A DNA stretch of 64,000 nucleotides from Mytilus californianus. Its lineage: Eukaryota. Shown in pieces: positions 1-64,000 of this stretch (position 1 is its first letter; each line of letters starts with the position of its first letter). The notes beneath the pieces were generated by a model that worked only from the letters and a program-made list of their open reading frames with translations, did not search any database and was not told where the DNA came from. The translations under genes and the position numbers were made by a program. Where the stretch lies: the NCBI RefSeq assembly GCF_021869535.1, contig NW_026262679.1, positions 48,546,001 to 48,610,000 of the forward strand, in the 5' to 3' direction.

Positions 1-126
1 TCTTCGACTGATTCTTTTAAGTTGACCCTTTGTATCCTCTTCATATGTCTATATAGATGATTCATGCTATTTGAAGACTTCATGGAAAATGTAACCTATC
101 AAGCAATATTTATTCTTGATAAGTGT

Positions 127-2379
127 TCAATACTTTTGTAAATCAACTGGTTGACCCAACTTGTGTACTATCTCTTGCATAAGTTGGTGGTCCGTGTTTG
201 AAAAATCCATGGCATAACCTAATCGAAGAAATGCTTTCATATTTCTTTGCTTAACATATCCACTTTCCATGATATCGTAGTTTATTATGGCGATTCGCTT
301 GGATCTGTCATATTTATAATTATTCCAAATTAGTTTCCATTCGAGGTTCGCAAAATGATCTTCCAAATATTCATCCGACAATAGAACAATAAAAGACTTG
401 CATTTTGAAATTACTCCTCGAATTTCTTCTTCTCGTATCATGCCTGCATCAAAATCGCGACATGGTAAACAAAGTTTATAACCTTTGCTCTCTAAATGTT
501 TTATCAAGTCTTCCACAATCCATTTCCGAATAATTTCATTGTTTTCATCAAAGGATAGATATGCATCGTACGATATAGTTTTGTCGTCCATTTGAACCAG
601 TTCATTGTTTCCACTTCTGTAGTGAAAGGATATGCCAATTTGTCTTTTACATCTTAGTTTCCTGAATAATATCAATATTTCATATTTGAACTGAGAACAC
701 AGGAATGTCCCTATTGCTACACTTATGATTGTAACTCCCAGCAAGACATAACTCATAAAGCTTCGTTCTATGTCTTGATCTTCGCATAAATCAGATTTCG
801 AAACAAGAGCAGCATTAACGAAGCTTTCGTGTGTTTCACATGTTATTTGGTTGTATGAACAGTTAACTGCATGCTGTTTATGTAACCAAAGCTTTATCCA
901 TATCATGTCGCACGTACATTTTACAGTAATTTTTCCGAATCCTATTGCACAAGGATCTCTTAACAGGAGTTCTCTGTGCAGCGTTTGGATTTGATTATTT
1001 CTTAGATCAGTAAAGAGTATATTTTGTATTCTGTATATTGTAGGATCTACATTTACAATAAAGTTGAAGGATAAATTAATGCTAATTGTTCTTTCGAGGT
1101 ATTCGTGTTTTTGGAAAAATGTTATTTTGTTGTGTCTAAGATCAATGTCTAGGCCAGATAGGTCAGGAACGACATGGGGCATGCTAATATAAAGTTGTGA
1201 TGTGCAATTCACCACAACTCTATTTTTTGAAGGTTGATCAAAACAGTTACATCTTACAGGACATTTTTCTTTTTCTGTTATGTTGCAAATCAATAGGTCT
1301 GCAGTATGATTTTTCATCCTGAAATATCCTAGGCTGTAGCCCTTCAAATGAGGTGGGTAAACACATTTGGGCATACCCAATGTATAGTACTGATCCATAG
1401 CTTGAGAAGCCATAACCAAGTATCCATCCCACATTTTACAATCACATATCCATTTATTATAGAGTACATCAATTGTGTATCTAAACACAATTTTTAAGGC
1501 ATCATCAGCAGAAAATCCCAAAGTATTATACATAGGAAGGTTAGTGAATGAGTTATTCATCATCTGAATCAGTCCACCTCCAATTGAACCATTTACGAAA
1601 CCTGTATTATTTTTCAAATTTGTAATAGTTCTTAAATCGTTATTGAATATTTTTATAAAATCGAAGTAGTGTTTCAAAATTAAATCGCTTATATCAATAC
1701 TCTTTATGTTGTTGTATTGTAAGTGTATTTTCAGAAGACTTCCTGGTCGGTATGAGAAACATCCGGGTTCTAAATACTCGATTCTGTTATACGAAAAGTC
1801 AATTTGCCTCAAATTAGACAGACTAGCGAGAGAGGAAGCGTCGATTCTTTTGATTTTGTTATCAGACAGTATCAAACTATCGAGAGACTGTAGACATTCA
1901 AGGCTTGGTAAAAACTGGATTCTATTCCATGACAAATCCATTCTAACTATCGTTGGAAAATTGCAGATATTGTCAGGAAATTCCTTCAAAAACCCATGAT
2001 GATGCTCAAGATCATATAACTGATATTTGTTTTTACTTACAATTTTTGCGAATCCAATTAAGGAATTGTATTCGATAAACAAATCCCCCTTTAAGTAGGA
2101 ATATTTTCTAAATTCCCAAAATGGTTTTGATTTGATAGTGGAACAACATGCAGCGCTATCTCTATTATTGTTCATATACATAACAGGAAAACAACTTCCT
2201 TTTTCGAAAGGTAACTTTTTGCAGCATTGCATACAAAATAGAAATTTGCTAGCAATGGAAGGATGTTCCCATCTGAAGTATCCTTCAATATGTACATCCT
2301 TTTCGTTTACAATTGTGGCAGTTATGGATGTTGAGACTAAACATCCGATAACAAAATACACACATTGTTTATATCCTGT
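127..2379 (-). CDS. Toll-like receptor, multiple-cysteine-cluster (protostome) type; main coding exon
   Basis: The 744-aa ORF has LRRs (e.g. LDSLILSDNKIKRI, LRQIDFSYNRIEYL), an internal LRRCT (NKWICDC...PKCVYP), an LRRNT (CPVRCNC...VVVNC), three more LRRs, a second cysteine cap, a TM helix (YVLLGVTIISVAIGTFLC) and a TIR domain (YDAYLSF...LCLPCRDFDAG...FIVLLSDEY). The track starts at a GTG. The frame is open back to a TTTCAG acceptor at 2380-2385, giving a phase-0 exon of 2253 nt. Confidence 0.95.
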   Translation of the reverse strand, partial: TGYKQCVYFVIGCLVSTSITATIVNEKDVHIEGYFRWEHPSIASKFLFCMQCCKKLPFEKGSCFPVMYMNNNRDSAACCSTIKSKPFWEFRKYSYLKGDLFIEYNSLIGFAKIVSKNKYQLYDLEHHHGFLKEFPDNICNFPTIVRMDLSWNRIQFLPSLECLQSLDSLILSDNKIKRIDASSLASLSNLRQIDFSYNRIEYLEPGCFSYRPGSLLKIHLQYNNIKSIDISDLILKHYFDFIKIFNNDLRTITNLKNNTGFVNGSIGGGLIQMMNNSFTNLPMYNTLGFSADDALKIVFRYTIDVLYNKWICDCKMWDGYLVMASQAMDQYYTLGMPKCVYPPHLKGYSLGYFRMKNHTADLLICNITEKEKCPVRCNCFDQPSKNRVVVNCTSQLYISMPHVVPDLSGLDIDLRHNKITFFQKHEYLERTISINLSFNFIVNVDPTIYRIQNILFTDLRNNQIQTLHRELLLRDPCAIGFGKITVKCTCDMIWIKLWLHKQHAVNCSYNQITCETHESFVNAALVSKSDLCEDQDIERSFMSYVLLGVTIISVAIGTFLCSQFKYEILILFRKLRCKRQIGISFHYRSGNNELVQMDDKTISYDAYLSFDENNEIIRKWIVEDLIKHLESKGYKLCLPCRDFDAGMIREEEIRGVISKCKSFIVLLSDEYLEDHFANLEWKLIWNNYKYDRSKRIAIINYDIMESGYVKQRNMKAFLRLGYAMDFSNTDHQLMQEIVHKLGQPVDLQKY

Positions 2380-2395
2380 CTGAAATTAATAAAAA

Positions 2396-2610
2396 TAACA
2401 GTTATCTAAACTTATTTTTATAATACTATATTATAAACCGATACTAGTATGCTCTATTAATATACACACGCCTTTAAAACAACTCTTGATGCTGAGTGTT
2501 AATAAAATTAACAGTTATTGAAACTTAGTTTTCTAAAACTTATGACCCGATACTATGCTCTATTAATATACACACGCCTTTAAAACAACTATTGGTGCTG
2601 GGTGTCCATA
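2396..2610. repeat. Imperfect tandem duplication (about 110-115 bp x2) in the TLR intron
   Basis: taacagttat...ccgatacta(gta)tgctctattaatatacacacgcctttaaaacaact occurs twice. Confidence 0.8.
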
Positions 2611-2870
2611 TGTATTGGCTCAATGTATAATTTCAAAGATTCGTAAGATTTAAGACGTAATATACAAGTTACTCCAAATTGCAAAGTGTCTGTACTAATT
2701 AAGGCGACAGTGGTTTACCGGTGTTTACATCTTTTAAATCAATCAGAAAGAGAAAAATCAGGGCAACAAACATAAACTGAGGTAATCAATCGCAAAAACT
2801 CAAAACGAGGTCCGAGAACGGGTAAAAAGTAAAATAACAAAAATACCGAACTCCAAGGAAAATCCAAATC

Positions 2871-2880
2871 GGAAAGTCCC
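2871..2880 (-). promoter_or_regulatory. Perfect NF-kB consensus site GGGACTTTCC in the TLR intron, inside a dispersed repeat
   Basis: Plus strand ggaaagtccc. The surrounding sequence (2835-2930) recurs inverted at 49925-50010. Function untested. Confidence 0.35.
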
Positions 2881-3509
2881 TTACCAAATGGCAAAATCAA
2901 AACCTCAAACACATCAAACGAATGGTACAGGCATTTCCTTATGTAGAAAATGGTGGATTAGACCTGGTTTTATAGCTAGCTAATCCTCTCACTTGTATGA
3001 CAGTCGCATAAAATTCCATTATATTGACAATAATGTGTGAGCGTCACCAGATATGCATGCATCAAGCGACATTCGAATTCACACTCAGTCAAATGTCAAC
3101 ATAAACAAATCAGGAATGTCGTTTTCACTTACTAGCTGTTCCAATGACAATCGTCCGAACAGTCATACTGTATATGAAACTTGTAAGTTTCGAATAAATA
3201 ATTTTGGAATATAGAGGATAACAGGTATCAGATGTTTCCGGAATTTTTGTTTTGTATGAAAGGAAGTGCTGTAAAAATGTCGGCAATACGACCCCTTTTA
3301 TCGCCAATTCCATAAGCCCCTGTTTCTATGATTTTGTTAAGGAACTACAATATATATGAGCATTTTTTTTTAATTGTACATGTCTGTGTCTCAGCCAAAT
3401 ATCTTACATTTATGTGTTTTATTTGAACAATTTTTATATTCCAATATTTAACAATTGCTTTAAAGAATGTACAGTAGCTGATTTTGGTTTTCGAAACACT
3501 ATCTGAAGG

Positions 3510-3960
3510 ATTAATTGATTGATTGTTGGTAGCTTAACGTCCAGTTGCAAATATTTCATTCGTGTTCAGGACGAGAACAAATTAACAATAAATCCAATAA
3601 GATGGTCCTGTAATAATAGTCGTCCGGGGTGAATGTTGGGAAATTAGGACTGCCACTGGAAAATGAGGGTATATTTGATAGGGACAGTAATTTTGTCTTG
3701 CAACAGGACACCTACGATCACCTCAAATGTTGTTGCAAAGATGCTTAACGTGCAGAGAGCATGACACTATCTCTACCCGAAGCATCGGATTTAATCTCCC
3801 CATTCTGACCGGATGTGGCTGCATATTTCATACATCCCGCACAGCCAAACAAAAGCTGTACTGCCGGTCGGACGAAGACCGAGAGTGACCATACTGCTAT
3901 ACCCCAGTCACTCTTGGTGGAGTAACTGAAGGAACTGATTGACTCACTGGAACTCCTGAT
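3510..3960 (-). mobile_element. SINE-like element with Deu/Nin-like central domain and (AATC)n tail
   Basis: Shares ...GATGC.TCG.GTAGAGAGAGTGTCA.GCTCTCTGCACGTTAAG... and the tail ttctcgtcctgaacatgcatgaaatatttgccactggacgttaagcaaccaacaatcaatc with copies at 15440-15815 (+), 23075-23255 (+), 44190-44400 (+) and 44920-45320 (-). The domain assignment is from recalled similarity. Confidence 0.6.
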
Positions 3961-6578
3961 CAATGTAAACTATCACTGATTTAAATTCATATTTTTCCCG
4001 TTATGTTAAAGAATCTGTTATCTTTGCTCTTCTATTTTTTTTCTAGTCGTGATGTAGTTTTGCAGAATTAATGTGTATCATTTTTAAAATCATTGACTGT
4101 CTCACGAGATTATGTCCACTGAATAACACAGTAGCATTGTTGTTGTATAAATAAAATCACCCATGTACCGAGAAGATACATGTATGTTTGGTTACTTACC
4201 ACAAACACTACAAACTATTTAAGATATAGGCACCACAAAAAAGGTAACACTATGGAAAATCTATTTAAGTCTTGATGACAACGTATTTTTGCAACACATA
4301 CACTTTATAACTTGTCAAACCCACATTTTTATATCCTTCAAGCTGGGACATAATATTTTTAGTTAGTATAATAATAGTCCCAGCTTCAAGATAGTATGGG
4401 AGTCATCCACCATCTTTGATTGTAAAATACCAGAACACAATTGGTCTATATTTTCAATCAAGTCAGCAAATTTCGATGAAGGAATTAAATTTAGTAGGAA
4501 GAATTTCATTCAGATGAATCAATATTTGTGATTTAAGTTTACAATGACCAATATTTTTTACAAAGGTAGAATTGTTTTGTTTGATTTCAAATTGTTTTAA
4601 ACTAGAATATTAAAGGAAGGTAGCTCATAAATGTATAATTTATACAGATAATTACAGGAAATTTATTTAATACTCACATACTACCCCAAGCAGTATTAGA
4701 AGTGATAATTTCTTGAAAATATGCGAATGATTCCACTTCGTAAAAGTCCGCTACATAACATTTCACCAAATACTGTTATTTAGTTGATAAATTCTCTGAT
4801 ATATATAAATATTTATCAACGTAATTACATCCACTTCATTTGAACTTTGGTGGATAGTTGTCTCATTGGCAATACCACATCTCCTTATTTTTATATTCGT
4901 TTTGGGGATGATTATTGTACACTTTCTACATTCATTCTGGTATAAATTCGTTTAACTTTTTATTATTAAAGTACATGCTTGCCCCCTATACAACACAGTA
5001 TATCCCTATGTTACATTAAATCCACTAATTAATTATTACACAGCATAATATACAATAGTAAGTTGAGATTCATGTCGAATTTGTTTTTGCCCAAGTCTAG
5101 ACATTCTTTCAATACAATCAATCTATAAAAAGAACTACCTCATATTTTAACAATCAAACATCAATACAGTTATGCATATACAAATATTTTCAATTATTTA
5201 AAAATGATATGGCTTTTAAAAATAATTTGAAAAGTTAGATTTGTGATAAAGGTGTATCAGCTGTATACAGTTGGATAAAATCGACGAAAATCTATTCACA
5301 TTTCCCTTTATACTGCAAATGGCTTTCAAATGCTAGTCGTCCTTTGTTAATTTATGTTGATTATAGTCATTTTGCTTAGTTCCTTATGTTACCTATTCTA
5401 ACATTGGACTTAGACTTCTTTTGATTTGATTTGTATTGTGTGTATTGTTGTGTTTGTTTATTCCACATTGGCCAGAGGTATAGTGGGAGGGGAGATCTCA
5501 CAAAACATGTTTAACCCCGCCGTATTTTTGCGCCTTATCCAAGTTAAGATCCTCTGTTAGTCTTTTGTGGTTTTTTTTATGCTTGGTTCATTTGTATGTT
5601 TCGGATATAGTGTAGCGCCCATTTCGCTGAACTAGTATAAATTATTGTTTATGTGCCCGGTGAAACCCACCTCCGAGTGCGGGATTTTCTCGCTGCGTTG
5701 AACCCCCATTTGGGGCCTTGGGCTGTTTTCTGCTCTTTGGTCGGGTTGTTATCTCTTTGACACATTCCCCGTTTCCATTCTTTATCCTATTCAATTCATG
5801 AATGGATTATTTCGAGTAAGGACTATCATTCTGCATACAGACAACACGCATATATCATGTACTGTATTATTTAAAAGTAAAAAGAGGTTTACAGACATCA
5901 TCTCCCCATTTCTTACACGTATTCCATTCCTGTCGTGTAAATTATATATTTAAAAATGGAATGTGTAGGCATTTAAAAGCACACCTGGTTTCGTAAAAAC
6001 TAAATGTCCAATTTCGTAGAGGATAAACCTTGGTCGAGTAAGGTTTTGCGTTTCAAACAGGAACCACTGCTTATAAGTAATTTGGTCGTTTCAGGACATG
6101 ATTGTCGTAATTGTAATACAGGTTATCTATTCAAATGCTATTTCAACATGACTTTTTTATATATTAAATGGAATAAAGGTTGAGCACGCTTTAATTTCTT
6201 ATCAGGTTGGGTCTGATTATTGCATTGAAACTCATTTACAGAGCAAAATAATATCAGAATCCATTACCGCAATGGCTTGCCCATAAAATAAAATATTCAT
6301 ATTGTTTGCATGTGAACATTTTCAATATCCAAAAACCGTTATGTTTCTCTTGAAGTACAATAACCAGAGATGAAGCTAAACAACGCACAAATAAGACAAA
6401 ACTTTAGTGTTGTTGAACCCCTCCAAAAAATTGCTATCTTATTTTAAATTTATGAAAATTATTTTCCGTTCAACGTTTATATTCGTGTTTGCTAGGAATG
6501 GCGAAAACGACGAATATTTGATGACCCAAAAAAATCTGATGTGCATGCATTAATATACGGTAATTAGTAAGAACTTAC

Positions 6579-6596
6579 CATCTTTAACATTCGCAT
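6579..6596 (-). CDS. Candidate first coding mini-exon of the TLR (MRMLKM)
   Basis: Minus strand reads ATG CGA ATG TTA AAG ATG|GTAAGT, a phase-0 consensus donor matching the phase-0 acceptor at 2379. The joined N-terminus MRMLKMTGYKQCVYFVIGCLVSTSITAT resembles a signal peptide. No transcript evidence. Confidence 0.4.
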
Positions 6597-7184
6597 CGTT
6601 CCAAAAAACACAGAACGGTGAGATCCCAACTTTGTATTTCAAACATTTCCAACAAACATAATGACTGAAACGTAAATCATTAAAGGTAAAACTTGTCATA
6701 TGATCTAATAGTTACATACGCAAATTGTAAATCCACTTCACGATATAAGAAATACATTGCACTTTTGTTTAGATATTCAGATATAGTGTTGGACCGTGTA
6801 AGTTTCAAAAGCTTCAAAACAGATTGTGTTACATAATACATGTGTTTTTGTTTGGTGTTTTCCTACAATTTTTCAATATCTAATTTCTGTTCTTGATCTC
6901 TATATCAATAGTAATATTATTTTGTGTTAATTAACTGCATTAGCTTGTATTCCTTTTTTTCCGTTTTCCGTATTTCAAAACTTTTCGTGTATCATAGCTT
7001 TCTGTAATACGATACAAACGTATATAAACATTTAGACTTGTTTATATTTTTTCGTTTGGGCTTGTATTATATATGCCCTCGGGTTTATATGATCCGTTCA
7101 TCCTATTTTGACTCTTTCAAAATTCAAGAGTCTATCCTAAATTGATGTAAATTATATGGCCTTCCAAATACCGTTTCGATTCCT

Positions 7185-7229
7185 AACATCACTGAAGAGA
7201 CATTAATTGTCGAAATCCGGATATGGTTT
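7185..7229 (+). ncRNA. Minimal type I hammerhead ribozyme motif
   Basis: aacatca CTGAAGA GACA-ttaat-TGTC GAA ATCCGGAT A tggttt. It has an intact core, a 4-bp stem II, a palindromic stem III, an AUA cleavage triplet and a short stem I. Confidence 0.75.
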
Positions 7230-7402
7230 ACAAATTTTTGCACCTCATGTTTGCGGTATACCATCTTTTCCGCAAGTTTATTGTTTTCTGTTTGGTAATA
7301 AATTAATAATAAGATCTATTTTGTTACATCTTGTGATCCGTTTATTTGGCAATCGCCAATGGCAGTCAGCAGGGTTTAAGAACATCAGATGTCCGACCTG
7401 CT

Positions 7403-7590
7403 AGTCAAATGCGTTTTGTTAAAATATACTTTTTCACTCATTTGGTCTTTTGGAAAATGTTGTTTGTGCTGTATTTAGACCCCTCTACCAAGAAATTTGT
7501 TTTGCATGCACACGTATAAAAATTGCGGTTTTTATCCAACGCAATCATAGGTTTGAACGTTGTTTTCAATTTAGACTTGTTTATATATAT
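7403..7590 (+). repeat. Dispersed ~190-bp repeat ('X') that abuts (TA)n tracts
   Basis: tagtcaaatgcgttttg...catttggtcttttggaaaatgttgtttgtgctgtatttagacccctctaccaag...tttagacttg. Near-identical copies at 13190-13335 (-), 13768-13910 (+) and 34935-35110 (+). Confidence 0.9.
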
Positions 7591-7599
7591 ATACATGTC

Positions 7600-8740
7600 T
7601 AAACAGCTGATCTGAAAAGTACACCATCCACTATACATCATGTACTGTGTTACAACCATAGATAAAGCCGACGAGGAAAGGTATTACATCGACCACCGAA
7701 AGCTATATTTTTATGTAGCCTAGGTGGTCGAGTGGTCTATGGCGCTGGACACGGTGCAGGCGGTGTTGCCACGATGTCACAGAAGCAAGGGTTCGAATCC
7801 CGCTGAAGGAAGAACAAAATATTGCTAACGCAAATTTGAAGATCTAACATTGTTGGGCTAAATTTGAGACGAATTATATATACAGATTGTACACAGCCAT
7901 GTATCACCATCACTGCTGGTGATCCGATGGATAAATCAGTTGAAGAGTTGTCACTGGTTCAGACGTACTTATAAATATAATTATTTCTGTGACTGTATCT
8001 TGCATTAATTTGTAGGATCCTTTACAATAGATATTTCAGCTGATCTGTAACAATTCCATCTTCATGCCTTTTATATCATGTACTGTATTACGACGCTAGA
8101 TTAAAACTGACGAGGAAAGGTAACACCCGGCCACCGAAAGCTTTATTATGTGAAGCCTAGGTGGTCGTGTGGTCTAGAGCGTCGGATACAGTGTAGGCGA
8201 ATTGGTGTCACGATATCTCAGTAGCATGAGTTCGATTCCCGGCGAAGGAAGAACCAAAAATTTGCGAAAGCAAATTTACAGATCTAACATTGTTAGGCTG
8301 ATGTTTAGACGAGTTGTATATACAGAGTGTACACATTCATGCATCACCATCACTGCTGGTGATCCGATGGATGAATCTGTTGTAGAGTTGTCACTGGTTC
8401 AGACGTACTTATAAATATAATTATTTCTGTGACTGTATCTTGCATTAATTTGTAGGATCCTTTACAATAGATATTTCAGCTGATCTGTAACAATTCCATC
8501 TTCATGCCTTATATATCATGTACTGTATTACGACGCTAGATTAAAACTGACGAGGAAAGGTAACACCCGGCCACCGAAAGCTTTATTATGTGAAGCCTAG
8601 GTGGTTGTGTGGTCTAGAGCGTCGGATACAGTGCATGAGTTCGAATCCCGGCGAGGGAAGAACTAAAAATTTGCGAAAGCAAATTTACAGATCTAACATT
8701 GTTGGGCTGATGTTTAGACGAGTGGCATATATATATATAT
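7600..8740 (+). mobile_element. Tandem array (about 2.5 copies of a ~440-bp unit), each unit a hammerhead-like motif followed by a tRNA-derived head; retrozyme/SINE-like
   Basis: catgtactg recurs at 7639, 8077 and 8517 (periods 438 and 440). Each unit has CTGACGA GG...CC GAA AGCT (8107-8142, 8547-8582; CCGACGA in copy 1). This is followed by an A box (TGGTCGAGTGG at 7725) and a B box (GGTTCGAATCC at 7790). A partial copy lies at 13496-13683. Confidence 0.75.
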
Positions 8741-8745
8741 AAATA

Positions 8746-9942
8746 TGTTGTGTACAAGTTGCGATTTTTTACATGTTATAACTTGTACAATTCAAAAATA
8801 CAAGTTATAACATGTACAAAAGTACCTCGTACATGTTATAACATGTACAAAATATTGCTTAAAAATGGTTTTAACTTGTACAAAATTTGAAATTAAAGAT
8901 ATGTTTCTATTATTACAACACATGTCATTAACCTCAATACTATTTTCATCATTTTTTTAATTTTTCATTCATGTTAGTGTGTTTTGTCCTTTTTGATACT
9001 GTTAATGACCAGATGAATAGTTTTGATAATTACTTTAAAACACACATTTAGTCAACAAACATAATTCAGTATTCTCACCTGATGAATTATAATTGTAAGT
9101 TTCCACTCAGAAGGCAACAGTAAAATACTTTCATACTAGTTGAGACTTACGATGCAAGCGGATAGTCAGGATAGATTTTACAATGAAATCCTTGATATGT
9201 CGAGGAAAAATTCCTCTGCAAACAATACCTTGTTTTCAAAGGAGAGGATAGAAATTTATAACGTCAGAATGACATTCGACTCATGCAATGATCTTATTGA
9301 TTATCAAAAAAAAATAATTTGATGCATAAGATTTACATCAGTTATGATCAAGGCTAAAATGTTGAAGAGCAGATTCAATAACTCCAAAGTTATTTATAAT
9401 TAAGCGTGGTGCAATGAAAACCATTTTCTCTCTCTGGCTTTTATAGAGTGTGCATAAGAGATCTTGCTTTAATTTTTGCATGTTAAAAAAAGAAGGGGAG
9501 GGGTATAATTCAAATTTTTAAGGCATTATTCTTTAAAATATCAGATGAACCAGTTATTTACTTTGTTGCCATTGAGGAAATGTATGCTATTATTGCTGCT
9601 GTAGGCCATGGTGGACTGCATAAAACATACAATAACCTGAAAACGCATTATGCCAACATAAGCCGTGAAGCAATAAAAACATTTCTGAAACTTTGTGATC
9701 ACTGTGCTATAAAGAAAAAAACTTTCTGAGCTTTTGATTGTTGTTCTTTATTATTCACTAAATTTCAAATGTATATTCTGCTTTATTCTGCTTTATTTTT
9801 ATATTTTGTACAAGTTAAAACCATCAAGTTTTAAGCAATATTTTGTACATGTTATAACTATTTTTTTTGCATTGTACAATTTATTACATGTACAATATTT
9901 CTGTACATGTTATAACATGTATAAAATTGCTTGTACACGACA
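8746..9942 (+). mobile_element. Internally deleted Ginger-type (integrase) DNA transposon inserted in a TA tract
   Basis: TGT...ACA termini with imperfect TIRs (TGTTGTGTACAAG / CTTGTACACGACA) and repeated subterminal palindromes TGTACATGTTATAACATGTACA. The remnant frame 9544-9729 reads ...AVGHGGLHKTYNNLKTHYANISREAIKTFLKLCDHC, an integrase zinc-binding domain like KRABA2/GIN2. No DDE core is present. Confidence 0.75.
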
Positions 9943-10021
9943 TATATATATATATAAGTCTAAAAATTTGCACAACGGTAATACAAGATGGTAACATACG
10001 AAGATGATGTTATAAATCGTG

Positions 10022-10065
10022 TTGACAAATATTTCGGCTTAACAAATAGCCTTCGTAAGTGTCAA
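10022..10065 (-). ncRNA. Hammerhead ribozyme motif with a core substitution (G5U)
   Basis: Minus strand TTGACA CTTACGA A GGCT-atttgtta-AGCC GAA ATAT T TGTCAA. It has a perfect 6-bp stem I, a 4-bp stem II and a palindromic ATAT stem III. Confidence 0.65.
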
Positions 10066-10476
10066 TAATTTTAACAATACTCATTGTTTGTGTAAAATAG
10101 CTCAATAATACAGGTAAGTTTTGGTCTGTTGATTTAATCTCAAATCTTGAACATCATAAAATAAAACAAAACTCAAAACTCAATAGACGTGACTGTGTAT
10201 ATATACATCCCAAAATGAGTGAAAAATAAAACCGCTAGTATTTCTTATTGATGCCGTTTGGATGATGTACATTTAGTTCCTTTATCCAAAAGCTTTCCCG
10301 AACCTGTCATATATATAATATAATATATATATATAATGTCTAAAAATAGCAACAATCAACATCCAATCTATTTAGGCGTGGATCAGCTTGTGAAAATAAA
10401 CTGATACAGTTACTAAATTAAAATTATATAAATGTCTAAAAATATAACTTAAACGCGCTAATTGATACATTAAAAA

Positions 10477-11120
10477 AGTTCTATTAGATTTAAAATAGAT
10501 ATAAACAATATTTCGCTAGACAAACTAGCTTCATCAGGCGTGTGCATCTATCCAGGTGAAATCGGATGCATGACAAAAAATATGTTTGTAGCTTAAAATA
10601 CACACAGCAGTTGGAATAAAACATATTTAATGATGTTGTATGAATTGTACGAATTTCAAGAGGATTGTTTTTATTTGTTTTAAAATCTTTTCTCGTCTCT
10701 CTCCATCAAGTTCAAGAGTCCGTAACTAGTGCATCCAAAATCTCTCTCTCTCTTTTTTGTCTTCCTTGCGTGTCCCAATTTTGATTTTTATCATAGATTT
10801 GAAATGTGAAGTTTTCAAAATCATGCCCTTCTCTTAAAAGATGTAATTGAACAGTTTCTCTCTTTTGTATAAAATGACCGATGGTTATTTAGTCGGATGT
10901 TGAAAGGTGTTTCTGTTTAGAATATAAATACAATTTTGCGTTTTGCAATTGGATGTTATAAATAAGTTGTATTTTTTTTTTTTTACTGTGCTGTCGGTTT
11001 TGTTCATCACAACAACTGCACTTCCTTTGTCTGTTTGTTTAATAACAATATCATCTCGGCTTTTTAAGTTGTTCATGACTTGGCTTTCTTATTCTGAGAG
11101 ATTCCGTATGCGTTTGCCAC
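10477..11120 (-). mobile_element. Internally deleted, inverted Penelope-like element copy
   Basis: The reverse complement matches the RT N-terminal segment (DDIVIKQTDKGSAVVVM), joined directly to the GIY-YIG/3' segment of the neighbouring copy (12621-13167). A hammerhead motif lies at 10503-10541 (-). Confidence 0.9.
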
Positions 11121-11139
11121 TGACTAATGATTTTACTTC

Positions 11140-13167
11140 AGTTTTCAGAACAAGAAAGCCAAGATGATATTGTTATTAAACAAGCAGACAAAGGAAGTGC
11201 AGTTGTTGTGATGACCATAACCGACTACATTGAAGAAGGGAATCGTCAGCTCTCAAACACAAATTTTTACAAACAATTAGAATGTGATCCTACAAAAGAA
11301 ATTAGCAAAAAAATTTAATGAGGTCCTTTCAGATATGAATAGCAAAAAACACATAGATGACGACACGTACGACTATCTACGCCCTGGTGAAACCTGCACA
11401 GCCGGTCGTTTTTACTTGCTCCCAAAACCTCATAAAGAAAGGATTCCGGGAAGACCTATAGTATCTGCCAATGGCCACCCAACCGAAAAAATATCTGAAT
11501 TCGTTGATTACCATCTTAGACCACATGTTAGAACAATGCCATCATACATTCAAGCCTACAACAGATTATTTGAAGAAAATGGATTCATTAAATCCCTTAC
11601 CAAACAACACAATTTTGGTATCGATGGATGTGTGTTCCCTGTACACTAATATTCCAAAGAATGAAGGAGTAGTCGCTTGTGAAAAAGTATGGAATAATCG
11701 TAAAGATAAACATCCCACAACCGACTGTCTGGTTCAGTTGCTGAAACTAGAAACAACAATTTTGTATTCAACAACCAGCACTACTTGCAGACTGACGGTA
11801 CCAGTATGGGAACCAAAATGGCACCTTCTTTTGCCAACATTTTCATGGGGAATCTCGAAGAACGCATCCTTTCGAATGTGCCATACGAACCCTTGACTTG
11901 GCTCCGTTATATTGATAACATCCGACATCAAATGGAACGAAACTGCAGAACATCTACAAGATTTTCTAGATCTTTGTGATAACTTTTATCAATCTATAAA
12001 GTTCACATCTGAAGTTTCAAATGAGAAAATTGCGTTTCTCGACACCACCATAACTTTAGAAAACGGAGTCATAACAACCGACCTTCACACAAAAAAAAAT
12101 GACAAACACCAATTTCTCTCTCCGAAGAGTTGTCACCCAAAACACTGTTCCCAAAGCATTCCGTACAGCCAAGCTATTGGGTTAAAATGAATCAAAATTA
12201 AACCACGATGCCCGTTTGGGAAAACTCAGACAGCACCTTAAATCAAGAGGTTATAAGAACAAAAACATTTCAGAAGCTTTCTGGTAAAGCAAAAGAAAAA
12301 GACCGAACAAACCTACTTGAATACAAAGAAAAGACGGCCCAGACGAATAAAATTCCGTTTGTTGTCAGCTTTCATCCTGACCTAACAAATCTTTCATCTA
12401 TTATCCACAAACACTGGCGTCTTATTGAAAATGATCCTTCCTTAAAAGAGATTTTTCCATCACCTCCCGTTATGGCTTACTGTAGACCCAAAAACCCCAA
12501 AGATATTCTAGTAACATCTAAAGTATCTAAACAAGAGACATCGACAATAGGAGGTTATAAACCATGCGGAAGAGTCAATTGTAAGTTCTGCAAAGTCGCC
12601 AACATTGAAACCCAATTCGTAAGCAGTCACAAAAAATTAAATACAACATATTTATAACATTCAATTGGAAAACGCAAAATTGTATTTATGTTCTAACGTG
12701 TGTAACTTGCAAGTTGCAATATGTTGGTGAAACAGAAACACCTTTCAACATCCGACTGAATAACAATCGGTCATTTTATACAAAAGAAAGAAACTGTCCA
12801 ATTACAAGATATCTTTTAAAAGAAGGGCATGATTTTGAAAACGTCACATTTCAAATCATTGAGAAAAACCAAAATTGGGACACACAAGAAAGACAAAAAA
12901 GAGAGAGATTTTGGATGCACCAGTTACGGACTCTTGAAAATTATGGACTCAATGAGAGAGACGAGAAAAGATTTTAAAACAAAGAAAAACAGTAATCTTG
13001 AAATTCGTACAATTTATACAATATCATTAAATATGTTAAACTATTATTCCAACTGTTTGTAGTTTAAGCTACAAAAATATTTTTTGTCGTGCATCCAATT
13101 TCACACGCCTGATGAAGCTAGTTTGTCTAGTGAAATATTGCGTATATCTATTTTAAATCTAATAGAA
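11140..13167 (+). mobile_element. Penelope-like retroelement (RT + GIY-YIG endonuclease), 5'-truncated and frameshifted
   Basis: Motifs across frames: IKQADKG, RFYLLPKPHK...[48 protein letters not shown] (YIDD degenerated to YIDN), FLDTTI, and CIYVLTC..C..QYVGET (GIY-YIG). A hammerhead sits in the 3' end. Confidence 0.93.
13105..13143 (+). ncRNA. Minimal type I hammerhead ribozyme in the Penelope-like 3' end
   Basis: ACGC CTGATGA A GCTAG-tttgt-CTAGT GAA ATAT T GCGT. It has a 4-bp stem I, a 5-bp stem II and a palindromic ATAT stem III. Confidence 0.8.
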
Positions 13168-13681
13168 TATGTATACATATATATATATATATAAGTCTAA
13201 ATTGAAAACAACGTTCAAACCTATGATTGCGTTGGATAAAAACCGCAATTTTTATACGTGTGCATGCAAAACAAATTTCTTGGTAGAGGGGGCTAAATAC
13301 AGCACAAACAACAATTTCCAAAAGACCAAATAATCTATATATTATATATAAATTTGTTTTACATGCACACGTATAAAAATTGCGGTTTTTATCCAACGCA
13401 TTTCATAGGTTTGAACGTTGTTTTCAATTTAGACTTGTATATATATATATATACACACAAGTCAAAATTGAAAACAATGTTCAAACCTATGATTGACAGG
13501 CGGTGTTGTCTCGATATCCCAATAGCATGAATTCGAATCCCGGCGAGGGAAGAACAAAAATTTGCTTCCGCAAATTTGCAAATTTAACATTGTTGTGCTG
13601 ATATTTAGAGTAGTTACGAATATAATATGTGTTTTCAATGGATGGATCTGTCGTAGAGTTGTCACTTTTTCAGACGTGCTT

Positions 13682-13684
<3 letters not shown>

Positions 13685-13768
<84 letters not shown>
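13685..13768. repeat. (TA)n microsatellite of about 40 units
   Basis: Directly visible. It explains the spurious IYIY ORF. Confidence 0.98.
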
Positions 13769-13770
<2 letters not shown>

Positions 13771-16207
13771 TTTGGTCTTTTGGAAAATGTTGTTTGTGCT
13801 GTATTTAGACCCCTCTACCAAGAAATTTGTTTTGCATGCACACGTATAAAAATTGCGGTTTTTATCCAACGCAATCACAGGTTTGAACGTTGTTTTCAAT
13901 TTAGACTTGTTTATATATATATATATATATATCATTTATAATTGATGTAAAGCTTTCAATTCCGATGTGTCCTTGGTCTAAACAGTATAAATAGTCAAAA
14001 AGACGTACATTGGAATTGGTTGGTTTAAGGATTGTGGTTTGCAGAAGTTCAGTGGCAAATATTTCATGCATATCAAAGACTATAACAAATAAATGCTAAA
14101 AGTAGTCTCTGTAAAGTTTGTCTTTCGGGATGAAGGGCAGAACATATGGATGGCCAATTAAAATGAGGTCATTTTAGATAGAGGCAGATTGTGTATTTAT
14201 ACATCCCGAAAAGTCAAACGAACAATCCTTGTGGGGTGTCTTTTGCCTAGAACGGAATAATTGGACCAGTTTATATATCAGGTATACACATTTGTGAGTA
14301 AAGGTATTGGCAAATATAGAAGCCAGACTGAGTGTTATCTGGAACGCGGTATAATACTCACAAGTGTCTTGGTAAATACATGTACTATATAACTTCTATA
14401 TTTAACTCTTATATTAGTTTTTTTTTCAAATGATGGTTTCCCTGAACTTGGTGCTTTTCTTCCTTTTTTGTAAACCTATGTTACTAAGCTATTTATTTGG
14501 TTTACATATTGATTTTACTCTTCTTTCTTTTCTAGTGACATAAACTGCAAGAGCTCACATTTTAAGGTTCCAATATAGTTCGTTACATGTAACATATAAG
14601 TCTGTTAAAATGAGCTACATCAAGATTATGCTCGAAATTGTGCTTATAATTAGCTTCAGGTTTAATATTTAATTTCGTTTGTAATTGCAATGTAGTTTTA
14701 TAAACAAACGGGGGGGGGGGGGGGGGGTTAAGCGTCCATTTCAAGTAACCATATGAAACATGTTAAAACAGTTAAGTTGGTCCTCTTAACTAATTCATTC
14801 GAAAAATTCATGTTCCCCTCTGTAATAGATTATGATTATGATTGTCAATGAGTACAACAATCTTGTAAATTTCCAATGTGTTACTATTCTTATAACAAAA
14901 TTTTTAGTGAAACGGAAACAATGAGGCTTATATATATCTAACTACGGATTTTCTTCTTTTTTATTCCTGCAAAGGGTCCTTATTTTTTATTGTCAATGAT
15001 ATACAGTGGGATTTTAACGAAATTCTGCGTTAATGGGACTTTTAGAAAAGGTCATGATAGAATGGAGTTACAAAAATAAAATATTCCTATTCACAAAAAC
15101 TTTGTCACTTAAAATCACGTTATCACATTACGTTACTGCTACATTTTGTACTGAAAACTAAAGGAATGGAATAAAAGGAAACGAATGGTAAAAACTTATC
15201 AAAGATTCCAAGTGTTACGATATGCAAAAGCACACATTAAGGTAGAATCATAAAAAAGTGTCACCAATAAAGCATGTGTGCTTTCAATTGGATGACAATC
15301 TGCTGGTCGTCTCGAAAACCGCTGCCGCTTTCACAGATTTATGAAATGTGTAAATATTGTTTTCATGAAGTAACCGTTCATATCATACAGTTCAAATAAT
15401 CTGTTCGTATTTTCTTTTCTTTTTTTCTTTTTTATCTTGAATTACGATGCACCCCAGGGTGACTGGGGAATAGAAATATGGATACTTAGGTCTTCTTCCG
15501 ACCGGCAGTAAAAAAGGGCGTGCGTTCGGCTGTGCTGGATGTACAAATATGCAGCCAATTACGGTTAACTTCGATCTCTCGTGTAGAGCGAGTGTCACGC
15601 TCTCTGCACGTTAAGAACCCCTGCAACGCAAGGTAAAATTTCTGTCCCTATCCTATATACCTTCATTTTCTAGTGGCAGCCGAAATTTACATAACCTCCA
15701 TCCCAGATGGTCTCTATTACATGACCAACCTATTGTATTTATTGTTAATTTGTTTTCGTCCTGAACATGCATGCGATATTTGCCACTGGACGTTAAGCAA
15801 CCAACAATCAATCAATTTAATTACGATAAATGATATTAGTGATTTATAAATGTTATATTTGAAGCAATACAAACTCACCGAAAAACAACTAACACATCCA
15901 CTTTATTTGAACTTTGGTGGATAGTTGTCTCATTGGCAATCATACCGCATCTTAATTTTAGATAAGATGCTTACTAACAGACAATATAACTATACGGAGA
16001 AGTTGTTGGTGGCATTTATTTGAAACGATAAACTATATTAATAATTCGTTTGCTACAATTTTAAAAATAAAAGTCACATATGTATAACATTTAATTGATT
16101 AATGAATAACATTTAATCAATTACAAGCACTTTGAGTTTTCAACAATAACAATATATATCACAGATAAAGGTCAGTAACATAACAAACAGCGTCACATAA
16201 CAACATG

Positions 16208-16487
16208 TCAGAATATAACCTTTCTGGATAAGCGTGATCTATCACCTGATGACCAGGACTTGGACTTGGAACGGAAATGACGTACATCTGCTACCCGACG
16301 GTAGTGATGGAGGTCTGCAGAGAAATCAGAATGAAGCATTGGTCTGTAGTCAATAGGGTCACACAAATCAGATGATGTTTCAAAGAAAGACTTGTAGCCA
16401 CTGTCAAGAAGGTAGATTTCTGGATAGTTCAATGCTGGGTAATTCTCGGTGTTCATCTGACGATCTTTACTGCGAAGATGTCGTAAC
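16208..16487 (-). CDS. cdc25: cdc25 phosphatase, last coding exon
   Basis: tttgtag|G TTA CGA... gives (M)LRHLRSKDRQMNTENYPALNYPEIYLLDSGYKSFFE...YRPMLH...FRSKSKSW...VIF*, matching the CDC25 C-terminal catalytic region (YPxLxYPELYxLxGGYKxFF). 280 nt, phase 2. Confidence 0.93.
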
Positions 16488-17594
16488 CTACAAAAATGAT
16501 ATCAAATCAATAAATGGAATACGTAAAAAATGGGCACATAATATTTTTTTGAATAATAAAAACCCAATTTCTCTCGTCTTCAGTTTAGAAGATAATTTGG
16601 TCATCCAATTGGTCAAACTGGAAAAGACGCAAAGATTTTAACAAAATTATATCCAATCATGAGGAATTTGAAGTCAATGTTAATCCTGATTAACTACACA
16701 TTCTGATCACATAATAAATTGTTTTATTGTTGTCGTAAAATAGCTGAATCTTGTAGTTTCTGGTATTTTCACAAGATTCAAGTGTCATAGTGGCCTTTCT
16801 ATATGTAATGTATAATTTTAACTTTTGTGGTATCAGAAAGTTACCTGCTTCTTCAGTAAAACATAATGCGTTCATTATTTTGACGATTTGCTGTACTTTT
16901 ATCGCTAGTTCAAAGGTAGCTAAATTATTTATTGTGTATCATCTGTTTGATTGAAGTTGAAAATCAAGTATATTTACTTTTTCAGAAACGGCATAAATGT
17001 ACAGTAAGAACAGTAGTTGTATTTTTTTATTTTTTTTATTTTTTTTTTTGCTTAAAGATCATCGGCATAACAATGAAAATGAGGCATTAGTGTTATTACC
17101 GAACATATAATTTCATATAATTAAAATAAATAAGACAAATAAAATTGTAATATGTTGATTTTTTTCGTTGCAATTGTTTATTGTAAATATTAGCCGTTCA
17201 GTCTGTTTAACTTTTACCAATGTGCATTATAGCTAACACTGATAAAGGAGATTTTAGATAAACATCAAAATTAAATGCAAAAATATAATTTAACAATAAA
17301 GTACAAAAAGACCTCGATCGGTATATGAAATGAATGCATTGTGTTTTTCTTTACTTTAGTTTATTGCTGCATTTCGTGACATCTTACTTTTTACTCTCTC
17401 TATCTTAGTTTCTATCGATAACGGTATTGTCTATTCTTAGTCCAACAAAGTCCGTCATTTCAGACTTTCATATTCACTCATGTATTAGTGTTGGGTGATT
17501 TGCCTGGCTTTAGCTATTCTTTTTGTCTACACTAGTTTTGATCAGCTTTTCAGTTTTCAAATAAGTTTTGCATTTTCAAGTATGTTAGCCTCGT

Positions 17595-17638
17595 GCATCA
17601 CTAAAGAAACATTATTTGTTGAAATGCGTATCTGATGC
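17595..17638 (+). ncRNA. Degenerate hammerhead motif (G5A) in a dispersed repeat, antisense within a cdc25 intron
   Basis: GCATCA CTAAAGA AACA-ttatt-TGTT GAA ATGCGTAT C TGATGC. The three stems are preserved and core G5 is changed to A. It shares the flank tgcagt.aaattggtacc with the copy at 28875-28918. Confidence 0.65.
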
Positions 17639-18135
17639 AGTCAAATTGGTACCGTTAATGTAATTACATGTGTCAATGGTTGATAAATTTCTTAATGTCT
17701 ATGGGGGTCAGAAAAGAGAAATTTACTACCCCGCTACTGTATGGTGAGTTGACTCGTCAAGGGATTTTAACAGGGGTATATCGACGGGTGTCACTAATGA
17801 AACAGGAACTCATGACCTTTCCGGAACACCCAATTTTTATTTGTGGTGTTTTGTGGGCTCGTATAATTGTCCAATCTTAAGGTTTTTGTGTAATGTTTTG
17901 TGGACTGTTGTCTGTGTGCTCATTATTATTCTTTCGACAATGATGCAGCCGGTCTTGCTTGACTTATAGCTTTAAGGGAGAGGACGTCACTAATGTTGTT
18001 ATAACTTGTGTCCTATCCCTTTTTTACTTTTGCAAATAAAACATGTTTAAACTAAACTAAACTATAGCTTTAGATTGTTCTTATGGTAAATGTCCCCCCC
18101 CCCCTTTTTTTAAGAAACAATACATTAAAACTTAC

Positions 18136-18245
18136 ATTGCAGGACCTCTTTCTTGTGAAAATTCACAGTGAAAGATGAGGACTTGCACAGATGTCTGTTG
18201 CAGAAGGTCTTCTATCATCCCATGGAGGTATCTGTTTTCTGCTGA
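18136..18245 (-). CDS. cdc25: cdc25 exon carrying the catalytic HCX5R motif
   Basis: cctttag|SAENRYLHGMIEDLLQQTSVQVLIFHCEFSQERGPA-AT|GTAAGT. Splice phases fit both neighbours. Confidence 0.95.
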
Positions 18246-18972
18246 CTAAAGGAAAAGAACTCAATGTTACAAATAATTCATATATATTGGTAAAAAAATT
18301 ATTGCAAGAGTATTTGCATCATATATTTCATTTATAAAATAACATCATTCAAACTAGCTTTGAATTAGCAATAAAATTACTATTATATGAATAACTATTA
18401 TAAATGATAATTATTAAAGATTTGAAAAAAAAAAAACATTTGTTGCAAACAATTGTGTAAATGATTATGGTGTTATTTGATGACATTTACTGTTCACGTA
18501 CATTTGTATTGTTTTTGACTTTGTTTTCTTATGCAAGTCTGTTACTCGTTTCTCGTTTTTTTATATAGATTAGACCGTTGGTTTTCCTGTTTGAATGGTT
18601 TTACACTAGTCATTTTTGGGGCCCTTTATATAGCTTGCTGTTCGGTGTGAGCCAAGGCTCCTTGTTGAAGGCCGTACTTTGACCTATAATGGTTTACTTT
18701 TACAAATTGTGACTTGGATGGAGAGTTGTCTCATTGGCACTCATACCACATCTTCTTATATCTACTTATTATATTCACTTCCATTTGAGGCAATGTTTTA
18801 ACTTCTATTATTACGACATGTTGCTGCTATCGATATACTAACTGTACAATACGATTATGTAAAACTGATAACCAAATAATGTTTCCCTTTTTTATGGAAC
18901 TTCAATGTATGAAACATTTGTTTCATAAGAAACCATTGATTCTAGCTAGTTACCGTTTATATTTATTCATAC

Positions 18973-19071
18973 CTGAATATGTCCACCGTCATACTCATAA
19001 GGATATCTGCAGTCAATAACACGAAAACTGCTTATGACATAACTGTAACGACCACATAAGACGTCTGACAA
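18973..19071 (-). CDS. cdc25: cdc25 exon (rhodanese domain, DCR motif)
   Basis: ttttcag|LSDVLCGRYSYVISSFRVIDCRYPYEYDGGHIQ|GTATGA; 99 nt, phase 0-0. Confidence 0.95.
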
Positions 19072-19563
19072 CTGAAAAAAATTAATTCGTTAATTATTTC
19101 AGATATATTGATTGATTAATTGTTGGTTGCTAAACATATAAGCAGTTTTTTTAATAGACAAAGGTTTAACCATCTACGAAATTGGAGTTTTCCAACATGA
19201 TTACTCCGGTGACCATCCAGTGGCAAATATTTCATGCATTTTCAGGACGAGAATAAACAACAATAACTGCAATAAGTAGGTCCTGTTATAGAGACCGATA
19301 AATGAAAAGATGAGAACATGAGAACTGGTGTTGAAAGATTTAGTTTAGTCTACTCTGCAATTGCTTTCATGAAGACTTGTATTTTTTTTCGTGCTGTGAC
19401 TGTGGATTGGGGGAAATATATACGTTCCATTGTCAAACATAAAGAAAATCTTTAATATATGCTATTTTTATAGCTTAAATTGTACATGTTTGATTTCATA
19501 TGTGAATATGTTTTTATTCGTAAATCCTCGTCCTTCTTACTTATTGTTCAAAGAGGTACTTAC

Positions 19564-19740
19564 TGTTTCTGGTGAAATGCTCTTGAGGTCTTTATGTTTT
19601 CCTGGCACTGTTGGCAAAGAATAACAGCTACTACCATCTGCAATCAAATTAGTGTCACCGGCTAAAACACTGTTGACTTCACAAATAGTCTTTTGTCGTT
19701 TTGTTGGGGGTATGTTTACACAGTTGTCGTCGACGAAAAC
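19564..19740 (-). CDS. cdc25: cdc25 exon (start of the catalytic domain)
   Basis: cag|VFVDDN...LIADGSSCYSLPTVPGKHKDLKSISPET|GTAAGT, compared with CDC25 LIGDFSK.Y...V.GKHQDLKYISPE. 177 nt. Confidence 0.9.
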
Positions 19741-20221
19741 CTGTTCGTTTGGACAAAAAGACATTATCATGTATGAAAAAAGATAAAGACTTGTAATATG
19801 TGACGTAATCTATCATTCGTGACGTAATAGTTTACATGTACGTTACAATGTTTGCTGACTTTTTTCTGCAGTTTCGAGTTTGTGTGGCTGATATTTGATT
19901 TATGCAAATTTGAATTAGTGCACACAGTCGATGTTGTGTACATTGTATTTGCTGCTTCACTACCAAGCACTGGCATTTTAAGAAGCAAGAGCAACACTTG
20001 TTGGCTCAAAGTCAGATATGGCGGAACAATTATGACTTTTGTGTCAAATGTCAGTTCAAAAACATATGCTAAAAAATGGATAATTAAAAACTTAACTTGT
20101 TTGGAACATATCAAATACATTACTAACAGGAAAAAAAACTGAAAAGTAGAACCTCAAAATCCTTTTTTAGATATTGAATAACTTTGGCTTCATCTGAAAT
20201 TTGTTTAATTTGAAAACTTAC

Positions 20222-20345
20222 GTCATCTAAACCGAGACCGGAATCGTCGCTGTCAATGGATAGCCAGCTGTCTTGTAATACTGGACTGGAAGGTGTGTCT
20301 GTATTCTCTTCTAAGACAGAAAAGGCACGTTTACCAAATGTTGGT
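20222..20345 (-). CDS. cdc25: cdc25 regulatory-domain exon with a DSG phosphodegron-like motif
   Basis: ttttcag|A-PTFGKRAFSVLEENTDTPSSPVLQDSWLSIDSDDSGLGLDD|GTAAGT; phase 2 in, phase 0 out. The DDSGLG motif resembles the beta-TrCP degron of CDC25A. Confidence 0.8.
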
Positions 20346-22932
20346 CTGAAAAAACCCAGATTAACAGTTTGTTAACAAATGTATTAAATCAACATTATTT
20401 TGATTTTAAACGTAAATGAAATTAACTAAACTTACGACTTGTATTTTAGGATGTGTAATCTTGTATTTCGACTCTCCTTTGAATCTTGAATTAAGTCGTT
20501 TGCTTAAACTTATTTTACGCAATAATGATCCTGATTTATTCATAGATCTAACAATTATCATTTTAATAAAAAAAAAAACAAAGGATATGGGGTATCCATT
20601 CAGAAAATATCCCTCAGTTAAGTAATATTTATTCATTTGCGTAATTATTTCCAAGTTGTCGGCATTTGTCCATCCAGTTAAAGACACCCCTGCATACTGT
20701 TATTGGCGACCTAACTCATTAAAGGACAGAAAATTAACAACAGTATAAAGAAATTTAGGATAAGGCAACATTGATACTTTTTTATATGTATATGGATAAG
20801 ATAAAGACAGAAGATACTGAAAGGAACATTTAAAAGTCGAAGAGAAACTGACAACGCTATGGCACAAAAGAAAAGACGACAACAGATCACAAATAAACAA
20901 TCAAGTCCACAAGACTAAAGACTAAGAAACACGAACCCCACAAAAAACTGGTGGTGATCTATACATTCTATTATAGAAGTATGCTACTCTCACAAGGAGA
21001 GCTCATTTCTGATACATGTGTTGGTTTGTATTGTGTAATTCATATGTTCGTTTAAGCCTGGCGAACTAGAACATAGCAGAAGAAAATATAACTGACAGCC
21101 AAAAAAAACGAAGACATCATTTTCCACTGAAGAATGGTGTTACGACGGTAAACCATGCCAAATGACAACTTTTCGTCCTTTAAAGGAACAGTGCATGGAT
21201 ACTTATGTTTGGGCTAGCTACCTTCAGTGGTTTTGAATCTCCATGCATTTCATCAACTGAAAGTTTATATACTTACAAAATCATAAAATCCTACAGCAAT
21301 TGCCAACCATTTGTTTGCATATTAGCGGAATTAATTAACAAAATTCTTTTTTGTTCATACATATATGACATTATTGCTTACAAATAACTTAAACGTTCCC
21401 CTCACCCGCAATATGAAATATGAGCAAATGTTTCAAATAAAAATAATATATTTTGTAGGACGTTAACTCGTTTTGCTAACAGAAATTGTTCCATGTCCCA
21501 AGTTATGAACGTCGTCAGTGGTTGTCGTTTGTCATGCCTAAATTTTGTTTTGTTTTTTGAAGAATCAACTTTAAAAGTATAGAATAGAATAGAATAGAAT
21601 ATCTTTTATTTCCATAAAAGGTACCTTCAAGGGGCAAAGTGCATATACATATATGACAATAAAGCTACATTTACAAATACAATAAAGTAGAGTATAAACA
21701 CGAAGCTATACTACTATAAATTGAAGTAAGATCGGAAGACATTAAAATGTTCCTCATATGAAATAATTACGGGGTATATTGGCCCGGGCCTACTTTTAGA
21801 TGTTGATTTACTTATTTCGATGTTGTCACCTTTAGTGTTCATTTTCATAAGTCAACTCAGTCATTATGACTTTAAATGTATAAACAATATATAAAAATTT
21901 ATTAATGCAGCATCATATGAAAACAAAACGATCACAACAGAACAGAGAAAGGAAATAAAGATCAAACTGAAAATAAATGATTAAACCACATTGGACAAAT
22001 CCGATCTATCAAACATCGATCTTGGTGTTGGACGTCGATAAGACGGTATAAAGATTCTAGACCTTGATTTGAGAATGTGACGTCAGACCGGACATCGGTC
22101 AGAAGAAAAGGACGTAGATTAGATAGAGAAATAAGAAGATATGGTATGATTGCCAATGAGACAACTCTCCAACAGAGACCAAATGACTTAGAAGTTAACA
22201 TCTACAGGTCACCGTACGGCCTTCAGCAATGAGCAAAACCAATTCCGCATATAGTCAGCTATAAAAGGCCTCGAAATGACAAATGTAAAATAATTCAAAG
22301 AGAAAACTAACAGCGTGATTCATGTACAAAATGACTTAGGACAGGCACATACAGAATGTGGCGGGGTTAAACTATTGATAAGTATAAAATTTCACCGAAC
22401 GAATTTAGAGTGACCTAAACGACATTATCATTTAAGAAAGGTATGGCATTTTGTAAACCAAACTGAAAGTTAGGGTTGTACCATTTTAAACATATTTCTA
22501 TATTCTCGTTTTTCTAAGTAAAATAGCAAAATATTTTTGTTGAATTATTCATGTTCATGGAATCCAAAATTTTCCCGCAAATAACAAGAACCTTAAGGTA
22601 GACGCACAGAATAATCTCCCTCTAGAAAAGAAAAATAGATAAAAGTACCCAAAACTTTTTTTCTGTCCAAATGATGTTAGCAAAAAAATATTTCCATAAA
22701 AATCATGTCTGATGTTTGCAATATGCATTAAAGGAGATGTTGAAAATGTGTCAATGTGAAAGCAGACTAAAGATACAGTCAGTACCGATAGAAAATTAAT
22801 TTGATTTCTACTAGTCTAGTATTCAAATTTCGTATTTAGGTTTCATAAAATTGTAAATGATATCTATGAAATGATATGTTCAAAGTTCTGAGATTTAACC
22901 AAATACAAAATCGTATTTGTTTGCTTAGATTC

Positions 22933-23000
22933 GTAGCTAGAAAATCATTTTGTTCGTAGTGAGAAAATCATTTTGCTCGTAGCTAGAAAATCATTTTGCA
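22933..23000. repeat. 23-bp tandem repeat x3 (cgtagctagaaaatcattttgtt)
   Basis: Directly visible. Confidence 0.85.
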
Positions 23001-23541
23001 TGCACCACATAATTATACTACAGTAATAGTGCAGAATAAATGACATTTTACTGTTAAATTCTGCTTTTCGTTACAATTTTCTTCTGCAAAAGGTTTTAGG
23101 CCAACGGACCCGTGTACGGTCAGAATGGGGACGTTAAATCCGATGACTCGCGTAAAGAGAGTGCCACGCTCTTTGCACATATTGTTAATTTGTTCTCGTC
23201 CTGAACATGCACGAAATATTTGCCACTGGACGTTAAGCAACCAACAATCAATCAATAAATCTCTTGTACAATAAATGGGTAAAATCAGTGTTAAAAGAAA
23301 AGGATTAATATGACCACTTATTTGTTCCCTTGAATTCGTATATAAAAAAGTATAATTACATCAAATGAAATCTTTAAAATTTTCACAAGATATTAGAATG
23401 ATGGTCATAAGTACAATGTATTTACATTTTTTTGAATTGTGTCTTACAAGAATTTAAGCTTCTTTGCATTTACTCCAAAACTGCAAAAATAGTCCCTTTT
23501 TAAGATTGTCGTCAATATCTACACGTGAGTCGAGAACTTAC

Positions 23542-23636
23542 CCAAAAAGACATTTGGGTACAGTTTGTCGTTAACGGACGATGTTAATGTTGGTTGGATA
23601 TCTTTTTGGTGAGATCTTGGTTCATATCTAACTTTG
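23542..23636 (-). CDS. cdc25: Tentative cdc25 N-terminal exon
   Basis: gttttag|C-KVRYEPRSHQKDIQPTLTSSVNDKLYPNVFL-G|GTAAGT. Phase 2 in matches the exon at 25384-25439. No recognised homology. Confidence 0.45.
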
Positions 23637-23831
23637 CTAAAACAACTATGTGTAAAATTGTAATTTAAATTCAGATATTTCAATTTCAGCATGTTTCGAC
23701 GACATATTGACATTCCAACTGACATTTCTGACATGAATTGTCCAGATTATATCATTCTAATAGATGTAACATATTGTTTCGGATTTTAAGGGCAAAGATT
23801 ATATGGCTCTTTTATAACTTTACCTTTGCCT

Positions 23832-24440
23832 GATGCGGCGCGGGACGTTTGTGCTTTTTGTTAGGACAATTGCACTTTTTTAGTGGACATTTTCGCTTTT
23901 TTAATGGACATTTGCGCTTTTTTAAAAAGAACTTTTGCTCTTTTTTTTAAAAGAACATTTGCGCTTTCTTAGTACATTTGCGCGTTTTCTACAGAACATT
24001 AGCGCTTTTTTACAGGACATGTGAGCTGTATAAACACAATTAACAGTTGAGTTATCATGGTTAAGAATTTTTAAATCATTTTATATCCAAAACACAGTAC
24101 ATTTATTTACAGCTTAAAGTTTTCCTTTTCTTCATTTAGTTGACGAGTCCATAAGAATTTTGAAAATTTCATGTTATTCAGTAAGTTAAAAGACAATGAT
24201 GGAAGAGATCCCCAGACTTTCCAGACAATAAAATGAACATAAAGGGAATATAGATTCCAGTTTTAATCCACTAATGGTATAAAGCTGCTTAAAATTTTGA
24301 GTGCAAATTTTCAAATGTTCCATCAATAAAAAATTCGTTTTAATTATGTTTCACATATATACATTTTTTTGTGATTGTTTGATCGGTACGGGTTATAACT
24401 TAAAAATTGGTGAAAAGGTGCAAAAGTCCTGCGCCCGCAT
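23832..24440. mobile_element. Non-autonomous TIR element with about 8 subterminal GGACATTTGCGCTTTTT-like repeats
   Basis: Left end ATGCGGCGCGGGACGTTTG; the right end reverse-complements to ATGCGGGCGCAGGACTTTTG. No clear TSD. Confidence 0.55.
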
Positions 24441-24799
24441 GATCTTATAATAATAATAGTAATATTATTGCCAATCAAGAAGCTACAGTCTCAGTACAGT
24501 ATAGAAAGTAAATTGTTGGGAAAATATAACATTTACTTGTCGGATAATATAGATTCACTACGGAACCTCGTTTTAAAAATCTTACAAATAAATGTTATAT
24601 TTACCAACAATGTACCTAATATATTGTATATTTAGTGTATTTGGTAACAAACACATGGGACTTATGTATACATGAAAGCTTAAATCATTTATTATCTTTT
24701 CTTTTATTTATTTATTGGTTCCAGAAATATTAGCTTATTCTATCGATATGTTGTAAGACGTTAAGTTATATAATTACTGTATTTTCCACTAGATACAAG

Positions 24800-25056
24800 C
24801 ATAGGTACTTGGGGACAGGACAATTTTTTTAGCCCTCCCCTTTTTTTTCCAAAATCCGGGTTTTTTCTGATATGACCGCTGTAGATAGTAAACTTGAAAT
24901 TGATAGTAAATAGCAAATACAATTAATTTCTAGTATATTTATGTTCATACAAAACAGAAAAACGCGAAACTAATTGAAATAGATAGAAGAAGAAAAAACT
25001 GATTTTGGAAAAAGGGTGAGGGTTAAAAAAAATTGTCTTGTACCCAAGTACCTATG
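24800..25056. mobile_element. hAT-type MITE with an 8-bp TSD
   Basis: ~40-bp TIRs (CATAGGTACTTGGG.ACA.GACAATTTTTTT) flanked on both sides by GATACAAG (24792-24799 and 25057-25064). Confidence 0.85.
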
Positions 25057-25383
25057 GATACAAGTACATCATAACAGCAAAATAGGAGCTAGTCTCAATA
25101 CTGACGGGATCATGATATTTCTATACTCAATAGAATAGATGTATGAGCTTTAAATTCTTGCGAAAAAGTTAGAATAGTTATTGGAGTCGCCACATGTACA
25201 TTGTGAGCTCTCAAATAGACAAGACTGAAAAGGGTGATGATATAAGTTAGTAACTTCGTTTCTATGCTTAGAATAGAAAATATTTGTTTGTGGTTGCCTT
25301 TATACCGGCAATAGCGGTTTGGATGATCGAACATACATACAATGAATAACCACAACAACAAGGGAAAAATGAAAAAAACTTAC

Positions 25384-25439
25384 AATATCGTTGAGATGTC
25401 TTCTTCAGATACCGAACTGAAAAGTCTTTTTGCTGGCAT
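25384..25439 (-). CDS. cdc25: Tentative cdc25 first coding exon (MPAKRLFSSVSEEDISTI)
   Basis: ATG in an open frame ending TT|GTAAGT, with an upstream acceptor (ttttcag near 25470). The phase is compatible with the next candidate exon. Confidence 0.5.
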
Positions 25440-27272
25440 TGTGTGTAGAAGATAGAACCATTTATAAAACTGAAAATTCAGATGTGAAAACACGAGTTTT
25501 TTATTTCCTGTCAGTCGGTCGTGTTTGAAATTTGAGTTGTGATGATAACTTTTCTCATTTTTTTAAAGAAATGTGTTCAAAGTGCTATTTCTAATGCACC
25601 CAGCGTGGGTCATGTTTCTTTTAATCTAATTAAAGCATATTTACTACACCCCATTAACTTTGATGATCGTTTATCAATAAGATTAATTCTAAAAACAACA
25701 CACCAATCAAGAACTAATTATACAAATGAACTGAAACGAGAAAATTTTGCATAATTATTTAATTGCCAAGGATTGATTGATTGTGAACTGTTTAACGTCA
25801 ATGACTGATTTAATTGTAAAACGATGTTTATGTTCATGTCATGCCAATATTCCTAATGATTTTTATGGTTTTACAATACAAAAAGAAATAATTTGACATG
25901 AGAACATGTTGCACATTTGGAGAAGATACATTTATAAATCCGTTAATCTTAATACATAAATTTTGAAAATAATTCTGTGGAACGATAACATTTTTTGTTG
26001 TTGAGAACAGATGCAATTAATCATGTTAATAGCGAACAAATGATGAATGCGGGACAACTCGGTGCAGAGATAACTGGGACCGAGTCAAATCGGACTGACT
26101 AATAAGTTAACTCGGACCGTCTATAAAGTCAACTCGGATCGATTATAATGACAACTCAGAAAAAGTATTAAAAAAGGATTTGAACTATATAAATGATTAT
26201 GAATTATCAAATGTTATATTTTACATGACAATATCATTTGCATCTTACTGATTTTGCAAAACATAATAAAAAAAAATGTTAAAAAATGAATTCAAATGTT
26301 TACTTATCTTTATCAGAGACATATTCTACGATTGTATCATATGTCTCTGCCTTTGTCAATTTATTATAAAACTTAATGCATCCAAAAAAAATAAGTTGAA
26401 TTTGCTTAATTTTATTTGTTTGTTGGATTCTTTGTTTATCATTTTAAAGTCAACTCAGACCGCCTTTAATGCCAATTCTAACAAAGTATAAACATAGAGT
26501 TTTGGCTATTTTTAGGATAAAATATTATATTTTACATAAATTAAGTCACGGGTCTTGTATGGTGTTTGCAAGCTTCCGCCAGAGACATATATACACAGAG
26601 ACTGGCAAATCTCTGTGTGTATATGTCTGTGCTACCGCCTACCAAAGGATATCTCTGATTGTCTATAAGATCAAAATGAATATTAATTCAACACAATGCA
26701 ATGTTAAATCTTATAACGCGAAGAAAGATAGAAAATTATTTTTATTGTTTATATCTGAGACTACTTTATCACAACAGTAGTCTCAGTTTAAACCAAGGAA
26801 TATATATATACTAGTTACAATAAAGTTACCGTATACAAATGCTTGCTTAAAATCGGCGGTTTCTTCTATCTGAAGTGAAACTATCAAGACTTTGTATGCT
26901 ATATATATATATAATATTTTAGAACTATACAAATGCTTGTAACTATCTGTACTATAATTAGAGACATATACATGTAATACAATTTGTATTATTCTGGTAT
27001 TATATGTCTATGCGGTAACATGTGTATTTAAATAAATGTAACAGGTTGGTTCCGTTCAACAAAAATTAAATATTTGCATGATTTTTTTTTTTTTTTTTTT
27101 TTGTATTTTGAGATATAAAAAAAGACCCCTATTCTCACCCAATAAAATATGAATGGTAAATGAGGACAGGAAAAGTCAGATTTTTAGAAGTGATTACGGA
27201 GCAAGTCCGAATTAAGTTTTAAATTTAGAAAGAATTGACAGGGTTATCTCCCATTTAGCTACACATGTGAAA

Positions 27273-27443
27273 ATGGCAAAAGTTGAACAATCAAGATTTG
27301 CTCTCTTAAAAATTGAAGATGATGATGATGAAGATAATGCCAAACCCAAAGACAATGCTAACAAATCAAATAATCAACAGAGCTCAAACAAAAAGAAAAA
27401 CAAAAAGAAGAAAAAGGCAGAACAACAGCAAGAAAATGACGAG
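27273..27443 (+). CDS. GKAP1: G kinase-anchoring protein 1, coding exon 1
   Basis: MAKVEQSRFALLKIEDDDD...KKKNKKKKKAEQQQENDE, compared with GKAP1 SRFALLQV...KKKEQQQSEANE. The donor GAG|GTCAAA is weak but is needed for the homologous junction. Confidence 0.9.
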
Positions 27444-28874
27444 GTCAAAAAATTTACCATATTTTCATATAGTCGAGATAGTTAAGACGCCTTGAAAAGC
27501 TATGTTTTGTGTTTCTTATCGGCTCTACACTAAAATCGTCAAAATCGTACGTTAATCATGAAATATCCCCAGAAGGCCTCATGACTATTTCAGTATCGAG
27601 ACTAATCCATTTGGGTTTCTTTTTATGACCTATTATGGAGTAATTTTCTGATTTGGCAGCGGTCAAAATCAAGCTTCCAAATCAGAAAATTGCTCCAATT
27701 CAGAATCCAAAACGGTAATATATCTTGACTGATTTTCATTTAAGCTTTGCATCCAAGAACTCTTTTTCCATCCATTTGGAGTTCTGAAACCATACCGATG
27801 TTCTGAACTGGCTGACACTCGAATCAAGCAGCCAAATTAGAAAGGTGCCAATTAGAAAACCACTCCTGATTCAGAATCTCAAAGTGCATGTGATCAAGAT
27901 TACTTTCAGTCAAGCAATCAAATTCTTTGACAATAGGGGCATAGACACTATCAGATTCTTTATGTGAAAAAGTCAGGTCAGTCATGTCAGTCAGAAATTT
28001 TTTTTTTTTTAAATCTTACAAGACATTAACAATGATTAATATGTATAGAATAAATATATATTTCATTTTACTAACAATATTTTTTGGTATGCTTATTTGT
28101 CATAACTTCCTAGATTTTATTTCCAAATTATTGCTCAGCTATTTTAAACATACAATGCATGCCATCGTCATATAAGTTTGAAAAATGGGGGGGGGGGGGG
28201 GGGGGAGGTTCACAGACAAACAGGAAATAAAAGGTAATTTCACAAAAGAAAAAACAGTTACAGGTAGCTTTTTATCCACTTTCAGGAAACATGGTGAATA
28301 ATGAGCTTCAAGCAGGAAAGCATGTGAAATAAAAAATTGCAAACATTTGGTAGAAAATAGCACATGATGATAACAATCCGTTCTTAAATGAAGTAGACCG
28401 GTCCAATGGAAAGACGAGGATATATCAATTTCATTTTTTGGCTGGCAATTACAATTTTGAAATTAAAATGGATGAACATTTAATCTATGAAACAAGAAAA
28501 TTTCAAATTGTTTGTGGTAAACTGTTTCTTTTAACTTGACGTCTTTCACTTTTGGACGTGTCAATTTCATTTATGAAAAATCTTATTGAATTACGACAAA
28601 AAAAGGAAAACAAACTTAATGTAATGGGCTTTTAATATAGATTTCATTTCGCAAACATGCTGTGTATGTACTGATTTTGCGTCATAGATGGATACCCATT
28701 ATCCTTTATTTTTCTATTAAAAAATCATTTGCCCAGTATACATATAACCAATTTCTGATAGTATTGCCCAGCATGGGAAAACCTTGACCTTAGTTTCCCA
28801 TCAGGGTTATACTTTGCCTGCCCTGATCACATGCACTTGCATTTTGAAATAACATTAATGGTACCAATTTTACT

Positions 28875-28918
28875 GCACCAGGTGCATATTTCAACAATTA
28901 ATATCTCTTCAGTGATGC
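28875..28918 (-). ncRNA. Degenerate hammerhead motif in a dispersed repeat (GKAP1 intron)
   Basis: GCATCA CTGAAGA GATA-ttaat-TGTT GAA ATATGCAC C TGGTGC. The core is intact but the stem III closing pair is broken. Confidence 0.55.
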
Positions 28919-29147
28919 TAGCTAGGCCAAAATATTTGAAAGTCCAAAACCTAATATAAAACATTGAAGAGCTGGTTTAATATTTAGTAGATAAAGAACA
29001 ATTAATATAATACTGAAATAATTTGAAATGAAGGAAAATATTGTGATAGGCATACAAATAATTGAAATCAGTGTGAATTGTTTTTCCTTTATTAGCTGGT
29101 TCTTTGATTAAATGCTGTTTGCAAATGCAATTTTTTTTTACTCACAG

Positions 29148-29261
29148 CTCAAACATTTAGCCTTTGCTAAACCAGGATCTAATAAGCAAAGAAATAAACA
29201 GAATGGTCACTCTGAAGTATCTGATAACCAGTGGAAGGACTGGAAGAAAGCAGACCAAAAT
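29148..29261 (+). CDS. GKAP1: GKAP1 coding exon 2
   Basis: cacag|LKHLAFAKPG...NQWKDWKKADQN|GTAAGT (compare LRNLAF...WQEWRQRDEQ). Confidence 0.92.
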
Positions 29262-29912
29262 GTAAGTTGTTTCAAGTATTATTAGTTAAGTAATTAACTA
29301 TAAACTTATTTTCATATTATGTTTTTATCTTGTATGGTTAAATGTGCATGTACATTGTGTATTCCGAAGTTGAAATATAAAAGTTATACTTTAATAATGA
29401 AGGATAATAAACATGATAAACATGTATGAAGCAATGATTTAATTTGTTTGTTTGTATTTCCTTCATATTTGCATTATTTGCTGTTTTCAAGGTTGTAATG
29501 CTTTATTAAATAAATCCCCAGGACAAAGGAGGGGGTATGCAGATTAACCTATAAAGGTCCATCATAAATTTTTGATAGATGACACCAAGCTTTATTTAGT
29601 TATGCCATACTGTGTGACTGTTTTCAGTTCATTTGATAGTCTAATTGTCTTCTTTATGACATAAAACCCTACAGCTTTTATTAAAGATATAAAAGTTAAC
29701 ACGTCATCAGTCTGACTAAAGCCAGTCCCCAATATACAATATTTTTCTCAAAAAGGTACTGTTATTAAATAGTAAATTTTTTTAAATGTTCCTGCAACTC
29801 AACTTAATTTAATATTTAGTTAATTAATTTAGCTAATTTTTGTTATTGCATTGTAGAGAACTGAAGATAAAATGCATATGACTAAGTTTTTTAACAAGTA
29901 TTTATATTTCAG

Positions 29913-29990
29913 TATGCAGCAGAATCGTATGAAAAAGATCTGGAACAGGCTTTACTTATGAGTAAAATGGAGTTTGAACAAAAGAAAGAG
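29913..29990 (+). CDS. GKAP1: GKAP1 coding exon 3
   Basis: ttcag|YAAESYEKDLEQALLMSKMEFEQKKE|GTAATG (compare [22 protein letters not shown]). Confidence 0.94.
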
Positions 29991-30045
29991 GTAATGTGTG
30001 TAAGGGATGCTGTCAGTTCCACTCTGATTGGGAACATTAAATCAA

Positions 30046-30634
30046 GGGCATACAATACAGTTTTGATCACACGGTGAATTTTTGACAAAAGTTTGCATAC
30101 AAGCTATTTTTCACCTTGTCAATTCAGATATGTAATAATAAATATACCTTCATGTGCTACTTTTAGAGATAAATGGGGTTGAAATTTTAGACATTTACTG
30201 GAAATTTCGGTTTCTTGGACATTTCTATCCTTTAGAAAGACATACCTAACTTTTTTGTTTTAAAAGGTAAACGCAAGCGGATTTTTGCAAATGCATCTGG
30301 AATATCTTCTCTATATAGGTGTGCTTTGAATCGTGAAACAATTCTTTGGAAATTATTCATTTTTATCACATTTTCATGATTTTTGTCAAAGAACAGCATT
30401 TTTTGCTGTATATTAATGAAATTTTTTTTAAAAATCACCGGTGATTAGTTCATAAAAATTGACACAAATTATCCTCATACATAATCAAGCCTAATGACAT
30501 TTTTAAAAGATGGGTCCATGATAAAAATCAGTCGAAAATGCATCTTTTCCCGATATATCACAGTTTGATGTTGTGAAGAATAACATTTTACGTTAGCAAC
30601 GTCATTTACTCCCCTGTGACTGTATCATATGCCC
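30046..30634. mobile_element. Non-autonomous DNA transposon with GGGCATAC...TATGCCC TIRs and TTAA-like flanks (Kolobok-like)
   Basis: (tcaa)GGGCATACAATACAGT ... ACTGTATCATATGCCC(ttaa). A 5'-truncated relative lies at about 37230-37776. Confidence 0.65.
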
Positions 30635-31519
30635 TTAAGTTCATGTGTGGGAGTATACAATGTTTTTTGAGGCACTAGATCCCTTACAAAAACTCTTGTT
30701 GAGGAAGTATCAGTTTATAAATGAGCATGATATTTAGCTTCCATATCTAAAAACAAGTGGGGCTGTCCCAAGTCAGGAGCCTCTGGCCTTTGTTAGTCTT
30801 GTATGATTTTTAATATTAGTTCATTTATATGTTTTGGAGTTTAGTGTGACGTCCATTTTCACTGAACTAGTACACACTTTTATTTAGGGGCCAGCTGAGG
30901 ACCACCTCCGGATGCGGATTTTTTTTTCAGCACTGAAGACCCATTGGTGGCCTTCAGCTGTTGTCTGCTCTTTGGTCGGGTTGTTGTCTCTTTGACAAAT
31001 TCCCCATTTCCATTCTCAATTTTATACTTTGTAATTTTTATTTTACTTTGTCTTTCTAGAGTAAGGTCCCTTAATTATACAGAAAATAATCAGTTTTGTT
31101 GTGTAATGTCACAAACATACACCAAAACGTTGTGATTGGCTTACAACATCCTAAAAAAAGGGAATTCAACCAATGATGTGACATAATTGTCACTTTGGGG
31201 TATGAACAATAAAATTACCCACAATCCTTTAGATTCTGAAACAGTGAAATTTAAGAACAACAAAACACAGGTTAAGGATGTACTTAGGTGAAATTAAAAA
31301 AATCTAGAATTTAGAATTGATACAATATGTCAGAAGAGCATTAGTTAAAGAACAAAATAAGCTAAAAATATTGATAAGTTATGAAGCTCCTTTTCCAGAT
31401 ATTTTTTTTTTTTTTAAATAGCGGGAAAAGGCTGACTCAGACTTTTACCTTATATTTGCATTGGTAATATTTGGGTCTCAAATTGGAAGAAAAGAAATCT
31501 AGAACCTTTATGAGCTATT

Positions 31520-31805
31520 GAATAGATATAAGAAGATGTGGTATGAGAGCCAATGAGACAACTCTCCATCCAAGTCAAAATTTATAAAAGTAAACCATTA
31601 TAGGTCACAGTACGGTCTTCAACACGGAGCCTTGGCTCACACCAAACAGTAAGCTATAAAGGGCCCCCAAAATTACTAGTGTAAAACCATTCAAATGGGA
31701 AAACCAACGGTCTAATCTATATAAAAAACGAAAAACAAGAAACACTTATGAACCACATCAACAAACGACAACTACTGAACATCAGATTCCTGACTTAGGA
31801 CAGGT
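31520..31805 (+). repeat. Abundant dispersed repeat (agaagatgtggtatga.tgccaatgagacaactctcca...)
   Basis: Copies or fragments at about 4850, 15910, 18570-18765 and 61735-61845 (-), and 22130-22370, 39120-39270, 42715-42850 and 60235-60365 (+). Class not determinable by eye. Confidence 0.85.
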
Positions 31806-32123
31806 GCTGAAGTCTTTAATGAAAAGAAAAATGGGTGTTATGGGGCAAAATATTTTACCCTGTATCGTAGGAAAAAACCAAGGAGTCCGAACATTTGACA
31901 AAAATTCCTAAACCTCACCCAAGTACATCCTTAAGTTTAAATTTGATACTTTTCATTTTGTCCCTGCAGACAATCAAATTGCTTGACATTTGCTTACTTC
32001 GTATGTACTGAAAAATTAATCCAAAATTTACTTGCTTCTTTTTTGTTTTTAATGAGACTCTAGGGACATATTTCATGGCCTCTTCATTTGCTCTTTTGAA
32101 TAATTAACTTGATTTTATTTCAG

Positions 32124-32262
32124 GTAACAAAGTCATTTAAAGATGCTGGTATAAATATAGATGAAGAAAGCACAAAGGAAAAGAAGAAGAAAAAGAAGGA
32201 CAAACCACAGACAATGAGTCTAGAAGAATTCAATGCAGGAGGAAAAATGACACATTCAGATG
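32124..32262 (+). CDS. GKAP1: GKAP1 coding exon 4
   Basis: ttcag|VTKSFKD...KKKKKKDKPQTMSLEEFN...HSD-G|GTAAAG; phase 1. Confidence 0.9.
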
Positions 32263-32663
32263 GTAAAGCTAAAATTTGATGTTATACAATTAATGAAATG
32301 AAAAAATGACATGCAAATTATTTCATTATGAACAGTATATGTGAAAAATTTACAAAACGTGAAATAACCCTGACATTTTAGGGACAAAATATATGTATAT
32401 TGACAGAAGTTATGATAAATATATAGAAGGAGATATGGGGTATATGTTCATGAGACCTACCCAGTAACACAAAAATGGAAAGATATTTCAATTTATTGGG
32501 TTCAAAATTTCACCATATGCTTGAATAGCATTAGGAGAAATATTTGATATTACTTCTTGTGAAAATATCATGTAAAAAAAAATTACCAGGTACAATTTTT
32601 GCCATCTTGAATTATTATTATTGATTTCCTGAATTTTGATTTTATATTTTCTCATCATTACAG

Positions 32664-32803
32664 AATTAGAACATTTATCAGTACACCCATCCAGTAAACC
32701 AGAAACACCTGTTACAGAGGCAGACCCAAAATTCTTCAGTCATGTGGAGGGAGATGTAGAAAGAATTCTTAGAAAAGAAAAAATGCAAGAAGAATATCAA
32801 AAA
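32664..32803 (+). CDS. GKAP1: GKAP1 coding exon 5
   Basis: tacag|ELEHL...DPKFFSHVEGDVERILRKEKMQEEYQK|GTAAAG. Confidence 0.85.
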
Positions 32804-33786
32804 GTAAAGAAAATGTACTTGGCTCATTCTCTTTCATTTTTGTGCATCCACAATTCAGTGGCTGGGGCAGAAATGAATCCCATATTCACACTTGGCTCAT
32901 TTTGTCCTGCAGTGGTGGATCAAGGGGGGATTCCAGGGGTTGGAACCCCCCTTTTTTTTTTGACGATCAATGCTTTTGAATGAGGACATATGGTTGGAAC
33001 CCCCTTTTAAAAATGGCTGGATCCGCCCCTGTCCTGTCTGACACTTTGAAATCCAACAGCTGTTTCGAATGGATTTCATTATTGTCTCACCTGCAAGGAA
33101 TGTCAGGAATGAGAGACATGGGGATGGTAATTAGGCCCTGAAAATGAAACTATTTGTATATGCTTTTTGTTTCATATGGTAGAATACTGAAGTTTTAATC
33201 TGGCATATGTTCATTGTCTTTGAGCACATTTTCATGGTTCAGTGACTGCTTAAATGACTATAATTTTATTATTACATGATTTTTTTCCAGTTTTTATGAG
33301 TAAAAGGACAACTATATTTGGTATATAGAATCATTGCAATGCATGCATTATCAGACAAATTCTTGCAATTCTTGCTGTAAATGCAATACGTTTGAGGACC
33401 AACCAAGTTGACAGAGGAAATTTACACAAATTTGATATTTACTATACTAATGTCTTATTACAATGTGTCAGAGATATGAAAGATTTGTACCACTATGTTT
33501 GGGGTAAGCATCGGCCTTATCAAACCTTCTTCTCTTTTAACATTATCTAAAAAAAAAACAGATAGTTTAAAATATAATTTGAACTTTACTTGATTGACAA
33601 AGGAGGATCAGCTTTTTCTCCACTTACATATCACTGTCAAAGTAAACGATTGAAGACCAACAGTATATACATGGTACATGTAATTCATTATGATATGATA
33701 ATTGTTATAAAATATATGTAAACTTTCTCTGATATCATGTGTAGTACAATTATTTTACTGTGTTTTTTTTTTTTTTTGGATGACAG

Positions 33787-33888
33787 CAATATGCAGCAGA
33801 AAAAGTAATGACAGCTAAGCATCAGTCAGAAACAGCCAAAAAAGATAAAGAAATTGAATTTCTAAAAGCAACAGTTAAAAAATTAGAG
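33787..33888 (+). CDS. GKAP1: GKAP1 coding exon 6
   Basis: gacag|QYAAEKVMTAKHQSETAKKDKEIEFLKATVKKLE|GTTAGA (compare ERKDAEIQKLK). Confidence 0.88.
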
Positions 33889-34805
33889 GTTAGAATGTTT
33901 TTTTATTACAACCAAGTTGTATTCATCTACACTTACTGTAAACCTACTTATTTTTGCAGATACTGTATTTCTCATTTAGCCCCTTCCAGACGATTTTGTG
34001 GAGAATTAAATTTTGGGATTTTCTAGTTTCCTGATATATAATTTAAGGGAAGACCAAAGTTTTTTTTATGTATTTACAACGATTTATGTTTTCATTAGTG
34101 TTTAACTCGCAACAGTTGCAAAAATTAGTTGATTTTCAGTATGTTTAAAGTGTTTTCTGTAAAGTCTTCATCTGGTAGACAGTCAGTATAGATATTTAAA
34201 CAAGCAATTATATTTCAATATGTAAATTCCTGTATAATGAACACTAACTAATTTTTTCAAGCAATTTATTTTCACAACTTTTGGGAGTAGAAAAATAACA
34301 TGTATATAAATTGTCGCAAATATGTACAACTTGGATCTTTTCTTATTTAATTTCATTAAGTAAATAGTGAATTTAATTTGCCGCGAAGTGTGCTAGAAAA
34401 GGCTAAATGGGAAATAAATTTTCCATGAAAATAAGTTGTTTTACAGTATTATGATGAGATTGTAATTGGAACAGTATACTATAGAAGGTCACAAATCATG
34501 TTTACCTGTTAGAACCATTAAAAGGAGTTGTAACTTGTGGTACATTTCCAATGATTCTAATCTGTCAGAATTAATGACCATTCAGATGAATTTTAACATT
34601 ATTGCCTTCTTTTTGGTTAAACAAATTCTTAAAGAACAATACAGAAGAGGTAATAAAAAATATTAGGGAAATTCTCAGTTTGGTCTGCATGACAATTTCC
34701 AAAAGGATAACAAAAAAGTTGTATCATAAAAAGTAAAGCTTTTCATATGCTTTAAAAAAATTGCTTTTATTGCACATGTATCAGAATATTTGTTTTCATT
34801 TACAG

Positions 34806-34869
34806 GAAGAATTTAAACAAGTAAAGAAACGTAATAAACAACTGTGTGTTATATTAGCCCAGGGTGAAA
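34806..34869 (+). CDS. GKAP1: GKAP1 coding exon 7
   Basis: tacag|EEFKQVKKRNKQLCVILAQGE-A|GTAAGT (compare KYKEVKARNAQLLKMLQEGE). Confidence 0.93.
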
Positions 34870-35275
34870 GTAAGTTTAATTACTTGTAAAAATGGTTAAC
34901 ATAGAGAAGTGTATGCTTCTAAAAAATAAATGCTAGTCAAATGCGTTTTGTCAAAATATACTTTTTCACTCATTTGGTCGTTTGGAAAATGTTGTTTGTG
35001 CTGTATTTAGACCCCTCTACCAAGAAATTTGTTTTGCATGCACCCGTATAAAAACTGTGGTTTTTATCCAACGCAATCATAGGTTTGGACCTTGTTTTCA
35101 ATTTAGACTTGCTTCTAAAAATAAGATGTATATATATGTATATCAATCTGCTGACTGTTGCTTCATTAAAGTCGTGGAGAACAGATGTAGTATCCTTAGT
35201 GTCCCTGTCTATGTGCTCATCTCCATCCAGTTCATAGAAACTGATTGGTGTACTGACATTTAGTTTGGATGCATG

Positions 35276-35865
35276 CAGTCTTCGAATTTAGCCACAAGTC
35301 CGACGAACATGACTTGTAAATTTGATTGGGGACTTGTAAATATTCTGTTGTGACTAATCCGACTGGCTTGTGGAAAATTTCGACCTGGGGGACTAGTATA
35401 TATTGTGAAATCACCGGTCCGCCGTGTATTTGTATTTTGTCACTGTCTGCATACCTAAAAATCCAGTCATTTTTAACAGACAGGGCTTAACCTGGTTTCC
35501 AAGTGAACTGTTCCTTTACTCTTTATAATGAGGCCGCTTAAAAATATCGCTTACAGTATTGAAGATAAATACGTTTTGTATCGGCTTCTTTGATTGGTCA
35601 ATATCTAAATGTTGACAAACATGGCATTATGGCATTGTTTTTGAAGTGTAAGGTGCCCAGCCGGGAAAGCCAATTAAAAGACCGGCATCAACTGAAAACA
35701 GACATATTTCAAAACACAAATACGATGAGGGGTTAGAGAACGTAATTTTCTCAATGTTTGGAGCAAGGACAGACCGTGGTTGTATTTACAAGAGATTGAT
35801 TTAATGAATGAAGAAAACATATATTGTGTTAAATATTGGGGACCTGTGGCTAAATTCGAAGACTG
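35276..35865. mobile_element. MITE-like element with 26-bp TIRs (CAGTCTTCGAATTTAGCCACA.GTCC)
   Basis: The TIR pair is directly visible. No clean TSD at these ends. Confidence 0.6.
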
Positions 35866-35893
35866 AAAGTTCTCAGATATACTGGGTATGTGT

Positions 35894-36345
35894 GGGTGCG
35901 TGGCTCAGTGGTTAAGACCATTGGCTACAGTACTGAAGGTCCTGGGTTCAATCCTGAGTCTGGGCATTGGAAATTTCAGTACATTAGAAGGGTGATTTTT
36001 ATCCTCCCACACACATCTCTGGTACCTAGACAGGAGTTTAAACTAGCATGGGTACTTTGGGTGCCTTTGTAGGTCAAAGTGGCCCCTGACTTTGACCTGT
36101 GATCAATCTGTAGATATCTCTTCTTTTTTTCTGTTTCCGTCGAGGAGCCTGGTATGTACTCAGAGTACTTTGGCTTCCTCCACCATAATAACAGACTTAC
36201 CAGTGTCCTAACACTCCCTTGGTGTTGGGTTGGGGATTGTCCGTGGTGGTATTTGTATATAAGGTAGTGCCACATCTCCATTAATCCTGATAGGGAGTGT
36301 ACATGGATTCCACTGTACCCTTGCAGCTCTCTAGGGGTGCTTTGC
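35894..36345 (+). mobile_element. tRNA-derived SINE-like element
   Basis: A box TGGCTCAGTGG (35901) and B box GGTTCAATCC (35945) at tRNA spacing, without a clean cloverleaf. The 3' boundary is uncertain. Confidence 0.55.
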
Positions 36346-36707
36346 ATATCAGAGTAATTTACGTATATACATACATATTACTATAATACTAATCCTATTG
36401 AATTTATATATTTCGTATCTTCCAAACATGACTCTCAAAGCTCTCAGAATGCAGGAACTTGCATTTCATTTTTCAAACCCCCCTAGCTAGTTCGCACCAC
36501 GTTGCAGCGCTCACCGCTGATAGTAAATTGGTGGGACTTGTAGAATTTTCAAGGGACTTGTAAAATCTTATCAACTACAAGTCCCCCTGGCTTGTAGGTT
36601 AAAAAGTTTATTGTGTAGACTGTGCATGTCTGCTTTTAGAGACTTAGGCCAAAACTAAAATTCAAATTGTTTGAAGTTGCCTACCTACCCACCTAAAAAG
36701 TAGTCTA

Positions 36708-36896
36708 CTGTAAATTCAGAAATTATTGCGAAAAATGTGAAAGGGTTATAATCGCAATAATTTAAACTCGCATTTTGAAATTTTTTATATGAATTAAACA
36801 GGATTTTTCTCAATATCGCAAAAATTAAAATCGCATTTTAGTCTAAAATGACAAAGTCGCAATAATAAATGCACGCAATAATTTCTGAATTTACAG
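36708..36896. mobile_element. Tc1/mariner-type MITE (TA TSD; TIR CTGTAAATTCAGAAATTATTGCG)
   Basis: Perfect 23-bp TIRs flanked by TA. A diverged second copy lies at 42279-42484. Confidence 0.85.
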
Positions 36897-37917
36897 TATC
36901 TGAAAATTTTATGACACAAATTGTTTCAAATTTTTTTTAAAGATTTTTATCCTGTTCGAACATCGTTTACTTGTCTAAAACATGTTACTTATGTTGTTGG
37001 CCCAAAAAATAAATAAAATCACTACCTATACCTACCAAACCCTACATGGCATGGGTAGGCAACATCAAACAAGGAATTTTTAAAAGATGGCCTTAGGATG
37101 TCTCTCAGCTGCTTCTCTTTAAAAGTATTGAGCACACACATAAAACAAACCAACATTTTGTTAGAATATCTGAGGGGGTGGACAGGGGGGTACCCTTCTC
37201 CCACCTCCCGGGCCCCTATCTCCCACCTCCCACTTTTTAAATATGTAATAAAAATATTCCTTTATGTGCTACTTTAAGAGATAAAAGGGGTCAAATTTTA
37301 GACATTTATTCAAAATTTTGTTTTTTTGGACATTTCTATCATTTGGATAGACACACCTAACTTTTTTATTTCAACAGATAAACACAAGTGGATTTTTGTG
37401 AAAACATTATGAAAATCTTCTTTACATAAATATGCTCTTAATATGTACAACAATTTTTTGGAAATAATTAATTTTTAACAAAGTTTCAGGATTTTAGGAA
37501 GAAAACAGCATTTTTTGCGGTATATTTCTCCAATTTAAAAAAAAATCGTTGACTTTTTCATTAGAATTGGTACAAATAATCTTCATATGTAATCAAACCT
37601 TATGCCATTTTAAAAAACAGGGGTCCATGTACTCGTTTTCAAGTTAAATCAGTTTAAATCATAAAAATCAGTCGAAAAGGCATCTTTTCCTGATATGTCA
37701 CAGTTTGACGTCTCGAAAATAACATTTTACTTTAGCAACTTCATTACCTCCCCTGTAACTACATCGTATGCCCTTAAACCTTACATATTACATAAGGATT
37801 TCAGTAATTATTGGCTTGATTTAAGAAGTATTGAATGTTTGGCCCAAACAGAGACCTACCACACCTTGTCTATTTTTATAGAGAAAAATATTCCATTTCT
37901 TTTTTTTTTCCACACAG

Positions 37918-37988
37918 TGAAAGAAAAGGCAGAAGTATTAATGCAGGTGCAGCAGTTGTCAGATGTAAAAGATGAGCTCACACAACAG
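37918..37988 (+). CDS. GKAP1: GKAP1 coding exon 8
   Basis: cacag|(M)KEKAEVLMQVQQLSDVKDELTQQ|GTAGGA (compare [24 protein letters not shown]). Confidence 0.93.
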
Positions 37989-38540
37989 GTAGGACATTAC
38001 AGTAGGCTCTAATATGTACACAACTCACTGTGTACAAATCCTGTTGTCATATGTAAAAGATGAGCTCACACAACAGGTAGGACATTACAGTAGGCTTTAA
38101 TATGTACACAACTAACAGGTAGGACATTACAGTAGGCTTTTACAGTAGGCTTTAATATGTACACAACTCACAGTGTACAAATACAATTGTCAGATGTAAA
38201 AGATGAGCTCACACAACAGGTAGGACATTACAGTAGGCTTTAATATGTACACAACTCACAGTGTACAAATACAATTGTCAGATGTAAAAGATGAGCTCAC
38301 ACAACAGGTAGGACATTACAGTAGGCTTTAATATGTACAAAACTCACAGTGTACAAATACAATTGTCAGATGTAAAAGATGAGCTCACACAACAGGTAGG
38401 ACATTACAGTAGGCTTTAATATGTACACAACTCACAGTGTACAAATACAATTGTCAGATGTAAAAGATGAGCTCACACAACAGGTAGGACATTACAGTAG
38501 GCTTTAATATGTACATAACTCACAGTGTACAAATACAATT
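37956..38540 (+). repeat. 88-bp tandem repeat spanning the GKAP1 exon 8/intron 8 junction (6 full copies + 1 irregular)
   Basis: The unit ttgtcagatg...acaacag|gtaggac...tacaa starts at 37956, 38044, 38187, 38275, 38363 and 38451, with a scrambled partial copy at about 38115-38186. Confidence 0.95.
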
Positions 38541-38716
38541 GCACTTTTATCAATAATAGAAACATCAAAAAATAATTATTTGGACCTTTCTTTTAGGCAA
38601 AGCGCATTTTTACTTCTTTATAATGTGACTAGTATGAAAAGTATTTTTGTATATCATCATTATTTATAGATTATGATTTTTAAGTTCTAACATATTTTAT
38701 ATGTTTCATTTCCTAG

Positions 38717-38800
38717 GTCCAAGAATTAACAGGAGAATTAGAAAAAGAGAGATCAAAAGTACATTCATTGAAGACAGAATTGGATAAAATAAAAGGACAT
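38717..38800 (+). CDS. GKAP1: GKAP1 coding exon 9
   Basis: cctag|VQELTGELEKERSKVHSLKTELDKIKGH|GTAAGT (compare [20 protein letters not shown]). Confidence 0.94.
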
Positions 38801-39815
38801 GTAAGTCTTGTTTATTACTCAAAACATAAAATAGAAATTATGAGCTACATGAAAAACATGGTGCTCTATTAAAACTGCTATAATCCAACTGCATGAATTT
38901 GCCTGTCCAAGTTAGAATCTAATCAAAAGTCATCTTTTTTGATATTTTAATGTTTATGTTCTTAGGAAACTTTGTGATGATGACCAATCATTGATAGTTT
39001 CTTTAAATTTATGCAAAGGGGTTTTAGACTATTTTTATACTTATATTGATTGTAATTGTATATCTAAAGCATGTTATGGATTCGAGATTAGCTATTGTGC
39101 CATCATACTTAAAAATGAGAATGGAAATGGGGAATGTGTCAAAGAGACAACAACCCGACCAAAGAGCAGTAAACAGCCCCAGGCCACCAATTGGTCTTCA
39201 ACACAGCAGGAAAATCCTGTTGGCCATTAAACAAAAATGTGTACTTTTTCAGTGAAAATGGACATCACACTAAACTCAGATTCAGTATTGTTTAAAGACA
39301 TTGTATAACTTTTAAAAAAAATCTCAAAAATTAATTTCAGTCAGGATTTTGATTAAATTTTTATTGTTATTTGCAATGGAATTTTGGCCTTGGTAGCTGT
39401 CAGGTCTAAATGGTTCATCTTCAGTGTTCACTTGCTTGTCAGCACTAAGGTTGTGGGTTATAAATTCGCTGAATGCCTGATCTTTATTGACTAGGATTGC
39501 CAGTATTCCAGTCGAAGGTCATTGGTTCTCCCCAGGTACTCAGCTTCCTCCACCAATAAAAACTGGCCACCATTACAAAACTAGGTGTGATGAAAGTGTG
39601 TCAAACACCAACAATCAATGCAATCAAATGGAATCTCAGAATTTTTTTTGCAATATATACTACAGTAAAGTGTTAATTAATGTCAGGGAGACAACAACCT
39701 AACAAAAAAGTTATCAAAGTAATTAATTAGTCTATTAATTTAAATTTAATTAGTTATGATGCTTAGAGCCTACTTGTAAAGTTTAAAATGACAAATACTT
39801 TGCTTATATTTGCAG

Positions 39816-39839
39816 GGAACCAAACATAGTGGAAAGTAG
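39816..39839 (+). CDS. GKAP1: GKAP1 last coding exon (GTKHSGK*)
   Basis: ttgcag|GGA ACC AAA CAT AGT GGA AAG TAG, followed by an AT-rich putative 3' UTR (AATAAA near 41167). Confidence 0.75.
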   Translation, partial: GTKHSGK

Positions 39840-42800
39840 TAAAAAAAAAAAACAAGACTTGTGATATTGGCATTGATAAGAAAGATAATGACTTTATACC
39901 TCATACTGACATAGAATTGGGAGGTAGTCAATGTACTTATTATGACAATTGTGTTGATATTGTATGTTAAAAAGTGTTAAGATGTGAATGAGACTTAAAT
40001 TGGTGCATTTTATACTTGATTTTGTTAGACCACTAAGAATCTCCCGGCATTGAAAAGGAAATTATAAAGAAATGTGAAATTTGTCAATATCTAATACATG
40101 TTTGTTTTAAAAATGGCAAGTGGTAGAATATTTCTTTCCTTTTCTTAAGGTGATGAATGTGTTTTTTTCTTCATGTAAAAAGCATGAAAGAATGTTTTAT
40201 TCTGTATGTGTACACTACAGTTGAATGTAAACATGCTGTGTAAATACCAGTTATTTGTTATTGGACAATGTTTTTATTAATCATGACTGTACTTTTTGTA
40301 TAATTTTGTTTTTATAAAAAGCCATTGTTTTGTTTATTTGAAATGTAATTTACAGTTATGGGTGTTCCATTTTTTACATGGCCAGTTTGAACAATAGAGA
40401 TGGTACTAAAAAATATATACATGTAATATTAATTCAGAACTTTAATTCATAACTTTTGTGAAGTATTTCAAAATGAGAAAAATGTGAGAAAAAGAGTATC
40501 ACATTAATTCAAGTTCATATTTTTAGTTTTAAAAAGACAATTAGTATTAAAAAATCATATTAATTAACCTTGTGTGTTTGTACAGTGTTTAACAATCACA
40601 TGAAAATAATTCCCACAAATATTTTCGAGTCGACAGTTAATTGTTATCTTCCCATAAACTGTTTGATATCTCCTTCATTGAAATCAACATTTGCTGTAAT
40701 ACTATTTAGTTACTGTATATAATACACATTCAGTTCAGTTTTTTAAGGCAGATACTGAAAAATGGAAATGATGTGTTACTTTTAAGTTTTCCCGAGAGAA
40801 AGTGGTTAAAGCATTCATAAATGGCTTGTCTACCAATAAAGGGTGTTTGTTAACCTCTTGATGTCTTTTTGTGTTTTGTTGGGTTGTTTGGATGCTGTCT
40901 GAATGCTGTTTATCAGACATCCCCTACCATTCATACATTTGAATTTTTATTTAGAAAACAAAAGTACACTGTAATTGTTTGAAAATATTCTGTTATTCTA
41001 TTAACGTTTTATACATATTGAAATAATTTTTTTGAGAATAAGCCATGTAATAATCATTATAAATTGATCAATATTTTTTATGTTTTTATTAATGTTTTCA
41101 TGAAATGAAAGGAAAGAATTGTGTACTTGTTCTTAGTTTCCTGATAATGTTAAAATTGTTTTCATAAATAAAAAATACATAACGGTTATCTCCCCTTAGA
41201 TTGAACATAGTTAGCTCCCCTGGTTTATAACATAGATTCATTTAAAAAATAAATAAGTCTGTATTTGTGGTGTATATTTGAATTATGTCATTAAACAAGC
41301 TTACTAGGGAAATGATGCTAAATAATCATTTCCTGTATTAAAATCTTTTTAAAACAAAAACATAATGATAAGAAGTTTAAAACTAAGTGGTCAGCAAGTA
41401 TTTAAGATGGAGGCCTTTTAAAATGTGCTGAAAAGTGCCCAGTTTAACAGAAATAATCAAATAAATTCTTACATCTGTTCAAATGTTGCACCAAAATGAT
41501 TTTTAGTTTTTTAGATTTCCTTGTACCACTTTTAAGAAAATTGTTTAGAATTGTTTTCAGGGAAAAAATGAAATTCTGATTTCTTACACTTTTACCCCAT
41601 TATTGTTTCATGAAAATTCAAAGAACTTGAAATAAAAAATAATTGTGGCCTATCCATGTTACATTCATAGCTAACTTGGTCTCTGATAGTGAAATGTCCT
41701 TTATTTAATTCAAATATCGTTATGCCATTAATTATGGAGCAAGATAATGATCAGTGATAAGAAAATATTGTAAGAAAGTAAAAAATATCTTCTTCATTTG
41801 TTAATTTGTCTTTCTATAGTTTTTTTAAAATTGGTATTTTGAGTCCGATTATGAGGTTGTTTTTGTATTTTCATACATGCATTAAAGATGTTATGTAATT
41901 GTTTTTTATTCTGAAATTAAAAAAGAAAGATAAAAGAAAACACACTGGTATATAGTTAAGAAAGATGTCACGTAGAATGAAAAAGAAATATGCCGAGGAA
42001 TTATTAAAATATCAAGAACAAACCAATAGAAAACCTACCATAAAAAGAAATGTTATTTCATATATAGCAAAAATGTTGCTGAAAGCAAGGCAAAGTTTTG
42101 CAGTTTATCGAAAGTTAGTATAACTTTACAAGATCAGTTTCTGAATACTGTATTTGGTCTACAGGTAATTTATGAATGTCCATGCCATTCTTACAAGGTA
42201 ATTGTTAAAGGATTACTGTTTCCCCCCACCCCTTTTTTGCTAATGAAGTTTTGAGGTTATAAAGACATTTTCAGAGTACTGTAAATTCAGAATTTATTGT
42301 GTGCATTGATTATTTTGATTTTTGAAGAAAGGACTAAAATGTGAGGTTAATTATCGCGATTTCTAGAAATTCTGCATACAGGTATATGTTTCTGATATCA
42401 GAATGTGGGTTCTTATTATTGTGATACTCACCCAGTCACATTATTCACATTATTAAAAAACTTGCAATAATTTCTGAATTACAGTATTATGTAATATTTG
42501 GGTCTACACCAGCATTGCAATACATGCTTGAAACAAATTTAAACATTTACACAATTGTTGTCAAAAACCAAAGTAGTAAAATATTCTTTGCTAATTTCCA
42601 TGTCCATACATTTTTATGAACCTACATAATGATTTTTTGAATTATTGGTTCTCTTCCTGATTATCTATCAAATGGTTGCCACTAGACAAGAAAGACTGAA
42701 ATGGGTCAATAGAAATAAGAAGATGTGGTATGAGTGCCAATGAGACAACCTTCCATCAAAGTCACAATGTGTAAAAAGTAAACAATTATAAGTCAAAGTA

Positions 42801-43633
42801 CGGCCTTCAACAGGGAGCCTTGGCTCACACCGAACAGCAAGCTATAAAGTTCCCCAAATCTGGCAGAATTTTTGTACATCTTGAATTTCAGTATTACAAC
42901 ATACTACCAAGAAAGATAAAACAGTAAAAATGAATGTAATGGGTTTGTTAGTCCTAATGTCACTGATTGTCTCAATCATATGTTGTGCCAATTGAATTGG
43001 GAGTTAAGCTGAAACGCATATAGATGATTAAACCTTTAAAAAATGTGATATGAGTTCAGATTTTAGATGTTTTAGATTCATGTATACCCCAACTCTACAG
43101 TTGTTGAAGCAATAGAAGTATTCAGCTAACAGGAAGTATACATAGAACAGATCTGAATCACGAAATATATTTAGAAAAAAATAAAACAAAACAGGCCAAT
43201 CAGTACCGATCAATATGAAGCTTCATACCGGTATTTTATTTCAAGCAAGATTTGTAGTTGCAGAGAAAATGTAACAAAAAGGGTTACAGATGACAAATTA
43301 GAGCATAAATTGATGGACAGTGGTAAAGAAATTTGAATTTTACAGCCTTTTTTGGGGACTGTCAGAGGACATAAAATGAAGTCTTAGATAAAAGCATATA
43401 ATACAAAAAATATACACTTTTTAGCTCACCTATGCCAGCTCTTGTAATCTCCCAGTAAAGCTAAAATAGAACATGAAAGTAAAATGCATTATTTTTTTAA
43501 ACCACAGTATCTTACAAAACCATAATGGGTCGAAAAATGGTGCTCAAAATGTTAAGATTTGCCTACCTCCCATTCCACAAAGATATCGGACATCTTCTAG
43601 TGAGTAATTTAGAGTTTGGTGCCTGTTCTCTCA

Positions 43634-43824
43634 ATCTATCCAAATGACCTTGCTATAAAGGATACCCCAGATACAGTTAATCATGCCTCATATCATGACT
43701 CTCATCTAGAAACTGACGGGAGGGTCGACTGACAATTACACTTTATGACAAAAGAGATGATTTCAATTTCCCCATTGTGAACATTCCATTTCTGTGATGC
43801 AACATTCCAGCAGGACCTGCATAT
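43634..43824 (+). pseudogene. Fragment of a second Penelope-like RT family
   Basis: Translates, with one frameshift and one stop, as IYPNDLAIKDTPDTVNHASYHDSHLETDG/GRLTITLYDKRDDFNFPIVNIPFL*CNIPAGPAY, typical of the RT thumb region of Penelope-like elements. Confidence 0.75.
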
Positions 43825-45999
43825 TTCTATGAAGCGATTGATAGACTGTTGTTAACCTTTTCATCAATTTTCTATTTGACCATGGTGTTGTCTGGGGTTT
43901 TTTTTCGACTAATGATTTTGCTTGTCCACTTTGGTAACTTCTGCTTTTTTTTTTCTTTTATGTTAGACGGTTCTAGTAGACTGTTCAGGAATTAATCTAC
44001 AATATTTTATATATTATTGGCCGTTAACTTTTGGTCTTTAGCGTACCTTATATTATGCGTTTTATAACTACCACTGGGTCAGTACAGATGCTTATGGATT
44101 ATCAGTCCTCGAGAGCACCATCCACTAAGAAGACAGTGGTCCGGCATTTTCATGATTCAAATGATATCAACCTCAAGGATTGACCGGGGTATAAAAATAT
44201 AGTCCTCCATGGAATTCTCCCGCACGGCAGTTAGTAGTTAAACCTTTACCAAAGTGGGCGTTTGTTTGGCTGTGCTGGGTATATCATTTACGAAGCCACG
44301 TCAGCGAAAAGAAGACGTAAAATCTGATGCCCCGTGTAATGCAAGTGTCACGTTCTGTTAGAGAATCCTTGTAAAAACCGACAGGTGTTAGCATAAACAC
44401 GCGCGTACACAACATTCATATCACTCATTTCTTTGACCTTAGGGTGAGGGAGATTCCAGAATTATCCGCTTTTCATTATTGTCAAACTGCATAGTTTTGA
44501 GGTTTTTCACAATTTTTACTGAATTATCTTGAAGCGCTGAACAGTTCTTTGCTTGTATTCAACGCTAAAAAAATTGTGAACAAAGTGTTAGCCGTGAAGT
44601 AATTTATTCAAGTGTTTACATTGACATATTTAAAGATATTCCTAAATTCTCCATTGAATTTGCCCTTGTAGTCTTATAGGTTGAAATATTCTGCTGATTT
44701 TTTTCGTAGTGTGTTTTTGACAATAATGTTTTCTTTTATTTTCCAGCGACTTTCCCGAAACTGAAATGTCAGACATGGGCTTAGATATTTTCCGCAGTTA
44801 TCTACCTTTTAATTTGTATTTTGTGAAGATGATAAGATCGAATTGTTAGACCTTCTTTAATTGCCGCATATGCAAGTAGAATTTTACTTCTAATCAAAAT
44901 AAAGATAGTGCTTTACCCACAGTTGCAAATATTTCATGCATGTTAAGGACGAGATCAAGTTATCAATAAATACAATAGGTTGTTCATGTAATAGGGGACG
45001 ATCTGGATTAAGGACTGGAATTTTGGACTGCCAATGAAAACTACTTATACTAGTAGTAGATTGTACAGGTACAGAAATTTAGGCATGCAACAGGCCACTT
45101 GCGGACCCCTAAATGAGTTGTTGTAAGGGTTCTTAACGCACAGAGACCTTGACACTCTACACGAGGCATCGGATTTGACGTCCCCATTTTAAGTAGAAGT
45201 GTCTGCTTATTTATACATCCCGCATAACTAAACGAACGCCCCAAATTCGGAATAGGTTTTACTGTCGGTCGGAAGAAGACCAAAAGTGACCATAATTTCT
45301 ATTCCCCAGCCACCCTTGGAGATTCAAAATAAAGAAAATAGGTTATACATGTTCACTAATTGAAATTTAAAACTTGACTGTCGTATTTTGTGAGGAAAGA
45401 ATTAATTATAAAGATGACGTGTTAGATTTTAGGTATTCTACAGAGAAAAGGATATACTATATTGATAGACATAGTTCAAATTAATTATTCTTTAGGGACC
45501 AAAAACCCATTTTCAACTGACATTTTATTTCCAGAAGAACTCCTACGCTTTGATTTATGACAGCGTTTACCTTATAGAGAACGGAATTATTCCAGACAAT
45601 AATTGATTTAATAGAATTGGTTTTTGTGACATTTATCAAAATGATAATACTGTCAATGTGCAAAAGAGAGACAAAAGATACCAAAGAGATATTCAAACTC
45701 ATCAGTAGAAAACAAACTGAAAATGCCATGACAAAAAACTAAAAACAATCAAAAAACAAAAAAAAGTATACAAAACCTAAAATAGAAACCAAAGACTGAG
45801 GAACATGAACCCAACTAAAACACGAGGGTGATCTCAAGTGCTCTGGAAGGTTAAGCAGACCCTGCTCCACGTTTTCATTGCAAGGTTTTTTGCTTTCTTT
45901 TTCAAAACCAAATTGCAATATGTCATCATTGCCCACAAAGTTGAAATTGTACAATTTTATATAAATTTATGAAATGTCAAATGAAATAAAAAAAAAAAC

Positions 46000-46800
46000 A
46001 CTTTATAAATTGTATGCGTCCAACGAGCTATTCTTAATTTACCTTCACCAAAACGCTCAGAGCCAAAAAATGAAAGCCAAGGATGTATAAGTACCGAAAC
46101 ACGTTAAGAGCTACACAACCAAAAGGGATATAAAATAATATCCAACTAAGGTCAATTTTGTCTGATGGAGTTGGAACCTATCTTTCTTAATAATTTCTAA
46201 ATTTATCAAAGGAAAATTTAGGAAAAGTAGGTTATAAATCATGGTAGTACCAATGCACGGACTACAGAGCTGATGATATCTCGGGAAATGATAGTCTATC
46301 ATCAGTGGTATCGACTCAGTGCTAGAAAATGAAAACAATACTTTATAAATGAGTTTTAATAAGCGTTTGTATTTATTTACCTTCATCAGGAACGCGCAAT
46401 CCGAAAAAGTAAAGGATGTTAAAGTACCAGAACACGTTAAGAGCTATATATGAACTAAGAGACCTGCAATAATAGTCAAATCAATCTAAGTTCAACTTTG
46501 CCTGAAGAATTTAGAGCCTTATATAGTTACTTAATAATTTCTAAATTGATCTTCGGAGATTTGAAGTAAGGTATTATATAAACATTTACTACTGTCAGCT
46601 GATTGTATCCTCTAGCTGCGGTATCGACAAAGTGGTGGAAAATTAAAATAACACTTTCTAAATTGATTGCGTCCAAATGCTTTACCTTAATCAAGAACGT
46701 ACAAAAATTGAAAGCCATGGATGATAAGTATCGAAACACGTTAAGAGCTACATGTATATGACAAAAACAGGACCTAAAATAATAGCAAAATCAATCTATC
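46000..46800 (-). repeat. Degenerate trimer (about 300-330 bp units) with decayed hammerhead remnants
   Basis: cacgttaagagcta at 46100, 46433 and 46737. On the minus strand each unit has a (C)TGATGAAGGTAAA...GGACGC-like remnant; the best core is at 46382-46388. Confidence 0.55.
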
Positions 46801-46975
46801 CATTTGCATGTGTAATTGACGTCACAAGAGATTGTCTTTACGAGTATGGTAGACAGAAGTTCACACATTTTATACATTTTTGATATTATAATATTATTAT
46901 TTAGCCTATGGTGTAATATTGCAATGAAATCAAGATTTGTAAATCATTGTGTGGGATTTTAAACTGTTACAGATT

Positions 46976-48266
46976 AGGGGACGACCATTTGATATTCTGG
47001 GGGGGGGCAGGAGGATTTTGAAAATAAATAACTCAGCCTTGATAATCACAAAAATAAATGGTTTGTTCTGTGGTAGGTTGAAAATAAATAACCTGACTTG
47101 CAATGTATTAAAAATAAATAACTTGGCAGGTCTATTTGAGAGTATGAGATTGCACCAGATTCTTCATAAAATTCAACTTTTTTTTCAAAAAAAATCGGGA
47201 ATCACTTCCCAAATCTTTGAATAATAAAAGTATAAATATTATTTAAAATACTTGAAATGTCTGAAAAATGGGTTTCATTTAACTTGAGGTATATTGTCTC
47301 AGGAACACTTAACTCACTTTTATTACATATGGCAGTAACTACATTCAGGCAAATGCCTCATGTAGGAAATTTCAAAACCAAAAGCTTGTCTTCATATCAA
47401 ATTGTTTTCACGGCAAGTGTCTTGCAAGAAGCAAGTTCTGTTCTCCCTCAGACGTAGCTCCTGTTTTTTGAGGATCAATGTTTCTTATTTATTTGTCTTT
47501 TGTTCATTGATTGCCCTTCTGTATTCTGTTGGTGTTGCATTCCTTTTGTAATTTAGTAATTTTGTTATTAACTTGATCAAGAGTTTAAAAAAAAACAGCA
47601 GCCACATACTTAACTATGTGAATTAAATTTTTGCTTTATCTTTGTCTTTTGATGTTGTTCCTAAAAACTCCTAAAAAAGTCTTACACTGAATCTATACAT
47701 GTTGCTTTGAGACCAAAGTATTGTCAAAAAATGATTAAAACAGAACTTTCATTTTCAGATTAAGAAAGGGTATGGGAAACACATTTTGCATCATTAGTTC
47801 TATAGCAACTTGGGGCCTTCAGCGGCTCCAAAACCCTTCAAATTTTTTTTAGCCTCGCTCCGCTCGGCATAAATGATTTGCAATACTTTTAAAAGACACT
47901 TATTACAGCCAAACTTTAATATCTTGTATGTATGCAATACATGTATATGCAGTTGGGAATTCAGAAGATTCATTTCTACAGATGATGATGATTAATTCTG
48001 ATTAAATGGTACATAATGATTGGACTACTCATGTATTATTTATAATAAAAAATGAATTTAAAAATTGTATGTTTTCAAATATTATAAATATAGTGGTGAA
48101 AATAAATAATCAGTCCCTTGCTTTAATGAAAATGAAAAATCTTGCTTCAACAGTGCAGAAAATAGATAATCTGTCCTCTTAGTTTACAAAAATAAATAAC
48201 CGATCAAAAACAAATCCTCCTGCCCCCCCCCCCCCCCCCCCCCAGAATATCAAATGGTCGTCCCCT
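46976..48266. mobile_element. ~1.3-kb non-autonomous DNA transposon with ~45-bp TIRs
   Basis: AGGGGACGACCATTTGATATTCTG(G)n GCAGGAGGATTT occurs at both ends in inverted orientation, with subterminal AAAATAAATAAC repeats. Confidence 0.85.
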
Positions 48267-48699
48267 TACATCACTCTTTATAATTTATCACTTTCTAGGG
48301 TTTCATTAATAAATAATCCTTATAGATTATATTATAGTAATGTTATCAGATATTATTGCAAGTAGATACAAAATATTGAAACTCTACCATCGGTGTTGAA
48401 CATATTTTGTCATAAATTATGAATTCTTCAATATTGAAAAAAGATTCAATAACAGGTATTGATAATTGCGACAATTTCAAGACATTTCACTTTTCTCAGT
48501 ATATACATTACTATTTAAGATCGTTTACATTGTCTGATTACACAGTGTTTCTTCTACAAGAGTATGAATGTTACAAGTTTCTTGTTTCAAAGCGAGAAAA
48601 TATGAGTGTATTATGAACTACAGTGATGCTAACAAGAAACGTATGAATTATCAACATGCTAGACTTTATTATCGGTCGCCCTACTGTCTGTAACACTTT

Positions 48700-49800
48700 G
48701 CTCAGCTCTGACCCGGACATATCACGGACGTCATAATGAATGAACCGACGTTAATAAGTTTGACCCGAACTTACCAAGTCATCTTCCGGTTTGCTGGTGA
48801 AACAAAGAAAACACCTGTTTCTATAGAAAATATATTTAAGTTATAGATAATATATTTAAGATATGATAATGTATTAATTGTTTCGACACAATATGAAGCC
48901 TTTTGAACTCGTTCGCTGTGCTCACTCGACAAAAGGTTTCATATTGTGACTCGCAGCTGATATTTTACAATATCAATATACTGTACAGACAACCTAATAA
49001 TTGGTACTTATCGACAACATAGTTATCGATCTATAATTTCAATTTTATAAATATTGATGATGTCATACTTACCACTTTTTTTCGGTTAGTACTTTCATCC
49101 CAGTATCACTGTGAACGTGCATTTAAGAAAACTAATGCGACAAAAAGTTCTGCTTTATTTGTAGAAATTTTCCCTTGAAATTGATGCAAATTTATAACGG
49201 AAAACTACGAAATGAGTTCAGTTTAACTATTGTCAACTTTCCATCTTTTAGCAGAAAAGTACCATCACCTCAAGCCTATGTTGATTACGTATATTTGGTA
49301 TTTTTTGGATTTTACAAATAGATGAATATTCAACTTAAAAAAAAACCTTAAATTTCCACCAGAATAGGCGATAATAGTGTGGATATTAGACTAAGATTTT
49401 AAAACTCATTTGACGTCATGCGTTAACGTATACGTATGACGGAAGTGATAATATGTTGCTTTTTATTTTTGATGACCCATGTTTAAGTATTAGACAGACG
49501 ATATTAAAGACTAAGCGCTAGCTGTTGTAAGAATTGTATAATATAACAAATTTTCGTTGCATGGTCGAAAAAGACATGCATTATTAACGCCGCCGTCATT
49601 TGTGCTAAATATTGGTTGGACTGTTGGCTATTTGTCTGTACGGTATATATTTTCAGTTTCCAACACAAGAAATGAAAATATTATAACCATTTTTCTTACT
49701 ACGTACATAATAAGTAGTAGTATCTTTACTCAGATTTTTTTTTCGGATCGAGCAGCCGTTTTCACTTCCGGTTTTTTTTTGGGGGGGGGGGGGGGGGGGA
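48700..49800. promoter_or_regulatory. Promoter-like stretch with ETS/CRE-type motifs and two minus-strand splice donors
   Basis: CCGGAAG (about 48785), TGACGTCA and CGGAAGTG (about 49410-49447), ACTTCCGG (about 49763). ATG ACT TG|GTAAGT at 48782-48775 and ATG...AAG TG|GTAAGT at 49098-49073. No downstream exon identified. Confidence 0.3.
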
Positions 49801-50971
49801 GAGGGGGGATTCGTGTAACTTTTTGTTCTGAATGCTTGTGATGAAAGAAGATAGGTTAAAACCATGTGTAATCCACCATTTCTACCTAAGGAAATGCCTG
49901 TCATGAATATGACAGTTGTTTTTCATTCGTTTGATGTGTTTGAGCTTTTGATTTTGCCATATGATAAGAGACTTTCCGATTTGAATTTTCCTTGGAGTTC
50001 GGTATTTTTGTTATTTTACTTTTTAATAATCCCTATTGGTTATAGTCATTGTAGACCCCCTTTCTTTGAATTAAAAAAAAACTTTTAATTATCAATGTGT
50101 AATGCTGTTTCTGAAGTTCAAAAGGAATTATAATGCATCACCGAAAAAATAAATTGTCTTGTCTTAGTGTAAACATATTTTATTAATTAAATTCAAGTTG
50201 AATAATGTACACAAGACCGGCCGGTCGGTCTTTTCTAGAAACTTGTTGAAACCTAAAAAGTAGAATTTGAATTTAAAGAGTTTAAATATTACTTACATTT
50301 TATTATTTTTTTTATAAATTTACATTAGTTTTATCTGGGACTATTAATAGTCCCAGGTTGTATCCATAAAATCAAAATGTTATTCAGTGTCACACATTGC
50401 TGTTGAGGACAATTTTGACTCCATTTTGAAAATGTTAGATAATTTTGTAAAATATTTCACCAAGAACATTATAAAAAAAGAGTTATTTTGTATCTGAAAG
50501 ACAACAGACAAACATTTACTTCTAATAGATTTTTGGTTTGATTAAGAATGTCCTTCCTTACACATTATTTTAATAAATATTCTCAGCTTACCACAACTTA
50601 TCAAATTTGCAGTTTTGAGCCACCTCTGACAGGTGTTAAGACATTTCATACATGGTCAAACGTTCAGAAAAACGTCATCATCATGATAATGTTGTCAGAA
50701 TCAGAAAACAAATACATGAAACTGTGATACTGTGAATTTTAAACAGAGACGAAATATCTTTCAAAATTGTCAAAGTGTAAAATAAAATCAGCGGAAATTG
50801 ATTTTGACTCTTATTGCATATCAGCCAAAAAACTTTTAGTTGACTTTCGTTCGAGAAATACTGCTGTAACTGTTGTAATGGGGAAAAGTGCCGGAAACTG
50901 TTATAATGAGTAACAAGTGCTGTAACTCTTAACCAACAAGTGCTGTAACTCTTAACCAACAAGTGCTGTAC

Positions 50972-51409
50972 AGGTGGCACGGTAGTATTTCCTTGCCCAT
51001 AAGGGAGAATGATAGCCTTTTATAATTTTCACCACTTTCTAACACTGCAAAAAATTCTACATTCACAGTTAACTGAAGTACTTTCATTTTACTATTCAGA
51101 AATGAATTTGAATGTGTATCATGACCGTTTACTTTTTTTGCTATTTTTAAAAATCTAAGGCCACTAGTGCTTTTAGGTCTTTTATCGTGCAGTGAATACA
51201 AAATTTAAAAAAAATCTCAAAAATTCATTTTCATCTGTATGTAAAATTATTTCATATTTTTCTACACCTGATTCATCCCTCAGTTTGGGAAAGTATGTTC
51301 AGTTGATGCGGTATTTTTTGTCCAATCACACTGTTCAGATACATTGACTTAGGTAGGGTACACAAGAGAGCAACCTAAATACTGGAATGCAAATACTACC
51401 GTGCTACCT
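50972..51409. mobile_element. MITE with ~20-bp TIRs (AGGT.GCACGGTAGTATTT)
   Basis: Inverted match between 50972-50990 and 51391-51409. Confidence 0.6.
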
Positions 51410-52386
51410 ACACAGTAACTCTTTACCGGTGACTATCATGTTGTCAAAAACTAAATCTATTTCTTTATTAAATGGCTCATGTCATCATTCCAAGACTTCC
51501 ATATGATTTATCTATGATGGACAATAAAGTATCATTCCAGTGTACACTGCTCTTCCCGCTATGTCTGGAGATGACTTGGTCTGTGTCAATTAATTCCCAT
51601 CATTGTACTTTATCACCATGTTGGTGTTGTCCAATTTCTGCTTACATTATATATGCACACATACTCTTATACACTAAGTATTTTCTACATGTATACATTC
51701 GTCTAAAAACAGAAAAAATATTGCTTTGCCGAATTACAATTTATCTTTTATATTTTTCTTTTAAGTCTTGTTATCAATTGATATTTTTCAAATTGCTTTT
51801 AATTAAACGCTAACACCGTTATCGTCATGGAAGTTTGAGTTCCAATTCAATTTGTTTACATACTGATTCAATACATTAAGATTTTCTTGTTTCATGGAAT
51901 ATTTCAGCGTGTAAGGCATCATAATCAATAAATGTTCATTGATCTAGTGATGTATGTTTAAATTGCATGTTACAATTTGTTTTCCTTGTCGTCTGCCAAC
52001 GAAACATATTAATGGAAAAAAATCTAAACCTCATTTATATAATTTCATATTTGGTTATGTAAATAACAATTAAGTAAAAACAACATCGTTACCCATTAGA
52101 ACTTATGTGTCCTATAAATATGTCTAATTATGCTTAATTTGAATTAATTATTTAAGTTATAATTATCTGTTGCTGTTCAGTTTCTTTTCAAAAGTACGCA
52201 TGTGCAGAGCCGCTGTCCTCTTAGAATAACTAGACTTACGTCAAAGACTATCGCACGAAGATTTGTCTAAGAATCGATTGCCATTATTAAACATACGGAT
52301 GCTGTAAAACTACCTAAATTGTTGTTTAGAATGGACAAGAAATAATGTAGAAATTAAGCTGTAAATTGGAAATTTAAAAAGTAAAA

Positions 52387-52429
52387 ATGGTGAAAACATC
52401 TCATCATATCCACGAAAAGCACCAAGACA
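52387..52429 (+). CDS. Candidate first coding exon of an unidentified gene (MVKTSHHIHEKHQD, phase 1)
   Basis: ATG with A at -3, an open frame and a consensus donor ACA|GTAAGT, with a GC-richer promoter-like sequence upstream (52195-52260). No homology recognised. Confidence 0.3.
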
Positions 52430-52671
52430 GTAAGTATTATTAATACATCAATTATTATTTCATCTTTTTATAAACATAAAAAAATAGTTTGGTTATTGCA
52501 GTATTTTAATTCATGTAAGCACCGTTTTTATTTAATATCTTTTTGAGCATTGTAAGATTATTAACTAAATGATATACCCTTTTTAACTAGATAAGAGTGG
52601 TTTTGTACATTTGTACCATACTGACATAAAATAAACATTGTTTTATAGATAATTATATTTTTTTTATTTAT

Positions 52672-52829
52672 TTAAGGAATTACTGTAATATTTTTTCTGT
52701 CTATGAAGAAATAACATCAAAAATGTTGTGCACACTGAATAACCCGCGTAGTGGGTTATCGAAAATTGTGCACCACATTTTTTAGGTTATTTCGAATAGA
52801 CAGAAAAAAATATTACAGTCATTCCTTAT
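52672..52829. repeat. Long imperfect palindrome (fold-back element)
   Basis: aaggaattactgtaatattttttctgtctat...gtgcac / gtgcac...atagacagaaaaaaatattacagtcattcctt, with an inner hairpin ataaccc/gggttat. Confidence 0.85.
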
Positions 52830-53449
52830 AATTCAATTTTAAATTCCATTTCTAAGGAGAAAATCATGAAAAAACGTTGATGACGTCACGGTCACATGAC
52901 AAAATTGTGTCTTTGAGTTGATACACAAAAACTTATTTATTATTATACGTAATATGAGATAACACTTCTTTCTCAACAGATACTTCAGCATGTACATTTT
53001 GTTAGATTTTTACAATCAGTAACTTCATATTTTCCGGGTCTTCTTTCTTATTTAGAAAAATATAATCAGGATCATTTTTGACTGTTGCTAACAAAATGAA
53101 AGTGCTTTCCGTTTGCATGCTAACAAGTCCTCTGGTTTTCAAAAGTCCCTGAATAAGATTAAAAGAGCAATATTAGTTTAAATTCTCTGAGGATTTTACA
53201 TGTAACTATTGGTAACTTTTCATTTTCCTAATCTTCTTTCCTAGTAAGGCATATATAATCTTAATCGATTTTGACTGTTTTGCAGAAGTGCTTTCCGTTT
53301 TCACGATCCGAGCTGATTGTCAAGTTATTTTGTTTTTGTTTCCCCAAGGTACCCGCCTAACAAAGCAAAATGCATTTTTATTTTACGCTATTTTTACTTC
53401 AGTTGATAAAATACGTGAAACATTTATTTTTAAATATTTTAGAATGAGA

Positions 53450-56400
53450 GATTAGTAATTAGAAGCTATTAAATATGAACGTTAAATTGAAAATGCATTA
53501 ACTATTAATGATTGCAGTTGTTATAGGCTAAGGTTACCAACGTCCCTTTAAATATTTACATTTCATTTCTATTGAGATCTCATATTAATAGAAATCCGCC
53601 ATTAGGCATATGATTACACGCAAGATCTCGTTGTAGTTTGTTATTATATATTCCGTTTTAAAAACATTAAGGGAATAGGTATTACGTCAAAAATCAGATA
53701 TTAGAAAAAATAAATGTATAGAAATAAAGAATATGGGAAGAATGTGGATGACACATTTAACAACAATAAAAATACAAATGATACAGTTCCATTACGGTTC
53801 AGACTGTGTGGTGTTTCTGTTTTATTCTTATTCAAATTTTCTGTTCTATGGTCTATGGTCGTTTTTACAATAATAATGATATATACCTATATCAGTAATA
53901 GACTGTATATTATCAGTAATTACAGCTGTTTAGTATGGGAAAAGTAGTCTGTAAGAATTCTACAGTAGTAGGATATTAAAAAAAGTTTGCGCGTTTTAAT
54001 TTATTTGCATTACACAGTGACTTGACTGTAAGTGTTGCTCTCCACCTATTGCAGTTTATTAAAAATTCTGACCAAATTGCAATTTGTTTTATCAACCAGT
54101 CCAAACTATTCAACTGGTCAGAAATTTTAACAAACTACTGTAGAAAACCACAGTCAAGTTGTGAAAGTGCAAGGTGATAAAATAAAGCATACTTACAATC
54201 CTATAATACTTCACTTCCACTTCATTGATATTATTATGAAAATGTTTATAAGAATTTGTATACATTCTTTTATTGTTATTGTCATACCAAAGGTGATAGG
54301 TAGTAATTTTCAAAATGCTATAAAAGTGTCTAAACTCAGCTTTCATACAATTTTTCTTTTAAAAAATCTTCTAAATTCATAAGAATAAGACATCAGTTTG
54401 AATTAAACCATGTTATATTCAGTAAAATATATGTGAAATTACAATACATTGTTAATAAGTTTGCATGGAAGATAACCTAAAATCATTGATCATTTTAAAT
54501 ATTGATCTTATCTCCCTTTAAAACATATTTAAGCTTAAAGTACATTTCACGAAGTATATAAGAGATTAATTGAAAGAATGCTTTGTAGCATGCATAGAAA
54601 AACATCATTTTAGTAGAAATAATTCAAAAACTTAAATTTAGACATTATTTTAGCAGTTCAAAAATTACTACCTATCATAAATGACAATAACAATCAAAGA
54701 ATGTATAGAAATTCTTATAAACAATTTCATACAATACAATGAAGTGGATTAAAGTCTATTGGGATTGTAAGTATGCTTTATTTTATCACCTTGCACTTTC
54801 GCGACTTGACTGTGGTTTTCTACAGCAGTTTGTTACAATTTCTGACCAGTTGAACAACGGTTTGGTTTGATAAAACAAATTGCAATTTGGTCAGAATTTT
54901 GAATAAACTGCAATATGTGGACAGTAACACTTACAGTCAAGTCACAGTAAGAAAATTGAGAAAAGTCACTGTAGCGATCCGACTGTGAATGACGTATCGG
55001 AACAAATACTGAAAACGTTATAATGACACGTTTTATCTGTTACAAATTAGATGACATACTAACAACCTGTCATCAGTATCAAAGCGTACACGGAGGCTTA
55101 ATTGGTGAAATAAAGATCGTTAAAAGCGGCGTATGTTTTATATATCGTGACAAGAAAATATCTTTTGGTCACTAATGACCATAGCTGATATATTAAAAAA
55201 ATAATTCAACACTACCGACCAGCATCTCATATTTCACTAAAGGGTTTTATGGTATTAATTTAGACATCTTATTCGATATAATACTCCAATATCCCTGGCG
55301 GTTAAGAAATCAATGTACAATTAACTTTGTCTTAAACTGCAATTAACTTTGCCTTAAACTTTACAGTCAGTTCCTATCCACGTAGATCCGGAACCATGGG
55401 AAGACTCAGGTGGATTTTATAACGGAAAAGATCGATGTCGTTTTCTGAGAAATATCAACTTATTGATTTTAATGTAAAATCAATAATGCAGTCTCTTCGT
55501 TACATTTGTACATCAAATGCATATCCTCTATTCCAGTTGAGAAATCAAAAGCCATTTATCTGATAAAAACGTCAAGTCAATCAATTTTCAGTTTTACGTC
55601 TTTATAACACAAGTAGATGAAAATTGAATGAAAGTTTTACCGGTAATCGTGATATCAAGTCCTTGTCCATAATTGGTGTAGACATTAAATTTTTCTATAA
55701 ATGAGTATACTAGTGCTCATATAAACGAATAATATAATCAACACTTATTGGGAGACTAGATATGTCGTAAATCATTTTGCGGATGCGTTGATTGTCTGAT
55801 ATTTTCGTTTGTTTCACAGTCGTGGGAGTAATCATAATGACATTCCTACACATGTTGAATGCTTATAACAGATCTGCTTTGAATGAACCAAATATATTCA
55901 ACAGTAGACTTTGTGTCACATTTCTTAACAATGAGTCCAAAATGCTATTGAAAGTCAAACAACTTACAATCTTACATTTTTCCTGGTTTAATTTTACTAA
56001 TCAATAGTTATTGTTTCATGCAATAATAATTTAAAAACACGAAGTGTCTCTTCGTCCTGAACATGTAATAAACATAAGCCATGGATGTTAAGCAACCAAC
56101 TAATTATTTGAATCTGCAGAATCCTTTTCCAGTGACAAAACGTGATTAGCAGAGAGGGCCGCGTTGTTTGTATTTTTTTATCAGCTAATACATACAAAAA
56201 CACGACTGCGCAATATTAGATTTATGGATAAACCGTATTAGAAATGGTGTAAAAAAATAAAACAGACTATTCGATTTGTTTAAAAATCTGTCCTTTTCCA
56301 GATTTACAACTAACCATGACAACATTGAATCCTTGTTTACGTCTTGTTTTTGTAGCTCTGTCATTTTGTCTTGGATATGTAAAAGGATTTGAACAATTTG

Positions 56401-59400
56401 CAATTCAAACTACATGTATTGATTAAACTTGGTTTTAAAACCTGTCAAAGGGACAATTTGACATGGACAATTTATTGAAAGTTAATTTATAAAGTTTAAA
56501 AATAAGCGCTTAGTAATGAGAAGCTATTAAATATGAACGTTAAATTGAAAATACATTAAATATTAATGATGGCAGTTGTTATCAAAGTACCCTCAAATAT
56601 TTACATTTCATTTCTACTGAGATCTCTTATTAATAGAACACCGCAATTAGGCATATGATTACACTCAATATCTCGTTGTTTTTTGTTATTGTATATTCCG
56701 TGATAAGTAAACATAAAGGGAAAGATTTCGTCAAAAATCAGACATTGGAAAAAATAAATGTATCGTATAAAAGATATGAGAAGAATGTGGATGACAAATT
56801 TAGCCACAAAATAAAAATAAAAAGAGTACACAAATAGCCACAAAAATACAAATGCTACAGTTCCATTAAAGAAGATAAAGGGTTGTTTGTTTTATTCTTC
56901 TTATTATTTGTTCTGTTCTACAATGCGGTTCTTTTTACCATATAATGATGTAAATAAAATCAGTTATATATCTCGAGTAATTAACCTATCAAATTATATC
57001 AAATTGTAAGTTGCTGTGTGGTATGGGAAAGAAGTCTGTAAGCAGTTTAGAGTAGTAGGGAATTGAAAATGATCTTGCGTTTCTATTTATTAGCATTTAT
57101 GATAAAAAATTGGGAGAAGTCACTAGAGCGAACTTACACCGAATGACTTATTTCTGCAAAAGAAGTGCAGTTTCTTTTCATTATTCCTGTTTCAGAATCA
57201 TGTGATTAATACAGACATAAATTCCGAACAAATACTGAAAACGTAATAATGACACATTTTATCTGTTCAAATTAGATTACATACTTACAACGTGTCATCA
57301 GTGTCAAAGTGTGCACGCAGGCTAAATGGGTGAAATAAACATCGTTAAATGCGGCGTATGTTTTATATCTTGACAAGAAAATAACTGTGGTCACTATAAT
57401 GACCATAGCTGATTAAAAAAAAAATATCTCAACGCTACTATTACGCATCAGTATCTCATATTACGGGTTTTATGGTTTTAGTTTAGACATCTTATATTAT
57501 TCGATATAATAGTTCAATATCCCTGGCGGTTAAGAAATCAATGTACAATTAACTTGGTCTTAAACTGCAAATAACTTTGGCTTAAACTTTACAATCAGTT
57601 CCTATCCACGTAGATCCGGAACCATGGGAAGACTCAGGTGGATTTTAGAACGGACATGATCGATTTAGTTTTCTAATAAATTTTTAATGTAAAATCAATA
57701 CTGCAGTCTCTTTGTTACATTTGTACACCAACTGCATCATCTCTATTCCAACAGGGCCTAAGATATCAAAAGCCATGTATCTGATAAACAAGTCAAGTCA
57801 ATTTTAGGTTTTTATTAATTACACAAGTAGATGAAAATTTTATGAAAGTTTTATCGGTAATCGCGATATCAGACCATTGTCTATGATTGGTGTAGACATT
57901 TAATTTTTCTATAAATGAGTACACTAGTGCTAATAAAAACGAATAATATTATCAACACTTATTGGGAGACTAGATATGTCGTAAATCATTTTGCGGATGC
58001 GTTGATTGTCTGATATCTTTGTCTGTTTCACAGTCGTATGAGCCATTCCTCTACATGTTGAATGCTAATAACAGATCTGCTTTGAATGAACCAAATATAT
58101 TTTCAACAGTAGACTTTGTGTCACATTTCTTAACAATGAGTCCAAAATGCCATTGAAAGTCAAACAACTAACAATCTTACATTTTTCCTGGTTTAATTTT
58201 ACAAATCGATAGTTATTGTTTCATGCAATGATAATTTAAAAACACGAAGTATCTCTTCGTCCTGAACATGCATGACATATTTGCCACTGGATGTTAAGCA
58301 ACCAACAATCAATCAATTATTTGAATCTGCAGAATCGTTCCAGTGACAAAATGGATTAGCAGAGAGGGCTGGTTTTTTGTATTTTTTATCAGCTAATACA
58401 TTCAAAAACACGACTGCGCAATATTAGATTTATGGATAAACCGTATTAGAAATGGTGTAGAAAAATAAAACAGACTATTCGATTCTGATTTAAAAACAAA
58501 TATCTCAACGCTACTACTACGCATCAGTATCTCATATTTCACAAACGGGTTTTATGGTTTAAGTTTAGACATCTTATTCGATATGATAGTTCAATATCCC
58601 TGGCGGTTAAGAAATCAATGTACAATTAACATGGTCTTAAACTGCAATTTACTTTGGCTTAAACTTTAAAGTCAGTTCCTATCCACGTAGATCCGGAACC
58701 ATGGGAAGACTCAGGTGGATTTTAGAACGGACATGATCGATTTAGTTTTCTAATAAATTTTTAATGTAAAATCAATACTGCAGTCTCTTTTTGTTACATT
58801 TGTACACCAACTGCATCATTTCCATTCCAACTGGGTCTTAGATATCAAAAGCCATGTATCTGATAAACAAGTCAAGTCAATTTTAGGTTTTTATTAATTA
58901 CACAAGTAGATGAAAATTTTATGAAAGTTTTATCGGTAATCGCGATATCAGACCATTGTCTATGATTGGTGTAGACATTAAATTTTTCTATGAATGAGTA
59001 TATTAGTGCTTATAAAAACGAATAATATTATCAACACTTATTGGGAGACTAGATATGTCGTAAATCATTTTGCGGATGCGTTGATTGTCTGATATCTTTG
59101 TCTGTTTCACAGTCGTAGGAGCCATTCCTCTGCATGTTGAATGCTAATAACAGATCTGCTTTGAATGAACCGAATATATTCAACAGTAGAATTTGTGTCA
59201 CATTTCTTAACAATGAATCCAAAATGTCATTGAAAGTCACACAACTTACAATCTTACATTTTTCCTGGTTTAATTTTACAAATCAATAGTTATTGTTTCA
59301 TGCAATAATAATTTAAAAACACGAAGTGTCTCTTTGTCCTGTACACGCAATAAACTTAAGCCACTGGACGTTTAGCAACCAATAATCAATCAATTATTTG

Positions 59401-59760
59401 AATCTGCAGAACCCTGTTCCAGTGACAAAACGTAATTAGCAGAGAGAGCCGCGTTGTTCGTATTTTTTATCAGCTAATACATATAATAACTCGACTGTAC
59501 AATATTAGATTTATGGATAAACCTGAATGTTAGAAAGGTAGTAAAAATGCTTGTTCGTTTTAAAAAATAAAACAGACTATTCGATTTATTTTTTTCAAAA
59601 AAATCCTTTCCCAGATTTGACAACATTGAATCCTTGTTCACGCCTTGTTGTTTGTGTAGCTCTGTTGTTATGTCTTGGGCATGTAAAAGAATTTAACCAA
59701 ATTGTTATTCGTTTGAAGTTTCATACGACCAATTCAAACTACATGTATTGATTAAAACTT
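53450..59760 (+). repeat. Local tandem segmental triplication (copies at about 53450-56450, 56500-58495 and 58500-59760)
   Basis: The shared anchor ttcctatccacgtagatccggaacc is at 55371, 57599 and 58676. The shared 5' block ttagtaa.agaagctattaaatatgaacg is at 53452 and 56511. Confidence 0.93.
54015..54947. mobile_element. Tc1/mariner-like MITE with long (~300-bp) TIRs, present only in triplication copy 1
   Basis: 54015-54345 is the reverse complement of 54620-54947 (CAGTGACTTGACTGTAAG...CTTACAGTCAAGTCACAG). The empty site is visible near 57095 in copy 2. Confidence 0.85.
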
Positions 59761-60389
59761 AAGTTTTGAAACAAGTCAAACGGACGATTTGGCTTGGAAT
59801 TGACAAAATTATCAGGTGCTTACAATTTATTCTCCAAACCAATCTAGATATGATGAAAACTGAAAAATAGAAAACATGTATACAATTTTAATGTCTGATA
59901 TAAAACAATGGCGCAGTCTGGAGAATGAGAATGAAGTTTCCATTAATAAAACATGGAGTGGGAAATCCAAAATAACACAGAAAACAGTTCAACCATATTG
60001 AAAATAGCGTGACAGCATTAAATACAAAGTTTTTAAAGTAACTCATACTAAGCTTAGCTGTCAATTGTATCTGAAAACATTTTATTTTTCTGTTGCAATT
60101 TTCTTATCGGCAAGTTCACTTTACGAGAGACATGGGAGAAAGGAAGCAGTATCGATGTTTCGATATTATAAAATATAAAATATTGTGAGGTCCTCTAATT
60201 GGCAAAAACATTATTTATTACTATTAAGATAAAAATGAGAAGATATGGTATGATTGCCAATGAGACAACTCTCAACCAGATACCAAATGACGTAGAAGTA
60301 AGCGACTATAGGTCACCGTACGGCCTTCAACAATGAGCAAAACCCATACCGCACAGCCAGCTATGAAAGAGTTAACTAGCCTTTTTGTA

Positions 60390-61480
60390 CCAACACATTT
60401 ATATTTTCCAACAATATGACCAACCCCAGATTTTGCTTATACGAAACTAGGACGTTAACCCGACAATTTTGTTCGGCAGTTTTCTAAAAATAACTTTTCT
60501 ACAATCTAAATATAATTATGAACATCCTGAACGTGACACTGGTATCCTTTATCTCTTCCACAAAGGCATGCTTTTGGATTGATAAATCTCTGTCTCTAGG
60601 GTTCCATTTTATTTTCTTGTAATAATATTATTTTACAGTCTGTATTGATTATTTCTTGTTAATGACGACATGACAGTTTGATGGCATTACTTGGCGTATC
60701 CATGGTAAAACTTGTCTTCTATTGTAATAAGGAAGTATGATGCCTAAGCTGTTTGTCCGCATGTTAAATAATCTCTTAATACATTGTATGTCTGATCAGA
60801 AATCGTCGATACTTCTGGACTGAATATGTTCTGTTTCTATAGGAGCACAAATAGAACTTTTTTCTATGGGAAACACTATATCAGACATTAAAAGCAACAA
60901 CTGAACGCTGTTTTCAAACAAAGAAATATATATGCGCTACATAAATATAGATATTTAGCACGTCTATAAAAGTAGGTTGATACTGAAATATTTTATGTCC
61001 GGCACATTATTTCTTAAAAACGAACTCTTTTACTAGTAGTTCATTTGAGTGAACGATTCCTTAACACAAATAGGTTTCTAAAACTGATAAACTTAAATTG
61101 TTTTGAATCTGTTGAGGTTTCTTCAAATAACTATCTGTTTGCTTTAATTTGAAATAATTCAAATGAATTATGTTTCTAATCTCCCCCATATTCAGGAACA
61201 AACCCACATGTTCTGGTATTGGTTAATTAGTTTAAAGTTACAGATTTAGAAATCTCTTGTCATCTGTCTTTCGTGTCTTTCTGTACCAAAAGATATTTCT
61301 CTGAGATTCCAAATTAACACGATTACTTTCACTCAGTTTTCGTGACAATCATACAATGCCTTTGTACATCTATCTTCTGACGAGTTGACATTTCAATATT
61401 CATTTGTTTCACTCTGTTTCAATATAGAAGTTTAAGTCTTGTTCTAATAAAATACATCGTCTTTATCTTCTTTAAAAGCA
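60390..61480 (-). pseudogene. Possible heavily decayed LRR/TIR (TLR-like) relic
   Basis: Stop-ridden frames give LRR-like (RNLNRFKTI; IYISLFENSVQLL), LRRCT-like (ICAPIET...SIDDF*SDIQC), juxtamembrane-like (YYNRRQVLPWI) and TIR-box-like (KHAFV...GLVILLENIN) pieces in TLR order. The similarity is weak and judged by eye. Confidence 0.3.
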
Positions 61481-63375
61481 GCCTAGGTCGATAATACAAA
61501 TTAAGACACTAGATTGTTTTACACCAATGAAAAGCCGTTTAAAACTATATTATTACCATGTACTTGCGTCTTCAATGCCAAAAAAAAATGGAATAATTTT
61601 ATTACGCTCAATTTACTTGGGTTTATACATGAAACCATCTTTCCTTAAAACAGTTTTTTCTTTAAGTCCTTATTGTCAAGCAAAACTTATTTTCTATTAG
61701 GGTTTCAGTATTTCAAATAAATGCAATGTTAAATTGCTCCGTGTTGAAGGCCGTACCTTGATCTATAATGGTTTACTTTTATAAATTGTAACTTGGATGG
61801 AGAGTTGTCTCATTGGCACTCATACCACATCTTCCTATATCTAAATTAAATGCCAGGTAACTTGAATTGCAGATCAACAGTTCGCTTTGGTCTATTTCTG
61901 ATTTATACGATGTTATTTGTGTAGTGATTAATGTTTCTTGGAACTGCTATATGAACATCAGTGCATTTCTGTATAAAAACAGTTGATCAGTGTTTATGAT
62001 TTGAAGTTAAACATATTGTATATACTACAGTCTATTGATGAGACTATGTTGACAGGTAGTATCTTTTGGTTATTTGTGGCGTTCAGTTGCTGTCTCATTG
62101 GCGTTTACCCAACATCTTCTTGTATTTATAATCATATTCTGGCCTGTCATTGAACAGGTAATCGAATTTAAGCCAACTTATATTTTTTGTTGTCCAGTGG
62201 CAAAATCAATTAATAAACAAACATACTTGGCCATTCCCTTGAAACATACCAGGACTTATTCTGTGGCATTGATGTTTTGGAACTTCATTATCTAGTATAA
62301 AATCGATATTAACAATCCCGAAGACTTTTATGAAGAGTTGCAGTTATCAATTGATTTAACCAATCCTGTTTAGAATTTGATATACTGTTGCTTTAATCCT
62401 ATTATGAGTGCAATACACCAGCAGCGTTTGCAGTTAATAGACTCAATGATTTAAAAGTAACATGGAAATGAAATAGTTATTGATCGACCTGTCTTGCACG
62501 GATTCAGCAGAAATTTGTTGCTATCAAAGTATTATTTACATTGTTGATTGCTTTGTAAGAATCCTTCAGAAGAAATTTTACTGATGAAATGGTGTAGTAA
62601 AACACAAAAATAGGCGGACAAATTACCAAACACCTTGACTAAACTCAATTTGGCTCGTTTAATTTTCATAAAATTTTGACAAAAATATTTACTTTGACCA
62701 TTTGACAAAAATATAAAAATTTTAAAAAACTTGAACCACACACTTTATCGAAAAAATTTCATTGGATATATAGCAGTTTGATAAACACTAATTTTGATCA
62801 TTGAGAAGCTTAATATTTCCTTAACAATAGAACGTGATTGAAACGTTCAGCTGATTTTTACAGAGTTATCTCCCTGTAGTGTTATCTACCACCTTAACAA
62901 TATTTTACAAAGTAAGTTGATCTTCCTTAACCAGTAGTCGAGTTCGGAAATATTTTAACAAAGTTTAGGGTATGAATGTTCAGCGCCAATTAGGTCAAAC
63001 TCTTTTCCGTTACTATATTATTATCAGATGGGCCTGAGTTACCCTAGAATTTTTTTCAGAGGTCAGCGTTATCTTGCATTTTTTGTGTTGATTGTATTTT
63101 GTGATAATTTATTTTTCAAATGACTTTGCTGTTTCTTTATATAATGGTCTCGTCTGTCTTTGTCTTGAAACATATATTTCATTTCCAACTTTTGTCACAT
63201 TGTCACAAATAATGGTTAAAAAGTTTACACAAAATGATAGTTTACAAATTTGATAATGTCCTCAGGTTCAACAAAATACGTCTACCAATCCACTATCGTG
63301 TTGTATATCATCACCGGATATGACTCATCAATTGTTCTTAATTGGGGTATCGCGACGGGTGTCAGTATTTCAGTC

Positions 63376-63913
63376 GGTGCATTACATTTGCGCGCATAAC
63401 CAGTACATTTGCGCGAAAAAAATCATTACGTTAGCGCGCAGCTTTTGATTACATTTGCGCGCATTTATTTTACAGACAAACACAGGCAAATTATATATTG
63501 CAACTACCCGTCAATCTATGTCCTCTGTTCACCAACAAGGAGGTGATAGTGGGGTTTCGAGTGGAGTAAGTCCGTTTTATTATGCACAAGCAGTAAGTCC
63601 TGGAAATATATACATGTACAGTTGAAAATGCAAAAATCTGAAGAGGAAAAATTCCGATTTTACATGTCGGTACGTGCTGCATATTTGAAGACCATCGCTT
63701 ATAATATTTAAAACGATAAATATGTTAAAAGTTAACATTTACAATGGATTTTGAACACTATCGTAAATAAAATGTCGACAAATTTATTATGAACTATCTT
63801 CATATTTACCTGTATTGCCTGTAAAAAGGAATGCGCGCAAATGTAATAAAAAAAAGCTTCGCGCAAACGTAAACAAACCTTTAATCCCCAAATGCGCGCA
63901 AATGTAATGCACC
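63376..63913. mobile_element. MITE with a 22-bp TIR (GGTGCATTACATTTGCGCGCAT) and subterminal ACATTTGCGCG repeats
   Basis: The TIRs and 3-4 subterminal repeats at each end are directly visible in inverted orientation. Confidence 0.8.
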
Positions 63914-64000
63914 CAATTCAGCAGGAGCGGCTTATTCCTCTGAGCAGTATGTTTTATAGTTACATGTACAGTATTGTGTGATTTTATATGGTTATGGTTT

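What the first reader, a model, noticed from the sequence alone, without database searches (positions are those of the whole stretch)
7600..8740. Tandem ~440-nt unit coupling a hammerhead ribozyme to a tRNA-derived Pol III promoter (retrozyme/SINE hybrid)
Seen: each unit reads ...attaaaa CTGACGA GG(aaaggtaacacccggcca)CC GAA AGCT T tattatg, then about 15 nt later a tRNA-like head with an A box (perfect TGGTCGAGTGG in copy 1) and a B box (GGTTCGAATCC). The middle unit (8077-8517) contains no TTTT run. Known: minimal type I hammerheads with palindromic stem III act as dimers in tandem repeats; non-LTR retrozymes giving small circRNAs have been reported in metazoans including mussels; Schistosoma Sm-alpha repeats combine Pol III boxes with a hammerhead. 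Inference: Pol III read-through into the next unit plus self-cleavage would release ~440-nt monomers that could circularise and be mobilised by Penelope-type RT in trans. A Penelope-like element lies 2.5 kb away. Stem I is weak (one mismatch) and stem II is unusually looped, so activity is unproven.
Basis: partly seen in the sequence, partly recalled or inferred. Interest (0 to 1): 0.8.

Follow-up and report, generated by a model that had tools for sequence, protein, structure and literature searches.

The report
Mussel tandem retroelement, hammerhead look-alike
This is a 2.6-unit copy of a very abundant, highly transcribed, non-coding jumping element of a Mytilus mussel that carries a tRNA-type promoter and inserts like a Penelope-type retroelement, but its "hammerhead ribozyme" letters belong to a different, well-supported RNA fold.

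Summary
Window 7604-8740 holds 2.6 tandem ~440-bp units, each with CUGACGA...GAAAGCU letters followed by tRNA-type A and B boxes. The family has about 2,000 or more copies in a 1.65-Gb Mytilus genome.

Arrays always end at the same ...GTATATA inside (TA)n. Their 5' ends vary and often carry an inverted piece, as Penelope-like elements (PLEs) do. Stranded RNA-seq shows abundant one-strand transcripts.

The hammerhead reading fails.
- No Rfam hammerhead matches, although the published mussel retrozyme hammerhead is found as a control.
- Helix I is no better than shuffled controls.
- The hammerhead fold costs about 12 kcal/mol more than the best fold.
- No RNA ends pile up at the predicted cut.

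Four subfamilies instead covary for a ~120-nt rod. In it the upstream "leader" pairs with the A-box region. The "C3-U4" letters sit in a small covarying stem. A covarying hairpin with an oligo-T loop lies just before the promoter.

Best reading: a Pol III-type, PLE-mobilised, retrozyme-like tandem element without a working hammerhead.

This scan reached the same reading for this family on other DNA (s1-312205, s1-352223). I derived mine before seeing those notes.

The parts
7583..7603 (.). (TA)n-rich target remnant at the 5' edge of the insertion. It follows the tail of another SINE-like element ('X', 7450-7597).
   Evidence: I5, I6. Across the fetched loci, 22 of 58 arrays have (TA)>=4 at the 5' flank, against a 3.4% background.
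7604..7882 (+). Unit 1, a 5'-truncated copy of subfamily B. It holds CCGACGA at 7668-7674, GAAAGCT at 7698-7704, hairpin arms at 7702-7707 and 7714-7719, A box at 7725-7735, B box at 7790-7800, and a tail ending TATATATA at 7875-7882.
   Evidence: This stretch is 94-96% identical to dispersed B copies, but only 66-80% identical (per repeat block) to unit 2 over the same part.
7883..8076 (+). Family-A spacer (unit positions 247-441). It joins the B tail exactly at the TATATA. This is either a template switch or an insertion into the B element's tail.
   Evidence: Repeat D1: 7815-8114 is 93% identical to 8255-8554. Alignment.
8077..8517 (+).
8079..8196 (+). Covarying RNA rod. Leader 8079-8101 pairs with 8173-8196. 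8124-8135 (CAC.CGGCCACC) pairs with the A-box region 8161-8172. The hairpin sits at the tip.
   Evidence: Circular minimum-free-energy folds of the A and B consensus. Pair counts: 94% paired against 25-41% when slid, 8 pairs with double changes, 0 of 500 shuffles. RNAalifold finds the same rod independently: 42 pairs, 10 compensatory.
8102..8123 (+). The hammerhead look-alike 5' half (TAAAA CTGACGA GGAAAGG TAA). In the supported fold it is a small stem-loop, ACU/GGU closing a 10-nt loop GACGAGGAAA. In subfamily B the stem is GCC/GGC.
   Evidence: pairs 31-46 (AU 11, GC 6), 32-45 and 33-44. The block is invariant in subfamilies A, C and D.
8136..8143 (+). GAAAGCTT, the supposed G12-A14, helix III palindrome AGCT and H17. 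The predicted cut is at 8143/8144. GCTT is in fact the start of the 5' arm of the covarying hairpin.
8140..8156 (+). Covarying hairpin, GCTTTA / TGAAGC, with a T-rich loop. In most relatives the loop is T4-T7, a Pol III-type terminator immediately upstream of the A box. The loop is also the most variable stretch of the family.
   Evidence: 99% of cells paired and 4 of 6 pairs with double changes; one pair shows AU, UA, CG and GC. T-run statistics. Column entropy 0.56 against 0.08-0.21 elsewhere.
8162..8239 (+). tRNA-derived promoter region of unit 2: A-box-like TGGTCGTGTGG at 8162-8172 and B-box-like GAGTTCGATTCC at 8228-8239.
   Evidence: The boxes are conserved across subfamilies. ARAGORN and the Rfam tRNA model do not recognise a tRNA here.
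8252..8322 (+). 3' tail module, with the AAATTTGC-GAAA-GCAAATTT hairpin, ending ...TTTAGACGAGTTGTATATA. Position 8322 (unit position 246) is the invariant 3' end of arrays genome-wide.
   Evidence: more than 25 arrays on many contigs end at query position 246.
8518..8731 (+). Unit 3, the terminal partial unit (positions 1-246) with a 31-nt deletion between the A and B boxes. It ends at the family's canonical 3' end.
   Evidence: (locus L001).
8556..8557 (+). Place where many RNA-seq molecules start (GACGAGGA|AA), inside the loop of the small stem-loop. Unexplained.
   Evidence: table 6: 261+190 molecules in run X21 and 289 in X22, beside a depth of about 925-970.
8726..8748 (.). (TA)n at the 3' junction: element tail plus target microsatellite.
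   Evidence: I5. 35 of 58 arrays have (TA)>=4 at the 3' end.
10477..13167 (.). Degenerate head-to-head Penelope-like element, also inserted at (TA)n, with minimal hammerheads. It shows the kind of helper that may mobilise the family, but it is not shown to be the partner.
   Evidence: It shares no sequence with the unit beyond TA repeats.

Best explanation
The stretch is one chimeric insertion of a high-copy, non-coding, Mytilus-specific retroelement built of ~440-bp units. A 5'-truncated subfamily-B unit comes first, followed by family-A units.

Each unit appears to be its own Pol III-type transcription unit. It has tRNA-derived A and B boxes. An oligo-T tract lies in the loop of a hairpin immediately upstream of the next unit's boxes.

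The ~95 nt in front of the boxes include the CUGACGA...GAAAGCU letters. They do not form a hammerhead. They pair with the first ~45 nt of the tRNA-like head in a long rod that carries a small side stem-loop. In a unit-length transcript this would be a panhandle holding the RNA's two ends together at the oligo-U loop.

New copies are made by target-primed reverse transcription by a Penelope-like RT/endonuclease at (TA)n microsatellites. Priming occurs on the internal UAUAUA of the tail, which fixes the 3' end. Copying then continues round the unit, which gives tandem arrays with variable 5' ends and occasional inverted 5' pieces. The copying could run on read-through multimers (family A often lacks T4), by a jump across the nick, or on circles.

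Shown here:
- the family, its fixed and variable ends, and its (TA)n targets;
- the covarying fold;
- strand-biased high expression;
- the failure of the hammerhead tests.

Inferred:
- Pol III use;
- the position of the RNA ends;
- PLE as helper;
- the way arrays arise.
For: Family and genome:
- At least 201 scored matches out of 2,275 candidates for unit A, and 3,269 candidates for subfamily B.
- 1,940 exact anchor hits against 0-1 for the control.
- The genome is a Mytilus: 10,262 copies of the published M. galloprovincialis retrozyme hammerhead (sequence from PMC7229834).

Insertion signature:
- Arrays end at unit position 246 and begin anywhere from about 33 to 414, clustering at 184-198. 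About six independent arrays have an inverted 5' piece.
- (TA)>=4 is found at 38% of 5' flanks and 60% of 3' ends, against 3.4% background.
- PLEs are reported to prefer (TA)n and to form tandem and inverted insertions (PMC8557442).

Fold:
- Hairpin covariation.
- Rod: 94% paired, 36 cells with double changes, 0 of 500 shuffles.
- RNAalifold predicts the same rod independently, plus the small stem ACU/GGU to GCC/GGC.
- Circular minimum-free-energy z-scores are -5.0 and -5.6.

[quoted passage not shown] - On the + strand, T>=4 runs are essentially confined to the hairpin loop. Shuffled units have a mean of 2.7 runs, with P(0) = 0.05. The - strand always has T4 and T6 runs.
- The loop is the family's most variable stretch.

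Expression:
- Depth is 500-2,000x on one direction against 15-60x on the other in two stranded runs.

Against the hammerhead.

Within-array identity is 96.9% against 94.1% between arrays.
Against: - The tRNA models (ARAGORN, Rfam) do not recognise the head. Conservation of the A box could reflect its pairing with the leader and not promoter function.
- Only 36% of family-A units have T>=4 in the loop.
- The RNA ends were not mapped. The one sharp terminus seen (8556/8557) is neither at the oligo-T loop nor predicted by this model. About 55-100 reads per run cross a T7 loop.
- The strandedness of the libraries was assumed, not checked.
- The reads are only 90-95% like this copy, so they come from a related variant, possibly of another Mytilus species.
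- No helper element was identified. The PLE in the window shares no tail with the unit.
- LINE-type twin priming could also give inverted 5' pieces.
- The hammerhead core letters, the G10.1-C11.1 pair and the palindromic AGCU do match the published minimal-hammerhead descriptor. A transient co-transcriptional hammerhead cannot be excluded by computation.
Confidence: 0.6

Rival explanations
1. The motif is a working minimal type I hammerhead that acts in dimers through the palindromic AGCU. It cuts Pol III read-through multimers into ~440-nt monomers, which are circularised. This would make the element a true retrozyme/SINE hybrid.
For: - The core letters CUGANGA, GAAA, G10.1-C11.1 and the palindromic 15.2-16.2 pair are present in subfamilies A, C and D.
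- These are features of the published PLE minimal hammerheads (PMC4209133). Rfam also misses those hammerheads, so the lack of an Rfam hit is not decisive.
- The variant that dominates the RNA has H17 = C and U7 opposite A4.
- The element has tandem architecture, a PLE-like insertion pattern and abundant RNA, as retrozymes do.
- Rod-versus-hammerhead alternative folds are known in viroid-like RNAs.
Against: - Helix I is 67% paired with no covariation, and 426 of 500 shuffles do as well.
- The supposed 3' strand of helix I, and the cut site itself, lie in the 5' arm of a hairpin that is 99% paired and shows four pair types.
- C3-U4 pair with GG(U/C), with compensatory change.
- The hammerhead conformer scores +1.5 against -10.2 kcal/mol, and cofolding of two copies does not form it.
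- Subfamily C has G17 and subfamily B has CCGA, yet both amplified to thousands of copies.
- No read ends pile up at 8583/8584.
- No genomic 5' ends lie at unit position 68.
Confidence: 0.13
2. An ordinary LINE-dependent tRNA-derived SINE. Its copies became a local satellite through unequal crossing-over. The leader is just upstream unit sequence.
For: - It has A and B boxes, a microsatellite-like tail and a length within the SINE range (criteria in PMC11481361).
- Higher-order repeat patterns within a long array suggest amplification after insertion (loci L014 and L024).
- Tandem and palindromic SINE structures are described in bivalves.
Against: - DNA copies do not begin at the tRNA head. 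Their 5' ends are spread over the whole unit.
- Multi-unit arrays with the same 3' end occur on at least 15 contigs.
- Both flanks are (TA)n, so this is insertion into a microsatellite and not just a tail.
- The leader covaries with the head, so it is part of the functional RNA.
Confidence: 0.12
3. The small stem-loop that carries the hammerhead-like letters is a genuine RNA-processing site. It is cut at GACGAGGA|AA by a host nuclease or by an unrecognised self-cleaving fold, and this defines the unit-length RNA.
For: - Molecule starts are sharp at 8556/8557 in two runs and account for about half of the adjacent depth, with no loose ends reported there.
- The 10-nt loop is invariant across subfamilies A to D.
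Against: - The partner end was not seen.
- The pattern can be technical: this is the last single-stranded priming site before a base-paired 3' end.
- If the library's first mate is sense, it is instead a 5' end of an antisense RNA.
- No Rfam ribozyme family matches at E<=10.
- Genomic copies show no boundary at this position.
Confidence: 0.1

Closest known systems
Metazoan non-LTR retrozymes (Cervera & de la Pena 2020, PMC7229834), including the M. galloprovincialis ~350-390-bp family
   Same: Both are AT-rich, non-coding tandem units of a few hundred bp. Both have thousands of copies, abundant RNA and a highly self-paired predicted RNA. Both coexist with, and are presumed to depend on, Penelope-like elements.
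   Different: - No valid hammerhead here. The published family's hammerhead scores 32.5 bits (E 2e-6) against Rfam Hammerhead_1, while this unit scores nothing.
- The sequence is unrelated to the Mg353 construct.
- This unit carries tRNA-type A and B boxes and an oligo-T tract.
- It inserts in (TA)n, unlike the one published-family locus inspected (L061).
- Circular RNA is not shown.
Schistosoma Sm-alpha repeats (Ferbeyre et al. 1998; recalled from my own knowledge, paper not held)
   Same: A short repeated element that combines Pol III-type A and B boxes with hammerhead letters.
   Different: The Sm-alpha hammerhead is canonical and cleaves. Here the letters are part of another covarying fold, and the helices needed for a hammerhead are not supported.
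Minimal hammerheads of Penelope-like elements (Cervera & de la Pena 2014, PMC4209133)
   Same: Shared features are CUGANGA, G10.1-C11.1, GAA, and A-NN-U with a palindromic 15.2-16.2 pair. Both occur in tandem context. An example sits in this window at 13109-13147.
   Different: PLE minimal hammerheads have a 5-8-bp helix II, a 4-5-bp helix I with compensatory changes, and an extra nucleotide after A9. None of these is met here.
tRNA-derived SINEs of bivalves (PMC11481361)
   Same: A and B boxes, a microsatellite tail and a length of 200-700 nt.
   Different: - The promoter lies mid-unit behind a ~95-nt leader that pairs with it.
- Copies are tandem multimers truncated anywhere along the unit.
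- Insertion is into (TA)n, with inverted 5' pieces.
- tRNA-finding tools do not recognise the head.
Pol III transcripts closed by a 5'/3' terminal stem (Y RNA, vault RNA; my own knowledge, analogy only)
   Same: An internal promoter, an oligo-U 3' end, and the two ends paired in a long stem.
   Different: Those are host genes, not mobile elements. Here the end positions are inferred, not mapped.

Membership tests
Hammerhead ribozyme (type I or minimal) | Conserved core CUGANGA ... GAAA | tested here: inconclusive
   Present in subfamilies A, C and D. The subfamily B consensus reads CCGACGA. The letters are invariant together with their non-core neighbours, so the conservation is not core-specific.
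Hammerhead ribozyme (type I or minimal) | Helix I of 4 or more bp flanking the cut, kept by compensatory changes | tested here: not met
   67% of cells paired, and only 12% for the outermost pair. Covariation score 0.089 against 0.113 for shuffles.
Hammerhead ribozyme (type I or minimal) | Helix II closed by G10.1-C11.1 | tested here: inconclusive
   The GG/CC closing pairs are present but invariant. The helix is interrupted (2 bp, an AAA/A loop, then 3 bp). The CC also pairs with the A-box GG in the rod.
Hammerhead ribozyme (type I or minimal) | A15.1-U16.1 and an NUH cut site that is free to form helix III | tested here: not met
   H17 is U (A), A (B), C (D) and G (C). The site lies inside the 5' arm of a hairpin that is 99% paired and shows AU, UA, CG and GC at one pair.
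Hammerhead ribozyme (type I or minimal) | Match to a curated covariance model | tested here: not met
   No Rfam hammerhead family matches at E<=10 in 400-1,500-nt searches. The positive control is found at E 2.1e-6. Caveat: PLE minimal hammerheads are also missed.
Hammerhead ribozyme (type I or minimal) | Self-cleavage at the predicted bond | not testable with these tools
   Indirect evidence only. There is no pile-up of read ends at 8583/8584, 86-99 reads per run cross that site, and no genomic 5' ends lie at unit position 68.
Metazoan non-LTR retrozyme | Short AT-rich tandem repeats, dispersed in many arrays | tested here: met
   441-bp unit with 40% G+C, in arrays on many contigs.
Metazoan non-LTR retrozyme | A type I hammerhead in every unit | tested here: not met
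   See the hammerhead rows above.
Metazoan non-LTR retrozyme | Expressed as small circular RNA | tested here: inconclusive
   Strand-biased RNA is abundant. Reads across the unit junction cannot tell circles from tandem DNA templates.
tRNA-derived SINE | [quoted passage not shown] | tested here: met
   TGGTCGAGTGG and GGTTCGAATCC lie 54 nt apart in unit 1 and subfamily B.
tRNA-derived SINE | Head recognisable as a tRNA and placed at the 5' end of copies | tested here: not met
   ARAGORN and the Rfam tRNA model find nothing. The head lies mid-unit, and 5' ends are scattered.
tRNA-derived SINE | LINE-derived tail and target-site duplications | not tested
   No LINE partner was sought. Target-site duplications cannot be read inside (TA)n.
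Non-autonomous element mobilised by Penelope-like elements | Tandem and inverted partial copies, 5' truncation, microsatellite (TA)n target | tested here: met
   compared with the description in PMC8557442.
Non-autonomous element mobilised by Penelope-like elements | Sequence shared with the pseudo-LTR or tail of an autonomous PLE | tested here: not met
   Only the one PLE in the window could be compared, and it shares nothing beyond TA repeats. Other PLE clades of this genome were not compared.

The most novel reading that the evidence does not exclude
This would be a ribozyme-free route to retrozyme-like behaviour. A Pol III transcript begins and ends in the loop of one hairpin, so its promoter-proximal 5' end and oligo-U 3' end are clamped together by a covarying panhandle. 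A Penelope-type reverse transcriptase, primed on an internal UAUAUA by a (TA)n target, can then run round the nicked or ligated circle repeatedly and lay down tandem arrays. The conserved hammerhead-like stem-loop, where RNA-seq molecules start at GACGAGGA|AA, would serve as a processing or protein-binding site.
Probability: 0.3. Interest if true: 0.7.

Novelty: new variant of a known kind. Interest (0 to 1): 0.5.

Why it matters
Animal retrozymes are currently defined by their hammerheads, and SINEs by dependence on LINEs. This family is a very successful, highly expressed tandem retroelement with Penelope-type insertion scars. It brings its own Pol III-type promoter and terminator and apparently needs no ribozyme.

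If confirmed, three things would follow:
- Penelope-like reverse transcriptases can be parasitised by Pol III-driven RNAs, in effect a "PLE-SINE".
- Tandem arrays can arise without self-cleavage.
- Hammerhead-like letters in such repeats must be tested against covariation before they are counted as ribozymes.

The last point bears on genome-wide censuses made with minimal-hammerhead descriptors.

Tried and rejected
- Tandem Repeats Finder did not report the 440-bp array. The repeat finder did.
- Rfam at gathering threshold over the whole window returned nothing. At E<=10 the only hits on the unit were chance microRNA and small-RNA matches; no hammerhead, twister, tRNA or 5S.
- ARAGORN found no tRNA in the window.
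- The tRNA-like part plus tail does not fold as a cloverleaf (z = -1.4).
- I considered the hairpin as helix III of a type I hammerhead. Rejected: position 16.1 would be C, and the following AGGUGG has no partner for helix I.
- I considered a type III permutation with GCUA|GAUUAAAA. Rejected: there is no stem I hairpin and it is not conserved.
- I considered a hammerhead on the minus strand. Rejected: no CUGANGA or GAAA there.
Rejected: no Rfam twister hit, and the RNA terminus is 5 nt from the would-be U|A site.
- I considered polyadenylation at 8556/8557, 11-12 nt after AUUAAA. No poly(A) loose ends were reported, so this is left open but unlikely.
- I considered a Helitron or Helentron-borne satellite. 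Rejected because of 5' truncation with a fixed 3' end and strand-specific RNA.
- I looked for the RNA-seq variant (hairpin GCTCT7GAGAGC) in this genome. Only 3 near matches turned up, so the reads probably come from a related species or strain.
- I compared the unit with the neighbouring PLE for a shared tail. None was found.
- Pfam on the PLE's RT-side ORF fragments gave no hit.
- The Sm-alpha paper could not be read.
Subfamilies E and F, and any helper elements, were therefore not analysed.
Full report
**Observation.** Window 7604-8740 holds about 2.6 head-to-tail units with 437-440-nt spacing (repeat families D1-D7). Tandem Repeats Finder missed the array. Units 2 and 3 read ATTAAAA-CTGACGA-GG...CC-GAAAGCTT-TATTATG. 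About 15 nt later come an A-box-like and a B-box-like element. Unit 1 has the perfect boxes, TGGTCGAGTGG at 7725-7735 and GGTTCGAATCC at 7790-7800, but its "core" reads CCGACGA. Unit 3 has a 31-nt deletion between the boxes. The stretch 8077-8517 has no TTTT. A degenerate head-to-head Penelope-like element (PLE) lies at 10477-13167. It has a GIY-YIG hit at E 3e-4 and two minimal hammerheads.

**Genome and family.** The window's genome is 1.65 Gb in 175 contigs. It holds 10,262 copies (up to 2 mismatches) of the hammerhead of the published Mytilus galloprovincialis retrozyme, against 0 for the control (sequence from the supplement of PMC7229834). The genome is therefore a Mytilus.
- The published ~350-390-bp family is unrelated in sequence to the unit studied here.
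- The 441-bp unit ("A") gave at least 201 scored matches out of 2,275 candidates, at 93-97% identity, in arrays on many contigs.
- Window unit 1 belongs to a second subfamily ("B", 3,269 candidates).
- Subfamilies C, D, E and F were seen in loci and in an unbiased anchor search, which gave 1,940 exact hits against 0-1 for the control.
- The window's array is thus a chimera. A 5'-truncated B unit (7604-7882) is joined exactly at its TATATA tail to family-A sequence.

**Insertion signature.** In the fetched loci every array ends at unit position 246 (window 8322...GACGAGTTGTATATA). The 5' ends lie anywhere from about 33 to 414, with a cluster at 184-198. About six independent arrays carry an inverted partial copy at the 5' end.
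- (TA)>=4 lies at 38% of 5' flanks and 60% of 3' ends, against 3.4% of random 35-nt windows. The element therefore lands inside (TA)n microsatellites.
- This combination is what Craig et al. describe for PLEs: a microsatellite (TA)n bias and "complex tandem/inverted insertions" (PMC8557442).
- Units within an array are more alike (96.9%) than units of different arrays (94.1%).
- No 5' ends fall at the predicted hammerhead cut (unit position 68).

**Testing the hammerhead.**
1. No Rfam hammerhead, twister or tRNA model matches at E<=10 in searches of 400-1,500 nt of subfamilies A, B and D. As a control, the same search finds the published retrozyme hammerhead at 32.5 bits, E 2.1e-6. It misses the PLE minimal hammerhead in the window, so this test excludes a canonical but not a minimal hammerhead.
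2. I aligned 18 copies of four subfamilies (A1). Its covariation is below the shuffled mean, and 426 of 500 shuffles do as well.
3. The predicted cut site and the "3' strand of helix I" lie in the 5' arm of a hairpin directly after GAAA. That hairpin is 99% paired. Four of its six pairs show changes on both sides, and one pair occurs as AU, UA, CG and GC.
4. H17 is G in subfamily C. Subfamily B has U4->C. Both subfamilies amplified to high copy number.
5. On unit positions 10-84 the hammerhead conformer evaluates at +1.5 kcal/mol, against -10.2 for the minimum-free-energy fold. Cofolding two copies does not form the AGCU helix III.
6. Of the four hallmarks listed for PLE minimal hammerheads (PMC4209133), two are present: G10.1-C11.1 and the palindromic 15.2-16.2 pair. 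Two are absent: compensatory changes in the helices and the extra nucleotide after A9.

**What the letters belong to.** Circular minimum-free-energy folds of the A and B consensus units (z = -5.0 and -5.6) both give the same long rod.
- Unit positions 3-25 pair with 97-120.
- Positions 48-59 (CAC.CGGCCACC, the supposed 3' half of helix II) pair with the A-box region 85-96 (GGTGGTCG.TGTG).
- The covarying hairpin sits at the tip.

On a 136-column alignment (A2), 94.2% of cells are paired, against 25-41% when the partners are slid by 1-3 columns. Eight pairs and 36 cells show changes on both sides, and 0 of 500 shuffles reach that. Examples:
- columns 11-117: GC or AU;
- columns 19-108: GC, CG or UA;
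- columns 56-95: AU, GU or GC.

RNAalifold, run independently, predicts the same rod with 42 pairs, 10 of them compensatory. It adds a small stem-loop in which the "C3-U4" letters pair with GG(U/C). The stem is ACU/GGU in subfamilies A, C and D, and GCC/GGC in B. Subfamily B's CCGA is therefore half of a compensatory change, not a crippled core. The conserved GACGAGGAAA is the 10-nt loop of this stem.

Between A and B, unit positions 1-240 (leader, head and tail) are 75-95% identical. The spacer at 241-420 is 35-80% identical.

**Pol III-type features.**
- The A and B boxes are conserved in all subfamilies.
- On the + strand, T>=4 runs are confined to the hairpin loop just upstream of the A box. 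They occur there in 15 of 42 A units and in all 3 typed B units; other T-runs are sporadic.
- Shuffled units carry a mean of 2.7 such runs, with P(0) = 0.05.
- The minus strand always has T4 and T6 runs.
- The loop is the most variable stretch of family A, with column entropy 0.56 against 0.08-0.21 elsewhere.
- A tRNA-type start site would fall in or just after this loop. That is inference from the usual 10-20-nt distance to the A box.

A unit-length transcript would therefore begin and end in the loop. The covarying rod would be a panhandle between its two ends. Family A often lacks T4 and forms the longest arrays, which fits read-through multimers.

**RNA.** Two stranded raw-read runs of a Mytilus species were laid on 7450-8900 at 90% or greater likeness.
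- Depth is 500-2,000x with the first mate on the - strand, against 15-60x on the other. If these are dUTP-type libraries, as most stranded libraries are, the RNA is + strand. I could not check this.
- Almost all reads are 90-95% alike, so they come from a related variant whose hairpin reads GCTC-T7-GAGAGC. That is another compensated version. It is nearly absent from this genome.
- 86-99 reads per run cross the predicted cut at 8583/8584, and no pile-up of ends is reported there.
- Instead, 261+190 molecules (X21) and 289 (X22) start exactly at 8556/8557, in GACGAGGA|AA, the loop of the small stem-loop.
- I cannot explain this. It may be a true RNA end, the 5' end of an antisense RNA if the first mate is sense, or the last single-stranded priming site before a base-paired 3' end.
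- Low coverage of unit positions 41-108 is at least partly a mapping effect of divergence.

**Mechanism proposed.**
- Shown: the family, its ends, the (TA)n targets, the covarying fold, high strand-biased expression, and the failure of the hammerhead tests.
- Inferred, step 1: Pol III transcribes each unit from its internal boxes to the oligo-T loop, or through it in family A.
- Inferred, step 2: a PLE-type endonuclease and RT nicks (TA)n, and the TA-rich DNA end primes on the internal UAUAUA. That fixes the 3' end at position 246.
- Inferred, step 3: reverse transcription continues past the RNA's 5' end, on multimers, across the nick of the panhandle, or on ligated circles. This produces tandem arrays, scattered 5' ends, and switches between RNAs at the TATATA, as in the window's B/A chimera.

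**Comparison with what is known.** The element works like an animal non-LTR retrozyme (PMC7229834; bioRxiv 10.64898/2026.07.22.740005). It fails that family's defining feature, the hammerhead. It resembles a tRNA-derived SINE in promoter and tail (criteria in PMC11481361) but not in the position of the head, the copy structure or the target. Sm-alpha of Schistosoma, recalled from my own knowledge, is the nearest precedent for Pol III boxes combined with hammerhead letters. I found no description of this family in the papers searched.

Earlier notes of this scan on other DNA of the same genome (s1-312205, s1-352223) reached the same reading of a 441-bp Pol III-driven, Penelope-style element whose leader pairs with the start of its own RNA. 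I saw those notes. They are not independent evidence.

**Limits.**
- No wet-lab tests were possible.
- No genomic loci could be fetched.
- The helper element was not identified.

Noticed in passing
window 127-2361 (-): An intact 744-aa ORF with LRR (LRR_8, E 7.6e-13) and TIR (E 1.1e-12) domains. This is a Toll-like-receptor-type host gene. It would serve to check RNA-seq library strandedness.
   Followed up: partly
window 7450-7597 (+), with an inverted copy at 13186-13300: Another SINE-like repeat ('X') ending ...CAATTTAGACTTGTTTATATATA. Its tail resembles the 440-bp unit's tail (TTTAGAC-N-TATATA). It lies next to (TA)n at both the array and the PLE, and the same repeat flanks many fetched loci. 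It is covered at 200-420x, strand-biased, in RNA-seq.
   Followed up: partly
window 8556-8557: Sharp pile-up of RNA-seq molecule starts inside the conserved GACGAGGAAA loop. Unexplained; see the notebook entry.
   Followed up: partly
window 8764-8890 and 9867-9937: Arrays of a 29-33-nt palindromic unit (TACAAGTTATAACATGTACAAAA) forming long hairpins. They give only sub-threshold microRNA-like Rfam scores of 14-24 bits.
   Followed up: no
window 13497-13691 (+): A further fragment of the same family (unit positions ~128-240 and 291-344, 82-85% identity), just beyond the PLE and another (TA)n tract.
   Followed up: no
window 10477-13167: Head-to-head PLE pair. Each arm ends in a minimal hammerhead, CTGATGA-A-GCTAG...CTAGY-GAA-ATAT-T, followed by a ~40-nt tail and (TA)n. 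The ORF is broken by stops and frameshifts.
   Followed up: partly
loci L014, L015, L023 and L024 (G000 contig C2, 44.22-44.23 Mb): A ~9-kb array of the family with an inverted part. Identity values recur with a period of about four units, which suggests higher-order amplification after insertion.
   Followed up: no
L061:1100-2100, compared with window 8340-8370: The published Mg retrozyme family and this unit share the 11-mer CACTGCTGGTG within a local hairpin. This could be chance or a shared module.
   Followed up: no
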